A stretch of 51,886 bases of DNA from a virus (taxonomy: Duplodnaviria; Caudoviricetes): the IMG/VR virus record IMGVR_UViG_3300030380_004241, positions 1-51,886 of that record. One strand, written 5' to 3'. The first letter of the stretch is position 1. Each line of letters opens with the position of its first letter. This document shows positions 1 through 51,886 of the stretch, piece after piece. The notes beneath the pieces were generated by a model, which was given only the letters and a program-made list of their open reading frames with translations, made no database searches and was not told where the DNA came from. Both the position numbers and the translations under genes were made by a program.

Positions 1-101
1 GGGAAGTCTGGTGTAACTCGCACGAACATAGTGAATAACTACGACGACATTTTTGTTAAAAATAAAGCAATCACAGGGATGTTATTTGGTCCTGATGAGA
101 T
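1..101. repeat. Terminal direct repeat (circular overlap), copy 1
   Basis: 1-101 equals 51786-51886 except position 3 (GGG vs GGC, synonymous Gly). 4-101 is an exact 98-bp match. Indicates a circular or complete contig of 51,785 bp. Confidence 0.97.
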
Positions 102-489
102 TGCAAGAATTTCACAGTTTCGTGATAATGTGATGCCCACACTTTGGGCTGAGATAAAGCTGAACCCATCAAATTCAGGTTACACTGTTTTGTCAGGTTT
201 GGCTCGCAATGGCTTGCTTAATTATGCAAGGCTTGTCCCGATTGTTGGTCGGGATTCTGTTGATGTTATTGAGGGGATGCGTGCTACGGGAGCTGCAAGG
301 GATGCAACCAGACAATATCTGAGTAGAGTCAATATGCCTTTATTCACGTCTGGCTTTTCAGCATCAGTCAGACCGACTGTTGTTGAAGAAGTTGGTGAAG
401 AGACAACGTCTCCTTCGCTTCAATCCATCGTAGATTCCGCACCTGCTTCCGTTGTTGAAAAACTGAATCAGGCTGCGAACATACCCTAG
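1..489 (+). CDS. C-terminal part of the large internal virion/ejection protein that begins at 50019 and crosses the circular join
   Basis: GTG at 31 corresponds to 51816, in frame with ATG 50019. The joined ORF is about 751 aa. The 31..489 track ORF is not an independent gene. Confidence 0.9.
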   Translation, partial: GKSGVTRTNIVNNYDDIFVKNKAITGMLFGPDEIARISQFRDNVMPTLWAEIKLNPSNSGYTVLSGLARNGLLNYARLVPIVGRDSVDVIEGMRATGAARDATRQYLSRVNMPLFTSGFSASVRPTVVEEVGEETTSPSLQSIVDSAPASVVEKLNQAANIP

Positions 490-498
490 AGGTAGCAC

Positions 499-942
499 AT
501 GTTAGCAGAACTCGCAGCAGCCAATGCCGCATTCTCAGTAATCAAAACAGCCTTAGTAAATGGAAGAGAACTCACTGCCGTCGGGAAGCAGATCGGCGAT
601 TTTGTTACTGCCAAGGAAGAACTTCAACGCAAAGGCAACAAAAAGAGAAGCAAAGGTGTAGGTGGCTCTGATCTTGAAGAGTTTATGGCTCTTGAAAAAA
701 TCAGAGAACAAGAAGAACAGTTGAAGCAGATAATGATTTACGCAGGTCGTCCTGGACTTTGGAACGACTGGCAAAAGTTTCAAGCTGAAGCCAGGAAGTC
801 TCGCAGGGTTCAAGAAGAACTTGCTCGCAGACGAAGAGCTGAGTTTATGGAAAATCTCGGATATGGTCTTGCTGCCCTGATAATAATTATTGCTGTTTGT
901 GGGATGTTTTACTTTGTTTGGTTATTGAAGCAGAAGTCATGA
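499..942 (+). CDS. Hypothetical coiled-coil protein with C-terminal transmembrane anchor
   Basis: GAGG RBS; helical charged body; C-terminal hydrophobic stretch LAALIIIIAVCGMFYFVWLL. Last gene of the rightward arm. Confidence 0.8.
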   Translation: MLAELAAANAAFSVIKTALVNGRELTAVGKQIGDFVTAKEELQRKGNKKRSKGVGGSDLEEFMALEKIREQEEQLKQIMIYAGRPGLWNDWQKFQAEARKSRRVQEELARRRRAEFMENLGYGLAALIIIIAVCGMFYFVWLLKQKS

Positions 943-1339
943 CGTCTTGAAGATCGTCCCAATCAGCCTTGTTCATGTTGCCCATCTTTTTGTAGCTCAG
1001 CATTTCAAAAAAGTCTTTTCTTGATGGTCTGTCAAAAAGTCTTTTGGCATCTCGTCCATGAATCAAACCAATGAAGTCTCTCCCGACTCTTATCAACACC
1101 CAGCATTGACCTTTGTGCTCGTTGTACTCCTTTAGCCAGAGAGATTGATTTAATTTTAAACCTGTTGACATGCGTGTCTTTGGCCATGACTTCATATATT
1201 TGAGCTCAACCCAACCCGACTCACCATCCCGTATATAGTGAACATCGGGCATGCCTTTCATGACCCTGTTCTCAACTCTGTACATTTTAAGATTTCTCAT
1301 TGAGGTGCGCAACAACACCCAAAAGTTTTTCTCGCTCAT
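887..1339 (-). CDS. PD-(D/E)XK nuclease, Holliday-junction resolvase / VRR-NUC-like
   Basis: MSEKNFW...RVEN...GMPDV...WVELK motif set; abuts the SNF2 helicase gene. Confidence 0.8.
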   Translation of the reverse strand: MSEKNFWVLLRTSMRNLKMYRVENRVMKGMPDVHYIRDGESGWVELKYMKSWPKTRMSTGLKLNQSLWLKEYNEHKGQCWVLIRVGRDFIGLIHGRDAKRLFDRPSRKDFFEMLSYKKMGNMNKADWDDLQDVMTSASITKQSKTSHKQQ

Positions 1340-3031
1340 TTAATCCTCTTCTGTTAAAAATAATGATATGGGATCTTTGGTCACGACATCAGCTAGGCTC
1401 TTTTTGTTTTGAAGAGCTTTGATGATCTTTGTGTCTATTGTTTTGGGTGCCTCAATGTCAATATAGGTGATATTGTTCTTTGTACCGATGCGGTGGCACC
1501 TGTCCTCAGATTGAAGCCTTGTTTCTAGGTCAAAGCTGTTTGAGTAGTAGATCGCACAGTCTGCCGCAGTCAACGTCAAGCCTATCCCACCCGACTGAGG
1601 TTGACCGATAAAGTAGCGAATCTTCGGGTCATTCTGAAAACGCTCTACGGCGATCGCTCGCTGGTCGTTTGATACTTCGCCGTGGTAAGCCACTGCCAGC
1701 TCCCCAAGAGCACGCTCTATGGCTCTTAAATCGGCTTTAAATCGTGCCCAGATGATAACCTTGCTATCAATGTCGCTTAGGACGTCCAAAAGAGCCTGCA
1801 AACGTACATTCTTGTCGTCAATCTGCTTGACTTCGTCCTCAGTTGGGAACCAACCGCAAACAATCTGTTGAAGCCTCAAAAGCCTAGTGATTGTCTCTGG
1901 CGCATCAAGCTTCTCTCCCTCAAGCTCTGCTATGAAGTCTTTGCGGAGTTGATTGTACAGTTTGCGTTGCTTTGGGGACAGGTCAACAGGATGACGCTGA
2001 TATATTTTCTCAGGCAAGTCTAGACAGTCTTTTTTCAAAACTCTAAAAGAATGACCCTCAATGTTCTGTGTCAGCTCATCAATGTTTTGATATGAGACGA
2101 TCTGCTTGTTCTCAAAACCACCCATGACACAATACCTAGCTCTGAATGAATAGAAGCTGTCATAGCCAAGGATGTGAGGGTCAAGGAACTTGAACTGGCT
2201 GTAAACGTCTTCTGGTCCTTTTGTCACTGGGGTGCCTGTCATTATGCGACGATACTTAGCCATGTTTGAAAAACGAGTTATGATCTTTGTTCGTTTGGCT
2301 CCTGGACGTTTGATGCGGGAACTTTCGTCAACAACCAGCATTACATCATTACTCAGCAAAACTCTTTTCATCAGAGCCACAGCCTTGTCGCTCACAAAAG
2401 CCTCAACATTGAAGCTGAACACCTTTAGCTTTTCCGTTTCAGCCAATACCTCATCAAAAGCCTCAAGCTCTTTTTTGCGCATGCCAGAATGATAGTAAAC
2501 TGTTCTGCTCGGGCACCACTCAGGCATATGATCAGGAATCTCTTTACTCAGCCAGTTGCGGTGAACACCATTAGGAGCAATCACGACTAGGGCTGTGATC
2601 TTGCCTTGACCATACAAATATGCGGCATTGTCAATGACGACTTTTGTTTTGCCTGTGCCTTGCTCCATGAGCAGAGCAAAAGACTCTTTGTCTCGGGAAA
2701 GATAAAAGGCTTTACGTTGGTGATCAAAAGGACGTGTCTTAAATATGAAGTCGCCGAGATCCTCAACAGGCTTGTCTTTTTGTTCTCGGTTGACTTCAGC
2801 TTCACGCAATGTCTCAATGTATTCTTCAAGGATCGGTGCAGCATCAGCAGACCAATGTGCGTCTGGCCAAAACTTGCTGATGTGTGCAATGTTGGCACCA
2901 GTCGGTGCAAAAAGCAAATCCCTCCCAACCCACTTTTTGAATCCTGGGAGGGAGGAAAGTTTTTGTATTGAGTTTCCGTCTAGCTTAACTCTTGCTACAC
3001 AATATTTGCCTTTGGCTTTTTGTATTATCAT
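1340..3031 (-). CDS. SNF2-family (SF2) helicase/ATPase
   Basis: Walker A EQGTGKT, motif II VDESSRIK, motif III MTGTP, motif V GGIGLTL, motif VI QSEDRCHRIG. Confidence 0.93.
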   Translation of the reverse strand: MIIQKAKGKYCVARVKLDGNSIQKLSSLPGFKKWVGRDLLFAPTGANIAHISKFWPDAHWSADAAPILEEYIETLREAEVNREQKDKPVEDLGDFIFKTRPFDHQRKAFYLSRDKESFALLMEQGTGKTKVVIDNAAYLYGQGKITALVVIAPNGVHRNWLSKEIPDHMPEWCPSRTVYYHSGMRKKELEAFDEVLAETEKLKVFSFNVEAFVSDKAVALMKRVLLSNDVMLVVDESSRIKRPGAKRTKIITRFSNMAKYRRIMTGTPVTKGPEDVYSQFKFLDPHILGYDSFYSFRARYCVMGGFENKQIVSYQNIDELTQNIEGHSFRVLKKDCLDLPEKIYQRHPVDLSPKQRKLYNQLRKDFIAELEGEKLDAPETITRLLRLQQIVCGWFPTEDEVKQIDDKNVRLQALLDVLSDIDSKVIIWARFKADLRAIERALGELAVAYHGEVSNDQRAIAVERFQNDPKIRYFIGQPQSGGIGLTLTAADCAIYYSNSFDLETRLQSEDRCHRIGTKNNITYIDIEAPKTIDTKIIKALQNKKSLADVVTKDPISLFLTEED

Positions 3032-3255
3032 CCCCAGTCTTTCTTGTGACCCATCTCTTCATTTTCATCATACCCAGCATTGTAGGCTTCAACTTCTTCA
3101 GGAGTCAGGTCATTGATCTCCTCAAAAAACTGGCGACCTGTCACCTCTTCAGTTGAGGCGATGATCTTGTGAGGACTCCGAGGGCGATGATAGTAAGAGT
3201 CAGCTCCCCCTCTGTCAAAAGGAGAGCCATGACCTTTGTCGTAATCCTTGCTCAT
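3028..3255 (-). CDS. Small conserved-type phage hypothetical protein
   Basis: ATGA overlaps with both neighbours; HGSPFDRGGADSYY...AYNAGYDENE pattern typical of marine phage early genes. Confidence 0.75.
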   Translation of the reverse strand: MSKDYDKGHGSPFDRGGADSYYHRPRSPHKIIASTEEVTGRQFFEEINDLTPEEVEAYNAGYDENEEMGHKKDWG

Positions 3256-4022
3256 GCTACCATCTCCGCAACTTCAACCTTGGGACGATTCACCACAGTC
3301 TGCTTTTGACCGTTGTACTCGTCGTGCTTCTTGACGGTGAACTTTGCCTTCAGAGAAAAGGTCTGCTTGTCACCTGTGTAAGCCTCACGAGGATGGATGC
3401 CTGTGCCGATGAACTTGTAGGCATTGCCGTCTGCACCGTCAATCAGGTACATGTAGCTCGTGCCATATGCGTTATCAAAAACGCTGACCAGACGAGCAAC
3501 ACCCTCAACAACGATACGCTCGCCAACCTCACCAACATGAGTTGAGGCTGCACGCTTCTCGCCAAGAATCTTGGCTTTTGCGGCACGCTCCTCTGCCCAA
3601 GTCTGAGCCAGCTCCTGAGCACGACCATCGTCAGCACGAACCCAGTCGCGAACAGTCTTCTCACCATTCGGAGCAGAGCCATCGCTGAAGTGCTTGCAGC
3701 GACCGATGAACATAGCCACAACACCAGCATCGTCCATCAGGAAGATCCAAGCCTTGCGACGAGCATGACGACCCCAGTTGTTGACATAGTTGACATCGCC
3801 AGCACCGACAGTGCCTTCACAAATCAGAGCATACTGACCCTCAGCAACCTCAACAGAGTTGTCCCAGCAAGTCACTGGACCAATGTGGCTTGAACCCTCG
3901 CGAACACGCTTAGCAAAAAATGCAGCCTGACCAGCTGACTTGAAGAAGCCATCATTCTTGATGATGCCCTTGAGGCTGACAAACAACTCGCGATTCTCTT
4001 CACTGTCCCACTTGAAATTCAT
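3252..4022 (-). CDS. Early hypothetical protein with C-terminal OB-fold-like domain
   Basis: First gene after the promoter at 4058-4137; AGAAAGGA RBS; C-terminal HVGEVGER...FTVKKHDEYNGQKQTVVNRPK beta-rich module. Confidence 0.8.
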   Translation of the reverse strand: MNFKWDSEENRELFVSLKGIIKNDGFFKSAGQAAFFAKRVREGSSHIGPVTCWDNSVEVAEGQYALICEGTVGAGDVNYVNNWGRHARRKAWIFLMDDAGVVAMFIGRCKHFSDGSAPNGEKTVRDWVRADDGRAQELAQTWAEERAAKAKILGEKRAASTHVGEVGERIVVEGVARLVSVFDNAYGTSYMYLIDGADGNAYKFIGTGIHPREAYTGDKQTFSLKAKFTVKKHDEYNGQKQTVVNRPKVEVAEMVA

Positions 4023-4057
4023 GATATTTTCCTTTCTCAGTAACTCTCTACTTTGTT

Positions 4058-4137
4058 AGTATCGGCTTTTTTGGCACAAAAGGCAACAAAAAAATTGAAA
4101 GAAAGTGATATTTGTTTCCTTTGTTTTCAAGGACTTA
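4058..4137 (-). promoter_or_regulatory. Composite early promoter copy 1 (IHF-like site, operator box, sigma70 core)
   Basis: -35 TTGCCT (4081-4086), 17-bp spacer, -10 GATACT (4058-4063); degenerate AAGAAAGTGAT box from 4099; TTTCAAGGACTTA at 4125-4137. Confidence 0.8.
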
Positions 4138-4182
4138 TGTTTTTCTTCCTCAACGAGTGGTTGCATTGGGCAATGCAGTGTG

Positions 4183-4602
4183 TTAGTCCCAAGCATAAAA
4201 TATGTGGTCGTTGATGCGGACTGTCATGTGTTTTGATTGAGCCCAAGAGGGATTGACATAGTAGGCATGATAGTGGGTGGCACCTTCTGTTGGGTCATAT
4301 GTCCTGCCTGTTATTGCACCAAACGATATCATCTTTGCCATTGTGTAGGCGTCTCGGTCTGTAGGCTTGTCAGACTTCCCATCGCAGTAAAAGCTGAATT
4401 GACATTTGTGGCGGATTGGGTAGTTGGTTTTCCATTTGTAGGTTGGTCCCTGCTTCACGACTTGACAAATTGTGTTTGGGTAGCGGTGATCTTCAACCCT
4501 GTTCAATATAACATGAGCCACAGCTGACTGACCGACAAGAGGCTCACCCCTCGCCTCAAAGTAAACTGCCATCGCCATGCATGTGAGTGCTGCTTCAATC
4601 AT
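4183..4602 (-). CDS. Cell wall hydrolase, SleB/Hydrolase_2 family
   Basis: CMAMAVYFEARGE...AVAHVILNRV...YPNTICQVVKQ...CQFSFYCDGK...GATHYHA...HIFY. Confidence 0.93.
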   Translation of the reverse strand: MIEAALTCMAMAVYFEARGEPLVGQSAVAHVILNRVEDHRYPNTICQVVKQGPTYKWKTNYPIRHKCQFSFYCDGKSDKPTDRDAYTMAKMISFGAITGRTYDPTEGATHYHAYYVNPSWAQSKHMTVRINDHIFYAWD

Positions 4603-4615
4603 ATTTTTACCTTTC

Positions 4616-4720
4616 TCAGTTGGTGGGGTGCTTTTTCTTCAACATATGCCGTCGCACCCCTAAACAGCATATGCCTACACCTATGTCACTGCATGTCTTA
4701 CAACGCATATCGCTTCGCAT
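4616..4720 (-). CDS. Putative 34-aa Cys-rich micro-ORF (MRSDMRCKTCSDIGVGICCLGVRRHMLKKKHPTN)
   Basis: GGAG upstream; its TGA lies within the CTGAGAAAGG RBS of the next gene; not in the ORF track. Confidence 0.4.
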   Translation of the reverse strand: MRSDMRCKTCSDIGVGICCLGVRRHMLKKKHPTN

Positions 4721-4763
4721 AGGCACTCCACGAATCAGAATCTGGCGAGCAGTTTTGCCACAT
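4698..4763 (-). CDS. Putative 21-aa micro-ORF (MWQNCSPDSDSWSAYAKRYAL)
   Basis: GAAAGGGA purine tract upstream; fills the gap after the 4789-5304 gene. Confidence 0.3.
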   Translation of the reverse strand: MWQNCSPDSDSWSAYAKRYAL

Positions 4764-4788
4764 GCTCAGGTGGGTTCCCTTTCAGTGG

Positions 4789-5304
4789 TTAGTTGCTGGC
4801 TGCAGCCAGTGGTTCAATCAGCCAAGTGTCTTCGCTCTTGGGATCGAACTTCGGGTTCTCAACCACAAAGTAGTTGTGGACGAGCTTGTTCTTGTGCTTG
4901 GTCGCTTCCATCGCGATCCATGCGTCAGGGTTCTGGTTGTCAATGGTCGTGAAGTCACGAGTGTCAACAACGATGAAATGCTTGGTGATCTGAATCACAT
5001 ACACCTTGCCAGGAAGAAGAAGCTTGAGGAAGTTCTCGAGCTTCATCTTTGACTTGTTTCCAGCACCGACGCTTGAGATCGGGTACCACTTGCCTTTAAC
5101 GCCAAACTTTGCGCAAGACTTCTGCAGGTCAGAGTTGCTTATGCCTTTGGCATGACGCTTGCCACGAACACGCTTGGCAACCTGATAGGCTGGCTCATAT
5201 CCAGTTCCGCAAACAGTGGCAATGGCGTATGGACCACACCAAGTTTTGCGTTGGTTACCGATCCAATCAGTAACAGGGCGACGGGTTGGAGTATGTTTTT
5301 CCAT
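4789..5304 (-). CDS. Early protein with papain-like / C39-like Cys-His motif pair
   Basis: QRKTWCGPYAIATVCG (candidate catalytic Cys at a helix start) and ITKHFIVVD; first gene after the promoter at 5341-5420. Confidence 0.65.
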   Translation of the reverse strand: MEKHTPTRRPVTDWIGNQRKTWCGPYAIATVCGTGYEPAYQVAKRVRGKRHAKGISNSDLQKSCAKFGVKGKWYPISSVGAGNKSKMKLENFLKLLLPGKVYVIQITKHFIVVDTRDFTTIDNQNPDAWIAMEATKHKNKLVHNYFVVENPKFDPKSEDTWLIEPLAAASN

Positions 5305-5340
5305 GATGATTTCCTTTCTCAGTAATTCCTAACTCTTGTT

Positions 5341-5420
5341 AGTATCGCCTTTTCTGGGATAAAAGGCAACAAAAAAATAACAAGAAAGTGATTTTTCTTT
5401 TCAGCGAAAACAAAGACTTA
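5341..5420 (-). promoter_or_regulatory. Composite early promoter copy 2
   Basis: -35 TTGCCT (5364-5369), 17 bp, -10 GATACT (5341-5346); box AAGAAAGTGATTTTTCTTTTCAG (5382-5404); AAACAAAGACTTA (5408-5420) overlapping the dnaE stop codon. Confidence 0.82.
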
Positions 5421-8231
5421 TGTCAACTTACGAACTTTCTCTACATATATTTTTCTGAATCCTTGTCTGATCTGACCTTTTACCAAGTACCAATCACCAA
5501 GCCTTCCGTCCTCAACGATTGGCTTACCCATGCGTGAATATTTGAAGCGATCAATGGTTGCAATGATTGGGCCAGTGTCATCCTCAAAAGTTAAGTTGAG
5601 CCACAGATTATTCTTATCAACCCTGCGACCACCACGCTTGGCAAGGTTGACAGTCTCGTTCATGTCTCTCAAGTTTTTCTCTTTGAGCTTGCCGAAAAAC
5701 ACAAATGTTCCTGGAGTGTCAGCATCAAGCTCTTGAATGTCAGTTATGGCAGAAACTATGTTGTGCGAGGCAGGATCAGCCTTGATATGCCCGAACCTCC
5801 TCTCACACTCAAAAATATCGTCGTAGGGTGTTGTACCGTTGTCCAGGAGCGACTCTTGCCGAGGAGTCAGAGGTTGTGCCATCTCACGTCTGTTAACGAT
5901 GTCCTCAGCCATTTTTGGACCGATACCTTTGATGCCCATCAATCCACCTATCAGAGCACCATCCTGCACAGACCAGTTCTGGGTTGACTTGAATTTGTCA
6001 AATGGCTTGTAGCTGAGACCTTCCTTGACGACCTCACGCAAAAGCCTGACTGCTTGTTCGTCATCTTTGACGTTGCGCAAACATGCTGCGGCAAACTCCA
6101 GGGGGAACTTGCTCTTGAGTACGCAACACCAGTAGCTGACCATGCCATATGCGATGGCGTGTGATCTGTTGAATGCCCATGAGCCCATTGTGTTGATGTT
6201 GTCCCAGATGCGTTGGGCTTGATCTTCTTCAATATCATTCTCAGCTGCACCAACTTTGAACCTTTCCCAAAAGGTATCAAAATATTCTTTTCCGTATGAC
6301 TTGGACATTGCTTTGCGGAGGGTTGATACATCTTCCCATGAGAGCTTACCCACATCTCTGGCTATTGTCATGACTTGTTCCTGATACACAACAACACCAT
6401 TGGTGACCTTTGTGATTGTCTCAGTCATTGGGTGAAGATACTCAACAGGCGATGAGCCGACATGCCTTTTGATAAACTGAGTTGTGCCACCTGAGTTGAG
6501 TGGTCCAGGACGAGCCAAAGCAGTAATCGCTGCAATGTCTTCAAACTTGTGCACTTTCATCTGCCTTGTCACTGACTGAAGAGCATAGCCTTCAAACTGA
6601 AAAATACCTGCGTACTTTTCATCATTCAAAACTTTGAATGCCTCCTCATCCTCAAGAGGATAGTTGATCAGCTGATCACGAGTCCAACCGACTTGATCAA
6701 GCACATCTTGCAAAACTGAAAGAGTCCTCAGCCCCAAGGCATCAATCTTCAGCAGATTAAGATCCTCAGCATCCTTTTTGTCAATCTGGGTTGCACCTGT
6801 CTGACCTGATACAGAACAATACTGACTAACAGGCTTTTCAGTGACAATGATCCCTGCGGCATGAACACCATTGTGACGTGCATGGTTCTCCATGTCTGCG
6901 GCAACTTTGATCTGTGGGTACTTTTCCAAGACCTGCCGACCAATGTCAAGTTCGTTGAATGTATCAAGTATGCAAAATGCAGCACGAGAGTCGCCAGAGC
7001 TTCTTTCAATGATTGCACCTTTGAGATCATTTACCTCCCAAGCAGGTATGCCTAGCTCTTTGGCAACTTCTGCGATTGTGCTTTTGGCTTTGTAGCGTGA
7101 CACAGTTCCGAGGTGAGCAACCTTTTCCGCTCCATACTTTTGCCTCAGATACTCAAACACCATCTCTCTGCGGTCGTCTTGAAAGTCAATATCAATGTCG
7201 GGTAAGTCCTCACGAGTGATGTCAATGAATCGTTCAAACAACAAGTCATGCTCAATCGGGTCAATGTCAGTGATGCCAGTGAGGTAGCAAACCAATGAGC
7301 CAGACGATGAGCCTCGTGCTGGCCCAACGAGCATGTGTTGCTTGGCGTAGTTGATCATGTCAGCGATAACATAAAAGTAGTCCTCAAACTCTTTGTCAGC
7401 GATGAGGTTCAACTCTCGGTCAAGACGAGCTTTGTAAACTGGGTCGCTGAGATCAATGTTGCGAGGTGGTGCACCTTCCTCACACATTTGGCGTAAAGTC
7501 TTTTCAGCAACAAATGAAACCATCTGCGCAGTTGGCAACTCTGCGTTGCACATCTCGGCAATCTTGTAGGTGTTCTCAATGGCTGACTCTGGTGCCCATG
7601 GCACTGCGTCTCGCCACTCCCATTCATTCATTATGTGCATGGGTGCTGTGCGGTCTGTTCGGTTGCGACCAACCAGAACTTCATATGCCTTGCGGTCTTG
7701 CACTGTTGGGTAAAAGTTGTCTGAGGTTGCTACGACTTGAAAGCCTTTTTTCTCTGCAAAGTCCAAAGCCTTGCGAGTGCTCATTGGATTCAACTCAATA
7801 TAAAGAGTTTCTTTTTTGGCCAAAGGGAGCAGTCCCCAATCTGGGTTGGTTCCGCTCAAAATGATGACATTGTCGCTGATGTCAAACAAGTCCTCATAGC
7901 TCAGGCGAGGGTGATAATAAAAATGATCTTTGTCGGTGCTCTTTGTCACCAACTGATATATCTCTGTCAAGCCATCATTGTTCTTGGCAATGAAAGCCAT
8001 ATCGTTTGCGGGTTGCTTTGTCCGCTCAGTTGCATCTTCAACTATCGGTATCTCAACCCCAAGCAAAGGCTTCTTGTCAGCCTTTTTGCAGGCATGCTCA
8101 AAATTCACATGACCCCAAGTGCCAGAGTCGCATATACCGATAGCCGAACCACCGACAGAGTCAATGACTTTCTGCAGTGGTCCGTATGCTTTGCGGAAGC
8201 AGTATTCTGTTCTGGTGCGTATGTTCAACAT
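5418..8231 (-). CDS. dnaE: Family C DNA polymerase (Pol III alpha-like), 937 aa
   Basis: PHP-like N-terminus, GPARGSSSGSL, LLFERF, catalytic PDIDIDF and KIDALGL, GIFQFE, VYQEQVM, AFNRSHAIAY, HhH GIKGIG, C-terminal OB. Start moved to ATG 8231 (TAATG coupling). Confidence 0.97.
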   Translation of the reverse strand: MLNIRTRTEYCFRKAYGPLQKVIDSVGGSAIGICDSGTWGHVNFEHACKKADKKPLLGVEIPIVEDATERTKQPANDMAFIAKNNDGLTEIYQLVTKSTDKDHFYYHPRLSYEDLFDISDNVIILSGTNPDWGLLPLAKKETLYIELNPMSTRKALDFAEKKGFQVVATSDNFYPTVQDRKAYEVLVGRNRTDRTAPMHIMNEWEWRDAVPWAPESAIENTYKIAEMCNAELPTAQMVSFVAEKTLRQMCEEGAPPRNIDLSDPVYKARLDRELNLIADKEFEDYFYVIADMINYAKQHMLVGPARGSSSGSLVCYLTGITDIDPIEHDLLFERFIDITREDLPDIDIDFQDDRREMVFEYLRQKYGAEKVAHLGTVSRYKAKSTIAEVAKELGIPAWEVNDLKGAIIERSSGDSRAAFCILDTFNELDIGRQVLEKYPQIKVAADMENHARHNGVHAAGIIVTEKPVSQYCSVSGQTGATQIDKKDAEDLNLLKIDALGLRTLSVLQDVLDQVGWTRDQLINYPLEDEEAFKVLNDEKYAGIFQFEGYALQSVTRQMKVHKFEDIAAITALARPGPLNSGGTTQFIKRHVGSSPVEYLHPMTETITKVTNGVVVYQEQVMTIARDVGKLSWEDVSTLRKAMSKSYGKEYFDTFWERFKVGAAENDIEEDQAQRIWDNINTMGSWAFNRSHAIAYGMVSYWCCVLKSKFPLEFAAACLRNVKDDEQAVRLLREVVKEGLSYKPFDKFKSTQNWSVQDGALIGGLMGIKGIGPKMAEDIVNRREMAQPLTPRQESLLDNGTTPYDDIFECERRFGHIKADPASHNIVSAITDIQELDADTPGTFVFFGKLKEKNLRDMNETVNLAKRGGRRVDKNNLWLNLTFEDDTGPIIATIDRFKYSRMGKPIVEDGRLGDWYLVKGQIRQGFRKIYVEKVRKLT

Positions 8232-8302
8232 TATTGAAGTGCTGCTTTGATCAGAATGAAAACCAATGCCCCGACGATTGAGCCTATTGTTGCTGGATCC
8301 AT
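8231..8302 (-). CDS. 23-aa hydrophobic micro-protein MDPATIGSIVGALVFILIKAALQ
   Basis: AAGGAGG RBS; TAATG overlap with the dnaQ stop at its start and with the dnaE ATG at its stop; fills the gap exactly. Confidence 0.75.
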   Translation of the reverse strand: MDPATIGSIVGALVFILIKAALQ

Positions 8303-8835
8303 TAGATGTGTCCCTCCTTTTTGTACCATTCAATTATGCGCACAGTTGCTTCAACGTCATTGATTGACCTGTGCGCTCCGTCAATCTTAGTTCCAAAAAG
8401 CTCCTCATGTATATCCCCGAGCTTTTTCTTTTTGCCCCAAACAGACTCACCAACCTCAACTGTGCAGATGTGATCATATGGCCATGGGAACTTTGTCAGC
8501 TTGTCAAGTCGTTCCAATTCAAACTTTAATATCTTGCGATCAAAAGGCAAGTTATGAGCGACGATTGTTTTCTCACCCAAAAAGAAATCACAAAGCCTGT
8601 AGTAACTAGCTATGAATGGCTTTTCATCTTTCAACATCTCGTCTGTGATGTTTGTGATCTTGATAATCTGCGGATCAAGCTGGTGCCCAGGATTGCAGAA
8701 GAACTCCAACCTATCAACTTCTTTCAAATCATCGTCGAGCTTGATAGCACCAAACTCAATGATGCGAGGTTGAATGTCTAGGTCAGAACCTTCGGCTTTG
8801 GGCAAACCTGTGGTCTCTAGGTCAAACACTATCAT
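8302..8835 (-). CDS. dnaQ: DEDDh 3'-5' exonuclease (Pol III epsilon-like)
   Basis: ExoI VFDLETTG, ExoII AHNLPFD, ExoIII AHRSINDVEA. Confidence 0.93.
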   Translation of the reverse strand: MIVFDLETTGLPKAEGSDLDIQPRIIEFGAIKLDDDLKEVDRLEFFCNPGHQLDPQIIKITNITDEMLKDEKPFIASYYRLCDFFLGEKTIVAHNLPFDRKILKFELERLDKLTKFPWPYDHICTVEVGESVWGKKKKLGDIHEELFGTKIDGAHRSINDVEATVRIIEWYKKEGHI

Positions 8836-9190
8836 CTTGTTCCCCTAGCTTGTTTGAGTCCAGAGCTTCAAGCATGAATGAATACACACCTGTGTCATGA
8901 ACCGAGTCAATAGTGCTCTCGCTGACGTTTGGCCAGTTCTGAGCATATCGGGTCAACTTGGCAACGATCATATTGACGATCCCGAATCTGTTCCAATCCT
9001 CAACTGTTTTAAGCTGAATGCCTTTGGGGAACAGAGCAGTCATGACCTGACCATGGGTCAGGTAGTTGTCGCCATATTGCTTGTTGCGTTGTTTGAATGT
9101 GCGAAGAGCTTCCTCGATGCAATCAATCGGGTGTTTGTTCTTCAGACTCTCTTTGCTCGTATCCTTCTTGACGACCTTTTTCCGTGCCAT
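8822..9190 (-). CDS. Putative all-alpha NTP pyrophosphatase (MazG/Nmad1/DUF6378-like)
   Basis: F-K-Q-R-N-K-Q-Y-G-D, K-L-T-R and D-S-V-H-D-T-G-V-Y motifs in an all-helical protein. Start chosen at 9190 after GGAG. Confidence 0.65.
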   Translation of the reverse strand: MARKKVVKKDTSKESLKNKHPIDCIEEALRTFKQRNKQYGDNYLTHGQVMTALFPKGIQLKTVEDWNRFGIVNMIVAKLTRYAQNWPNVSESTIDSVHDTGVYSFMLEALDSNKLGEQDDSV

Positions 9191-9380
9191 GTTCTTCTCC
9201 TTCCTCATATCCTTTTTCATAAGCCTCATCTATCTTGGCTTGTATTTCTTCTTCAGGTATGCTTGCTCTGTCTATCGCATCTTTCAACTGGTCAAGCAAT
9301 GTTGGTCTGATGTCAAATATGCGAGCAACCTTTTCCCTGTTAACTTCTATGTCGTTCCCGATTATCCTAATATCAACCAT
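9123..9380 (-). CDS. Hypothetical protein with acidic AYEKGYEEG repeats
   Basis: TGATG coupling to the HAD gene; GGAG RBS. Confidence 0.65.
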   Translation of the reverse strand: MVDIRIIGNDIEVNREKVARIFDIRPTLLDQLKDAIDRASIPEEEIQAKIDEAYEKGYEEGEEHGTEKGRQEGYEQRESEEQTPD

Positions 9381-9814
9381 CAGAAATCTCCTGGAGCTAC
9401 TTGCAGACAAGTGAGACCTTCACCTCTCCACATATCAACGACTGACTGTCTGTCCTCAAGCACGAACCAAATGTCTGACTCTTCAATGTGCTTTTGCATC
9501 AACTTCAGTTTACAAAAGTCATCAGACGATTGATCGTCAGCAGGTCTCATGATTAGCCTGTCACAAGGCACATCGTTCAGCCTCAGCCACTTGGCTGTGT
9601 CTTTGCGATGGCTCTCATCACGAGCAGTCATGATAACGATCTCAACCTCCCCACTGTGAAGTGCACGCAAAATGTTGCAGACATTTTCAATCGGCTTGTC
9701 GTTGATGCCTGCGGCATTGAATGCTTCATAATCACGCTCTTTGTAAAACTTCAAGCGATGCCCATAGTCGGAAAGTGTGCCATCAAGATCACATATGATT
9801 ATACGCTTGCCCAT
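9380..9814 (-). CDS. HAD-superfamily phosphatase (T4 PseT/PNK phosphatase-domain-like)
   Basis: CDLDGTL (DxDxT), IMTAR, MRP, EDRQSVVDMWR...GLTCLQVAPGDF. Confidence 0.9.
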   Translation of the reverse strand: MGKRIIICDLDGTLSDYGHRLKFYKERDYEAFNAAGINDKPIENVCNILRALHSGEVEIVIMTARDESHRKDTAKWLRLNDVPCDRLIMRPADDQSSDDFCKLKLMQKHIEESDIWFVLEDRQSVVDMWRGEGLTCLQVAPGDF

Positions 9815-10308
9815 GCTGGTGCCTCCGTATATTTGTATGTCCCGTTTTGAATGTGACCGATCTTCTCACCGACATAATAGTTGCGGTAAGACTGAACAGG
9901 GTCATCGACCTTGTATTGATCTGGCATGCCCAAATGAGGAGCAGTCAGGTCAGCAAAAGGTATGTTGTTGGGCAACTTGTTAAGGGCAGGGATCAGCGAT
10001 GCATGCTTGTGGTTGACTGGCTCTTTTTTCTTTGAGCCATAACGCTGATAATATTCCTTGGCGAGTTGCGTGACCATAACCAGAAGCCAGTTGTAGTTGG
10101 CTGCTGACTTCCTCACCCACTTTGAGCAAGGGTGGTTCTCGTAACCCATCGGGAACATGCCGACCTCGTCAGCATACTCATCGCCATCCAAGAACCTATG
10201 CGCACAACAAAGCATGAGCACAGACTCTGATATCATCTTATAAGAGTGCACGTCGCAGTGCATCTTTGCAGCGACAACAGGGTCGTCATCTAAGTAAAAT
10301 ATGTTCAT
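9799..10308 (-). CDS. Pyrimidine-dimer DNA glycosylase (DenV-related) family protein
   Basis: MNIFYLDDDP...HCD.H..KM..ES...L...NHPCSKWVR.S..NYNWL...EY..RYG...H...MPDQYK.DDPVQSYRNYY. Confidence 0.8.
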   Translation of the reverse strand: MNIFYLDDDPVVAAKMHCDVHSYKMISESVLMLCCAHRFLDGDEYADEVGMFPMGYENHPCSKWVRKSAANYNWLLVMVTQLAKEYYQRYGSKKKEPVNHKHASLIPALNKLPNNIPFADLTAPHLGMPDQYKVDDPVQSYRNYYVGEKIGHIQNGTYKYTEAPAWASV

Positions 10309-10328
10309 CTCATTTTCCTTTCTCAGTA

Positions 10329-10365
10329 TGTTTACTTTACTCTTTTTGAGTTGTCAGATCAAGCC
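10329..10365 (-). promoter_or_regulatory. Putative sigma70 promoter for the glycosylase-to-dnaE segment
   Basis: On the minus strand TTGATC-17 bp-TAAAGT just upstream of the CTGAGAAAGGA RBS. Confidence 0.5.
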
Positions 10366-10658
10366 TTCATCCCGAGAATCTTCTTTACACGACGAATCAC
10401 TTTATTGGCGAATGACACAGCTTCTTGAGTTTGCTGATACATCGCTTCAAGCTCTTTTTCTCTCTTTGGAGCTGGTGCTCTGGCGACGATGTTCTCTTTG
10501 GGCGATGGCTCTTTTTGATACAAGATGTATGAAAGCTGATTCTTAGTCAGCCCGAGCTTTTTCCCTATTGTGCTGTGGCTCTCACCAAGCTGTTTCATGT
10601 AATGAGCTTTATTGATTGTCTCTTGCTTGTATGAAGCTGAAAAACTTTTTTTAGGCAT
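10359..10658 (-). CDS. Small helix-turn-helix DNA-binding protein
   Basis: GESHSTIGKKLGLTKNQLSYIL HTH pattern; AGGAGG RBS. Confidence 0.7.
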   Translation of the reverse strand: MPKKSFSASYKQETINKAHYMKQLGESHSTIGKKLGLTKNQLSYILYQKEPSPKENIVARAPAPKREKELEAMYQQTQEAVSFANKVIRRVKKILGMKA

Positions 10659-10667
10659 TGATACCTC

Positions 10668-11312
10668 CTATTTGTTGAGTGCTTTGTACATTGATGGTGC
10701 TGCCCACTCAGTTGGGGTCAGGAAAGGCAAAGCCCAAGGGTGGACTTTTGTTACCTCTGCGACCATGAGTTTGAACACCTCTTGGTATTCACCTTGCGCT
10801 CTGGGCGACAGGCGAGACTTAGCCATCTCACTCAGTGTGCGCAGGTTGAATTTGGCAACGATGTTGGTATGAATGTTTGTTGGCAAAACGCCACGCGCAT
10901 CTTCAGCAGGAACAATGTCACGCAGTGCTTGGTAGGCTTCATTGATCTGCTTCATCGCATCATCATACAAAGCCTTGGCAACCTCATTCTCAGAGATGCG
11001 AGGTGGCGTGTAATATCCGAAGCCATGCATGTCGACTGTGCGTTGGGACTGCTGGGCATATGATGCTTGACGTGTTCGCACGAACTGATGGGTGAATCCT
11101 CTGCTGACATCACGGATGTTGAATGTGTAGTCAATGAACTCCCAAGATGAGCGGATTGTCTTGAGCATGTAGTCAAGCTCCTCCTGCTTTTTCTCCTCAG
11201 TCCATTCAGAGACCTTTGCGTAGGCATCTTCATCATTCATGAGGCGAGTGTTCTTCGTGAAGATGAGCAGGTTCACTGCATCATCGGTGTAATTTATAAG
11301 TTGGACTTTCAT
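10668..11312 (-). CDS. thyX: Flavin-dependent thymidylate synthase-like protein (variant motif)
   Basis: SSWEF, VSRGFTHQFVRTRQASYAQQSQR (R-H-R-x7-S changed to R-T-R-x7-S), EDARGVLP, NLR, AQGEY. Confidence 0.88.
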   Translation of the reverse strand: MKVQLINYTDDAVNLLIFTKNTRLMNDEDAYAKVSEWTEEKKQEELDYMLKTIRSSWEFIDYTFNIRDVSRGFTHQFVRTRQASYAQQSQRTVDMHGFGYYTPPRISENEVAKALYDDAMKQINEAYQALRDIVPAEDARGVLPTNIHTNIVAKFNLRTLSEMAKSRLSPRAQGEYQEVFKLMVAEVTKVHPWALPFLTPTEWAAPSMYKALNK

Positions 11313-11313
11313 G

Positions 11314-12258
11314 TTATTCTCCTTTCTGAGAGTGCATCAAACGAGCATAGTCCGAACTTGCTCGTATGAATTTTTCAACGTGCTGGATGTCTTCAACAAC
11401 ATCGTCCAGCAACAGTTGTCGCCAAGTCGCAAAGCGACCGACTGAATAAATATTATACTTGGTTGTCATCTCAAAGATGAATTGCTTTCTCAGCTCTTCA
11501 TTGATGGGTTCAATCTTGCCATACTTTTGGCTTGACTGTTTCATTTCAACAAGCTGATCAGGCTTGATTCCAAAGTCCTCAATCAAAGTAGTCATGATGT
11601 GTGGACCAATGCTTGTGTCAGGCTTGCGTATGAATTCAGAGATGACAATATCACCGATGACCGATATCCTGTAAAAAGGAACAGTTGGGTCGGGATAGTA
11701 GATAGTTTGATAAACATCACAATTTGGCGATTCAATGCGAGCCTTCTGAGTCCATATCTCTTTGTGTGGCCACTCAGGCACATCTTTCCAATTCATTATC
11801 TTCATGAGTGCTGGCATGGGTATGGTCGAGATGATGGGTCTGTGAGATTCCCACTCTCTCAACTCCTCAATCTCCTCAAGACTCAGCTTGCGCAAGTAAT
11901 CAATATTGCAGTTGCGAGCCATTTGATTTATCAAGTCCCATGGTGCGATGTATCGCTCAACAGGGTCAAGATTGTTGATTGACCTACTCAAGATCGAGCC
12001 TGTCACCTTTTGAGAATAAAGATTGCTCAAAAACAAATTTGGTTCAGTCAAAGTCTTGCCATCGTATTTTATAGCCTTTTGAACTTTGACCTTTTTGAAA
12101 GGGATGGCACACGCAGTGCCAACCCTGTCAGTTCTGAATCGGAGCAAAGCACCATGATTGTTTGGCAAGTCTTTTTGTGCTTCACATATGGTTGGCTTAA
12201 AGCTCCTCAGCATATTGCCTGCTAGCAATCCAGCCAGCCCTGCTCCGTATATCAGCAT
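11314..12258 (-). CDS. FAD/NAD-binding oxidoreductase (UDP-galactopyranose-mutase-like fold)
   Basis: N-terminal IYGAGLAGLLA Rossmann motif, ISTIP, C-terminal SVGRFATW. Confidence 0.82.
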   Translation of the reverse strand: MLIYGAGLAGLLAGNMLRSFKPTICEAQKDLPNNHGALLRFRTDRVGTACAIPFKKVKVQKAIKYDGKTLTEPNLFLSNLYSQKVTGSILSRSINNLDPVERYIAPWDLINQMARNCNIDYLRKLSLEEIEELREWESHRPIISTIPMPALMKIMNWKDVPEWPHKEIWTQKARIESPNCDVYQTIYYPDPTVPFYRISVIGDIVISEFIRKPDTSIGPHIMTTLIEDFGIKPDQLVEMKQSSQKYGKIEPINEELRKQFIFEMTTKYNIYSVGRFATWRQLLLDDVVEDIQHVEKFIRASSDYARLMHSQKGE

Positions 12259-12554
12259 ATGTTTAGCTCCTCACGCTTTTTGTTCTTCACTGCATAGAAG
12301 CCTTTTTTAGTCAGACCTTTGTCCATGTAGCTTTCTCGGTTGTCCATCCAGTGACCATACAAAACCTCATCAGTCTTTTCAATCAACTCTGGGTTTGCGT
12401 TGCCACCATGCTTCATAAGTTGGTCTCGGAGAATGCGGAGCAACTCATGCTGCTCCTTTTCTGCATTCATGAACCAAGTTTGATTGAGTCCTTCCCACAG
12501 CATGAAAACCTGCTTGGGGGTCAGATTAAGTTTGCAGATCCAACCCGAACTCAT
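12252..12554 (-). CDS. Hypothetical protein
   Basis: ATGA overlap with the upstream gene; start set at MSSGW. Confidence 0.65.
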   Translation of the reverse strand: MSSGWICKLNLTPKQVFMLWEGLNQTWFMNAEKEQHELLRILRDQLMKHGGNANPELIEKTDEVLYGHWMDNRESYMDKGLTKKGFYAVKNKKREELNIC

Positions 12555-13123
12555 CCTGAGACCTCTGCGTAGCCTTTGTTGATGTCCCAAGCAAGATCCT
12601 GACGACGACCACCTTGAGCGATGTAGGCTTCATAGCTCACAGGCTCACCAGCATTGATCAGGATGCCCATGGAATGGAAGCCATGAGTGTTCTGACGACG
12701 AGGGTTCTTGTCAACAAGACACTTGATCATCTTGCCTTCAAAGCCAGAGTTGCGACCACGCTTCTTGGGTGCGTCTGCAGTTTTGACGTGAACCTCAACA
12801 TCATTCCGCTGCTCAGTATTCATTTGTTTCTCTCCATTGAGTTTTTCAAAAGGTGTCTCTTCAATTGGCAGAGACTCAGCCAACTTCATTATGCGCTTTG
12901 AACCTGCGCGAATGTCCGAAAACCTTTTAACCACACCACTCCCAATCAAACGAGCATTGTCGTTGAAAACTGCGACGAGGCGTTGGTGGGTGGTGTTGCG
13001 GTTTTGGGCAAGCTCCTCAGGTGAGGAAAAGACTACCAACCCATTGCCCATCTGACGAGCTACACGCTCAGAGCTGAACGCACGGATGGTATTTTTCTTG
13101 TAGTCAATAGCGAATGCTTTCAT
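12551..13123 (-). CDS. Early protein, probable DNA-binding C-terminal domain
   Basis: First gene after the promoter at 13174-13243; C-terminal KKRGR...NPRR...GGRRQDLAWD motif seen in phage early proteins. Confidence 0.78.
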   Translation of the reverse strand: MKAFAIDYKKNTIRAFSSERVARQMGNGLVVFSSPEELAQNRNTTHQRLVAVFNDNARLIGSGVVKRFSDIRAGSKRIMKLAESLPIEETPFEKLNGEKQMNTEQRNDVEVHVKTADAPKKRGRNSGFEGKMIKCLVDKNPRRQNTHGFHSMGILINAGEPVSYEAYIAQGGRRQDLAWDINKGYAEVSG

Positions 13124-13173
13124 TGTTTCGTTTCCTTTCTCAAATCAGCCAGAACTTTCCTGACTGTCCCATT

Positions 13174-13243
13174 ACTATGCGCCAATTTGTCACAAAAGGC
13201 AACAAAGAAAGTGATTTTTCTTTTCAGTATTTTCAAAGACTTA
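13174..13243 (-). promoter_or_regulatory. Composite early promoter copy 3 (drives the nucleotide-metabolism operon)
   Basis: -35 TTGCCT (13197-13202), 17 bp, -10 CATAGT (13174-13179); 23-bp box at 13205-13227 identical to 5382-5404; TTTCAAAGACTTA at 13231-13243. Confidence 0.82.
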
Positions 13244-13258
13244 TAAATTTTTACGAAA

Positions 13259-14719
13259 TTAAATTGCATAGTGCCTCAAACTTTTTGGCCTTACGATGAA
13301 CAAGTTTTCTTTCGCTCTGGTCAATGCAACATACCAGACTCTGTTCTCTTCATCTGTGTGAGAGTTCTCCCAACTTAGCCGACCCATGTCCGTAGCCAAA
13401 ACAACATTGTCAGCTTCACCACCTTTGGACTGGTGGATGGTTGAGATGCTTATGCGAGGCTTGTCAGAAAACTTTTCGCCATTGCGCAAGCATGACCTTA
13501 AATATTCTCTTTCGTCTGGGGCAATGCCTTTGAGCATGCTCATCCAATCAAAGTTCTTGGCATCCTCAGGCAGACCCAAGTCTGTCATTTTGTAAGACTC
13601 TTGGCGAACTAGGTTGACAGTAAACCCGAAAAACTGTTTCACATTTTTGGCTTCATGAAGTGAGACTGATTGACCTTTGCGCAACCTTTCCCAAGTCATG
13701 ATCGCACGAGTCTCATCTGACTCAAGAGAGTGCTTGCCGTTGTAGGTGTATGCGAAGCCTTGTTGCCGAACTGCTTGCTGAAACCTGTTCATGAGATATT
13801 TACTTCGGCTCAAACACATCCAACTTCCATTGCCTGAAAAGTCTATCTGCTGTTCATCAGCCACATAGTCAACTGTGCCTTCATCAGTTCTTGGTCGCCA
13901 TGGCTTTGGGTAACGATGCCTGATGCGACTCACAACTTCTGCAGCCAACTTGTGGACTGATCTTGGGATGCGATAGCTTTGAGGCAGAACCATGCGGTCG
14001 CCTTTCAAAGTCAAAAATTTATTAACGTCTGCACCTGCCCAGCCAAAGATGGCTTGGTCGTCATCGCCAGCAATATAAACTTCCTCAGCACCCTCAGCTG
14101 CAATAATAGCCATTTTGTATTGAAGAGAGCTCAAGTCTTGAGCCTCGTCAAAAATGCAAATGTCAACAGGTAAAGGTGATGCGTACTTTTCCAACATGTC
14201 AGTGAAGTCCAACAGCCCATTTTCACGCTTGTAAGTTCTGAGGGCAGTGTCGTACTGTTTCACTGCATGCAAGGTCAGGTCATTAATGTTTGTTAGGTTG
14301 TGTTGTGTTTCAAGATCTCTCAGCCCAACCCTCGCCAAAGATTCAATCCTTGAACATTTGTCACCAAGCCCATCGCCAGTGTGAATTCCTAAGTCCTCAT
14401 CGTAGATGCCTTTGAACTCAACACCCAAAGCTCTGCCTAACTTGCGATAGTGTGCATTGGTCATAACCTCGTCTCTTTGCATGCCCAGCTCTCTGAATGC
14501 TAAAGAGTGTAGTGTTCTGAAGTAAGGAAACCTTCCCTCATCAAAACCAAACTGAGCCATCGCCCTTTCTTGGGCTTCGTATGCAGCTTTGCGGGTGAAA
14601 GCCAGATACGCTATTCTCTCAGGAGGAATCCCACGAGCTAGTGCGTCTTCGACTATGCGAAGCAGAGTTGTGGTTTTGCCTGTTCCTGGAGGTCCAAGAA
14701 TTATTTGTACTCTTCTCAC
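13259..14719 (-). CDS. UvrD/Rep-like SF1 helicase
   Basis: GPPGTGKT, LAFTRKAA, TLHSLA, DEAQD, AGDDDQAIF, QSYR, STIHQSKGGEAD, YVALTRAK. GTG start after AGAAAGGA. Confidence 0.93.
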   Translation of the reverse strand: MRRVQIILGPPGTGKTTTLLRIVEDALARGIPPERIAYLAFTRKAAYEAQERAMAQFGFDEGRFPYFRTLHSLAFRELGMQRDEVMTNAHYRKLGRALGVEFKGIYDEDLGIHTGDGLGDKCSRIESLARVGLRDLETQHNLTNINDLTLHAVKQYDTALRTYKRENGLLDFTDMLEKYASPLPVDICIFDEAQDLSSLQYKMAIIAAEGAEEVYIAGDDDQAIFGWAGADVNKFLTLKGDRMVLPQSYRIPRSVHKLAAEVVSRIRHRYPKPWRPRTDEGTVDYVADEQQIDFSGNGSWMCLSRSKYLMNRFQQAVRQQGFAYTYNGKHSLESDETRAIMTWERLRKGQSVSLHEAKNVKQFFGFTVNLVRQESYKMTDLGLPEDAKNFDWMSMLKGIAPDEREYLRSCLRNGEKFSDKPRISISTIHQSKGGEADNVVLATDMGRLSWENSHTDEENRVWYVALTRAKENLFIVRPKSLRHYAI

Positions 14720-14867
14720 TTTCGTTTCCTTTCTCAGAAAGCACATGGTGACATGCGCCACATTTTATTTTGGTCGGCTCTTTTTTCCAGATCCTTCCAC
14801 GAGTCATTGCACCGCAGAAGTCGCAGCTTATGAATGAGCTGTAATATCTTTCATACTCATCGCTCAA
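14619..14867 (-). CDS. Small zinc-finger protein
   Basis: CDFC...CGAC; TTG start after GGAGG overlapping the primase stop; its tail overlaps the helicase start. Confidence 0.55.
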   Translation of the reverse strand: MSDEYERYYSSFISCDFCGAMTRGRIWKKEPTKIKCGACHHVLSEKGNESEKSTNNSWTSRNRQNHNSASHSRRRTSSWDSS

Positions 14868-16402
14868 AAATTTTCCTCCACTGTTGTCGGTATGTCAAGT
14901 TGATCTTCCTCGTCATAAAAATCAGGCGCAGGCACTGACCATACCTTAACTGGTTTTGACTTGATGCGAAATGTTTTTCTGTCACCACCCAAGCTTCTGA
15001 GCCATGACCAAACTTGGTGTTGGGAGGGATATCTGAATCTGCGTGCATCAAGATATATAAAAAGGTCTTCAGAGCGGAAATAAACTTTGCCCTCATCAGA
15101 GTCGTGCCAAGGCTTAGCATTCATGATCTCATCACGATGACGAGCTTGGACTTTGCCAGTCAGGAATGAGTCAAGCATCTTTTCAAACTGACCTTGTGGG
15201 CTGGCGTCGTCTGGGTCAATGACAACCTCAACAGACCCCAACAGTTCATTGATACGTTGCTCCCATCTTTGAGCAGGCATTGTGCTTGGGCACTTGTTCA
15301 GCTTCTCAACACAAAGCCTTTGGAGCTGACGTTGATCGAGAAGCTGTTGTGTAGTTACTTCTATCCGCTCACCTTGAATTTCAATGTACCATCTGACTGA
15401 TTGTCTGTTTTCAGTTTCATACTTCGTGATAGCGTCAATCTCTATGGCTTGGCCACCACCAATACCGCCGACCCCAAACTCACGCTTCATGCATTTGCTT
15501 TTTTCGCAGTAGTTGCATATGGGTGCTTGTTTGCAGGTGTAGGCATAATCTTTTTTGGAGACTGACTTGATCAAGCCATTGACCTCGCCACTGGGCAGTG
15601 GCTCAGGCAAATGCTCATAGTTGAAGCGCATCAAATCTTCTTGCCAGTCGTCAGGATTCTTTTTTCGGTAATAAACACCCACATTGAACAAAGAGATGTT
15701 TCTTCCACCTTCAGGAAAGCCCATTGTCATGATGTGTTGAAGGCATGGTGGACCATCCTCAAACATGTTGATCAAATCAGGCTTAAAATTTTCCAAAGCA
15801 TCAAAGTCTGTCCGCTTTGATTCAGCATGAGCTATGAATTGTTTTAGGTTGAGTGGTTTGCCTTTGTGTATGGCATAGCGTTCAGTTTCATCGCCATCCC
15901 AATAGCAAAGGTTGATCCAGTTGCCTCTGTCACGTTCATTGGCACGTGAGATCTGCTTTGGAAAAATCTCAGCACCACCATAACCCAAAGTTGCGGCAAA
16001 CTCATTCAGCTTGGCAACCATGTCAATCGCTGCAATTGCAGGCTCACAGAATAAATAAAGATGCGCACCGCCAGACTTACTACGGCACAAAACTAGTGGG
16101 GTGGCTTCAATCTTCTTTTCAAGATCTTCGAGCGACTCATTCAACTTAACATCACCTCTGATGTCTATGTCTATGACACCAAAGTTACATGAATTGTTTT
16201 CACGCAACATAATGATGCCGAGTATGTAGTCGCCACCTTTGAGATGAGCTTCAAAATGTTCAGATGTTGCAGGTTCAGCTACAGTTACTGCCCGACCAGA
16301 CATCTTTCCGTCAGCTTCTTTTTTTTGAACCCGATATTCACCATGAGCTTTTTCATAGCCACGAAACAGGTTCATAAATTTTTTAATTGTTTGGGAGTCC
16401 AT
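14864..16402 (-). CDS. Putative DNA primase (AEP-like catalytic domain plus Cys-containing PriL/PriCT-like domain)
   Basis: GVIDID, RSKSGGAHLYLF, EIFPKQ, GPPCL...EGGRNISLFN...YTCKQAPICNYCEKSKC; no Walker motif seen. Confidence 0.78.
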   Translation of the reverse strand: MDSQTIKKFMNLFRGYEKAHGEYRVQKKEADGKMSGRAVTVAEPATSEHFEAHLKGGDYILGIIMLRENNSCNFGVIDIDIRGDVKLNESLEDLEKKIEATPLVLCRSKSGGAHLYLFCEPAIAAIDMVAKLNEFAATLGYGGAEIFPKQISRANERDRGNWINLCYWDGDETERYAIHKGKPLNLKQFIAHAESKRTDFDALENFKPDLINMFEDGPPCLQHIMTMGFPEGGRNISLFNVGVYYRKKNPDDWQEDLMRFNYEHLPEPLPSGEVNGLIKSVSKKDYAYTCKQAPICNYCEKSKCMKREFGVGGIGGGQAIEIDAITKYETENRQSVRWYIEIQGERIEVTTQQLLDQRQLQRLCVEKLNKCPSTMPAQRWEQRINELLGSVEVVIDPDDASPQGQFEKMLDSFLTGKVQARHRDEIMNAKPWHDSDEGKVYFRSEDLFIYLDARRFRYPSQHQVWSWLRSLGGDRKTFRIKSKPVKVWSVPAPDFYDEEDQLDIPTTVEENF

Positions 16403-16424
16403 GTGAGTTCCTTTCTGAGTCGTC

Positions 16425-16466
16425 GGGAGGGGCAAGAGGTGATCCCCAAAAGGGAATGCCCCTCCC
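16425..16466. other. Intergenic stem-loop GGGAGGGGCA...TGCCCCTCCC
   Basis: Perfect 10-bp inverted repeat enclosing a smaller TCCC/GGGA stem, just upstream of the primase RBS. Confidence 0.7.
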
Positions 16467-16488
16467 TAGATGATGTAATGCGTCCGTG

Positions 16489-17277
16489 CTACATTACATC
16501 ATCGTCTACAGACTCAGGAGAAACTTTCACATCACCAGCTGCAATTTCAGTTTTGAATTTGCGTGCGGCAAGATAAATTTCTTGACCTTGTGGGTGGTTC
16601 TGAATGATGCCCCCAGACTGTGCGTCATGGTTCATCTTAATAGACCAACCAAACCACGAGCCTTGATCATTCTCCTCAGGCACAGTTGTTAGCTGATATG
16701 AAGTCCAGAATGATGCTGGGTTGACCTTTTGATCACCAACTTTGATCATGAGGCGATTCATCATTGAGTTCCACTGACGAGCTTTTTTCAACTGCGACTT
16801 TGCCATTGAAAGTAGGGCTGGTGTGTAACCATTCTCATCAATCAAGAACACGAAGTATTCACCAGTGGGCACAATCTCATTGCCCTCATCAGTCAGATAC
16901 TCACCCCGACCACCACGAGTGCAGTTTTCAAGGCAAGCAGAGTCAGCACCGTGATCAGCGACCAAGCCACCTCTGTCTGCTTTCCATTCAATGTGTGCAC
17001 GTCTGTAGCTGATCGGCACGACTGTGATACCTTTTTCACCATCAATCGCTAGGTTGGCTACATTGTCCATGATCATTCCTGGCTCAGCACCATCAATGTA
17101 TGAACCATGACGCTTGTTAACTTGATCAGACATTTGTTGCAGAATCGTCAGGCGAGGAATAAGCATGTCCTCTTTGGTCATGCCTTCAGTTCCTGCTCCT
17201 GCATCCTGGAGCAAAATGCTCTCATCAAAAGCCACTACGTTTGATTCTTCTTTCTTTGCTACTTTATTTTCAGCCAT
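16489..17277 (-). CDS. Putative phage single-stranded DNA-binding protein
   Basis: IPRLTILQQMS, EW...GGLV, KKARQWNS, ENDQGSWFGW, acidic C-terminus DDDVM; located beside the primase. Confidence 0.62.
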   Translation of the reverse strand: MAENKVAKKEESNVVAFDESILLQDAGAGTEGMTKEDMLIPRLTILQQMSDQVNKRHGSYIDGAEPGMIMDNVANLAIDGEKGITVVPISYRRAHIEWKADRGGLVADHGADSACLENCTRGGRGEYLTDEGNEIVPTGEYFVFLIDENGYTPALLSMAKSQLKKARQWNSMMNRLMIKVGDQKVNPASFWTSYQLTTVPEENDQGSWFGWSIKMNHDAQSGGIIQNHPQGQEIYLAARKFKTEIAAGDVKVSPESVDDDVM

Positions 17278-17281
17278 GTTA

Positions 17282-17872
17282 CTATCTCCTTATGTTGGCT
17301 CTGCGTCCCATGTAAACACGGAACATTTCTATTGGAACATCCTTGCCTTCACTCAACCTCTCCCTAAGAGTGGCATTCAGCGATGAAGGATGGACTCCGA
17401 CTGCACGTTTGTAATAAAGTTTTTTCTCACGCAACTCTTCAGTGAAGGCATTGCATTTGTCATCTTCATTACGACCAAACTGAACCTCAACATTGCTTTT
17501 GATTAAATCACCAAGACCATTGTCCCGCAACCAATCAAAGCACTGCTGTTGGAGTATCCTCATTGCCTCTTTTTCATCCTCATCCTTGATACGATCAATC
17601 GCACCTTGTGATGGGACAGAGCCTTGGATAACATCTTTGACTTCAATCTTTGCACCATTGTTCAAAGTAAAGTCTTTGATGTTCAGTTCTTGCATCAAGT
17701 CAGGCAAGTCCTGTTCCGCCAACATCTTGAGATCCTGCTTCTTTTGCTTCAATGACTCGTCAAGTTTGTTAATCTCATTTTCAAGATCATACATTCTTTG
17801 AGCCATATCAGCGATCGCACCAAGTTCATTGGATGCTGGTGCCACATCCTCAAGCAGATCTATATCTGTCAT
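17282..17872 (-). CDS. Conserved phage replication-module protein (coiled coil, WLRDNGLGDLIK, VHPSSL)
   Basis: Family commonly found next to SSB-like genes; AGAAAGGA RBS. Confidence 0.75.
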   Translation of the reverse strand: MTDIDLLEDVAPASNELGAIADMAQRMYDLENEINKLDESLKQKKQDLKMLAEQDLPDLMQELNIKDFTLNNGAKIEVKDVIQGSVPSQGAIDRIKDEDEKEAMRILQQQCFDWLRDNGLGDLIKSNVEVQFGRNEDDKCNAFTEELREKKLYYKRAVGVHPSSLNATLRERLSEGKDVPIEMFRVYMGRRANIRR

Positions 17873-18236
17873 AGTCTTCCTTTCTCAGTTCGAGAGCTAC
17901 AGGCATGTACCAACCTTTTCGGCGATCCCTTTCACCCTCATCATTGTTACGCTCCCAGCGGAGCACTCTTACAGTGTTAGCCTTTTCACTGGCGATCATA
18001 CACGTGATCATCACAGCGATCGGGTCACCACCTCCTGGCCAGAGAAGATAATCCTCTGACGAGAAGTCCCTCATGATTCGACGAGCTTTTTGGACGCTTG
18101 GTCCTGGCAAAAACTGTGGTTTGTCATTGGGCTCAAAAACAATCTCAAGCGAGCCATATCTGCTGGCATCACTCAAGTCTGGCACCCAACCAAACTTATT
18201 TTTCACAGGTCGATTCACTACATAAACTTTTGGCAT
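17850..18236 (-). CDS. Conserved phage hypothetical protein
   Basis: AGAAAGGA RBS; alpha/beta pattern with DYLL..G..DP and VLRWER. Confidence 0.75.
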   Translation of the reverse strand: MPKVYVVNRPVKNKFGWVPDLSDASRYGSLEIVFEPNDKPQFLPGPSVQKARRIMRDFSSEDYLLWPGGGDPIAVMITCMIASEKANTVRVLRWERNNDEGERDRRKGWYMPVALELRKEDYDRYRSA

Positions 18237-18249
18237 CGTTTTTCCTTTC

Positions 18250-18582
18250 TCAGTGTATCCCTAGGTCTTTTAAGTCTTGCCCAGAAAACATTGCCTCTTC
18301 AAGTTCTTCATCAGACATCATATCAATTTGATTTATGGCTTGTCTGCGTTTCATCCTAGCAAGCCTTTTGTTCATTTGAGCTTTCTTTGCTCGCTTGATG
18401 TCAACTTTTGGCTTTGGCTTCACAGCCTTTTGTTTGACAGGCTTGTTATAAAAAATCTCAACTGTATGAAAAACAAAATTGCAACCTTGGCACCTACGTT
18501 TACGCACTGTAGAAAAGTCGTCATCACGAGGTCGTGAATCACAGACTAAACTTTTTGTACAATCGCACTTTGGGCATTTCAT
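18250..18582 (-). CDS. NrdR N-terminal-like zinc-ribbon protein (putative regulator)
   Basis: MKCPKC...VCDSR...VRKRRCQGCNFVFHTVE; no ATP-cone; first gene of the leftward arm. Confidence 0.8.
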   Translation of the reverse strand: MKCPKCDCTKSLVCDSRPRDDDFSTVRKRRCQGCNFVFHTVEIFYNKPVKQKAVKPKPKVDIKRAKKAQMNKRLARMKRRQAINQIDMMSDEELEEAMFSGQDLKDLGIH

Positions 18583-18609
18583 AGGTTGCTTCCTTTCTCA
18601 GTTAAAATT

Positions 18610-18638
18610 ACTATGCCTGAAAACAAAACAAATGAAAA
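18610..18638 (-). promoter_or_regulatory. Putative leftward promoter of the replication arm
   Basis: TTTTCA-17 bp-CATAGT; ATTACTATGC context identical to the promoter at 13171. Confidence 0.5.
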
Positions 18639-18649
18639 GAAGTTTTTTT

Positions 18650-18890
18650 CAAAGAAACCAATCGCGAAACCAAAGAACCCAAAAAAACTGGTTTCGGCAT
18701 TTTTGGACCCCGTATTGCATGACCTTTTATATAAGGGGAAAATCCATGTGTGTGTTGTGTTGTGAAAAATTTCAGGATTTGTGGTTTCGTTGGTTTCGGC
18801 TTTGTCTAAGTTCTTGGAATAAAAAATGAAAATGGGCGTTCCCAAACTCAAAAACCATCGGAAACGCAACCCAGTCTTTGGGAACTTTTT
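18650..18890. repeat. Non-coding repeat-rich switch region, candidate replication origin
   Basis: GAAACCA/TGGTTTC units at 18654, 18666, 18689, 18782, 18791 plus degenerate copies; CCTTTTATATAAGG at 18723; 9-bp inverted repeat 18838-18846/18877-18885. Confidence 0.55.
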
Positions 18891-18903
18891 TCGTAAAAGT
18901 TTG

Positions 18904-18983
18904 TAAGTCCTTGATATGCCTGAAAAGAAAAATCAGTTTCTTGGAACTTTTTTGTTGCTTTTTGTGACAGAAAGAGAGAGAAT
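18904..18983 (+). promoter_or_regulatory. Composite early promoter copy 4 (rightward)
   Basis: TAAGTCCTTGATA (exact reverse complement of WATCAANNNNTTR) 18904-18916; box CTGAAAAGAAAAATCAGTTTCTT 18920-18942; TTGCTT-17 bp-GAGAAT. Confidence 0.8.
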
Positions 18984-19029
18984 AAAAAAGTAAGGGAAGC
19001 ATCCCAAACATTTGAGAAAGGAAAATATC

Positions 19030-19554
19030 ATGCTTACAGTTTACAAAATCCGTGCTAACTACATCATCTTCGCCAAGGGCACAAACGCTCACTCCGACAT
19101 GCAAACTGAGTTTGTTCGTCAGATGGGTGGTGTTGACCTTGTGTTTTCAACTCGCGAAGAAGCTGAAGAGCACATGGCTACTTTGCCAACTTTCAAAGAG
19201 ATGGGCAACTACTCTCGTGAATATCAGTATGAGATTGAAGCGATTGAGTACAAGTATGCAAACATGCATGGTTGGTCTGATGTTTACCCATTTGAAATCA
19301 TCCGTGTTGTTTCGCCAAAGACCATTGAAGTCAGGGCAATGAGTGCTGAGCTGGACGAAGAGTTCAAGCCTGAGATCATTCCTGGTGGGTTCTCTGGTCA
19401 TTGTGTCAACCAGAACAAACAAACTTATGGCTACAAGTCTTGCCCCGATGGTCAGGTGTTGCGTGTTCGTCTCGGCAAGAGAGGTTGGAAGTCAACCATG
19501 GGCAAGCATGTTCTGTCCGAACAGCCAAGAAAGTTTTACGACTACAACTTTTAA
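19030..19554 (+). CDS. Early hypothetical protein
   Basis: ATG 19030 after TGAGAAAGGAAA; C-terminal WSDVYPFEIIRV...GGFSGHC...PRKFYDYNF phage domain. Confidence 0.8.
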   Translation: MLTVYKIRANYIIFAKGTNAHSDMQTEFVRQMGGVDLVFSTREEAEEHMATLPTFKEMGNYSREYQYEIEAIEYKYANMHGWSDVYPFEIIRVVSPKTIEVRAMSAELDEEFKPEIIPGGFSGHCVNQNKQTYGYKSCPDGQVLRVRLGKRGWKSTMGKHVLSEQPRKFYDYNF

Positions 19555-19562
19555 GCTAACAT

Positions 19563-19587
19563 TGGGGAGGGGATAAGCCTCTCCCCA
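19563..19587 (+). other. Intergenic hairpin TGGGGAGGG...CCTCTCCCCA
   Basis: Inverted repeat between two early genes; no U-tract. Confidence 0.55.
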
Positions 19588-19612
19588 GCAACCTTTGAGA
19601 AAGGAAATCATC

Positions 19613-19801
19613 ATGATTTATAAGTTGCGTCTTGTTAACATCCCGCACTCCTCAGTTGAGGATAAAGTTTTCCATGAACTCAGCGAAGCAAAAAAGGCTG
19701 CTGAGGAAACTGGCTTTGACACTTGTGTTGAGGGATATTCAGCGAATGGTCGCCTGAGCTACATGCTCGGTTATTCAGTTATCAGTGGGTGGACGAAATG
19801 A
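19613..19801 (+). CDS. Small hypothetical protein
   Basis: ATG 19613 after TGAGAAAGGAAA. Confidence 0.75.
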   Translation: MIYKLRLVNIPHSSVEDKVFHELSEAKKAAEETGFDTCVEGYSANGRLSYMLGYSVISGWTK

Positions 19802-20001
19802 GCATAGCTGATCATTACAAAAACGCTCAAACAAGTTTGGGCAAGGCAATCTGTTCTGTGCAGGAACTTTATCTGCTTGAGGGCATAACAGAAGATGAAA
19901 GAAAGTTTTTGGATTACGTTGTTTCTGATTTGCAACAAAGTCAGTCGCACCTAGTCAAGTCTTTCAGAATCATGGAGGCAATCAATGATGAAGCTGATTG
20001 A
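19798..20001 (+). CDS. Small helical hypothetical protein
   Basis: ATGA overlap with the previous gene. Confidence 0.65.
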   Translation: MSIADHYKNAQTSLGKAICSVQELYLLEGITEDERKFLDYVVSDLQQSQSHLVKSFRIMEAINDEAD

Positions 20002-20155
20002 GTTTATTGTTGGGTTGGGGATGACTGTTGTCATCTCTTTCTTCATTGTGTTCATCGTGATCAACTTCATGCTGAATTGTCAAACATGGGATCAAGAGCT
20101 TTGGACTGCTACGAGCTCTTGTGTAACTCTTGGTCAGTTCTTGGGAGTTGATTGA
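19985..20155 (+). CDS. 56-aa single-pass membrane protein (MMKLIEFIVGLGMTVVISFFIVFIVINFMLNCQTW...)
   Basis: GGAGG RBS, long hydrophobic helix, TGATG coupling to the next gene; below the ORF-track cutoff. Confidence 0.72.
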   Translation: MMKLIEFIVGLGMTVVISFFIVFIVINFMLNCQTWDQELWTATSSCVTLGQFLGVD

Positions 20156-20526
20156 TGAGATATCATTCTTGGTCAGGCAAAAAGAAAACTTGCGACTGTT
20201 GTGGGTTGACACTGCGTCAGATTCAAAAGCAGAATGATGAGGCTCGTGAAAAGTTATTGCAAAAAGAAAAGGATTGGAACTTTTGGATTGCAATGCTTGA
20301 AACATTTGAACAGGATATTGATGACAATGGCATCTGGCATGGTCCACAATGCAGGCGATGTTCAGGTGCACCTCAATCAGTTGGGGAAATGTTCTTGGCT
20401 AAGTTTTCTGAAGGTCAATGGTTGTGTAACAAATGCTATGCACGCTCACCAGAAGATACAAAAGGCAGGTGGGTGTTCATGCCAGCTGAGGAGGAGGAAA
20501 ATGAAGAGCTGTCCAGTTTGTCATAG
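20155..20526 (+). CDS. Cys-rich (zinc-binding) hypothetical protein
   Basis: CDCC, CRRC and CNKC pairs. Confidence 0.68.
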   Translation: MRYHSWSGKKKTCDCCGLTLRQIQKQNDEAREKLLQKEKDWNFWIAMLETFEQDIDDNGIWHGPQCRRCSGAPQSVGEMFLAKFSEGQWLCNKCYARSPEDTKGRWVFMPAEEEENEELSSLS

Positions 20527-20713
20527 TGCTTTGCCTGAGGACAATGCTTGTTGTGGTTGGGTTTGGAAATATGAAAATTCAAGAAAAATAAAACTTGATT
20601 TTTTGGCCAAAGAAAGCGATCGTAAGAATGCAAGCAGCAACCTTTTGCAATATTTCCTCCCTAAACTAAGCCCAGTTTCACACTGGGCTTTTCTTTTTGG
20701 CAAAAATAAGTAA
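20501..20713 (+). CDS. Possible small zinc-ribbon protein (MKSCPVCHSALPEDNACCG...)
   Basis: Strong GAGGAGG RBS, but the 3' half overlaps a promoter, a candidate sRNA and a terminator. Confidence 0.45.
   Translation: MKSCPVCHSALPEDNACCGWVWKYENSRKIKLDFLAKESDRKNASSNLLQYFLPKLSPVSHWAFLFGKNK
20630..20698 (+). ncRNA. Candidate ~70-nt sRNA with exposed anti-SD motif CCUCCC
   Basis: Upstream TTGATT-17 bp-GATCGT resembling the early promoter family; weak 5' hairpin; single-stranded UUUCCUCCCUAAAC; terminator. Confidence 0.5.
20668..20698 (+). terminator. Rho-independent terminator ending the rightward early unit
   Basis: AAGCCCAGT-TTCAC-ACTGGGCTT followed by TTCTTTTT. Confidence 0.82.
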
Positions 20714-20772
20714 TAATCATGACAGTTAGTTTAACTGCTGACCACAGAAACCAAGGTTGAAAGGCTAATATC

Positions 20773-21336
20773 ATGGGAGAAGAGACTAAGAAAAGAGGAC
20801 GACCTGCAAAGCCCAAAGATCCGGAAATGATCGTGCAGCGTCCTGTCAAAGATGGACCACCAGTCCAGCCTGACAAGTGGGATGGGCGATTCAAATCAGT
20901 TGAGCCAATGAAGAATCAAAAGAAGGCTCGGCAACGTCCATATAAATGGAATCATCACGCAACAATCAATTGGATCATGGGTCAAGCTGACCCTGTTGGC
21001 TTTCTTGCCGCAGTTATGGCAGGCAAGGAGATGTTCCCTGTTTATGTCAAAGACTCTGAGGGTCTGGCCACAGAAGCAGGAAAGATTTCTGCTGACCCAG
21101 AGTTGCGTGTTATGGCTGCCAAGACACTTCTGGGCAAGTGCGTCCCAGACCTAAAGGCAGTAGAAGTGAAAGCACAAATAGAAGAAAGGAAGGTTCTGGA
21201 TATTTCCAGATTAAGCGATAATGACCTCACCACAATTGAACGAGTTCTTGAACACGCTGTCATTGAAGGAAGTGAGAGCGGAGAAGATGAGGAGATCTCT
21301 GAAGGAGTTTACCAAGAGCTCTTGGCCAACGATTGA
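20773..21336 (+). CDS. Putative terminase small subunit
   Basis: Directly upstream of and overlapping terL; KRGRP, DPVGFL..VM.G, RVMAAKTLL...PDLKAVE, DISRLSDNDL. Confidence 0.72.
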   Translation: MGEETKKRGRPAKPKDPEMIVQRPVKDGPPVQPDKWDGRFKSVEPMKNQKKARQRPYKWNHHATINWIMGQADPVGFLAAVMAGKEMFPVYVKDSEGLATEAGKISADPELRVMAAKTLLGKCVPDLKAVEVKAQIEERKVLDISRLSDNDLTTIERVLEHAVIEGSESGEDEEISEGVYQELLAND

Positions 21337-22726
21337 ACCAGGACGAGAGTTCTTTGACAACTGGCATATTGATGCTATCAGCGAGCATTTGCAGGCTGTT
21401 GTTGAAGGTGACATCCGTAGGTTGATCATCAACATACCACCGAGGCACATGAAGTCCATCTCGGTTGCTGTCGCTTTGCCTGCTTGGACTTGGACCATCC
21501 AGCCGCAAAAGAGATTTTTGTTTGCGTCATACGCATCATCACTCTCCGTCAGAGACTCGGTGAAATGCAGACGCTTGATTGATAGCCCATGGTACAAAGA
21601 TCATTTTGGCGAAACATTCAGTTTGACTGGCGACCAAAACCAAAAGCAAAGATTTGAGAATGACAAGACTGGCCAAAGGATAGCCACATCTGTTGATGGT
21701 GCTTTGACTGGTGAGGGTGGTGACATCATTGTCATTGACGATCCGCACAATGTTCGTGAGGCTGAATCCTCCGCAGTGCGGGAAGGTGTTCTTGAGTGGT
21801 GGGACCAAGCAATGCAGTCCCGACTCAATGACCCAAAGACTGGTGCATTCATTATTATTATGCAGCGAGTGCACGAGAATGATTTAACTGGACACATATT
21901 GGCGAATGAGTATGACGATTGGGATCATTTATGCTTACCTGCTCGATATGAGATCGGGCATCCAACACCGACACAAACATCGCTCGGCTTCACAGACCCG
22001 AGAACAAAAGAGGGAGACCTCCTCTGGCCAGAAAGGATTGACGACACAACCCTATCCAAACTTGAAAGGTCATTGGGTTCATATGCCTCAGCTGGGCAAC
22101 TGCAGCAACGTCCAATGCCGAAAGGTGGGGGAATCTTGCGAGCTGAATGGTGGGTTCCATGGGAGAGTGATGATCTGCCCGATATCGAATATGTGATTCA
22201 ATCTTGGGACACTGCTTTCAGCACAAAAGAGAAAACATCATATTCAGCCCGAACAACTTGGGGTGTGTTCCGCAGGCATGGTCAAATGAATGCCATTGTC
22301 CTTGACATGTGGTATGACAGAGTAACTTACCCAGAGCTGAGAAGGATCGCCCAAGAAGCATATTATGATTATGAGCCAGATGCAGTGTTGATTGAGAAGA
22401 AGGCTTCTGGCCAAAGTTTGTTGCAAGATTTGCGCATTGCAGGCATACCTGTAATTGAGTATATGCCTGACAGAGACAAAGAAGCTCGTGCCCATGCAAG
22501 TTCTGCTTTATTAGAAGATGGCAGAATTTACTTTCCATCTGACAAAAAATGGGCTAAAAATTTAATAGACATTTGTGCAGCCTTTCCAGCTGGTGATAAT
22601 GACGATATAGTTGATACATGCACACAAGCTTGGTTGAGGCTTAGAAAAGGATGGTTCGTTTCGCATTCTGAAGATTATGAAGATGAAGATGAATCACCAA
22701 AACAGAGGGTGACATTATATGGCTAA
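21221..22726 (+). CDS. terL: Terminase large subunit
   Basis: NIPPRHMKS Walker A, IIVIDDP Walker B, IMQR, QQRP, nuclease SWDTA, IEKKASG, NDDIVD. Confidence 0.96.
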   Translation: MTSPQLNEFLNTLSLKEVRAEKMRRSLKEFTKSSWPTIEPGREFFDNWHIDAISEHLQAVVEGDIRRLIINIPPRHMKSISVAVALPAWTWTIQPQKRFLFASYASSLSVRDSVKCRRLIDSPWYKDHFGETFSLTGDQNQKQRFENDKTGQRIATSVDGALTGEGGDIIVIDDPHNVREAESSAVREGVLEWWDQAMQSRLNDPKTGAFIIIMQRVHENDLTGHILANEYDDWDHLCLPARYEIGHPTPTQTSLGFTDPRTKEGDLLWPERIDDTTLSKLERSLGSYASAGQLQQRPMPKGGGILRAEWWVPWESDDLPDIEYVIQSWDTAFSTKEKTSYSARTTWGVFRRHGQMNAIVLDMWYDRVTYPELRRIAQEAYYDYEPDAVLIEKKASGQSLLQDLRIAGIPVIEYMPDRDKEARAHASSALLEDGRIYFPSDKKWAKNLIDICAAFPAGDNDDIVDTCTQAWLRLRKGWFVSHSEDYEDEDESPKQRVTLYG

Positions 22727-25169
22727 GCAACCTATCCCACTCAAACCTGAGATCCCTTTTGCGGAGGGTGCGCCTGCAGACGAGCTGCAGGTTGAATCAT
22801 TTGGAGAGGATGAGGTTCTTATAGGAGATCCAGAGCTTGATGCGATCCCAGAGATTGATACTGAATTTGACGCGAACATCGCAGAGCTTATTGGCCAAGA
22901 CACACTTGACCGCAAAGCATCAACCCTAATCAAAGCATTTGAGTCAGACAAGGCAGCTCGCTCTGAGTGGGAAGAGCGATACAAGAATGGCTTGCGCACA
23001 CTTGACCCAGATGGTGGTCTTGAAGAGTCTGAAGAGGAGCGAGCCACCCGTGGCTTGAGCACAGTTGTTCACCCACTCATCGCTGAAGCAGCAACCCAGT
23101 TCAATGCAAGAGCTATTGCTGAAATGTATCCTGCTGGTGGTCCTGTCAAGACAGTCATAGTTGGCGAGCCGAATGAAGACACTGAAGAGCAAGCTCGTCG
23201 TGTCAAAGATTTCATGAACTACCAAATCACTGAGCAGATGCCAGAGTACTTTCCTGATCTTGATCAGATGCTCTTCCAGCTGCCATTGGTTGGCCAAACA
23301 TTTAAAAAAGTCTGGTGGGATGCCAACCTTGAGCGTCAGTGCGCTAAGTTTGTTAAGGCTGAGGACTTTGTCGTTGCGCCTGAAAGCACCGACCTGTTCA
23401 CCTCACCCCGATACACTCAAGTTATCCGCATCCCGAAAAACGATTACAACCGCTATGTTGAGTCTGGCTGGTACTTGCCTGTTAAATATTCAGGCGATGG
23501 CATTGACCCGTCTGGCGATATCACCTCCGACATTGAAGGCATAAACCAATATTCGGATGACGAGCAAGACGATGTTATGACACTTCTGGAGATGCATGTC
23601 TATTCTGCTTTTGAAGGATTGGATGGCATCAACGACACAGACGAAGAAAACTTGGTCATGTTGCCGTATGTGATCACGATTGAGTATGATTCTGAAAAGA
23701 TCGTCTCAGTCCGTCGTAACTGGCGCCAAGAAGACAACCGCAAAGAGCGCAGAAGCTGGTTTGTGAGCTACAAGTTCCTTCCTGGGGTTGGGTTCTATGG
23801 CTTTGGTCTTTATCACATGATCGGTGGTCTAGGCAAGGCAGCAACTGGCGCACTCAGAGCTTTGCTTGACTCAGCTGCATTTGCAAACATGCAAGGTGGC
23901 TTCAAGCTAAAAGGCAGAGTCAGCGGTGGAGAGATCGATGTCAATCCTGGAGAGTTCGTTGACCTAGACGCAACAGTTGATGATGTTAACAAGGCTGTCA
24001 TGCCGTTGCCTTTCAAAGAGCCATCAGGCACGCTGTTTCAGCTCATGGGCTTCATTGTTGAGTCTGGCCAAAGGTTTGCAAGTACAGCAGACATGAATGT
24101 TGGCGACGTCAACCCGAATGCACCTGTTGGCTCAACTGTGGCTTTGATTGAGCAAGGCTCAAAAGCATTCTCAGCAATTCACAAAAGGCTTCACAACTCA
24201 CAAGGTCAAGAGTTCAGATTACTTTCTCAGCTCAATGCTGAATACTTACCTGAATCGTTTGAGTTTGCTATATCAGGCACGACCCAAACGATCTTTGCTG
24301 CTGACTTTAATGAGCGGATTGATATCATCCCTGTATCAGACCCGAACATTTTCAGCACAGCACAGCGGATCGCCCAAGCTCAAGCCATCCTTGAGATGGC
24401 CAGATCAGCTCCCCAGCTGCACGACTTGTACACAGCATACAAGCGCATGTATGAGGCGATCCGCATCCCAAACATTGATGAAGTTTTAAAAGAGCCAGAC
24501 AAGGCACCCCGCACAGACCCAATTGACGAAAACATGTCAGTGATGTATGGCAAGCCTATAAGAGCTTTCCCTGAGCAAGATCATGAAGCCCACATAGCAG
24601 TTCATGTTCAGTTTATGCAAGACCCTTCGCTTGCGGGTAATCCTGGGGCAAAAGCGATGCAGCCAATACTTATTGCTCATATAGCTGAGCATGTTGCTCT
24701 GTTGTATCGCCAGCGAATGGAAGCGAGCATTGGTGTGCCGATGCCGAACTTGCCAGATCTCCGAGATCCTAAATTTAAGTTTGAGGACATCAGCCCAGAG
24801 CTTGATATGCTCATATCACAACGTGCTGCTCAAGTCGTTCAGCAAGCACCTCAGATGTCAGCCATACGTGCACTTCAAGGAATGCAAGCAGGCAAGCAGA
24901 ATCCTCTACAATACGCTCAACAACTCGCGCAACTTGAAGCACAATCACTCATGCAGCGCACACAAGCAGAAATCGAAGCTGACAAAGCTAAAGCACAATC
25001 CGACATAGCCATTGACCAAGCCAAGGCTCAACAGGATCTTGAAATTGAAAGGGCAAAAGTTCAAGCTGATCTGGAGGCGAAAGTCGCAAAGCTAGAAGCA
25101 GAGTTGCAACTTGAGCGAGAAAAAACAGCAGCAAAAATGATGATGGAGAGAAACGATGGCAATGTCTGA
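22719..25169 (+). CDS. Portal protein with long C-terminal coiled coil
   Basis: 816 aa following terL; HPLIAEAATQF, GFYGFGL, MPLPFKEPS, APVGSTVALIEQG, AIHKRLH, PVSDPN, QDHEAHI. Confidence 0.9.
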   Translation: MAKQPIPLKPEIPFAEGAPADELQVESFGEDEVLIGDPELDAIPEIDTEFDANIAELIGQDTLDRKASTLIKAFESDKAARSEWEERYKNGLRTLDPDGGLEESEEERATRGLSTVVHPLIAEAATQFNARAIAEMYPAGGPVKTVIVGEPNEDTEEQARRVKDFMNYQITEQMPEYFPDLDQMLFQLPLVGQTFKKVWWDANLERQCAKFVKAEDFVVAPESTDLFTSPRYTQVIRIPKNDYNRYVESGWYLPVKYSGDGIDPSGDITSDIEGINQYSDDEQDDVMTLLEMHVYSAFEGLDGINDTDEENLVMLPYVITIEYDSEKIVSVRRNWRQEDNRKERRSWFVSYKFLPGVGFYGFGLYHMIGGLGKAATGALRALLDSAAFANMQGGFKLKGRVSGGEIDVNPGEFVDLDATVDDVNKAVMPLPFKEPSGTLFQLMGFIVESGQRFASTADMNVGDVNPNAPVGSTVALIEQGSKAFSAIHKRLHNSQGQEFRLLSQLNAEYLPESFEFAISGTTQTIFAADFNERIDIIPVSDPNIFSTAQRIAQAQAILEMARSAPQLHDLYTAYKRMYEAIRIPNIDEVLKEPDKAPRTDPIDENMSVMYGKPIRAFPEQDHEAHIAVHVQFMQDPSLAGNPGAKAMQPILIAHIAEHVALLYRQRMEASIGVPMPNLPDLRDPKFKFEDISPELDMLISQRAAQVVQQAPQMSAIRALQGMQAGKQNPLQYAQQLAQLEAQSLMQRTQAEIEADKAKAQSDIAIDQAKAQQDLEIERAKVQADLEAKVAKLEAELQLEREKTAAKMMMERNDGNV

Positions 25170-25605
25170 TACAGAAATGGCTCTTATGATGGGAGCCAAC
25201 CAACTTGCGGCAATGAGACCAATCAATCCTGGAGCATTCAGCGGAGTTGAAGCAGGGATGATGCCTCCTGCGGCAACACCAGCGATGCCACCAGCAACTC
25301 AAATGGCTCGCCCAGCGATGCCGATGCCACCGACAGCACCTCCTGGACAAATGCCAATGCCAAGTGGGATGCCGATGCCACCAGAAGGCAATGCACCATC
25401 ACCGATGGACCAAGAAGGCATGATGCGTTACATTCAAGAAAAAGCTCGCCAGATCCGTGAGCGTATGGGTCAAGGTTCAATGAGTGATGCGGACATGGGT
25501 GCTTTGGAAGCTGTAATGAGAGCGATGCCTCAAAATCAACAAGCTCCTGCGCCAGCAGGTGCCATGAGCAATGCTGATATGATGATGCAACAAGGAGCTA
25601 GATGA
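25156..25605 (+). CDS. Met/Pro-rich low-complexity putative internal virion protein
   Basis: Overlaps the portal stop; GGAG RBS; contains GALEAV. Confidence 0.72.
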   Translation: MAMSDTEMALMMGANQLAAMRPINPGAFSGVEAGMMPPAATPAMPPATQMARPAMPMPPTAPPGQMPMPSGMPMPPEGNAPSPMDQEGMMRYIQEKARQIRERMGQGSMSDADMGALEAVMRAMPQNQQAPAPAGAMSNADMMMQQGAR

Positions 25606-27467
25606 TGGCAATCCCAGGAGTCACCCCAACAAGCCAACTTTTGAGCCTGACAGACCAAAGTGAAGATGGCTCAATCGGAGCTGTTTTGGGCAGAGGCTCC
25701 GCAGCAGAAGCAGCATACAGAGCATCTCTTTCTGGCCAAGCAGCACCAATATTCGGCAAAGGTGGAGTTCAATATGCTAGTTTCGCACCTTTCAATACCA
25801 TATTCAGTTTAACTGATGAAGACACCCCAACAGACGATGTAACGTTGCCTGTTACCAATCCTGTCAATTTGCCTGTTGTAAACGACGACGATGATGGTGG
25901 CTCGTCATTAACAAATCTTAGCGGACAAATATCTGACACTGCCTCAAACACAATCAACACAGCTCAAAGCCTTGTTAAGCAGCCAGTCCCAGGAGATGTC
26001 AATTATGGTGCATTAACAAATTTAGTTCAGGAAAATATTGGCAATGCGAATATTGATGTTCCTGGAGTCGGGAATGTAAATGTTCCAAATGTAGCTGTTA
26101 ATACACTTTTGGATTCGACAATTGATGTCATTCCTGGACTTGGTTTGGTTTCAAGCCTTATTAATCCAACGATGGTCGAGACATCTTGGGGGACGCCATT
26201 CAACACAGGTGGCGGTGGCTTAATCGGCGTTGCTGGTCAGCTCTCACTCAACAATCTTGAAAATATATATGGCGAGACTCAAGCAGGAACAGAGGGCTAT
26301 GATTTCTTCAAGCCAGGAGATCTTCCAGGAACCTCAACACCAATCGGCTTGAGTCCTGGAATCTTTGGCTTTGGCACTGTTGTTTCAGGCAACACTGATA
26401 TGATGCCAGAACAAGCAGACCTAAACAACGATGGCATCATATCAGCTGACGAAGTAAAGGCTTTCGCCGATCCTGAATCTGCAGGAGCAAAAGCCTACCA
26501 AGATATCCAAGACAACAAAGCAGCAGCCAATCAGCAGATGCTTGATTATATAGCTTCGCAAAAAGCATCAGGAGGCTCAGCATATGTCGGCGGTTCGGTC
26601 GTAACAGACGGAAAAGGAAATGCTGTCATGTCAATCGATCCAGCGACAGGCGAAAAAGTTCCTGTAACTTCTGGTGGGACATTCACGAACTTTGGTGCAC
26701 TGCCGAGCGACAAAGGAACTTCAACAACGACTGAAGGAACAGGCAATATTTTTTCTGATGTCGGAGATTTCTTCAGCGGTATTTTCGGTTCGGAGCCAGA
26801 AACAACAGAAACAACAGAAACAACAGGTGGAATAACTAGCGAAGGCATCATGGATGCAATCACAGGTGGAATGGAAAGTGCTGCAGCCAATCCGAGGCCA
26901 GAAGGAACATTTGAAGTCGCTAGCTCAAACAACATTACTAGCGATGCTGTGACATCTTCTGATTCTGGCTCTGGTGGGTTTATCTCTGGCGGTGGCTCAG
27001 ATGGTGTTGGTAACTTTGGTGCTGTTGGCGACTTCTTTGGAGGCATCGGTGACGCACTCGGAATTACTAACTATTCAGATCCTGAGCCAGAACCAGAACC
27101 CTCTTCATCAAATGATGACAATGACAATGACTCTGGCGGTGGTGGCGGAGGAGGAGGAAGCATTTGCTTCTTGACTACAGCTGTTGTCGGCATGAGGGGA
27201 GAGGCTGACGATTGCCCAACCCTAACCAAGTTGCGCTCTTTCAGAGACAACTACATGAAGGGGATGCAAGATGAAGTTGAAGAATATTATGCCATTGCCC
27301 CTAAGATTGTTGAGGCTATCCCGAAGTCTCATGATGACTGGCATTGGATTGGTGACCAGATTGATCTCTCGGTCATGTTCATTGATTCGGGAGATGATGA
27401 TTCGGCTTACGAAACATACAAAGATATGGTTCAAACGCTGAAACAAAACTGGCTAAAGGAGGCTTAA
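25602..27467 (+). CDS. Gly/Ser/Thr-rich protein with EF-hand-like loop and C-terminal CFI-box-CTERM-like domain
   Basis: DLNNDGIISADE at 26418-26453; poly-Gly linker then ICFLTTAV...LRSFRDNYM...VEEYYAIAPKIV. Confidence 0.82.
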   Translation: MMAIPGVTPTSQLLSLTDQSEDGSIGAVLGRGSAAEAAYRASLSGQAAPIFGKGGVQYASFAPFNTIFSLTDEDTPTDDVTLPVTNPVNLPVVNDDDDGGSSLTNLSGQISDTASNTINTAQSLVKQPVPGDVNYGALTNLVQENIGNANIDVPGVGNVNVPNVAVNTLLDSTIDVIPGLGLVSSLINPTMVETSWGTPFNTGGGGLIGVAGQLSLNNLENIYGETQAGTEGYDFFKPGDLPGTSTPIGLSPGIFGFGTVVSGNTDMMPEQADLNNDGIISADEVKAFADPESAGAKAYQDIQDNKAAANQQMLDYIASQKASGGSAYVGGSVVTDGKGNAVMSIDPATGEKVPVTSGGTFTNFGALPSDKGTSTTTEGTGNIFSDVGDFFSGIFGSEPETTETTETTGGITSEGIMDAITGGMESAAANPRPEGTFEVASSNNITSDAVTSSDSGSGGFISGGGSDGVGNFGAVGDFFGGIGDALGITNYSDPEPEPEPSSSNDDNDNDSGGGGGGGGSICFLTTAVVGMRGEADDCPTLTKLRSFRDNYMKGMQDEVEEYYAIAPKIVEAIPKSHDDWHWIGDQIDLSVMFIDSGDDDSAYETYKDMVQTLKQNWLKEA

Positions 27468-27758
27468 ATGGCAGAAGTAGAAGTAGACAACATGGAAAAC
27501 AATGCAGAGCTCTTCATGGAGAAGATGGGCTTTGCGCATGACTCAGAAGGCTTGGAGCTCTCGGACGATCAGCTCGTAAACTTTTTGTTGCTTTGTCAGC
27601 AGATGGAATATGGCGTTGGTGCAGAGTCCGAAGACGAAGAGATGGAAGAGATGCATGACGACGGCATGAAAGTCAAAGTCATTAAAGTAAAAGGTGGCGA
27701 CATGAGCAGCATTATGGATGAGATGCTTGGTCATGGTGGTCCAAAGATTATGGGTTAA
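27468..27758 (+). CDS. Acidic hypothetical protein
   Basis: AAGGAGG RBS. Confidence 0.78.
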   Translation: MAEVEVDNMENNAELFMEKMGFAHDSEGLELSDDQLVNFLLLCQQMEYGVGAESEDEEMEEMHDDGMKVKVIKVKGGDMSSIMDEMLGHGGPKIMG

Positions 27759-27762
27759 GATC

Positions 27763-28134
27763 ATGCCAGCTGCTTCAAAAGTTTTCGGTGCACTTACTGA
27801 TAGCATGATGAATGCACTCAAAAGGCTGAATGAAGGAATGAAAGCTGGTGACGATGTCGTCAGCACTCAGGAACTTATCGATGCACCTTTCGGTGAGCCA
27901 CTTAAAATAACAGGCACATCATCTGACGGGACAGTTGCTCAAGTTTATAGCCCAAGGCTCGGCACAGAGATGAATGTTTTCCTCAGCGACCTAGCCCCAG
28001 TTACTGGCGACATGAATGTTGATGAGACTATTCAGCGGTTGCTGAGAGACGAAGATAGAAACCCAGGAGCATTGGCTGATCTGCTTGGCGAGTTCAATGT
28101 AAGCAGAAGCCTTGCTGAGAAGAGAAGTGAATAA
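27763..28134 (+). CDS. Hypothetical putative internal virion protein
   Basis: ATG 27763; contains GALADL; TAATG coupling to the next gene. Confidence 0.68.
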   Translation: MPAASKVFGALTDSMMNALKRLNEGMKAGDDVVSTQELIDAPFGEPLKITGTSSDGTVAQVYSPRLGTEMNVFLSDLAPVTGDMNVDETIQRLLRDEDRNPGALADLLGEFNVSRSLAEKRSE

Positions 28135-28286
28135 TGCCAGTCCGCAAAGTCAAAGGTGGCTACAGATGGGGATCATCTGGCAAAGTCTACAAGACAAAGG
28201 CAGAAGCCGAGCGTCAAGGACGAGCCATCTATGCGGCAGGATACAAAGGAGACAAACGTGGCAAAAAGAAGCGTAGAAGCACCTAA
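28134..28286 (+). CDS. 50-aa basic phage protein (MPVRKVKGGYRWGSSGKVYKTKAEAERQGRAIYAAGYK...)
   Basis: TAATG coupling; recognisable small phage head-region family; not in the ORF track. Confidence 0.78.
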   Translation: MPVRKVKGGYRWGSSGKVYKTKAEAERQGRAIYAAGYKGDKRGKKKRRST

Positions 28287-28413
28287 AGGCTTTCACTGGA
28301 TGAAAGCAGGCAAAGGCTACAAGCTGATGAAAGATCCAGCTGGTGGCTACAAGCCTCACAAGGGTGCAAGTAAAAAGGCATCATTTGAGGTGCAGAAAGT
28401 GCACAAAAAATGA
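28258..28413 (+). CDS. 51-aa basic protein (APKGFHWMK...YKLMK...YKPHKGASKKASF)
   Basis: GTG start after AAGGAG; Lys-rich marine phage family. Confidence 0.75.
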   Translation: MAKRSVEAPKGFHWMKAGKGYKLMKDPAGGYKPHKGASKKASFEVQKVHKK

Positions 28414-28641
28414 ATGGTACATGTGTTCTTGCTTTTGGTTTACCTTGGGACAGGCGAAGACAGAGCTTTGATAAGTGGGGACATGTATTTTTATGATATC
28501 AATGAGTGCAACTGGTATGCGAGTCAAGTTTCAAAAAGATATGGCAACTATAAATATAGTAGCTATCTTGACCCCAAAGATCGTGTCACAGCATACTGCG
28601 TTCCCAAGCATATCAAAGAAGATTCGGTGAGGATATATTAA
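28414..28641 (+). CDS. Small hypothetical protein
   Basis: Hydrophobic N-terminus, Cys pair (ECNWY...AYCVP). Confidence 0.72.
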   Translation: MVHVFLLLVYLGTGEDRALISGDMYFYDINECNWYASQVSKRYGNYKYSSYLDPKDRVTAYCVPKHIKEDSVRIY

Positions 28642-28898
28642 TGGCCAAATACAAAGGACGCACAGTAACTCTAAACAAGCCTCGTCGCATCGGCAAAGGT
28701 GAGCCAGGATATGGCAAGAAGAAGTCAGTCGTCTATGTCAAAGATGGCGACCGAGTCAAGCGTCTTACATTTGGCGACCCAAACATGAGGATCAAAAAGA
28801 ATCAGCCAGGACGCAGGAGCAACTTCCGCTCAAGACACAACTGCGATAATCCTGGACCAAAAACAAAGGCACGATACTGGTCGTGCAAGGCATGGTAA
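28641..28898 (+). CDS. Basic phage protein (DUF6321-like)
   Basis: FGDPNMRIK...RRSNFRSRHNCD...ARYWSCKAW. Confidence 0.82.
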   Translation: MAKYKGRTVTLNKPRRIGKGEPGYGKKKSVVYVKDGDRVKRLTFGDPNMRIKKNQPGRRSNFRSRHNCDNPGPKTKARYWSCKAW

Positions 28899-28899
28899 G

Positions 28900-29091
28900 A
28901 TGGCAAGAGCAGCAGTCAAAAAAGTAGCAGCAGCAGAGATCCGAGCAGCAAAAAGTTTCTTGGATCGCAGAGGCATCAAGACCAACGAGGTCAGCCCCAA
29001 GAAGTTCGCAATGGCTGCAAAAGAGCTTGATAAAGGCTTTCAAGATACGCTGAAGATTCTTGCGAGAGAGCTATCAGGAGGGCAAGTTTGA
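28900..29091 (+). CDS. Small basic hypothetical protein
   Basis: Fills the gap between neighbours; TGATG coupling. Confidence 0.7.
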   Translation: MARAAVKKVAAAEIRAAKSFLDRRGIKTNEVSPKKFAMAAKELDKGFQDTLKILARELSGGQV

Positions 29092-30356
29092 TGGCTGAGG
29101 CTTTTCGTCCAGATGGTAGGTTGAATATCCCGACTCAGGCAGCAGCTGACTACATAGCTGAGCAAGGTCAGTTGATTCCGTACGAACCAACCATGCGTGA
29201 AAAGACAGAGCAAGTCATTACAGACTTTCTGGCCAACACAATGGGCATGAGCAGGTTCGCTGCTCGTGACACTGCACAAGGAATCACAGGAACCACCGAC
29301 CCAAGTCAGAACATTGCCGAAAGTATTGGTGTTCTTGACTTTACTCCTGCAGGGCTAGTCTTCGGCGGTCAAGAGGCAGCCAGAGATTTTGGCAAAGCGC
29401 AAACAGCAACTGATTATATCGCACCAACTATTGGCTTGGGGCTGAGTGCTGTTGAGGCTTTCCCTCTGACAAAAGTAGCAACAAAGCCAGCAAGAGCATT
29501 CTTGAGTAGTTTGGGACAAAAAACTTCCTCAGACATTGTTCCAGCTGCAGAGCCATTGATCGCTTCAGCTGGTTCAAATATCCCTCGCAGAACATTTGTT
29601 CAAGGCATGGCAGCAACACCAGTCGCAGGTGCACTTAGCAAGTTGCCTTTGGGCAAAGTTGATGATGCCGCAGCTGTCGCCAAAGCAGCAAAATTATCAT
29701 TGCCTGAGAACTTCAGTGTTTTTTATGACCTTCCTGAATTCAAGCAAAAGGTAGACGGCATCCTCATGGATGACATAGAGGAGACTGGGTTTGATTTAGA
29801 TGACGACATTCAAGATCTTGTTGATCAAGTCAGTTCAGCTGACAGATTTGAAGTTGCTGAAGCATATGATATGAGAGATGACATCGCAGGTGAATTAAGA
29901 AGCACCTATGATCTTACCGACTCTGAAATAGATGAAATTCTCGAAAAAGAAGGCTTTAATATTTCTATAAGCAAACCAGCAGAAATAGAAAGGATGAAAT
30001 CATTTAAAGGCAGCTATGATCAATACATGAGTAAATACCCTAATTCAGAAATAGAACTTGATGAATGGGAAAATACAACAGGAAAGTATGGCAGTCGGAC
30101 AGAAGTGGCACCACCGCATCCCAGAGACTATGGGTTCAAACATGATCAACTTGTAGATCACCCAAAGCATGGCCTCAGTTCTGTTTACGGAGTTGCAGAT
30201 GAGAAAGGGAAGCTGATTATCGACACTTATCCTCTTGATGACGACGCCGACTCTATACGACTTGTCGTCGATCCGAGCGATCTGACCGCAGTTCCACGGA
30301 AAGAATTTGAAACTCCAATGGAGATGTTAGATCGGTTGAGGATAGAGAGGCAATAA
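29091..30356 (+). CDS. Putative internal virion/ejected protein
   Basis: AGGAGG RBS; Ala/Gly-rich amphipathic N-half, internal RRTF motif and GALSKL, acidic C-half. Confidence 0.78.
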   Translation: MAEAFRPDGRLNIPTQAAADYIAEQGQLIPYEPTMREKTEQVITDFLANTMGMSRFAARDTAQGITGTTDPSQNIAESIGVLDFTPAGLVFGGQEAARDFGKAQTATDYIAPTIGLGLSAVEAFPLTKVATKPARAFLSSLGQKTSSDIVPAAEPLIASAGSNIPRRTFVQGMAATPVAGALSKLPLGKVDDAAAVAKAAKLSLPENFSVFYDLPEFKQKVDGILMDDIEETGFDLDDDIQDLVDQVSSADRFEVAEAYDMRDDIAGELRSTYDLTDSEIDEILEKEGFNISISKPAEIERMKSFKGSYDQYMSKYPNSEIELDEWENTTGKYGSRTEVAPPHPRDYGFKHDQLVDHPKHGLSSVYGVADEKGKLIIDTYPLDDDADSIRLVVDPSDLTAVPRKEFETPMEMLDRLRIERQ

Positions 30357-31036
30357 TGGGTGCAGCATCAAAAATAGTCAGCGAGTTTTTGGAGAGCCTG
30401 AGCAAAAAGGTGTTCATGGATCCCAGAGATGCAGCATCAACATATAGCGCAAAAGCCGAAAAGATAGCAGCAGAGGATCCAAGGTTTTTTAAGATTTATG
30501 ACGAAGAAGACATTGGCAGTGCGATATATAACACAAGAACAGGAGACAGCAGTCTTGGCGTGACAACTCCTGAAAAGTTCCTCGACATGGCTGCACAGAT
30601 GCCTCTTGATCAAGAGGGTTTCGATTTCATCAGGAAAACAGTTGACCAAAAGAAAGCAGACATAGCAGCAGGAGTTCCTAGGGAGCAGTTCACTTTCCCG
30701 CAACTCGGTCTCAGGCTGCAGGATGATGGATCTTTGAAAGTCAATCTTCATGACGGCAGGCACTTAAACACAGCCATGAAGGAGTTGGGCTATCCCAAGT
30801 CGCTTGTTGAAGTTGTGCCTCAGTATAGAACACCGAATATTAAAACAATGTCACCAGACACCCCAGTATTCAGCGAAGAGTCATTTATCAACGATGTTGA
30901 GATCCCCAGCAGGAAGGTTGGGACTCTTGGCGACTTAATTAAATTTTTAAGTGTTGCAGGCATTGCAGCTCCTGGAGCACTATCAACAATAGGAGGGCAA
31001 AATGGCACGCAAGTTCAAACCCCAGCCCAAAACTAA
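30356..31036 (+). CDS. Putative internal protein with ParB/Srx-like motif
   Basis: PQLGL...KVNLHDGRHLNTAMKELGY resembles the ParB/Srx (D/E)GxHR motif; C-terminal GALSTI. Confidence 0.65.
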   Translation: MGAASKIVSEFLESLSKKVFMDPRDAASTYSAKAEKIAAEDPRFFKIYDEEDIGSAIYNTRTGDSSLGVTTPEKFLDMAAQMPLDQEGFDFIRKTVDQKKADIAAGVPREQFTFPQLGLRLQDDGSLKVNLHDGRHLNTAMKELGYPKSLVEVVPQYRTPNIKTMSPDTPVFSEESFINDVEIPSRKVGTLGDLIKFLSVAGIAAPGALSTIGGQNGTQVQTPAQN

Positions 31037-31226
31037 AAAAGGTGTTAACGTAAAATATGTTCGTGGCGCAAAAAACAAAAAAGCCCAAGAAGCTGAGATC
31101 AAAAGCACTGCCAAAAAATATCGTGAAGGCAAGCTGACCAAAGCTGAGATGGAGCGCATAGCAAAAAGGAGGTCAAAAAATGTCACCAAAAGCTACAAAA
31201 AAGCCAGCCAAAAAAAGCGCAAGTAA
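31002..31226 (+). CDS. Lys/Arg-rich small protein
   Basis: AGGAGG RBS; very basic. Confidence 0.75.
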   Translation: MARKFKPQPKTKKGVNVKYVRGAKNKKAQEAEIKSTAKKYREGKLTKAEMERIAKRRSKNVTKSYKKASQKKRK

Positions 31227-31485
31227 AAAGAAAAAAGGTGGCGGTCTTGAGGCAGCCATTGAAAAGTACAGCAAGTCCTCTGGCTTTTCAAAAGAGAAGC
31301 TCCGCAAAGTTGCCAAGCGTGGCATGGGCGCATATTATTCATCAGGATCCCGTCCTGGCCAAACACCCACATCTTGGGCTATTGGTCGGGTAAGATCGTT
31401 CGCCACTGGTAAAGGTGGCGCACGTAAAGCAGACGCAGATTTAATTCGAGGTGGCAAGAAGAAAACTGCCAAGAAGAAAAAATGA
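31180..31485 (+). CDS. Basic phage protein (DUF5824-like)
   Basis: RGMGAYYSSGSRPGQTPTSWAIGRVRSF...ADADL; AGGAGG RBS. Confidence 0.8.
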   Translation: MSPKATKKPAKKSASKKKKGGGLEAAIEKYSKSSGFSKEKLRKVAKRGMGAYYSSGSRPGQTPTSWAIGRVRSFATGKGGARKADADLIRGGKKKTAKKKK

Positions 31486-31634
31486 ATCGTGCGTCTTTTT
31501 CATCACTGATATCCAAAGGAGGTAGAACAATGGATCACGGTAAAGGAAAAAAGAAGGCAATGAAGAAAAAGCCTGTGAAGAAAATGGCTGGTAAGAAAAA
31601 GATGATGAAGAAAAAGAAGTCATCTTATGCCTAA
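31482..31634 (+). CDS. Protamine-like Lys/Met-rich micro-protein (alternative start 31530)
   Basis: MNRASFSSLISKGGRT-MDHGKGKKKAMKKKPVKKMAGKKKMMKKKKSSYA; ATGA coupling at 31482 and AAGGAGG before 31530. Confidence 0.72.
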   Translation: MNRASFSSLISKGGRTMDHGKGKKKAMKKKPVKKMAGKKKMMKKKKSSYA

Positions 31635-31711
31635 TGAGAAAGGTGAAGAAGGACAGCTTGTTGAAGTTTTCGTCAGTGGCACCTCTGGTGCTGCAAAAGT
31701 GGAGTTGAATA

Positions 31712-31912
31712 ATGACAGTGATAGATCTGCTGAAAAAGATCCAAAAAACTCTGAAGGACGAAAGGTCGACGATAGCTGAAAATATGATTCTTGGTCGTAT
31801 GCAAGATCAAGAAGCATATAAAAAGAGCGTCGGTGTTGCTGAAGGTCTCGACAGAGCTCATCAGATTATCGGCGATATGATGAAAAAACTAGACGACGAG
31901 GAGGATGTATAA
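31712..31912 (+). CDS. Small conserved protein preceding GroES
   Basis: YKKSVGVAEGL helix; GGAG RBS; typical neighbour of groES in marine podoviruses. Confidence 0.75.
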   Translation: MTVIDLLKKIQKTLKDERSTIAENMILGRMQDQEAYKKSVGVAEGLDRAHQIIGDMMKKLDDEEDV

Positions 31913-31914
31913 AC

Positions 31915-32319
31915 ATGGCTCATCCACATGTAAAAGATCTCATCACAGATGAGGAAAGCAATGCGACAGTTACGTCGCATCAACTGCCCAAACCCATGGG
32001 GTGGAAAGTTCTTGTCCAACCTAATCAGGCTAAGAAACAAACCAAAGGTGGGATATACCTGCCATCCCAAAGCGTAGAGAATGAGGAATACCTCACTGCT
32101 CACGGAACTATTCTGGCACAAGGGGAGTTGGCTTATCGTGAGCGTGACAGCGGTCAAAGATGGAAAGGCGATTGGCCAGAAATCGGAGACACAGTCACAT
32201 ACGGCAAGTATGCTGGCCAGAAACTAACAGTAAACGGAGTGAAGATGCTTCTTCTGAATGATGATGAGATAACATCAATAATCCCAGAAGGCGCAAAACT
32301 AACTTCATATTTAGACTAA
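31915..32319 (+). CDS. groES: Co-chaperonin GroES-like protein
   Basis: PKPMGWKVLV...TKGGIYLP...GDTVTYGKYAG...LLNDDEI. Confidence 0.9.
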   Translation: MAHPHVKDLITDEESNATVTSHQLPKPMGWKVLVQPNQAKKQTKGGIYLPSQSVENEEYLTAHGTILAQGELAYRERDSGQRWKGDWPEIGDTVTYGKYAGQKLTVNGVKMLLLNDDEITSIIPEGAKLTSYLD

Positions 32320-32343
32320 GCGAAAACCATGGAGGACGCTACC

Positions 32344-33246
32344 ATGTCAAAAGAAGAAGTATTGGCAGAGATCGAAAAAGAAATCGAAAAAACGAAGGCT
32401 CAAAATGACGATGATCTTGAGATCGAGATTGCCGACGATGACTCTGATAAAGTTCAGGCAGCTGAGAAAAAGGCTGAAGAGCAAGTACAAGAGTCCGATA
32501 GTGATGCAGAATACGGTCAAAAGGTTCAAACGCGAATCAAAAAACTCGTAGACCAGCGTCGCGATGCCGAGCTACAAACAGCTCAAGCTCAAGAACAGGT
32601 CGCGCAACTTGAAGCAAGACTTGCCAGACTTGAGCAAGGCAACACTCATAGGGCTGAAAATGAGTTTCATCAGCGTTATGAGCAAACCAAAGCAGCATTG
32701 GCCAAATCAGTTGAGGAAGGAGACACTCAGTCTCAACTTGCTTTTACTGAGCAGTTGGCTGATATGCGTGCAGCTATGCGCATCGCTGAGATGCGAAAGC
32801 AAGAAGCAGCAACCCAGCAAGTCTCACCGACTGTTGGTCGTGCTCAACAAATGGCCCAGCAACCTGCACCAGAAAGAGCTATGGACTGGTGGCAGAAAAA
32901 TCGCTGGTTCAACTCTCCTGGTTTTGAGCGGGAAACTGCGGCAGCGAGGGCGATTGATGTGCAGTTAGACCTTGAAGGTCATGACAAAAATTCTGACGAA
33001 TATTACGAACTGCTTAATAATCGTTTACTTAATGTCTTTCCCGAGTTAAACTCAGGGAGCGAGCAGAGTAAACCTCGAACAAAAAGCAGATCACCAGTCG
33101 CCCCAACTGCAGGCGGTTCGGGAACTTACAAAGGAAACAGGGTTCGCATGACACAGGATCAGTTACGAATGGCTAGAGAACTCGGTATTAATGATGAAAA
33201 ATCTCTGAAGCGTTACGCTAACGAGATCAAACAGCAGAGGAGCTAG
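32344..33246 (+). CDS. Capsid scaffolding protein
   Basis: Acidic coiled coil, W.QKN.WF, YYELLNNRL, C-terminal VRMTQDQLRMARELG; upstream of capsid genes. Confidence 0.8.
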   Translation: MSKEEVLAEIEKEIEKTKAQNDDDLEIEIADDDSDKVQAAEKKAEEQVQESDSDAEYGQKVQTRIKKLVDQRRDAELQTAQAQEQVAQLEARLARLEQGNTHRAENEFHQRYEQTKAALAKSVEEGDTQSQLAFTEQLADMRAAMRIAEMRKQEAATQQVSPTVGRAQQMAQQPAPERAMDWWQKNRWFNSPGFERETAAARAIDVQLDLEGHDKNSDEYYELLNNRLLNVFPELNSGSEQSKPRTKSRSPVAPTAGGSGTYKGNRVRMTQDQLRMARELGINDEKSLKRYANEIKQQRS

Positions 33247-33248
33247 TT

Positions 33249-33734
33249 ATGGCTAACAACAGAAATGTGCGTGCACAAGAATCCCGTTCCAACAGCCGTG
33301 TAGAGGATGCTCGTCCTGATACTGCATGGAAACCACCATCATTGTTGGACGCACCCGATCCCCGTCCTGGGATGGTTCAACGATGGATTGCTACCTCGAT
33401 TCAGGGTAGAGAGACTCCAGACAACGTGTACAAGCGTATGCGTGCGGGCTGGAATCCTCGTCCTGCTGATACAGTGAAAGATCAGAGATATCCAACTATC
33501 AATCACGGGCAGTGGGCAGGTTCAATCGGAATTGAAGGCATGATCTTGTGTGAAATGCCTGAAGACAAATTCAAGTCTATGAAAGCCTATTACAATGAAA
33601 AGGCTGAAGAGCAGAATGAGTCTATTCCAGGAGAGCTTGATGCGATGGCAAGGACTGGGGGCATTCCGATTCACCAAGATCGGAAATCTTCGAGTAGTCA
33701 AGGTCGAGACATCTCGGTCATGGCTGATGATTAA
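33249..33734 (+). CDS. Conserved head-module protein
   Basis: WKPPSLLDAP.PRPG..QRWI...GW motif; lies between scaffold and capsid. Confidence 0.8.
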   Translation: MANNRNVRAQESRSNSRVEDARPDTAWKPPSLLDAPDPRPGMVQRWIATSIQGRETPDNVYKRMRAGWNPRPADTVKDQRYPTINHGQWAGSIGIEGMILCEMPEDKFKSMKAYYNEKAEEQNESIPGELDAMARTGGIPIHQDRKSSSSQGRDISVMADD

Positions 33735-33758
33735 CTGCTATAATAAGGAGTAGCGAAA

Positions 33759-34310
33759 ATGGCAAATGCAGATGCAGCCTTTGGGTTCGTCCCAGTTCGC
33801 CACATGAGCGGTTATGCACCTCGTGCTAATAAATACACTGTTGGTTCTGGTTATGCTACCGATATTTTCAATGGAGACATGGTTGTTCTTGCAGCCGATG
33901 GCGAAATTGAACAGGCAGCAGCAACAAACACCAATAACCTAGGTGTGTTCGCAGGATGTTCATACACTGCAAGTGATGGCTCATATGTTTACAGCGAGCG
34001 CTGGCCAGCCAGCACAGTTGCTACGGACATTATCGCGTATGTTTACGACGATCCGTATACTGTGTTCAAGGTTCAGTCCGCTGGAACACCCGCTCAGACC
34101 AACGTTGGCAATTGTGCTGACATCGTAGTTGGTACTGGCTCAACAATCACCAACCAATCAGCTATGGAAATTTCAGGAACCATGGCAGCAGGAAGTGCTC
34201 AATGTAAGATTCTGGCGTTGTATGACGCACCAGAAAATGCATTCGGTGCTAATGCTGTGATGGAAGTGCTCATCAATGAGCATCTCCTGAAAGGCACAGC
34301 TGGTATTTAA
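33759..34310 (+). CDS. Putative capsid decoration / minor capsid protein
   Basis: MANADAAFGF.P...IF.GD.V...GVF.GC.Y...YVYDDP; directly upstream of the MCP. Confidence 0.75.
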   Translation: MANADAAFGFVPVRHMSGYAPRANKYTVGSGYATDIFNGDMVVLAADGEIEQAAATNTNNLGVFAGCSYTASDGSYVYSERWPASTVATDIIAYVYDDPYTVFKVQSAGTPAQTNVGNCADIVVGTGSTITNQSAMEISGTMAAGSAQCKILALYDAPENAFGANAVMEVLINEHLLKGTAGI

Positions 34311-34325
34311 AGGAGGGCAAAAACT

Positions 34326-35234
34326 ATGGCAATGAATAGAGCACAATTTGCAAAAATGCTCGAGCCAGGACTTAACACCCTCTTTGGCTTGGAGTACGAT
34401 TCCTATCCACCTGAGTGGCAGACAGTCTTTGAAACCAACACCTCCCAGAAGGCATTTGAAGAAGATGTTCTGCTGGAAGGCTTCGGCAATGCTCCTGTGA
34501 AAAATGAAGGTGCAGCGATCTCTTATGATGCAGCAAGCCAGCAATGGACTGCTCGCTATCAGCATGAGACAATCGCTCTTGCTTTCAGCATCACTGAAGA
34601 AGCTGAAGAAGATGGTCTTTATGGCTCGATCGCTGCTCGTTACACAAAAGCACTCGCACGCTCAATGGCTTCCACAAAGGAAATCAAAGGTGCAAATGTT
34701 CTGAACAATGCTTTCAGCGGTTCAGGTGTAACTGGTGGCGACGGAAAGACTTTGTGTGCAACTGATCACCCGACTCGTTCAGGCAATCAGTCAAACACTT
34801 TGGCAACTGCCGCAGACCTTTCAGAGACTTCTCTGGAGCAGATGCTGATTCAAATTGCAGACATGAAGGATGACCGAGGTCTCCGGATTGCTGCACAAGG
34901 CACGATGCTTGTCATCCCGACAGCATACAGCTTTGTTGCAGAGCGTTTGCTTGAATCTCAACTGCGCACAGGCACAGCAGACAATGACATCAATGCTATT
35001 CGCAATGGTGGCTATCTGCCTCAAGGATATCACGTGATGCGTCGTCTGACTGATTCAGATGCATTCTTCATCATGACTGATGTTCCGGATGGCCTGAAGC
35101 ACTTCCAGCGTTCGCCTCTGAAAAAAGGCATGGAAGGTGACTTTGAAACTGGCAATGTCCGCTACAAGGTGCGTGAGCGTTATTCGTTCGGCTTCACCGA
35201 CTGGCGTGGCATCTTCGGTTCTGAAGGAGCTTAA
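34326..35234 (+). CDS. Major capsid protein
   Basis: RAQFAKMLEPGLNTLFGLEY, FSITEEA.EDGLY, GGDGKTLCATDHP, GTADNDINA, DFETGNVRYKVRERYSFGFTDWRGIFGS. Confidence 0.93.
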   Translation: MAMNRAQFAKMLEPGLNTLFGLEYDSYPPEWQTVFETNTSQKAFEEDVLLEGFGNAPVKNEGAAISYDAASQQWTARYQHETIALAFSITEEAEEDGLYGSIAARYTKALARSMASTKEIKGANVLNNAFSGSGVTGGDGKTLCATDHPTRSGNQSNTLATAADLSETSLEQMLIQIADMKDDRGLRIAAQGTMLVIPTAYSFVAERLLESQLRTGTADNDINAIRNGGYLPQGYHVMRRLTDSDAFFIMTDVPDGLKHFQRSPLKKGMEGDFETGNVRYKVRERYSFGFTDWRGIFGSEGA

Positions 35235-35243
35235 AACAAATGT

Positions 35244-35312
35244 GGGGAGGGGCAGAAGCTCCTCCCTCAACTCAACCCTGACTGCTTCGGCAGACAATAG
35301 CCAAGACAGGAG
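35244..35312 (+). promoter_or_regulatory. Post-capsid structured RNA element (two stems)
   Basis: GGGGAGGGGC-AGAA-GCTCCTCCCT, then CCTG...CTGC-TTCG-GCAG...CAGG whose 3' arm includes the SD of the next gene. Confidence 0.65.
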
Positions 35313-35318
35313 ATTGAT

Positions 35319-35843
35319 ATGGCTAGAACAACTTTCTCGGGTCCAGTCCGTGTAGGAAAGGCTCAAAAAACAAGCGATGCAGAATTTGCTGGCGCAGTAA
35401 GCCTCGTCGCAACTGCCTATATGGCAGACCCAACAGCAGCAACCACAACAGAACTTCGTAGAGGATCCAGTGCAACTGGCAACTCTGCCAAGGCAGTTAT
35501 CTTGCCTGCTGGCGCAATCATTACAAGGATTGAAGCAGAAGCAGATGCAACTGGCGGTACAAACCCGACTTTTGATCTAGGCTTCATTGAAGTAAAAAGC
35601 TCTGGTGCTGCTTCAGACACTGACGGCATCATTGATGATGGTGACGCAGACGCAGGTCACACAGTCTTTGATTTTTCAACAGCAACTGTTGGAGATGACT
35701 TTGGCTTTGTGATGAGCTCAGACTATCCTGTTAAAATTACAGGTGGTGTAGGTGCTTCTGCTGCAACTGGTGGCAACATCAACTTGAGGATTCACTATCA
35801 CGTTTACGACACTTCGTTCGGAACTGATGGTAGTGCATCATAA
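35319..35843 (+). CDS. Structural protein (MARTTFSGPV family; head-associated)
   Basis: N-terminal TTFSGPV motif and ILPAGAII beta-domain; follows the MCP. Confidence 0.78.
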   Translation: MARTTFSGPVRVGKAQKTSDAEFAGAVSLVATAYMADPTAATTTELRRGSSATGNSAKAVILPAGAIITRIEAEADATGGTNPTFDLGFIEVKSSGAASDTDGIIDDGDADAGHTVFDFSTATVGDDFGFVMSSDYPVKITGGVGASAATGGNINLRIHYHVYDTSFGTDGSAS

Positions 35844-35853
35844 GGAGGGATAG

Positions 35854-36267
35854 ATGGCTGATATCGTAAGCACAACTACGATAGCCGACAACCCTCGTGA
35901 GGCTGTGTTCGCTTTTCAATACCAGTATGTTGATACTGGGGATGAAAGTGCAGTCACTAAGATTGATGTTTCTTCTCTTGCTGTAAGTTCCGCAGGTGAC
36001 ACTTGTACAGGAATAAGAATCCTTGAGTGTTGGTGGGTCATGAAAAGCATGACTGTTCAAATATTGGCAGCTGCATCGACTAATGTTATGATGTTGCACT
36101 TGTCTGAAGATCAGTCTGGCTATCAAGACTTCACATCGTTTGGTGGTCTTCCATCAAGCAAAAGCTTCGGGACAAGCCCAACTGGTGACGTTAAGTTTAC
36201 GACAACTGGTGCAGGTGCTGTAGGAGATACTTATCAAATAGTCATGAGGGTGGCTAAAGAATATTAA
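35854..36267 (+). CDS. Putative structural protein
   Basis: DTGDESAVTKIDVSSL...DFTSFGGL...TGDVKFTT. Confidence 0.78.
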   Translation: MADIVSTTTIADNPREAVFAFQYQYVDTGDESAVTKIDVSSLAVSSAGDTCTGIRILECWWVMKSMTVQILAAASTNVMMLHLSEDQSGYQDFTSFGGLPSSKSFGTSPTGDVKFTTTGAGAVGDTYQIVMRVAKEY

Positions 36268-36273
36268 AAGGCT

Positions 36274-36308
36274 GGGTGGCTTTGGCCACCCTCCTAACTT
36301 TTAGGAGG
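36274..36308 (+). promoter_or_regulatory. Tandem hairpins, the second occluding the SD of the adaptor gene
   Basis: GGGTGGC-TTTG-GCCACCC and CCTCCTAA-CTT-TTAGGAGG, 4 nt before ATG 36313. Confidence 0.72.
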
Positions 36309-36312
36309 CAAA

Positions 36313-36993
36313 ATGACAACTTCAGGAACAGTCGCATTCAGACCAAACATTGAAGAGATCATTGCCGAGTCTTTTGAGCGAATCGGCATGGACTCTCAAG
36401 CCTTGACAGGCTATCAAGCTCGTGCAGCTCGCAGGAGCCTTAATCTTCTTTTCAGTGAGTGGGCTAACAGAGGAATAAACTATTGGGCGGTTCAGAATAA
36501 TACGCTGAATCTGACACAAGGGACAATATCTTATACACTTCCAGTTGGAACAATAGATCTTATTGATGTTGTTGTCAGAGAAACTGTTGGCGGCACTACC
36601 AATGATACAGTTCTTCAGCGAATCAGCATCTCTGAATACAACCAACTCCCGAACAAAACTTCTTCAGGACGCCCAAGCCAATACATGCTCGACAAGCAAT
36701 ATACACCTGTCCTTTATACTTGGCAGGTTGCTGACAGCAATGACTACAGTCTTGTTTATTGGTCAATCAATCAACTTGAAGATATCACAGCATCAAACCA
36801 AGATGCAGATGTCCCTTATCGCTGGACTGATTGCATTTGTGCTGGGTTGGCTAGCAAGCTGTCACTTAAATATATGCCTGATAAATTTAACTTGATGAGT
36901 CAAGTTTATGAAAGGGCATTTGAGTTCGCAGCAGCAAGTGATAATGATGGCGTAACAATGAGGATTCGCCCGACTGGTCTTAATTTAGGATAA
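36313..36993 (+). CDS. Head-to-tail adaptor / tail tubular protein
   Basis: ARRSLNLLFSEWANRGIN.W, Y..LPNK...GRPSQY, DVPYRW..CICAGLA. Confidence 0.78.
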   Translation: MTTSGTVAFRPNIEEIIAESFERIGMDSQALTGYQARAARRSLNLLFSEWANRGINYWAVQNNTLNLTQGTISYTLPVGTIDLIDVVVRETVGGTTNDTVLQRISISEYNQLPNKTSSGRPSQYMLDKQYTPVLYTWQVADSNDYSLVYWSINQLEDITASNQDADVPYRWTDCICAGLASKLSLKYMPDKFNLMSQVYERAFEFAAASDNDGVTMRIRPTGLNLG

Positions 36994-36997
36994 CAAT

Positions 36998-37951
36998 ATG
37001 GCATCTGTCAAACGAGCAAGGGGAAAAAGATCTGTAGCGATAAGCGACCGCTCTGGTTTCAAAGTCCCATACACCTCGTTAAAAACGACATGGGAAGGCT
37101 TACGTGTCGAGCCAGAAGAATATGAATCAAAACACCCACAGCTGACACCGCCAAGAAATGTTGTAGATGCCACTGCTCTTTTCAACCCGAGACCTGACAA
37201 TGACCCTGAAGATGTGCACTTCTTTGTCGGGTATAATTATAATATATTCCTTGATCCTATAGACAGACCGCCAGTTGGCATTGCAGGATTCGGTGCCGTA
37301 GCTTCACAGTCTTCGTTAGTAATCGAGCAAGAAAAAGTAATAGCGACAGGCTTAGCAGGCACTGGTGCAATCGGAACTGTTTCCATAGACATATTTATTG
37401 ATGTCAGACCAAGTGGTGCAGCTGGCACAGGCGCAGTCGGAACAGAAATCCCAAGAGCTTCTGTGATTGAAACAGGAGTCGCTGGCACTGGTGCAATCGG
37501 CGTTGAGATTCCTGAGTCAATTATAAATGAAACAGGCGTCGCAGGAACAGGTACGACAGGCACAGAAGTTATCAGCTTGCGCGTTGAGCAACAAGGAATC
37601 GCAGGAACAGGTGCCATAGGGACACCAACCCTAAAGGCTTCCATAAATGAAACAGGAGTCGCAGGAACAGGCGCAGTCGGGACAGAAAGTCTTGAGTCAG
37701 AACTTAATGCAACAGGGGTAGCTGGCACAGGCGCAGTCCACATCCTCGGAGAGTCAGATGGCAGCAGCGTTACAGTTCTTGTCACAGGAATCTCAGGAAT
37801 CGGAAGGGCAGGAAGCGTCGGAAATGAGTTGCTTGTTTCTGAGATCATTGAGTCTGGCGTAGCAGGCACAGGCGCAGTAGGCACTGCAGAAGCCACAACA
37901 GCAGTCGCTTGGGGTCAAGGTGCTTGGGGCGTAGGAACATGGGGAATATAA
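36998..37951 (+). CDS. Structural protein with tandem ~21-aa Gly-rich repeats
   Basis: N-terminal SDRSGFK...EYESKHPQL...PRPD; about nine (E)TGVAGTGA(I/V)G repeats; C-terminal WGQGAWGVGTWG. Confidence 0.8.
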   Translation: MASVKRARGKRSVAISDRSGFKVPYTSLKTTWEGLRVEPEEYESKHPQLTPPRNVVDATALFNPRPDNDPEDVHFFVGYNYNIFLDPIDRPPVGIAGFGAVASQSSLVIEQEKVIATGLAGTGAIGTVSIDIFIDVRPSGAAGTGAVGTEIPRASVIETGVAGTGAIGVEIPESIINETGVAGTGTTGTEVISLRVEQQGIAGTGAIGTPTLKASINETGVAGTGAVGTESLESELNATGVAGTGAVHILGESDGSSVTVLVTGISGIGRAGSVGNELLVSEIIESGVAGTGAVGTAEATTAVAWGQGAWGVGTWGI

Positions 37952-37952
37952 T

Positions 37953-38576
37953 ATGAATTACACATCACTCGTTCAAAACATAAAAGATTTTATGGAAGAC
38001 GACTCAACAGAGTTCTCTAACTCTATAAACACAATAATCAGTCAAGCTGAGGAAATGGTCTTTCAGCGTTTGCCAAGCTTGCCTTGTTTTAGGAAAACAA
38101 CTACAGGCTCTCTGGTCATTGGCACTGCTGATTATGATGTAGCCAGTGCACGTATGATTCGTCAAGTTTCAATTACAAATTCAAGCAATGTTGAGTTTCT
38201 TGATCACCGCATTGATTCTTATCTGCGAGACTTTTCCCCGAACTCAGCAACAACTGGCAAGCCAACAATTTACAGCACCAAAGATGCTGATACTAGCGGA
38301 ATCACAATAACTTTGGCACCAACGCCAGATGCAACCTATTCTTTTCAAGTTGACTTCATAGCACCAGAAACTGGACTTTCTTCAAGTAATGCAAACAGTT
38401 GGATAGGTGATAATGCGGAAAATGTTTTACTTTCTGCGGCACTTTATGAAAGTTCTGCTTTTCTTAAAGCACCAGAGACGTTAAACTTATATAAGGGACA
38501 GTTTGATGAAGCTGTGCAACTGTTCCAGCAAGAAATGGCACGGAATTACACAGCTGAATATAACGGAGGCATATAA
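37953..38576 (+). CDS. Tail adaptor/connector-type structural protein
   Basis: MNYTSL...I.QAE...G.P..Y...LAPTPDATY...W.GDNA..VLL.AAL.E..AFLK. Confidence 0.75.
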   Translation: MNYTSLVQNIKDFMEDDSTEFSNSINTIISQAEEMVFQRLPSLPCFRKTTTGSLVIGTADYDVASARMIRQVSITNSSNVEFLDHRIDSYLRDFSPNSATTGKPTIYSTKDADTSGITITLAPTPDATYSFQVDFIAPETGLSSSNANSWIGDNAENVLLSAALYESSAFLKAPETLNLYKGQFDEAVQLFQQEMARNYTAEYNGGI

Positions 38577-38992
38577 TGGCTATAACTCAAGCAATGTGCA
38601 CCAGCTTTAAACAAGAGCTCTTTAATAAAGAGCATGATCTTGATACAGACACTATTAAGATTGCGCTCTATACCTCTTCTGCGAGCCTTGGTGCTGGAAC
38701 AACTGCATACTCAACAGCAAATGAAATCAGTGGAGCTGGATATTCTGCTGGTGGCATAACAATGACAGGAGCAACCCTAGGAACTAGTGGTGTTGTGGCT
38801 TTTGTTGATTTTAACGATCCAGAATGGACTTCAGCGACTTTCACAACAGCTGGTGCATTAATATACAACGATGATGTAAGTGACAAAGCTATCGCAGTTC
38901 TTAGTTTTGGTGGTGATTTCACTGTTACTGCGGGAACTTTCAGAATTGTTCTTCCTGCTCCAGGAACATCAGCGATTCTGAGAATAGATTGA
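38576..38992 (+). CDS. Structural protein (MAITQAMCTSFKQEL family)
   Basis: KIALYTSSA, YSAGG, GALIYN, AVLSFGGD. Confidence 0.78.
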   Translation: MAITQAMCTSFKQELFNKEHDLDTDTIKIALYTSSASLGAGTTAYSTANEISGAGYSAGGITMTGATLGTSGVVAFVDFNDPEWTSATFTTAGALIYNDDVSDKAIAVLSFGGDFTVTAGTFRIVLPAPGTSAILRID

Positions 38993-39003
38993 GGAGATAA
39001 CCC

Positions 39004-41148
39004 ATGCCCAGTACTTACTCAACCAATCTTCGCTTTGAACTCATGGCGACTGGCGAGAAGTCAGGAACATGGGGGACAATCTCAAACACAAACATTGGCA
39101 CTCTTATTGAACAAGCTATTTCAGGAGTTGCGAATGTTGCCCATGACGATTCTGCGAACTACAGCTTAACAACAGGCAATGGCACGACTGACGAGGCTCG
39201 TAATGCTGTTGTCAGGATCACAGGCACCTTAACAGCTGCAAGGAATGTTGTTGTTCCGGCTGTTGATAAAGTCTATCTCATCAAAAATAATACTAGTGGT
39301 GGGTATGCGATTACTGTCAAGACCTCTTCAGGGACAGGCATAACAGTGCCCAATGGCGAAACAAAGTTGCTTTACTCTGATGCAACGAATGTTGTTGAGG
39401 CTGTTGACAGCTTAACAAACTTGACGATGGCTGGAGATCTTACTGTCAATGGATCAACGACCAATCTTGACAGTGCAGTTGTCATTAACGAGTCTGGTGC
39501 GAGTGTTGATTTCCGCGTTGAAGGGGATACAGCTACTCATATGCTGTTCGTTGACGGGAGTGCCGACAGAGTTGGCATAAATCAGAGCAGCCCATCACAC
39601 ACTCTTGATGTTGATGGCTCAGCAAGAATCCTCAGTGACAATAACGCCACACAGCTTACTCTTGAGAGCAGCGATGCTGATGCAACTGAAGGTCCAAGGC
39701 TTGATCTGCGTCGGAACAGCGCAAGTCCTGCTGATGATGATCAGGCAGGAATTATAAGATTCTTGGCTGAAAACGATGCTGGGGAAAACATAACTTACTC
39801 CACAATCAAATCGACCTTGAGAGATGTCACTGATGGCACGGAAGATGCCGAAGTAATTTTCCAAAATAGGATTGCTGGAACCCTGCAAGCTCCTATAAGG
39901 ATCAAGCCAAGCGAAGTCGCAATCAACGACGATCAAATCGACGTTGATTTCCGTGTTGAGAGCGACACCGATACTCATGCACTTTTTGTTGACGCTGGGA
40001 ATGATCGTGTCGGCATCGGCTCTGCTTCTAATGTCGGCAAGTTGCTGGTTTCTGGGGACTCCGGAACAGGTTCAAACCTTGGCGATGGAGACACTTTAAT
40101 TAGTCAGCAGAACAAAGGTTTCGTCTCAATTGAAAACCTTAATGACACAGCTGGTGTTGAAAGTGGTATCACTCTCAGAGCAAAGTTAAATTTAGCTGGT
40201 GCTGCCGCAATTTATGTTAGGCAAACTGGGGATTATCAAGGCGACTTGATCTTCCGTCACAGGACGGCTGGTTCAGCTTCAAACGAAACATTCAGGATCA
40301 AACACGACGCAACAGCACAGTTTCACGGCAACCTTAATGTTCTCGATCCTGGCGGGACTACAGATGTGACATTGGTTGCAGATGGTGGCAACCTCTTCCT
40401 TGGACCTTCGGCTCAAGCCCACAGTGGCATTTCAGGTGTTAAATTGATGGCCTCTGCGGGGGACAGTGGGGTAACTCCTTCGGGCGAAGTTTTCATCGAA
40501 GATAATGCGGGTGTCTCTTTGACACTTGCAAGTCCAAATACAAATGCTTCTAGGATTAATTTCGCCGACCCAGAAGATTTTGATGTCGGTGAAATTGAAT
40601 ATGATCACTCGTCGAATGTGATGACATTCAGAGCCGCAGGTGCCAACAAGATGTACATAGCCAGTGATGGGGTTCGCATCGGGGCAAATGCGGCTGCTAA
40701 TGCTCTGGATGATATTGAGGACGGAACTTTCTCTGTGACAGCGGAGAGAGGTGGGGTCTCTGGAACAGGCACCAGAGAAACGCTGGACATGCGTTATTTC
40801 AAAGTCGGCAGGTTAGTTTTCATTGACTTCACTGCTCCAGAAAGCAGCACAGCACCTTATTTCAATGTAGGTTCTTCTGGCTATTCTTCTGGTCAAAGTT
40901 TCAAATTTGCAAGCTCGGGCAGCAACTTGCCGTTCACGCCAAAGAACAGTGCATCTTGCCGTTTAGGAAAAGCCAGATCCCTGAGTGGGATTAATGAATT
41001 AGGTGTCGGCTGGAGGGCAGGTTCAGGGCGAATATATTTAGGTGAAGCTAATGACAATGAATATGTCATGCATAACACCGCCACAACGAGCCTCGCACAG
41101 TCAAATGTTACAGTGCAGTGCACTTTCTGCTATTACACAAATTCTTAG
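39004..41148 (+). CDS. Tail fibre / receptor-binding protein
   Basis: Conserved N-terminal MPSTYS...GE.SGTWG..TN anchor; duplicated DFRVE.D...LFVD...DRVGI module; C-terminal ANALDD.E.GT...YFKVGRLV domain. Confidence 0.85.
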   Translation: MPSTYSTNLRFELMATGEKSGTWGTISNTNIGTLIEQAISGVANVAHDDSANYSLTTGNGTTDEARNAVVRITGTLTAARNVVVPAVDKVYLIKNNTSGGYAITVKTSSGTGITVPNGETKLLYSDATNVVEAVDSLTNLTMAGDLTVNGSTTNLDSAVVINESGASVDFRVEGDTATHMLFVDGSADRVGINQSSPSHTLDVDGSARILSDNNATQLTLESSDADATEGPRLDLRRNSASPADDDQAGIIRFLAENDAGENITYSTIKSTLRDVTDGTEDAEVIFQNRIAGTLQAPIRIKPSEVAINDDQIDVDFRVESDTDTHALFVDAGNDRVGIGSASNVGKLLVSGDSGTGSNLGDGDTLISQQNKGFVSIENLNDTAGVESGITLRAKLNLAGAAAIYVRQTGDYQGDLIFRHRTAGSASNETFRIKHDATAQFHGNLNVLDPGGTTDVTLVADGGNLFLGPSAQAHSGISGVKLMASAGDSGVTPSGEVFIEDNAGVSLTLASPNTNASRINFADPEDFDVGEIEYDHSSNVMTFRAAGANKMYIASDGVRIGANAAANALDDIEDGTFSVTAERGGVSGTGTRETLDMRYFKVGRLVFIDFTAPESSTAPYFNVGSSGYSSGQSFKFASSGSNLPFTPKNSASCRLGKARSLSGINELGVGWRAGSGRIYLGEANDNEYVMHNTATTSLAQSNVTVQCTFCYYTNS

Positions 41149-41157
41149 GAGGACAAA

Positions 41158-41427
41158 ATGAGCTTAACAAAAAACATAATCACAGACAAAATTGAGTCTG
41201 TTGATACCGAACTTGGCTGGCACAATGTGCAAGTCAGGGAGGCGCACATAATCATTGAAAATGGGAAAGAGATCTCGCGAAGCAATCATCGTTATCTTAT
41301 TCACCCCACAGATGATTGGTCAAGCTATCCCTCGGAAGTCCAAGCAATATGCAATGTTGTTCATACAACCGAGCGTCAAAATGCTTATACAAATTACATG
41401 AACAGCAGCCCTGAGGATGATTCGTGA
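41158..41427 (+). CDS. Tail-fibre-associated small protein
   Basis: DKIE...VQVR...ENGKEISRS.HR...EVQAICN.VHT. Confidence 0.78.
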   Translation: MSLTKNIITDKIESVDTELGWHNVQVREAHIIIENGKEISRSNHRYLIHPTDDWSSYPSEVQAICNVVHTTERQNAYTNYMNSSPEDDS

Positions 41428-41666
41428 TGAGTGAAGGAAATGTTATCAGCATAATGGGCAAAGACTATGATGAGTCTAGCCTTGATGAAAATCAGATCTA
41501 CCTAGTCAATCAGCTTAGGCAGATACAACCTGAATATAATAATCTTAAAATGAAGCTTGATCGTTTGGAGGTTGCTAGAGAGCGTTTTCTGGCAGAGCTA
41601 ATTCACTCGGTCAGAGAACAAAGAGAAGAAGATGACAAAGCCGACAGTGCAGTCAATCAAAGCTGA
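41427..41666 (+). CDS. Small coiled-coil protein
   Basis: TGATG coupling; I.GKDY..L then coiled coil. Confidence 0.72.
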   Translation: MSEGNVISIMGKDYDESSLDENQIYLVNQLRQIQPEYNNLKMKLDRLEVARERFLAELIHSVREQREEDDKADSAVNQS

Positions 41667-41805
41667 ATTGGACACCCATGAGGCAGTTTGCGCGGAGCGT
41701 TGGAAAGAAACCATCCTGCGGATCAAGCGCATTGAGCACATAATGATTGGGACTGCAGGGACTACCATTTTGCTGTTGGTGGGAATCTTATCAAGGAGCT
41801 TGTAA
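41632..41805 (+). CDS. 57-aa membrane-anchored protein (HEAVCAERW...), lysis-cassette associated
   Basis: Not in the ORF track; C-terminal hydrophobic helix; TAATG coupling to the next gene. Confidence 0.75.
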   Translation: MTKPTVQSIKAELDTHEAVCAERWKETILRIKRIEHIMIGTAGTTILLLVGILSRSL

Positions 41806-42008
41806 TGGACATCACAATGGAAAGATTCCTAGCTTGGAAAATTTTACCGAGGCTGATGATGTTCATAATGACATTCATGTATATAAGAGTCATTGAGTGG
41901 GGCATGTCGCTTGAAGATTTAACAACTCAACAAAGCGCAATGATCAGTGTTGTTTCAGGAGCTATGACAGGTGCTTTTGCAGTTTGGCTTGGGAGTGAGA
42001 AAAAATGA
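41805..42008 (+). CDS. Two-TM membrane protein (holin/antiholin-like)
   Basis: WKILPRLMM...QQSAMISVVSGAMTGAFAVW. Confidence 0.75.
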   Translation: MDITMERFLAWKILPRLMMFIMTFMYIRVIEWGMSLEDLTTQQSAMISVVSGAMTGAFAVWLGSEKK

Positions 42009-42400
42009 TACAAGCATTGATCGGACCAGTCGCAGGACTTCTGGACAAATTCATTGAAGACAAAGATCAAAAAGCTAAGTTGGCGCATGAGATTGCTACT
42101 ATGGCAGAAAAGCACGCTCATGAAGCAGCAATGGCGCAGGTGGATGTCAACAAGGCTGAAGCACAGCACAGATCGATATTTGTTGCTGGGTGGCGTCCTT
42201 TCATTGGCTGGACATGCGGTGTTGCTTTGGCTTATCATTTCGTAGCTGCACCACTTATCATCTTTGGCGCAGGTTGGGCAGGAGCAGAGCTCCCCGACTT
42301 GCCGACATTTGATATGGATGCGCTCATGACTGTGTTGCTCGGCATGCTTGGACTTGGCGGTCTGCGCACATACGAGAAAACAAAAGGACTTGCAAAATAA
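42005..42400 (+). CDS. Holin of 3TMs (GTA-type)
   Basis: VNKAEAQH.SIFVAGWRPFIGW...LLGMLGLGGLRTYEK. Confidence 0.88.
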   Translation: MIQALIGPVAGLLDKFIEDKDQKAKLAHEIATMAEKHAHEAAMAQVDVNKAEAQHRSIFVAGWRPFIGWTCGVALAYHFVAAPLIIFGAGWAGAELPDLPTFDMDALMTVLLGMLGLGGLRTYEKTKGLAK

Positions 42401-42915
42401 TGGAAGCGAATTTTTTCAAAAGCCTTGAGATGGTCTTAAAGCATGAAGGTGGCTTTGTAGATCATCCCGAGGATCCTGGTGGTGCCACAAACAAAGGCAT
42501 CACGCACAAAACCTACGCAGACTTTCTTGAGCGTCCTCTGGAAGACGTCAATGAATTAAAAAACATTCCCGATGATCATGTTGAGATGATCTACAAAAAA
42601 CTTTACTGGGACAAAGTCAAAGGCGACGAGCTTCCAAGTGGAGTTGACTTCTGTGTTTTTGATTGGGCTGTAAACAGCGGTCCAGGACGCTCCGCTAAGG
42701 CTCTTCAGTCAATCGTGGGGGCAACTACCGATGGAGCCATTGGACCCATGACGCTGGCTGCAGTGGCTAATAAAGACCCAAAGCAAATTGTTGAAGAAAT
42801 GCACGATGTCAGGCAAGACTTTTATAAGAGCCTAAAGACTTTTGACACATTTGGCAAAGGTTGGACTCGTCGCAATGGAGAAACAAAAGACTCATCACTG
42901 GAGATGATTACATGA
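42400..42915 (+). CDS. Endolysin, glycoside hydrolase family 108 with PG-binding domain
   Basis: HEGGFVDHPEDPGGATNKGIT, FDWAVNSG, DGAIGPMT, FGKGWTRR. Confidence 0.93.
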   Translation: MEANFFKSLEMVLKHEGGFVDHPEDPGGATNKGITHKTYADFLERPLEDVNELKNIPDDHVEMIYKKLYWDKVKGDELPSGVDFCVFDWAVNSGPGRSAKALQSIVGATTDGAIGPMTLAAVANKDPKQIVEEMHDVRQDFYKSLKTFDTFGKGWTRRNGETKDSSLEMIT

Positions 42916-44819
42916 CATTGCAGCTCCTTCAATTCAGTCCAGGAATCGTTAAAGACATCACTGAATACAGTGCTGGCAAAAATGGTCCGTACTGGGTTGA
43001 TGGGAACAATGTTCGTTTTAAAAATGGCTACGCGACAAAAATCGGTGGCTGGGTCAAAGATGAGATCTACGGATTAACTGCTGCTGATGAAGTTGATTAC
43101 TCTGAAGGGTCTGAAGTAACTTTGATTGGTGTCGCTAGGAACATGAATTTTTGGCGATCACTTTCTGATGGTGAAGATTATCTTGCTATAGGAACCCACA
43201 ATCACCTTTTTATTTTAGAGAATGAAGCTCTGTTTGATATCACGCCACTGCGTGCAACAGCCACAAACATAAACAACAACCCATTTGCCACTGTTGATGG
43301 CAGCACAACTGTCACAGTTACAGACACTGCTCATGGGGCAAGTGATGGCGATTATGTTCGTTTCAAACAAGCCACAACCACAAACGGCATAACAGCCGAC
43401 ACATTGAATAGATATTACGGATATCAGTTGACGCTTGTTGATGCTAACACATATACAATCGTTGTTCCTTCAGCAGCAACAGGCACAGGCTCAGGCGGTG
43501 GCTCTGGGGTTGATGCTGAGTACCTTATTGGTAATGCTGGCGGACTTGGGACTCAAACTGCTGTTGCTGCCCTTGGTTGGGGTGCTGGCGGATGGGGAGA
43601 ATCAACTTGGGGAACTCCTCGTTCAGGAACATCATCTTCAGTTGTTCTGGAAAACTCGCAGTGGTCTTTGACTTTGTGGGGTGAGGATCTTATAGCTCTG
43701 GTCAGGAATGGTGCTCTTTATTATTGGGACACCTCAACAGGCACAGGCTCTCGGGCTGTTCTGGTTTCAAGCTTGGGTGGGGCTAGCAATGTTCCTGATG
43801 AAAGCAGGGTGGCGATCGTTTCATTCCCCGACAGGCATCTTGTTTGCGGGGGGACAACTCCTCTGGGTGGCTCGGACATTGACCCGATGCTTGTGCGTTG
43901 GTCTGATCAAGAGGACTTTAAAAATTGGACTCCATCTGCAACAAACACCGCAGGTGATCAAAGGCTTGAGGTTGGCACAAAGATTGTTGGCATGATTTCA
44001 ACTCGCGATGAAACATTCATCTCCACAGATGAGGCTGTTTACGGGATGAACTTCGTTGGACCACCATTCACTTTTGCATTCAGGCTCGTAGGAACAAACT
44101 GTGGTGCCATCGGCAAAAATACACTCATGAATGTTGATGGTAATGTTTACTGGATGGGCAAGAATAATTTCTTCATGTATAATGGCTCTGTTAATGAGAT
44201 GGCATGCCCACTGAGACACTTTGTTTTTGACAGGATGCAAAAAGACTTCGCTGATAAAAATTTTGCAGCTCACAACAAAGAGTTTAATGAGGTCAGCTGG
44301 TTTTATGTTTCAAACGCTAACACAAACACAGACGGCAACCCAGAGCCTGACTCTTTTGTTACATACAACTACGAAATTAATGCTTGGTCCATAGGCACTC
44401 TTGATAGGACTTGTTGGTTTGACTCTTTCGGTTTCAGAAAAAGACCTTTCGCTTTCAGCCCAGATGGCGAACTTTATAACCATGAAGAGGGGACAGACGC
44501 TGACGGAGCAGCATTGTCAGCATACATTGAAACCTCACCTTTGGAAGTTTCTGGTGCTGGGGACAGCCTAATGTTGGTCGATAAAATCGTGCCTGACTTA
44601 ACAATGTCGGGAACTTTGAATGTTACAGTTGAATCAAAAAAATACCCAAATGCATCAGCTGTCACAAAAGGACCATTTACTATTTCTCCAAATTCAACTA
44701 AAGTAAGCATGCGAGCACGTGGTCGCCAGATGAGCTTCAAGCTAGAAAGTAATGCGGTTGGTGACGATTGGTCTCTTGGGGACTTCCGTGTAAACGCAAG
44801 GCAGGATGGATTAAGATGA
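42912..44819 (+). CDS. Tail nozzle / stabilization protein (P22 gp10-like beta-propeller)
   Basis: PGIVKDITEY...WVDGNNVRF, DPMLVRWSDQED...TNTAGDQRL, GPPFTF, RARGRQ, DGLR end; ATGA overlap start. Confidence 0.82.
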   Translation: MTLQLLQFSPGIVKDITEYSAGKNGPYWVDGNNVRFKNGYATKIGGWVKDEIYGLTAADEVDYSEGSEVTLIGVARNMNFWRSLSDGEDYLAIGTHNHLFILENEALFDITPLRATATNINNNPFATVDGSTTVTVTDTAHGASDGDYVRFKQATTTNGITADTLNRYYGYQLTLVDANTYTIVVPSAATGTGSGGGSGVDAEYLIGNAGGLGTQTAVAALGWGAGGWGESTWGTPRSGTSSSVVLENSQWSLTLWGEDLIALVRNGALYYWDTSTGTGSRAVLVSSLGGASNVPDESRVAIVSFPDRHLVCGGTTPLGGSDIDPMLVRWSDQEDFKNWTPSATNTAGDQRLEVGTKIVGMISTRDETFISTDEAVYGMNFVGPPFTFAFRLVGTNCGAIGKNTLMNVDGNVYWMGKNNFFMYNGSVNEMACPLRHFVFDRMQKDFADKNFAAHNKEFNEVSWFYVSNANTNTDGNPEPDSFVTYNYEINAWSIGTLDRTCWFDSFGFRKRPFAFSPDGELYNHEEGTDADGAALSAYIETSPLEVSGAGDSLMLVDKIVPDLTMSGTLNVTVESKKYPNASAVTKGPFTISPNSTKVSMRARGRQMSFKLESNAVGDDWSLGDFRVNARQDGLR

Positions 44820-45064
44820 GCAGGATTAATATAAGATTACCACAACCCCCAAAAGATTACGAACAGTCATGGGCTCAAAGAACCATCTCAACTCTTGAAC
44901 TTCAGATTAGTGAAATTAACTCTCCTGCTTCAATAGATCCTTATCAAACGAGTAATGTGACCAAAGACAGAGTCTTGGACGCTGACTCAACAACTTTAGC
45001 TGAGGTGGCTGATGTCCTTGGGACATTGATTGAAGACCTCAAAGGGAAAGGAGTTATAAGCTGA
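44816..45064 (+). CDS. Small tail-associated protein
   Basis: LPQPPKDYEQ...DVLGTLIEDLK; overlaps both neighbours. Confidence 0.72.
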   Translation: MSRINIRLPQPPKDYEQSWAQRTISTLELQISEINSPASIDPYQTSNVTKDRVLDADSTTLAEVADVLGTLIEDLKGKGVIS

Positions 45065-46365
45065 TGGCAGTTACAGATGGAGAAGGCGCACTGACAGGCT
45101 TGTCACTTGACGAAGAGGACGAGTCAAAAAAGCCTATCGTTTATGGAGTTTATCAGACTAAATCTCAAACTCCAGACATGGACTTGAGCAACCTTCAAAA
45201 TGTTTACGGAACAGCAGCGATGCCTGTTTTCGAGTGGGTTCGCACAATTCAAACAGGTCAAAGAACTTACGACCCTAATGACACTTCGGATCGTGAGAAA
45301 CTAGAAGAATATAAAAAGATGGTTGAGGAGCAGGGTAAGCCCCCAGGACTCCCTGATTGGTCAGAGATTGGCAAACAAGTCGCAGTTGGAACAGTATCTC
45401 AGCTAGGTCAGGCAGCAGCCAGCCAAGCAGGTTCAGCGTTGTTTGATCCTTATCTAGCTAGTGAAACCACTGGTTCAAAACTTTTGACAGGAGTCACCGA
45501 AACATTTGGCTCAACGCCAGCTCAACAAGTCGCATCAACAACGAATCTTGCCTTTGACAACATTGACAAGCTCGCAAACGATCAGACAATCTTCCCAGAG
45601 CTCGCCAACAGAGAAGTCGCAGAAGCAACAGGAAACTTAGATCTTTACAATGCCGTCTCTGATGGGGGCAAAGAAGTCGGGAAGGGGATCAAGTCTTACG
45701 ATGCTAATGTTGTTAATGATGCAAAAAAGACGACAGGTGGCAACTTAACAGCTGAAGCAATCACAACCAGCTCCCAAACCCCTACATATCTTTCTCAAGT
45801 TGGTGACAGACTTTACGGGACTGAAGCAGCAAAAGCCAACTGGTCAGGTGCTGCGGGTGCTGGCATTGTCAACTTTGGCGTTCAGCTCGCTATGGGCGAG
45901 GATCCCGAAAAAGCAGCCAAGTCAGCTGGTGCATCAGCGATCGGAACAGCGATAGGTAATGCTTTGCTTCCTGGGATTGGTGGCGTCGTTGGTGGGGTGC
46001 TTGGAGGAATTGTCGGGGGCAGAGTCATTTGTAACGAGCTTTGCCGTCAAGGTGTGATGACTCGTAAGCAAGTCGTTCTTGACTATAAATTTACACGCGA
46101 CTATCTGACACCACAACATGTTAATGGTTATCATGTTTGGGCTGTTTGGATGGTCAAGCAGATGCGCAAAGGCAAGTTTGTTAAATTTTGGAAACATGTT
46201 GCTGGGCATCGTGCAAACGAGATTGCTTACATTTATGGTGAGCGAGACAAGCCCGACTACTTGGGCAAAGTTTACAGAAAGATTTTGGAGCCGACTTGTT
46301 GGGCTGTTGGATATTTTTGTAAAAAAACAGACTGGTCAACTTTATACAAAGCAAAGGAGGTTTAA
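45064..46365 (+). CDS. Putative ejection protein with glycine-zipper and Cys-initiated C-terminal domain
   Basis: GALTGL near the N-terminus; GTAIGNALLPGIGGVVGGVLGGIVGG zipper; RVICNEL...GYHVWA domain. Confidence 0.78.
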   Translation: MAVTDGEGALTGLSLDEEDESKKPIVYGVYQTKSQTPDMDLSNLQNVYGTAAMPVFEWVRTIQTGQRTYDPNDTSDREKLEEYKKMVEEQGKPPGLPDWSEIGKQVAVGTVSQLGQAAASQAGSALFDPYLASETTGSKLLTGVTETFGSTPAQQVASTTNLAFDNIDKLANDQTIFPELANREVAEATGNLDLYNAVSDGGKEVGKGIKSYDANVVNDAKKTTGGNLTAEAITTSSQTPTYLSQVGDRLYGTEAAKANWSGAAGAGIVNFGVQLAMGEDPEKAAKSAGASAIGTAIGNALLPGIGGVVGGVLGGIVGGRVICNELCRQGVMTRKQVVLDYKFTRDYLTPQHVNGYHVWAVWMVKQMRKGKFVKFWKHVAGHRANEIAYIYGERDKPDYLGKVYRKILEPTCWAVGYFCKKTDWSTLYKAKEV

Positions 46366-46695
46366 ATGCCAGGACATTCAGACATGAAAGGTGCTACGAT
46401 GAATCCTTTGGCAGCTATGCCTGCTGAAGCTCGAAGCAACCTTATGAAATCATCAGACGGGATCCGAGCTGTTTTGATGTCGAGGCTCGCAAACATGGGT
46501 CCAGAAGAGCTACGCATGCTCGATTCAGCTATCACGCCTGAAGTTGCACGTGTGCTCATGAAGCTGTTGCCTGAGTTGCAGGAGCTCGTAAATGCAGTCG
46601 CTGATCAGCGTCAAGGCATGGCACGTCAGCAACCAGCGCCAAAGGGCAACGCAATGCCAAAAGGCATGGGTGCGCTCGGTAACATGATGAGATGA
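46366..46695 (+). CDS. Met-rich small putative internal protein
   Basis: AAGGAGG RBS; C-terminal GALGNM. Confidence 0.75.
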   Translation: MPGHSDMKGATMNPLAAMPAEARSNLMKSSDGIRAVLMSRLANMGPEELRMLDSAITPEVARVLMKLLPELQELVNAVADQRQGMARQQPAPKGNAMPKGMGALGNMMR

Positions 46696-47135
46696 CGATA
46701 AGGAGAGCCTCGCCATTAGATATTTCAGCTGTTTTAAATATGCTTGCGGAGATGCACGAGAACACAACTCTACCAACTCCCCCGATCAACAGCGAAAAGC
46801 TAGTGGCAAAGGTAAATGAGGTCATACACAGAGGAGTTGTTTTTGTGGCTTTGGATAAGGAAAATAAAATAGTAGGATCTGTCGGAGGGATGGTAGGAAC
46901 AGACTGGTGGTCTGATCAGCCATTCTTAGCAGACTGCTGGTTTTATGTAACTCCAGACCACAGAAAAGGATCTTCAGTTTCTCTTGAACTGATTAAAAAC
47001 TTTATTAAATCTGCAAATGACGCTAAACTACCTGTGAGGCTTGGCCACATCTTTTCGGGAGACTTAGAGCGGAAAGACAAATTTTTTGAAAGGCTTGGTA
47101 TGACCAAAGCAGGTTCAGTATTCGTGGAGGCATAG
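46692..47135 (+). CDS. GNAT-family acetyltransferase-like protein in the ejection module
   Basis: MTIRRAS..DI, WFYVTPDHRKG, FFERLGM. Confidence 0.82.
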   Translation: MTIRRASPLDISAVLNMLAEMHENTTLPTPPINSEKLVAKVNEVIHRGVVFVALDKENKIVGSVGGMVGTDWWSDQPFLADCWFYVTPDHRKGSSVSLELIKNFIKSANDAKLPVRLGHIFSGDLERKDKFFERLGMTKAGSVFVEA

Positions 47136-48338
47136 ATGGGTGGTTACTGCACAACAGGGGTAGAAAACTTACCCACATATGACGAAACGCTAACAGGCAC
47201 AGACATTCCTGCTTGGGTTTCTCAAGGTGGGCGAACTCTTTTTGAGCAAGCTGCGGAACTTGCGTCTAGTGAATTTCCTGCCTATCAAGGTCAAAGAATC
47301 GCTACATATGGTGGCAGCAAATTAACTCCCGAAGAGCGAGCAGGCTTTGATCTCCTCATGAGAGGAGAAGACATCTATGATCCTTATGTAAAAGCTGCAT
47401 ACCAACAAACACAAACCCTCGGCAAAGGTTATGATGAGGCTTCTCGGAGGGATCTCTTAGGAGGAAACTACCGAGGTGCGACTCGGAGTGAGCTTATCGG
47501 CGAACCCGAAATGCAGTATCAAGGTGCCACTCGGGATGAGCTTATTGGTGGACCATTTACAATTGAACAAGCTCAACCATTCCTAGACATTTATCAAGAA
47601 GCAGCAGACCCAGCAGTCGCTGAGGCTGAAAGGCAACTTCAGCAAAACCTTATTGCACAAAGGGCAAGAGCAGGATCAGCCTTTGGAGGTTCTCGTGCAT
47701 TCCTAGGTGAAATGGAGGCTTCTGATAGGACAGCAAGAGCAGCAAGCGACATCCGTCGTCAAGCAGCAGCAGAGGGTCTCGGATTCGCAGCAGGCAGGTC
47801 AGACGCAGATCGTGCCGCAAGGTTCCAAGCTGAGAATGTTATGCGTCAACAATTTGAGCAAGATCGTGCTCAAAGAGAGCGTGATCGTGCGGCGAGGTTC
47901 GGTGCAGAAGATGTTATGCGGGATAGGTTCACATCAGACCGCGAAGCAAGGTTCGGTGCAGAAGCTGCAAGAAGAGCTGCATATGAAACTGAGGAAGCCT
48001 CTCGTTTAAGGAAAGCAGAGCAGCTGACAGGATTCGCTCCCCTTGTCCAAGGGCTTTCCGAGCAAGCAGCATCAGGTATGCTGTCCGCTGGAGAAGCACG
48101 TCGTAAACTTGATCAGATGGCTCTTGACTTGGCATTCTCAGATTATATTGAGCAGAGAGAATATCCTTTCCAGATGCTTAACTTTGCGATGGGTGCACTC
48201 AAAGGTGTTCCGTACGAAACAACTCAATATTCGCTTTCGCAAGGTCAACAGTATGTTCAGACACCATCAATCTATGGCCAGACACTTGGAGGCTTGGGAT
48301 CATTGGCATCTGCCTACTACATGAGTCGAGGAGCTTAA
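47136..48338 (+). CDS. DNA ejection / pilot protein
   Basis: PAYQGQRIA, AFGGSR, Ala/Arg/Gln coiled coil, LDLAF.DY.EQREYP, C-terminal Gly-rich GQTLGGLGSLA. Confidence 0.8.
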   Translation: MGGYCTTGVENLPTYDETLTGTDIPAWVSQGGRTLFEQAAELASSEFPAYQGQRIATYGGSKLTPEERAGFDLLMRGEDIYDPYVKAAYQQTQTLGKGYDEASRRDLLGGNYRGATRSELIGEPEMQYQGATRDELIGGPFTIEQAQPFLDIYQEAADPAVAEAERQLQQNLIAQRARAGSAFGGSRAFLGEMEASDRTARAASDIRRQAAAEGLGFAAGRSDADRAARFQAENVMRQQFEQDRAQRERDRAARFGAEDVMRDRFTSDREARFGAEAARRAAYETEEASRLRKAEQLTGFAPLVQGLSEQAASGMLSAGEARRKLDQMALDLAFSDYIEQREYPFQMLNFAMGALKGVPYETTQYSLSQGQQYVQTPSIYGQTLGGLGSLASAYYMSRGA

Positions 48339-48342
48339 ATGA

Positions 48343-50019
48343 ATGGCTGGTCATGACAAAAAAGTCCTCGGGGCATCAAACACAAACATTCAGAATCTTC
48401 CTCAAGGTGCATTGAGAGCTCTTGGTGGCCAAGAGAACTTTGAAAACGCTATGGCTCTGGCTCAGGCTTTGAATCCTCCTCCGACCCCGATGACACCCGC
48501 ACAACTTGCCTTTCAGTTCTTTACACAGATGGCAGCAGAGTCTTCCAAGCCAGGAGCAACAGCTCTCGGTGCAGCTAGTCAAGCAGCACTGACACCTGCA
48601 GCCTACTTGATGAAAGATCGCGAGGCTCAACAGAAATATCAAGCAGCTCTCCCAGCACAAGCTCTGAACATCGCACAACTTACAAAAGCACCCAAAGGCA
48701 CAGGCATGGGTGAAACTTTCAAGCGCACAGAGCCAGTGAAAAATGATGATGGCTCTGTCAAGATTGATCAAACAACAGGTGCAACAATATATAATTATAG
48801 GGTTGAGGACAATGCAGGCAACCTGATCCGCACTGTTCAGATGGCTGACGATTCAACCAAGCAGACGCCTGTTACTCTTTACAACGAGGCTGGCGACTCT
48901 GTCAGGGTTGTTCCAGGAACACAAGCCTACAGAACTGCGACTTCTGATGCTGCGCAGGGTGGTGGCTTCTTCTTGACTAGCAAGCCTACAAAGTTCTCCC
49001 CTCGTACAGTTTACAAAGATGGCCAAGAGAAAAAAGTTTACTCTCAGGCTGATTACGACACTGCCACAGGTGAGGGCGAGGCTGGCGGTTGGTCAGACAT
49101 TAAGCCTCCGTCCTCAACCAGCACAATCAAGACTGTTGGCGCAGGAACTTTGGCTACATACATGTCTGCGGAAGATGCGACAGCATTTGTTAAAGCTCAA
49201 GGCATGCCCGAAACTTCCCCGAACTTTCAAGCAATGGTTGACAGCCTAACTGCCAAAAGAGACTCTCAGATCGGCAAGCCCATCGTCACTGCTGGCGTAT
49301 ACATGGAAGTGTATCCACTCTACAAAGATGGCGAAGTCATTAATCTTCAGCTGTCGCCTTCCAAGACTGCGGCAACTCCATACTTCACGACATATGTTGA
49401 GAAGCGTCTCCCGATCATTGCGAAGTCAGCCGATACATACAACACAACTGCTCGTGAGGTGATTCCGAGGGTTGATGAAGCGATGAACCTATTGTTGTCT
49501 GGTCAAGTTGAAACAGGTCGCCTTAATCAAGCTCTGTTGCCATTTAAGCAGACATTCAATCAAGCCTTTGGTATCAATGATCCTGAAGTCATGGGTCTTG
49601 AGACTTTGCAAGCAACATCAAACTTCTTGGCTCCAAAGATGCGTCCTGTTGGATCTGGCTCAACCTCTGATATGGAATTCAAAGCCTACCAGCAAGCAGC
49701 ACTGTATCTTGGCAACACTCCTGAAGCTAACTACATCTCACTTTACGCTTTCAAAAAGATGGCTGAAAATGGCGTAAGACTTAATCAACTTGAAACAGAG
49801 CTTTTGACCTCTGGTGAATTCACAAGCATGAAAGAAATCAACCAAGCTCTTAAAACTGATGACACTGGCATCTTTGAAAAGTTTTCAGGCGACCCAACTG
49901 ATGAGGAAGCTGTTCTTGAGTTTTACAATGCCTTGCCAGATGGAGCTGTAATAATTAACAATGGCATCTTCAACTCAGACTCGCCGTATATCATCAAAGG
50001 ATGGGGAGGAGGTTCGTAA
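48343..50019 (+). CDS. Internal virion / ejection protein
   Basis: Position in the module; GALRAL near the N-terminus; APKMRPVGSGSTSDMEF motif. Confidence 0.8.
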   Translation: MAGHDKKVLGASNTNIQNLPQGALRALGGQENFENAMALAQALNPPPTPMTPAQLAFQFFTQMAAESSKPGATALGAASQAALTPAAYLMKDREAQQKYQAALPAQALNIAQLTKAPKGTGMGETFKRTEPVKNDDGSVKIDQTTGATIYNYRVEDNAGNLIRTVQMADDSTKQTPVTLYNEAGDSVRVVPGTQAYRTATSDAAQGGGFFLTSKPTKFSPRTVYKDGQEKKVYSQADYDTATGEGEAGGWSDIKPPSSTSTIKTVGAGTLATYMSAEDATAFVKAQGMPETSPNFQAMVDSLTAKRDSQIGKPIVTAGVYMEVYPLYKDGEVINLQLSPSKTAATPYFTTYVEKRLPIIAKSADTYNTTAREVIPRVDEAMNLLLSGQVETGRLNQALLPFKQTFNQAFGINDPEVMGLETLQATSNFLAPKMRPVGSGSTSDMEFKAYQQAALYLGNTPEANYISLYAFKKMAENGVRLNQLETELLTSGEFTSMKEINQALKTDDTGIFEKFSGDPTDEEAVLEFYNALPDGAVIINNGIFNSDSPYIIKGWGGGS

Positions 50020-51886
50020 TGGCTGTAGATTTACCAGCAGGTGCCGCAGGCATCAAACCAGGAAACAAACCAACTCCTGAGGCAGAAGAAGTTGTAAAAG
50101 CCAACGAAAAAAGTTTTTGGCAAAGTATTGCTGATCTTCCTGGAGGCATCTATGCAGCTGCCACAGGCGAAGGCATCCCGATTGAGTTCCCCAACATCCC
50201 CGAAACAACTGACATGGGTGATGCTGCTCCAGGATTCTTTGAAGCATTCATGATGAACAACAAGCTGATGTTCGCAAGAGACGACTTCGGCAAAGTTGAA
50301 ATCATGGAAGACACTTTTGGCGACGATGAACGTTGGGGTGGTGCATTTGTTGATAAGTTTGACAACCCTATGATTGTCTGGAATGACAAGCCGTATTATG
50401 TCAACAAGCCAGGATTCTCAGGGCAAGACATCGGCACTCTGACAGGCGAGATAATTAAGTTCGCACCTGCGAGCAAGTTTGTCAGCGGTGCAAAAAATTT
50501 GGGTCAGACAGTCATGCGTGGCACTGGCGCATACTCTGCAACAGAGGTCGCTGGTCAAGCTGGCGAGGCAATGCTGACTCCTGAGACAACAAAAGCCAAA
50601 GATCGTGACATGGGTGATGTTGCTGGTGATGTCGGTGTGGCTACAGGCTTGGGCGTAGCTGTTGATGTTGTGGCACCACCAGTAATCAAAGGCACAAGCA
50701 AAGTTCTGAGGGCTGGCACAGGCAAAGTCTCTGAAACTGCAGCAAGAGTGTTCCCAAGGTTTGAGCCTAAAAATATACAAACATCAAAGTACCCACTAAC
50801 AGTCGGTCAAAGAACTGCTGCACTGCCAGACAGAAAAGCAGGTCCAACTGAAAAGGTAACACCAGAGCTTGAGTCCGAAGATGTCATGCGTCGTGCTCCA
50901 GGAACTAATCCTGATGCCGCAAACATCATGCGTGGTTTTGATGAAAGGCAACTTGATGAAATCAGAGCTGATGCTACGGCATTGGGTGATGAGTTTGGTT
51001 CGGGTCGCCCAGACATTACAGGTGCCGCAGACGTGCCGACAGCCGTAGCGGAAGAGATTCAATCAGTAGGCGTATCAGCTGCAAGAGATTTGAAGGCAAG
51101 AGCAGGCAAAGCCTATGACGTTGTTCAAGGTGCTGAGTTCCAACCTGTAATGGATGGAGCAGGAGTTGTTGCAACATCGCAAGTTGCACTTGACTCAGTG
51201 CTCAGCCCTCAAGGTCTTGGCATAACAGCCCGAGAGCTTGGCACAATGCCGATCCTCAAAAGAGAGATTGATTACCTTAAAAGGATTAACAAACTCGCTC
51301 AAAATCCTAAGTTCAAAGGCTCTCCGCTGAACATACTTCATGGCTATCAAAAGACTCTTAACAGAGCAGTGCGGACAGCTGAACAAGGCTCACCAGAGCA
51401 ACTAGCCTTGGGCAAGATAAAAGAAACAATTGACAAAGCAGTTTTTGACGGCATAGAGATGGGATTCATCACTGGTGATGAAACTGTCCTTAACTCTTTG
51501 AAAGAGGCAACAGACCTCTACAGGCAGTACATCGGTCTGACAGGCAAAGCCACAGGCAAAGATGCTCAAGAGAAGTCAGCAAACAGAATCTTACAAATGA
51601 TCACAAATGAAAACTTCACACCCAAGCAAGTTGTGAATGCATTTTTTGGTCACGCAAAATTCAACCCGAACCAATCAATGGCTTTGGTCTTGAATAAACT
51701 GAAGGCAGCACTGCCTGAAGATCAATATAAAGAAGTTGTTGCACTGGCCAAAGACGCTGTTCTTGAGAAAGCATTCTCAGGGTCAGGCAAGTCTGGTGTA
51801 ACTCGCACGAACATAGTGAATAACTACGACGACATTTTTGTTAAAAATAAAGCAATCACAGGGATGTTATTTGGTCCTGATGAGAT
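50019..51886 (+). CDS. Large internal virion/ejection protein (continues at position 1; about 751 aa in total)
   Basis: ATG 50019 (TAATG, GGAGGAGG); MAVDLPAGAAG...YYVNKPGFSGQD...; runs to the window end, so it is missing from the ORF track. Confidence 0.85.
   Translation, partial: MAVDLPAGAAGIKPGNKPTPEAEEVVKANEKSFWQSIADLPGGIYAAATGEGIPIEFPNIPETTDMGDAAPGFFEAFMMNNKLMFARDDFGKVEIMEDTFGDDERWGGAFVDKFDNPMIVWNDKPYYVNKPGFSGQDIGTLTGEIIKFAPASKFVSGAKNLGQTVMRGTGAYSATEVAGQAGEAMLTPETTKAKDRDMGDVAGDVGVATGLGVAVDVVAPPVIKGTSKVLRAGTGKVSETAARVFPRFEPKNIQTSKYPLTVGQRTAALPDRKAGPTEKVTPELESEDVMRRAPGTNPDAANIMRGFDERQLDEIRADATALGDEFGSGRPDITGAADVPTAVAEEIQSVGVSAARDLKARAGKAYDVVQGAEFQPVMDGAGVVATSQVALDSVLSPQGLGITARELGTMPILKREIDYLKRINKLAQNPKFKGSPLNILHGYQKTLNRAVRTAEQGSPEQLALGKIKETIDKAVFDGIEMGFITGDETVLNSLKEATDLYRQYIGLTGKATGKDAQEKSANRILQMITNENFTPKQVVNAFFGHAKFNPNQSMALVLNKLKAALPEDQYKEVVALAKDAVLEKAFSGSGKSGVTRTNIVNNYDDIFVKNKAITGMLFGPDE
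51786..51886. repeat. Terminal direct repeat (circular overlap), copy 2
   Basis: Matches 1-101 with one mismatch. Confidence 0.97.

Follow-up and report, generated by a model that had tools for sequence, protein, structure and literature searches.

Does the leftward gene run beside the DNA polymerase gene of a marine phage encode a route to a modified pyrimidine? We investigated this question in a window of 51,886 nucleotides (IMG/VR record IMGVR_UViG_3300030380_004241), which represents a complete phage genome (~52 kb) with podovirus-type adaptor genes. An earlier note had proposed that a flavoprotein and a variant ThyX act jointly on a modified pyrimidine, together with a pyrophosphatase and with DenV-like and HTH proteins. 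The joint action agrees with gene linkage, ThyX residues, a gene fusion, and the DNA chemistry of Pbunavirus, whereas the roles given to the pyrophosphatase and to the DenV-like and HTH proteins found no support. On balance, the evidence, which is by association, leans towards a flavin-based thymidine hypermodification pathway that is not yet described at the gene level.

The DnaE-side gene run and its accessory ORFs

The leftward arm encodes a flavoprotein of the UDP-galactopyranose mutase (UGM)/amine-oxidase fold, a ThyX-family protein, a PNKP-type HAD phosphatase, a four-helix protein, DnaQ, and DnaE (Table 1). Positions 5418–12258 form, as described earlier, a single leftward run of ORFs whose neighbors overlap or are separated by short gaps, with one larger spacing of 150 nt between 9229 and 9380. 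Among the eight labels proposed earlier, those of flavoprotein, ThyX, HAD phosphatase, DnaQ, and DnaE were retained, whereas "NTP-pyrophosphatase-like", "DenV-like", and "HTH" were not. The DnaQ and DnaE labels agree with Pfam matches, which for DnaE also include the finger (8.3e-40) and PHP (7.8e-11) domains, along with phrog_405 (1.5e-249).

Table 1. Features of the gene run, with positions in the window
Feature	Position	Strand	Evidence
DnaE-type DNA polymerase III alpha	5418..8333	-	Pfam DNA_pol3_alpha 1.1e-70
DnaQ-type 3'-5' exonuclease	8302..8835	-	Pfam RNase_T 1.1e-25; phrog_192
Four-helix protein (135 aa), distant DUF6378-like domain	8822..9229	-	phrog_4889 C-terminal part 7e-18
HAD phosphatase (144 aa), PNKP/IIIA type	9380..9814	-	Pfam HAD_PNKP 4.8e-32
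phrog_624 protein (169 aa), earlier "DenV-like"	9799..10308	-	phrog_624 7.6e-43
ORF of 99 aa, earlier "HTH"	10359..10658	-	phrog_16311 3e-4
ThyX-family protein (214 aa), RTRx7S	10668..11312	-	Pfam Thy1 3.5e-42
FAD-type flavoprotein (314 aa), UGM/PPOX/amine-oxidase fold, phrog_4828	11314..12258	-	Profile and predicted structure

The 135-aa protein had been regarded as a pyrophosphatase that clears the competing dNTP. Its AF2 model is all-alpha with four helices (pLDDT 79.9) and a conserved core at approximately residues 34–129; the N-terminal 24 residues are of low confidence, so the true start may be further in. Neither MazG nor any other Pfam family matched the protein, and a Foldseek search of the model against the PDB (E ≤ 0.001) matched nothing. 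Only its all-alpha nature is left of the earlier label, and it is not recognizably an NTP pyrophosphatase. DUF6378 matches were weak (8 of the 21 four-helix family members, best E 0.007). The BFVD matches of the model were C-terminal domains of the Kyle, EC150, and MTx HAD proteins; the HAD and four-helix domains are fused in PB1 ORF57, Kyle gene 70, and Rhizobium TM30 gp205, and F8 ORF57 matches both window ORFs, which, unlike in Pbunavirus (F8, 14-1), are separate.

Two ORFs did not belong to the conserved core. The 169-aa protein gave a single sub-threshold Pyr_excise match (E 0.0092; 16.8 bits, with the cut-off at 23) and none in a phmmer search of the PDB; its gene, which is accessory, occurred in 61 of the 84 near loci (0 of 4 isolate loci) and 9 of the 77 distant loci. 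The HTH label of the 99-aa ORF found no tool support (no Pfam family, no PDB relative), and this poorly conserved, accessory ORF occurred in 17 of the 84 near loci. Since the conservation of these genes does not track the module, we dropped them as pathway members. The earlier remark that no nucleotide kinase is evident agrees with the lack of any Pfam match to thymidylate kinase in the genome. ThyA and trimeric dUTPase had no Pfam match there either. That the genome encodes no nucleotide kinase counts against a hypermodification proposal.

The ThyX-family protein and the flavoprotein

The Thy1 (PF02511) match of the ThyX-family protein is complete (profile positions 1–191 of 191) and well above the cut-off, and the variant signature noticed earlier reads RTRQASYAQQS. 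The protein shares with T. maritima ThyX (TM0449) the equivalents of Q75, R78, R80, S83, R90, R147, N163, R165, and R174 (dUMP/FAD site), thus keeping the dUMP-site arginines, and carries Ile53, Thr80, and Thr92 in place of His53, His79, and Tyr91. We aligned the protein with T. maritima ThyX chains and canonical viral ThyX and tallied residues in 159 sequences of its clade. E58, Q75, R78, R80, R90, R147, and R174, which include the dUMP-binding arginines, were invariant (159/159). The His53 position held I, V, or L and the Tyr91 position T, V, I, M, A, or L, with His and Tyr, respectively, in 0 of 159; the His79 position held mostly Thr (142; His 9, Asn 5, Ser 3), and the Ser88 position S, A, or T. 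Unlike canonical ThyX, the clade has RTR (or RNR/RSR) instead of RHR and "TIxSxxEF" instead of "GH.S..EH" in the His53/His59 segment, and it is always partnered by a virus-specific flavoprotein.

In the accessible part of PMC11940539, His53 of ThyX stacks on the folate pteridine, mutation of Tyr91 slows flavin oxidation 1000-fold, and Tyr91 is the proposed general acid that dehydrates the flavin carbinolamine intermediate. Four of six other viral ThyX that we aligned retain the equivalents of both residues; at these positions, Leu and Phe occur in a Gordonia "ThyX-like" protein, and Tyr and Phe in ThyX of the archaeal virus STSV2. One point weighs against the pathway proposed below: without His53 and Tyr91, a ThyX does not necessarily lose the ability to make dTMP.

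The flavoprotein matched no Pfam family, but belongs with phrog_4828 (5.7e-73) and bears an N-terminal GAGLAG dinucleotide motif. In Foldseek, the structures nearest to its AlphaFold (AF2) model (pLDDT 83.6) were UGMs (E 6.6e-10, TMq 0.58–0.62), so the earlier UGM-like label appears apt for the predicted fold, although VIA-align tied UGM (Z 18.6 over 299 residues) with protoporphyrinogen oxidase (PPOX; Z 18.1) within 1 Z unit and placed amine oxidases close by (about Z 16). UGM is a sugar-nucleotide flavoenzyme that acts through a flavin-N5-sugar adduct. With the fold match tied in this way, sugar chemistry of the flavoprotein is not established. It shares with UGM (Glf) the GxGxxG motif and, in a weak profile match to T. 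cruzi UGM 4dsg (E 0.042), the ISTxP, (F)YRxxV, and GRFxxWR(Y) motifs (ISTIPMP, YRxS, and GRFATWR aligned). However, it is only 12–15% identical to UGM, has no Pfam GLF match, and lies in a context of nucleotide metabolism rather than glycan synthesis; at 314 aa against 360–510 aa in UGM, it must lack some of the substrate-binding domain structure.

The flavoprotein family, sized at 2076 proteins in one count and at 1030 clusters at 50% identity in another, is virus-restricted; its Atlas look-alike clusters are 95–100% viral, with Amino_oxidase domains among the look-alikes. R40, R42, R92, R102, R197, and R275 are invariant. In a metagenomic homologue, P0144, a YfbR-like 5'-deoxynucleotidase (PF12917, 8.3e-12) is fused to the flavoprotein, which points to a mononucleotide substrate.

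Gene linkage within the module, and the modified thymidine of Pbunavirus

Among close relatives, ThyX adjoined the flavoprotein in 80 of the 80 IMG/VR loci and in the isolates PB1, Ralstonia PY059, Rhizobium TM30, and Pantoea Kyle. Among distant relatives (36–45% identical to the query), it did so in 74 of 77 loci, and in the three misses the sequence stops within ~1.1 kb downstream of the flavoprotein. The pair was likewise found in 9 of 10 genome_contigs loci, the single miss being cut at the contig end, and in six of six further isolates (Cronobacter Ss1, Aeromonas Gekk3-15, F8, 14-1, Burkholderia WTB, and Vibrio VA-RY-3), i.e., in 10 of 10 isolates overall. The neighborhood check suggested earlier thus returned the pairing in every locus with enough flank. 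Phage-collection records matched by both proteins included 292 of Pseudomonas, 27 of Escherichia, and 9 of Serratia. In Rhizobium TM30 (207,623 bp), the flavoprotein, an RNR ThyX, and the HAD/four-helix fusion lie within 7 kb, and DnaE gave no match in a search that matched PB1 and Ss1; the pairing is therefore independent of the polymerase. In phages of the DnaE supergroup, module and replication genes are co-inherited.

The parallel with PB1 drawn in the earlier note proved correct: flavoprotein (ORF65), ThyX (ORF59), HAD (ORF57), DnaQ (ORF56), and DnaE (ORF55) occur in identical order. PB1 ThyX has a Cys-rich C-terminal extension that is absent from the window protein. F8 and 14-1 contain the module in the same order, and the earlier statement that such DNA is modified is true of these two phages. 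LC-MS of their virion DNA revealed new nucleosides with masses of 362 and 390 Da replacing ~25% of T, confined to the TG context, which the authors read as tetrose-alcohol and cyclized pentose derivatives of thymidine (PMC12191111, 2025 bioRxiv). In the available text of that source, the hypermodified thymidine is reported together with END nucleases, Pbunavirus is described as being without known modification genes, the biosynthetic genes are not named, and "thymidylate", "ThyX", and "flavin" occur 0 times. Wifcevirus phages, which bear the module as well, withstand restriction by no known mechanism.

Because the module is shared with phages bearing sugar-decorated thymine, its genes are leading candidates for that chemistry. 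The proposed link is guilt by association, with chemical data from two phages, and the window, a marine phage genome of 52 kb with adaptor genes of podovirus type, differs from F8 and 14-1. Moreover, the F8 and 14-1 adducts differ despite near-identical flavoproteins (97.3%) and ThyX (93.8%), so the module alone cannot fix the final structure. Confinement to TG and substitution of about a quarter of T call for a sequence-reading step at the DNA level; a purely nucleotide-pool pathway is insufficient to explain them, which the earlier note had not foreseen. The dUMP-phosphate arginines of ThyX suggest that it acts on a mononucleotide, and none of the module proteins has a recognized DNA-binding domain.

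A candidate pathway and competing readings

We consider it somewhat probable that four conserved parts, namely the flavoprotein with its UGM fold, the ThyX lacking His53 and Tyr91, the HAD phosphatase of PNKP type, and the four-helix domain, constitute one functional module. It would yield a C5-substituted deoxyuridine (hypermodified thymidine) for phage DNA, and the product in the marine phage may be a counterpart of the sugar-type modification of F8 and 14-1. The ThyX paralogue would still bind dUMP and perform flavin-N5-mediated C–C bond chemistry at C5, but the carbon donor would be altered or not a folate, or the outcome would differ. The flavoprotein might prepare or attach a carbohydrate-like group, and the HAD domain could strip phosphate from an intermediate or a competing nucleotide. 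Host kinases and the phage DnaE and DnaQ would then bring about incorporation of the product into DNA, or an additional DNA-level step would set the sequence context.

Canonical thymidine hypermodification, as described in the accessible part of PMC8989533, similarly targets C5 of a dU/T nucleotide in phage DNA, replaces T partly, and in some pathways includes tailoring flavoenzymes. It employs a ThyA-type dUMP hydroxymethylase, a 5-hmdU DNA kinase, aGPT-Pplase/AADT, and tailoring enzymes, whereas the window has no ThyA-family protein, its carbon-transfer enzyme is of the ThyX family, and no kinase (P-loop kinases included), glycosyltransferase, or aGPT-Pplase-type family was found among 30 window ORFs scanned with Pfam.

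It is unlikely, in our view, that ThyX is a divergent but working dTMP synthase boosting dTTP for replication, with the flavoprotein, HAD, and four-helix proteins unrelated to base chemistry (for example, supporting redox reactions, salvaging nucleotides, or repairing ends) and other genes making the Pbunavirus modification. The full-length Thy1 match, the retained dUMP-site arginines, the differing modifications of F8 and 14-1 despite their nearly identical modules, and the mere 56.9% identity of ORF70 between these two phages fit this reading, as do the frequency of ThyX among phages whose DNA is unmodified (matches in 612 phage records, many of them from actinophages) and the occurrence of HAD_PNKP domains in end-healing enzymes, as the Pfam name implies. 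However, the folate-stacking His and the catalytically important Tyr are kept in none of the 159 sequences, and this reading accounts neither for the obligatory partnership with a flavoprotein confined to viruses, which holds even in a phage without DnaE, nor for the deoxynucleotidase fusion.

We give little credence to folate-independent dTMP synthesis, in which the ThyX paralogue would use a formaldehyde or iminium carbon that the flavoprotein generates by oxidizing an N-methyl compound, so that the phage would not depend on folate from the host. Free formaldehyde can act as a ThyX carbon donor, the folate-stacking His is gone, and the fold neighbors of the flavoprotein include amine oxidases and PPOX (Z 16–18), with Amino_oxidase look-alikes in the Atlas. 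The flavin carbinolamine intermediate of ThyX is also in the literature (PMC11940539, accessible part), but Tyr91, its proposed dehydrating acid, is gone too. In addition, the HAD/four-helix partner, the deoxynucleotidase fusion, and the modified thymidine of module-bearing Pbunaviruses are unaccounted for.

Equally doubtful is post-replicative modification of T or U in the TG context by the flavoprotein, either by itself or aided by the HAD/four-helix protein, ThyX merely supplying dTMP or 5-substituted dUMP. The F8 substitution pattern demands a DNA-reading enzyme, the known thymidine hypermodifications are completed post-replicatively (PMC8989533, accessible part), and the flavoprotein has many invariant arginines, but Pfam scans recognized no DNA-binding domain in any module protein, the deoxynucleotidase fusion suggests mononucleotides, and we know of no precedent for a flavin enzyme acting on the methyl group of thymine when that group is not activated.

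Gene order of the left arm and linkage of the flavoprotein and ThyX genes

The phage record (51,886 bp) is a single contig that is complete or near-complete (CheckV completeness estimate, 96%). Its right arm encodes a terminase, a portal, a major head protein, two SU10-adaptor-like proteins, and tail-fibre-like proteins, and its left arm is a leftward block of replication and nucleotide genes, in which neighbours mostly overlap or lie ≤50 nt apart; a larger gap of 150 nt separates the ORF of the HAD phosphatase from that of a 135-aa protein and is the sole sizeable non-coding stretch in the run. An earlier note, drawn from the sequence alone, had read eight of these genes as a probable base-modification pathway built into the DnaE operon. 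As an observation this was largely right: the DnaE, DnaQ, HAD, and ThyX labels were solid by Pfam, and three of the eight labels (NTP-pyrophosphatase-like, DenV-like, and HTH) are unproven.

Left-arm features of the phage genome
Feature	Position	Strand	Match or remark
Pam3 gp34/gp33/gp32-like trio	16489-18236	−	PF23977 9.6e-56, PF23984 8.8e-28, PF23992 4.7e-19; beside AEP primase
AEP primase, UvrD helicase, then two unknown ORFs		−	Upstream of flavoprotein in transcription order
190-aa ORF	12551-13123	−	Without Pfam family; two genes upstream of flavoprotein
Flavoprotein	11314-12258	−	
ThyX	10668-11312	−	Directly after flavoprotein in transcription order
99-aa ORF, then 169-aa phrog_624 protein		−	Between ThyX and HAD
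HAD phosphatase	9380-9814	−	HAD_PNKP 4.8e-32
135-aa four-helix protein	8822-9229	−	
DnaQ	8302-8835	−	
DnaE	5418-8333	−	
171-aa ORF, cell-wall hydrolase, SNF2 helicase		−	After DnaE, end of left-arm order

Co-occurrence of the flavoprotein with ThyX in other genomes, which the earlier note had proposed as a check, was found in every locus with enough flank. ThyX was present in all 80 IMG/VR loci of close flavoprotein relatives and in four of four isolates, in 74 of 77 loci from distant relatives (the contigs of the other three end at most ~1.1 kb downstream of the flavoprotein), and in six of six further isolates, F8 and 14-1 included; four contigs are counted twice in the IMG/VR sets (L067/L160, L072/L140, L080/L147, and L081/L116). 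A search of 185,579 species genomes returned only 10 flavoprotein loci, all on MAG contigs. ThyX was present in nine of them, the miss being cut at the contig end; all nine had enough flank, six also carried DnaE, and five came from contigs 42-59 kb long. Of the records in the phage collection, 362 matched the flavoprotein and 612 matched ThyX, with identical counts for phages of Pseudomonas (292), Escherichia (27), and Serratia (9), and the surplus ThyX records belonged mostly to actinophages and to Bacillus and Clostridium phages. Wifcevirus genomes also carry the module. At E ≤ 0.001, the flavoprotein family took in 2076 of 3232 candidate proteins (90% clustering), or 1030 cluster representatives at 50% identity, making the module, with its ThyX of changed cofactor site, widespread in marine viromes. 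Atlas look-alike clusters of the flavoprotein were 95-100% viral.

The earlier note had also named a similar gene set in PB1-like myoviruses, and this parallel proved true. PB1 encodes the module genes in the order of the window and in a single orientation, with the HAD domain and the homologue of the 135-aa protein fused in ORF57; the same fusion is present in Pantoea phage Kyle and Rhizobium phage TM30. These fusions indicate a four-part unit of flavoprotein, ThyX, HAD, and four-helix domain. When 23 annotated genes of the F8 arm were searched at E ≤ 0.01, eight matches to window ORFs were counted, in ORFs 53 (helicase), 54, 55 (DnaE), 56 (DnaQ), 57 (both halves), 59 (ThyX), and 65 (flavoprotein), and no other of the 23 gene products matched.

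Shared ancestry within a supergroup of DnaE phages accounts for much of this linkage. In TM30 (207,623 bp), the flavoprotein, a ThyX whose motif reads RNR, and the HAD-four-helix fusion lie within 7 kb, and no DnaE match was found in a search that did match PB1 and Cronobacter phage Ss1, which indicates that the module can travel without the polymerase. TM30 is the only informative contrast among the phages examined, as no DnaE phage without the module was found among PB1, F8, 14-1, Kyle, PY059, Ss1, Gekk3-15, WTB, and VA-RY-3. An annotated homing endonuclease (L003:8897-9547) directly follows the TM30 flavoprotein gene; together with several small ORFs, it sets the flavoprotein and ThyX ~2.4 kb apart, so that the two are linked and not adjacent.

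Active-site residues of ThyX and fold of the flavoprotein

The signature motif of ThyX is RHRx7S. The window ThyX, which matched Pfam Thy1 (PF02511) over profile positions 1-191 of 191 (3.5e-42; 144.8 bits against a cut-off of 24.8, and 144.7 bits when repeated on the genome), reads RTRQASYAQQS instead, that is, RTRx7S, as the earlier note had stated. We aligned it to Thermotoga maritima ThyX chains and six other viral ThyX, and tallied residues over 159 flavoprotein-linked sequences (T. maritima numbering). E58, Q75, R78, R80, R90, R147, and R174 were invariant (159/159), and the dUMP/FAD-binding set (all of these except E58) is thus kept entirely in the window clade. The middle residue of the motif (His79 position) was T in 142 sequences, H in nine, N in five, and S in three, and the final one (Ser88 position) was S in 112, A in 26, and T in 21. 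The His53 position held I (155), V (3), or L (1), and the Tyr91 position held T (104), V (25), I (11), M (8), A (6), L (4), or G (1). Since His persists in the RHR motif of nine sequences (loci L155 and L156 among them), whereas neither His53 nor Tyr91 occurs in any of the 159, the loss of these two residues marks the clade more reliably than the RTR change does.

By contrast, the motifs GH..S..EH and S-x-R-Y are present in four of the six other viral ThyX aligned; the STSV2 enzyme has Tyr and Phe at the His53 and Tyr91 positions, where Leu and Phe stand in a Gordonia 'ThyX-like' protein. His53 stacks on the folate pteridine, and Tyr91 is a conserved, probable general acid whose mutation slows flavin oxidation 1000-fold (PMC11940539). 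The clade therefore retains the nucleotide site but not two residues of the carbon-donor half-reaction, and this combination suggests a changed carbon donor or outcome. A less likely rival is ordinary dTMP supply by ThyX; if nucleotide supply were the only role of the module, a large ThyX subfamily would be working without residues thought essential for the folate half-reaction.

PB1 ThyX (L001:11109-12026), Gekk3-15 ThyX (L163:15001-15762), and the Gordonia protein (L169:142-1239) bear a Cys-rich C-terminal extension, which may be a metal-binding domain; the 214-aa window ThyX lacks it. A complex prediction with two ThyX chains and the flavoprotein scored 0.00 (mark, 0.32) and has no bearing for or against a complex.

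No Pfam family matched the flavoprotein at E ≤ 0.01, so it has no Pfam GLF membership, and no Pfam domain was found in any of 120 relatives among the matches listed. Its model, built from a 21-sequence alignment (pLDDT 83.6, pTM 0.78), was nearest in the PDB to bacterial UDP-galactopyranose mutases (UGMs) by Foldseek (E 6.6e-10, TMq 0.58-0.62). In VIA-align, eukaryotic UGMs ranked top (Z 18.6, rmsd 4.2, 299 residues aligned), tied with protoporphyrinogen oxidase (Z 18.1, 287 aligned), and amine oxidases followed at about Z 16. UGM-like, the label chosen in the earlier note, is hence the best single label by fold but, given the closeness of the two Z-scores, not an exclusive one. A second rival can be placed here, namely folate-independent dTMP synthesis in which an amine-oxidase-like partner would feed ThyX. 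The profile search against PDB sequences recovered UGM 4dsg only at E 0.042; in this weak HMM alignment, the invariant Y196-R197-x-S199 of the flavoprotein stands opposite FYRATV of 4dsg, and the (F)YRxT/S-V strand of UGM carries an active-site arginine. Such a fold assignment does not amount to proof of sugar chemistry.

A metagenomic protein of 506 aa (P0144) ties the flavoprotein to deoxynucleotide metabolism: in it, a YfbR-like HD-domain 5'-deoxynucleotidase (PF12917, 8.3e-12, above cut-off) is fused to the flavoprotein (residues 191-501). The fused deoxynucleotidase has a parallel in the window, where the HAD phosphatase is a separate protein.

A candidate pathway to Pbunavirus thymidine

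Whether a phage can be stopped by restriction, CRISPR, and modification-dependent nucleases depends on the hypermodifications of its DNA, from which biotechnology also gains new enzymes and nucleotides. Pbunaviruses rank among the most widely used therapeutic phages against Pseudomonas aeruginosa. A study of 2025 found in Pbunavirus DNA a sugar-type thymidine, to which it assigned no genes: new nucleosides of 362 and 390 Da in F8 and 14-1 DNA replace about one-quarter of thymidine, F8 DNA resists five enzymes with TG-containing sites, and Pbunaviruses are described there as lacking the genes usually used to predict hypermodification (PMC12191111). The words 'thymidylate', 'ThyX', and 'flavin' are absent from the text of that paper. 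In our literature searches, we found no paper assigning genes to the Pbunavirus modification and none linking a ThyX-family enzyme to DNA hypermodification. The parallel with Pbunavirus is real, it is now joined by published chemistry without assigned genes, and a small, strictly linked, virus-specific gene set becomes a candidate pathway for this thymidine. The interpretation in the earlier note is supported in part, and sharpened by this chemistry; its pyrophosphatase, DenV-like, and HTH components gained no support.

The known route to thymidine hypermodification proceeds through a ThyA-type dUMP hydroxymethylase, a 5-hmdU DNA kinase, and aGPT-Pplase/AADT (PMC8989533). In the window, no ThyA family (PF00303) was found in the whole genome at E ≤ 0.1 (controls were positive in 10 of 14 genomes), and no 5-hmdU DNA kinase or aGPT-Pplase/AADT was found among the 30 window ORFs scanned with Pfam.

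On balance, we lean towards reading the module as a flavin-based pathway whose product, a C5-substituted dU, finds its way into phage DNA. The ThyX paralogue would bind dUMP and, using a changed donor, transfer carbon by way of flavin N5; a carbohydrate-like group would be handled by the flavoprotein, and the HAD domain would remove a phosphate. Host kinases would be needed, because the window lacks a thymidylate kinase, in agreement with the remark in the earlier note that no nucleotide kinase was evident.

This pathway reading has weak points. The link between chemistry and module comes from F8 and 14-1 only, the window phage being known from sequence, and the product differs between F8 and 14-1 despite their flavoproteins being 97.3% and their ThyX 93.8% identical, as are most of their replication-arm proteins at 92-100%. 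ORF57 (HAD and four-helix) is less similar, at 80.8% identity with an acidic AEDA-repeat indel in the linker, and ORF70 is 56.9% identical (398 vs 434 aa); the differing adduct masses, or the END-nuclease inhibitor that the preprint maps, could be linked to either ORF. No informative Pfam match was obtained for ORF70, ORF66, ORF69, or ORF71. Moreover, the F8 modification is confined to TG and replaces ~25% of thymidine, and both features call for a step that reads DNA, for which the module has no obvious candidate. The remaining rival, DNA-level action of the flavoprotein alone, would confine ThyX to supplying dTMP or a 5-substituted dUMP.

The masses of dU, thymidine, and 5-hmdU are 228, 242, and 258, respectively. 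Both reported nucleosides can be written as ethers of 5-hmdU (258 + 122 − 18 = 362; 258 + 150 − 18 = 390), but they also equal C-C adducts of dU, reductive with a pentose (228 + 150 − 18 + 2 = 362) or dehydrative with a hexose (228 + 180 − 18 = 390). A more specific version of the pathway, which we regard as rather improbable, is a flavin-only route to a sugar-bearing thymine, in which C5 of dUMP is joined to C1 of an aldose (phosphate). ThyX without His53 and Tyr91 would then use reduced-flavin N5 iminium chemistry rather than folate methylene, the UGM-fold flavoprotein would open or activate the aldose, as UGM itself works through a flavin-N5-sugar iminium, and the fused HAD domain would subsequently remove the sugar phosphate. 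The products would be 5-(1-deoxypentitol-1-yl)-dU (362) and a cyclised C-glycoside (390). This is a bold reading of the adduct masses, under which the flavin-iminium chemistries of the ThyX and UGM types would converge. If it were true, C-C-linked glycityl- or glycosyl-dU would arise by a new enzyme reaction in thousands of marine phage genomes of ~50 kb, and therapeutic Pbunavirus and Wifcevirus phages would share such a nucleoside.

The four-helix protein and accessory ORFs

The AF2 model of the 135-aa ORF (pLDDT 79.9) is all-alpha, with helices at 34-52, 55-66, 76-96, and 104-129. The earlier note had called it NTP-pyrophosphatase-like, but Pfam, PDB profile, and Foldseek searches returned no MazG- or dUTPase-type match. 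There was no Pfam match at E ≤ 1, the best Foldseek match in the PDB had E 1.1, and MazG matched none of 21 family members, whereas DUF6378 matched eight (best E 0.007). In BFVD, Foldseek matched the C-terminal domains of HAD proteins of phages Kyle, EC150, and MTx. With only HAD-fused homologues and weak DUF6378 matches, the pyrophosphatase label was dropped. The first 24 residues are of low confidence and not conserved, and many relatives start ~30 residues further in; the true start may lie within the ORF, in which case the gap to the HAD gene would be wider.

The labels of the two ORFs between ThyX and HAD were likewise rejected, given weak or no matches. For the 169-aa ORF, formerly DenV-like, Pyr_excise reached only 16.8 bits against a cut-off of 23 (E 0.0092, residues 54-90), and there was no PDB relative; it occurs in 61 of 84 near loci and nine of 77 distant loci. 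Pfam and PDB searches returned nothing for the supposed HTH protein of 99 aa, found in 17 of 84 near loci. Both are poorly conserved with the module and hence treated here as accessory, outside the conserved core. The 190-aa ORF is kept in 67 of 84 near loci and several distant loci, and Pam3 gp34- and gp33-like proteins are co-conserved in many module-bearing loci, including those of Ralstonia phage PY059 and Burkholderia phage WTB.

Two myovirus lineages have a short-chain dehydrogenase gene inserted between those for HAD and DnaQ (Kyle, L004:13101-13778, adh_short 2.9e-37; Gekk3-15, L163:17195-17884), with a glyoxalase/VOC-like protein beside it (Kyle, 13923-14468, weak Glyoxalase_4 match at E 0.018; Gekk3-15, 17914-18408, by record annotation only). 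These are possible tailoring enzymes. Kyle also encodes a 96-aa ORF with weak MazG matches (E 0.0045).

In the right arm of the window, the SU10-adaptor-like proteins are paralogous (36313-36993 and 37953-38576, + strand; PF24175, 5.4e-9 and 5.1e-19) and flank a 317-aa ORF, an arrangement consistent with a podovirus-type neck.
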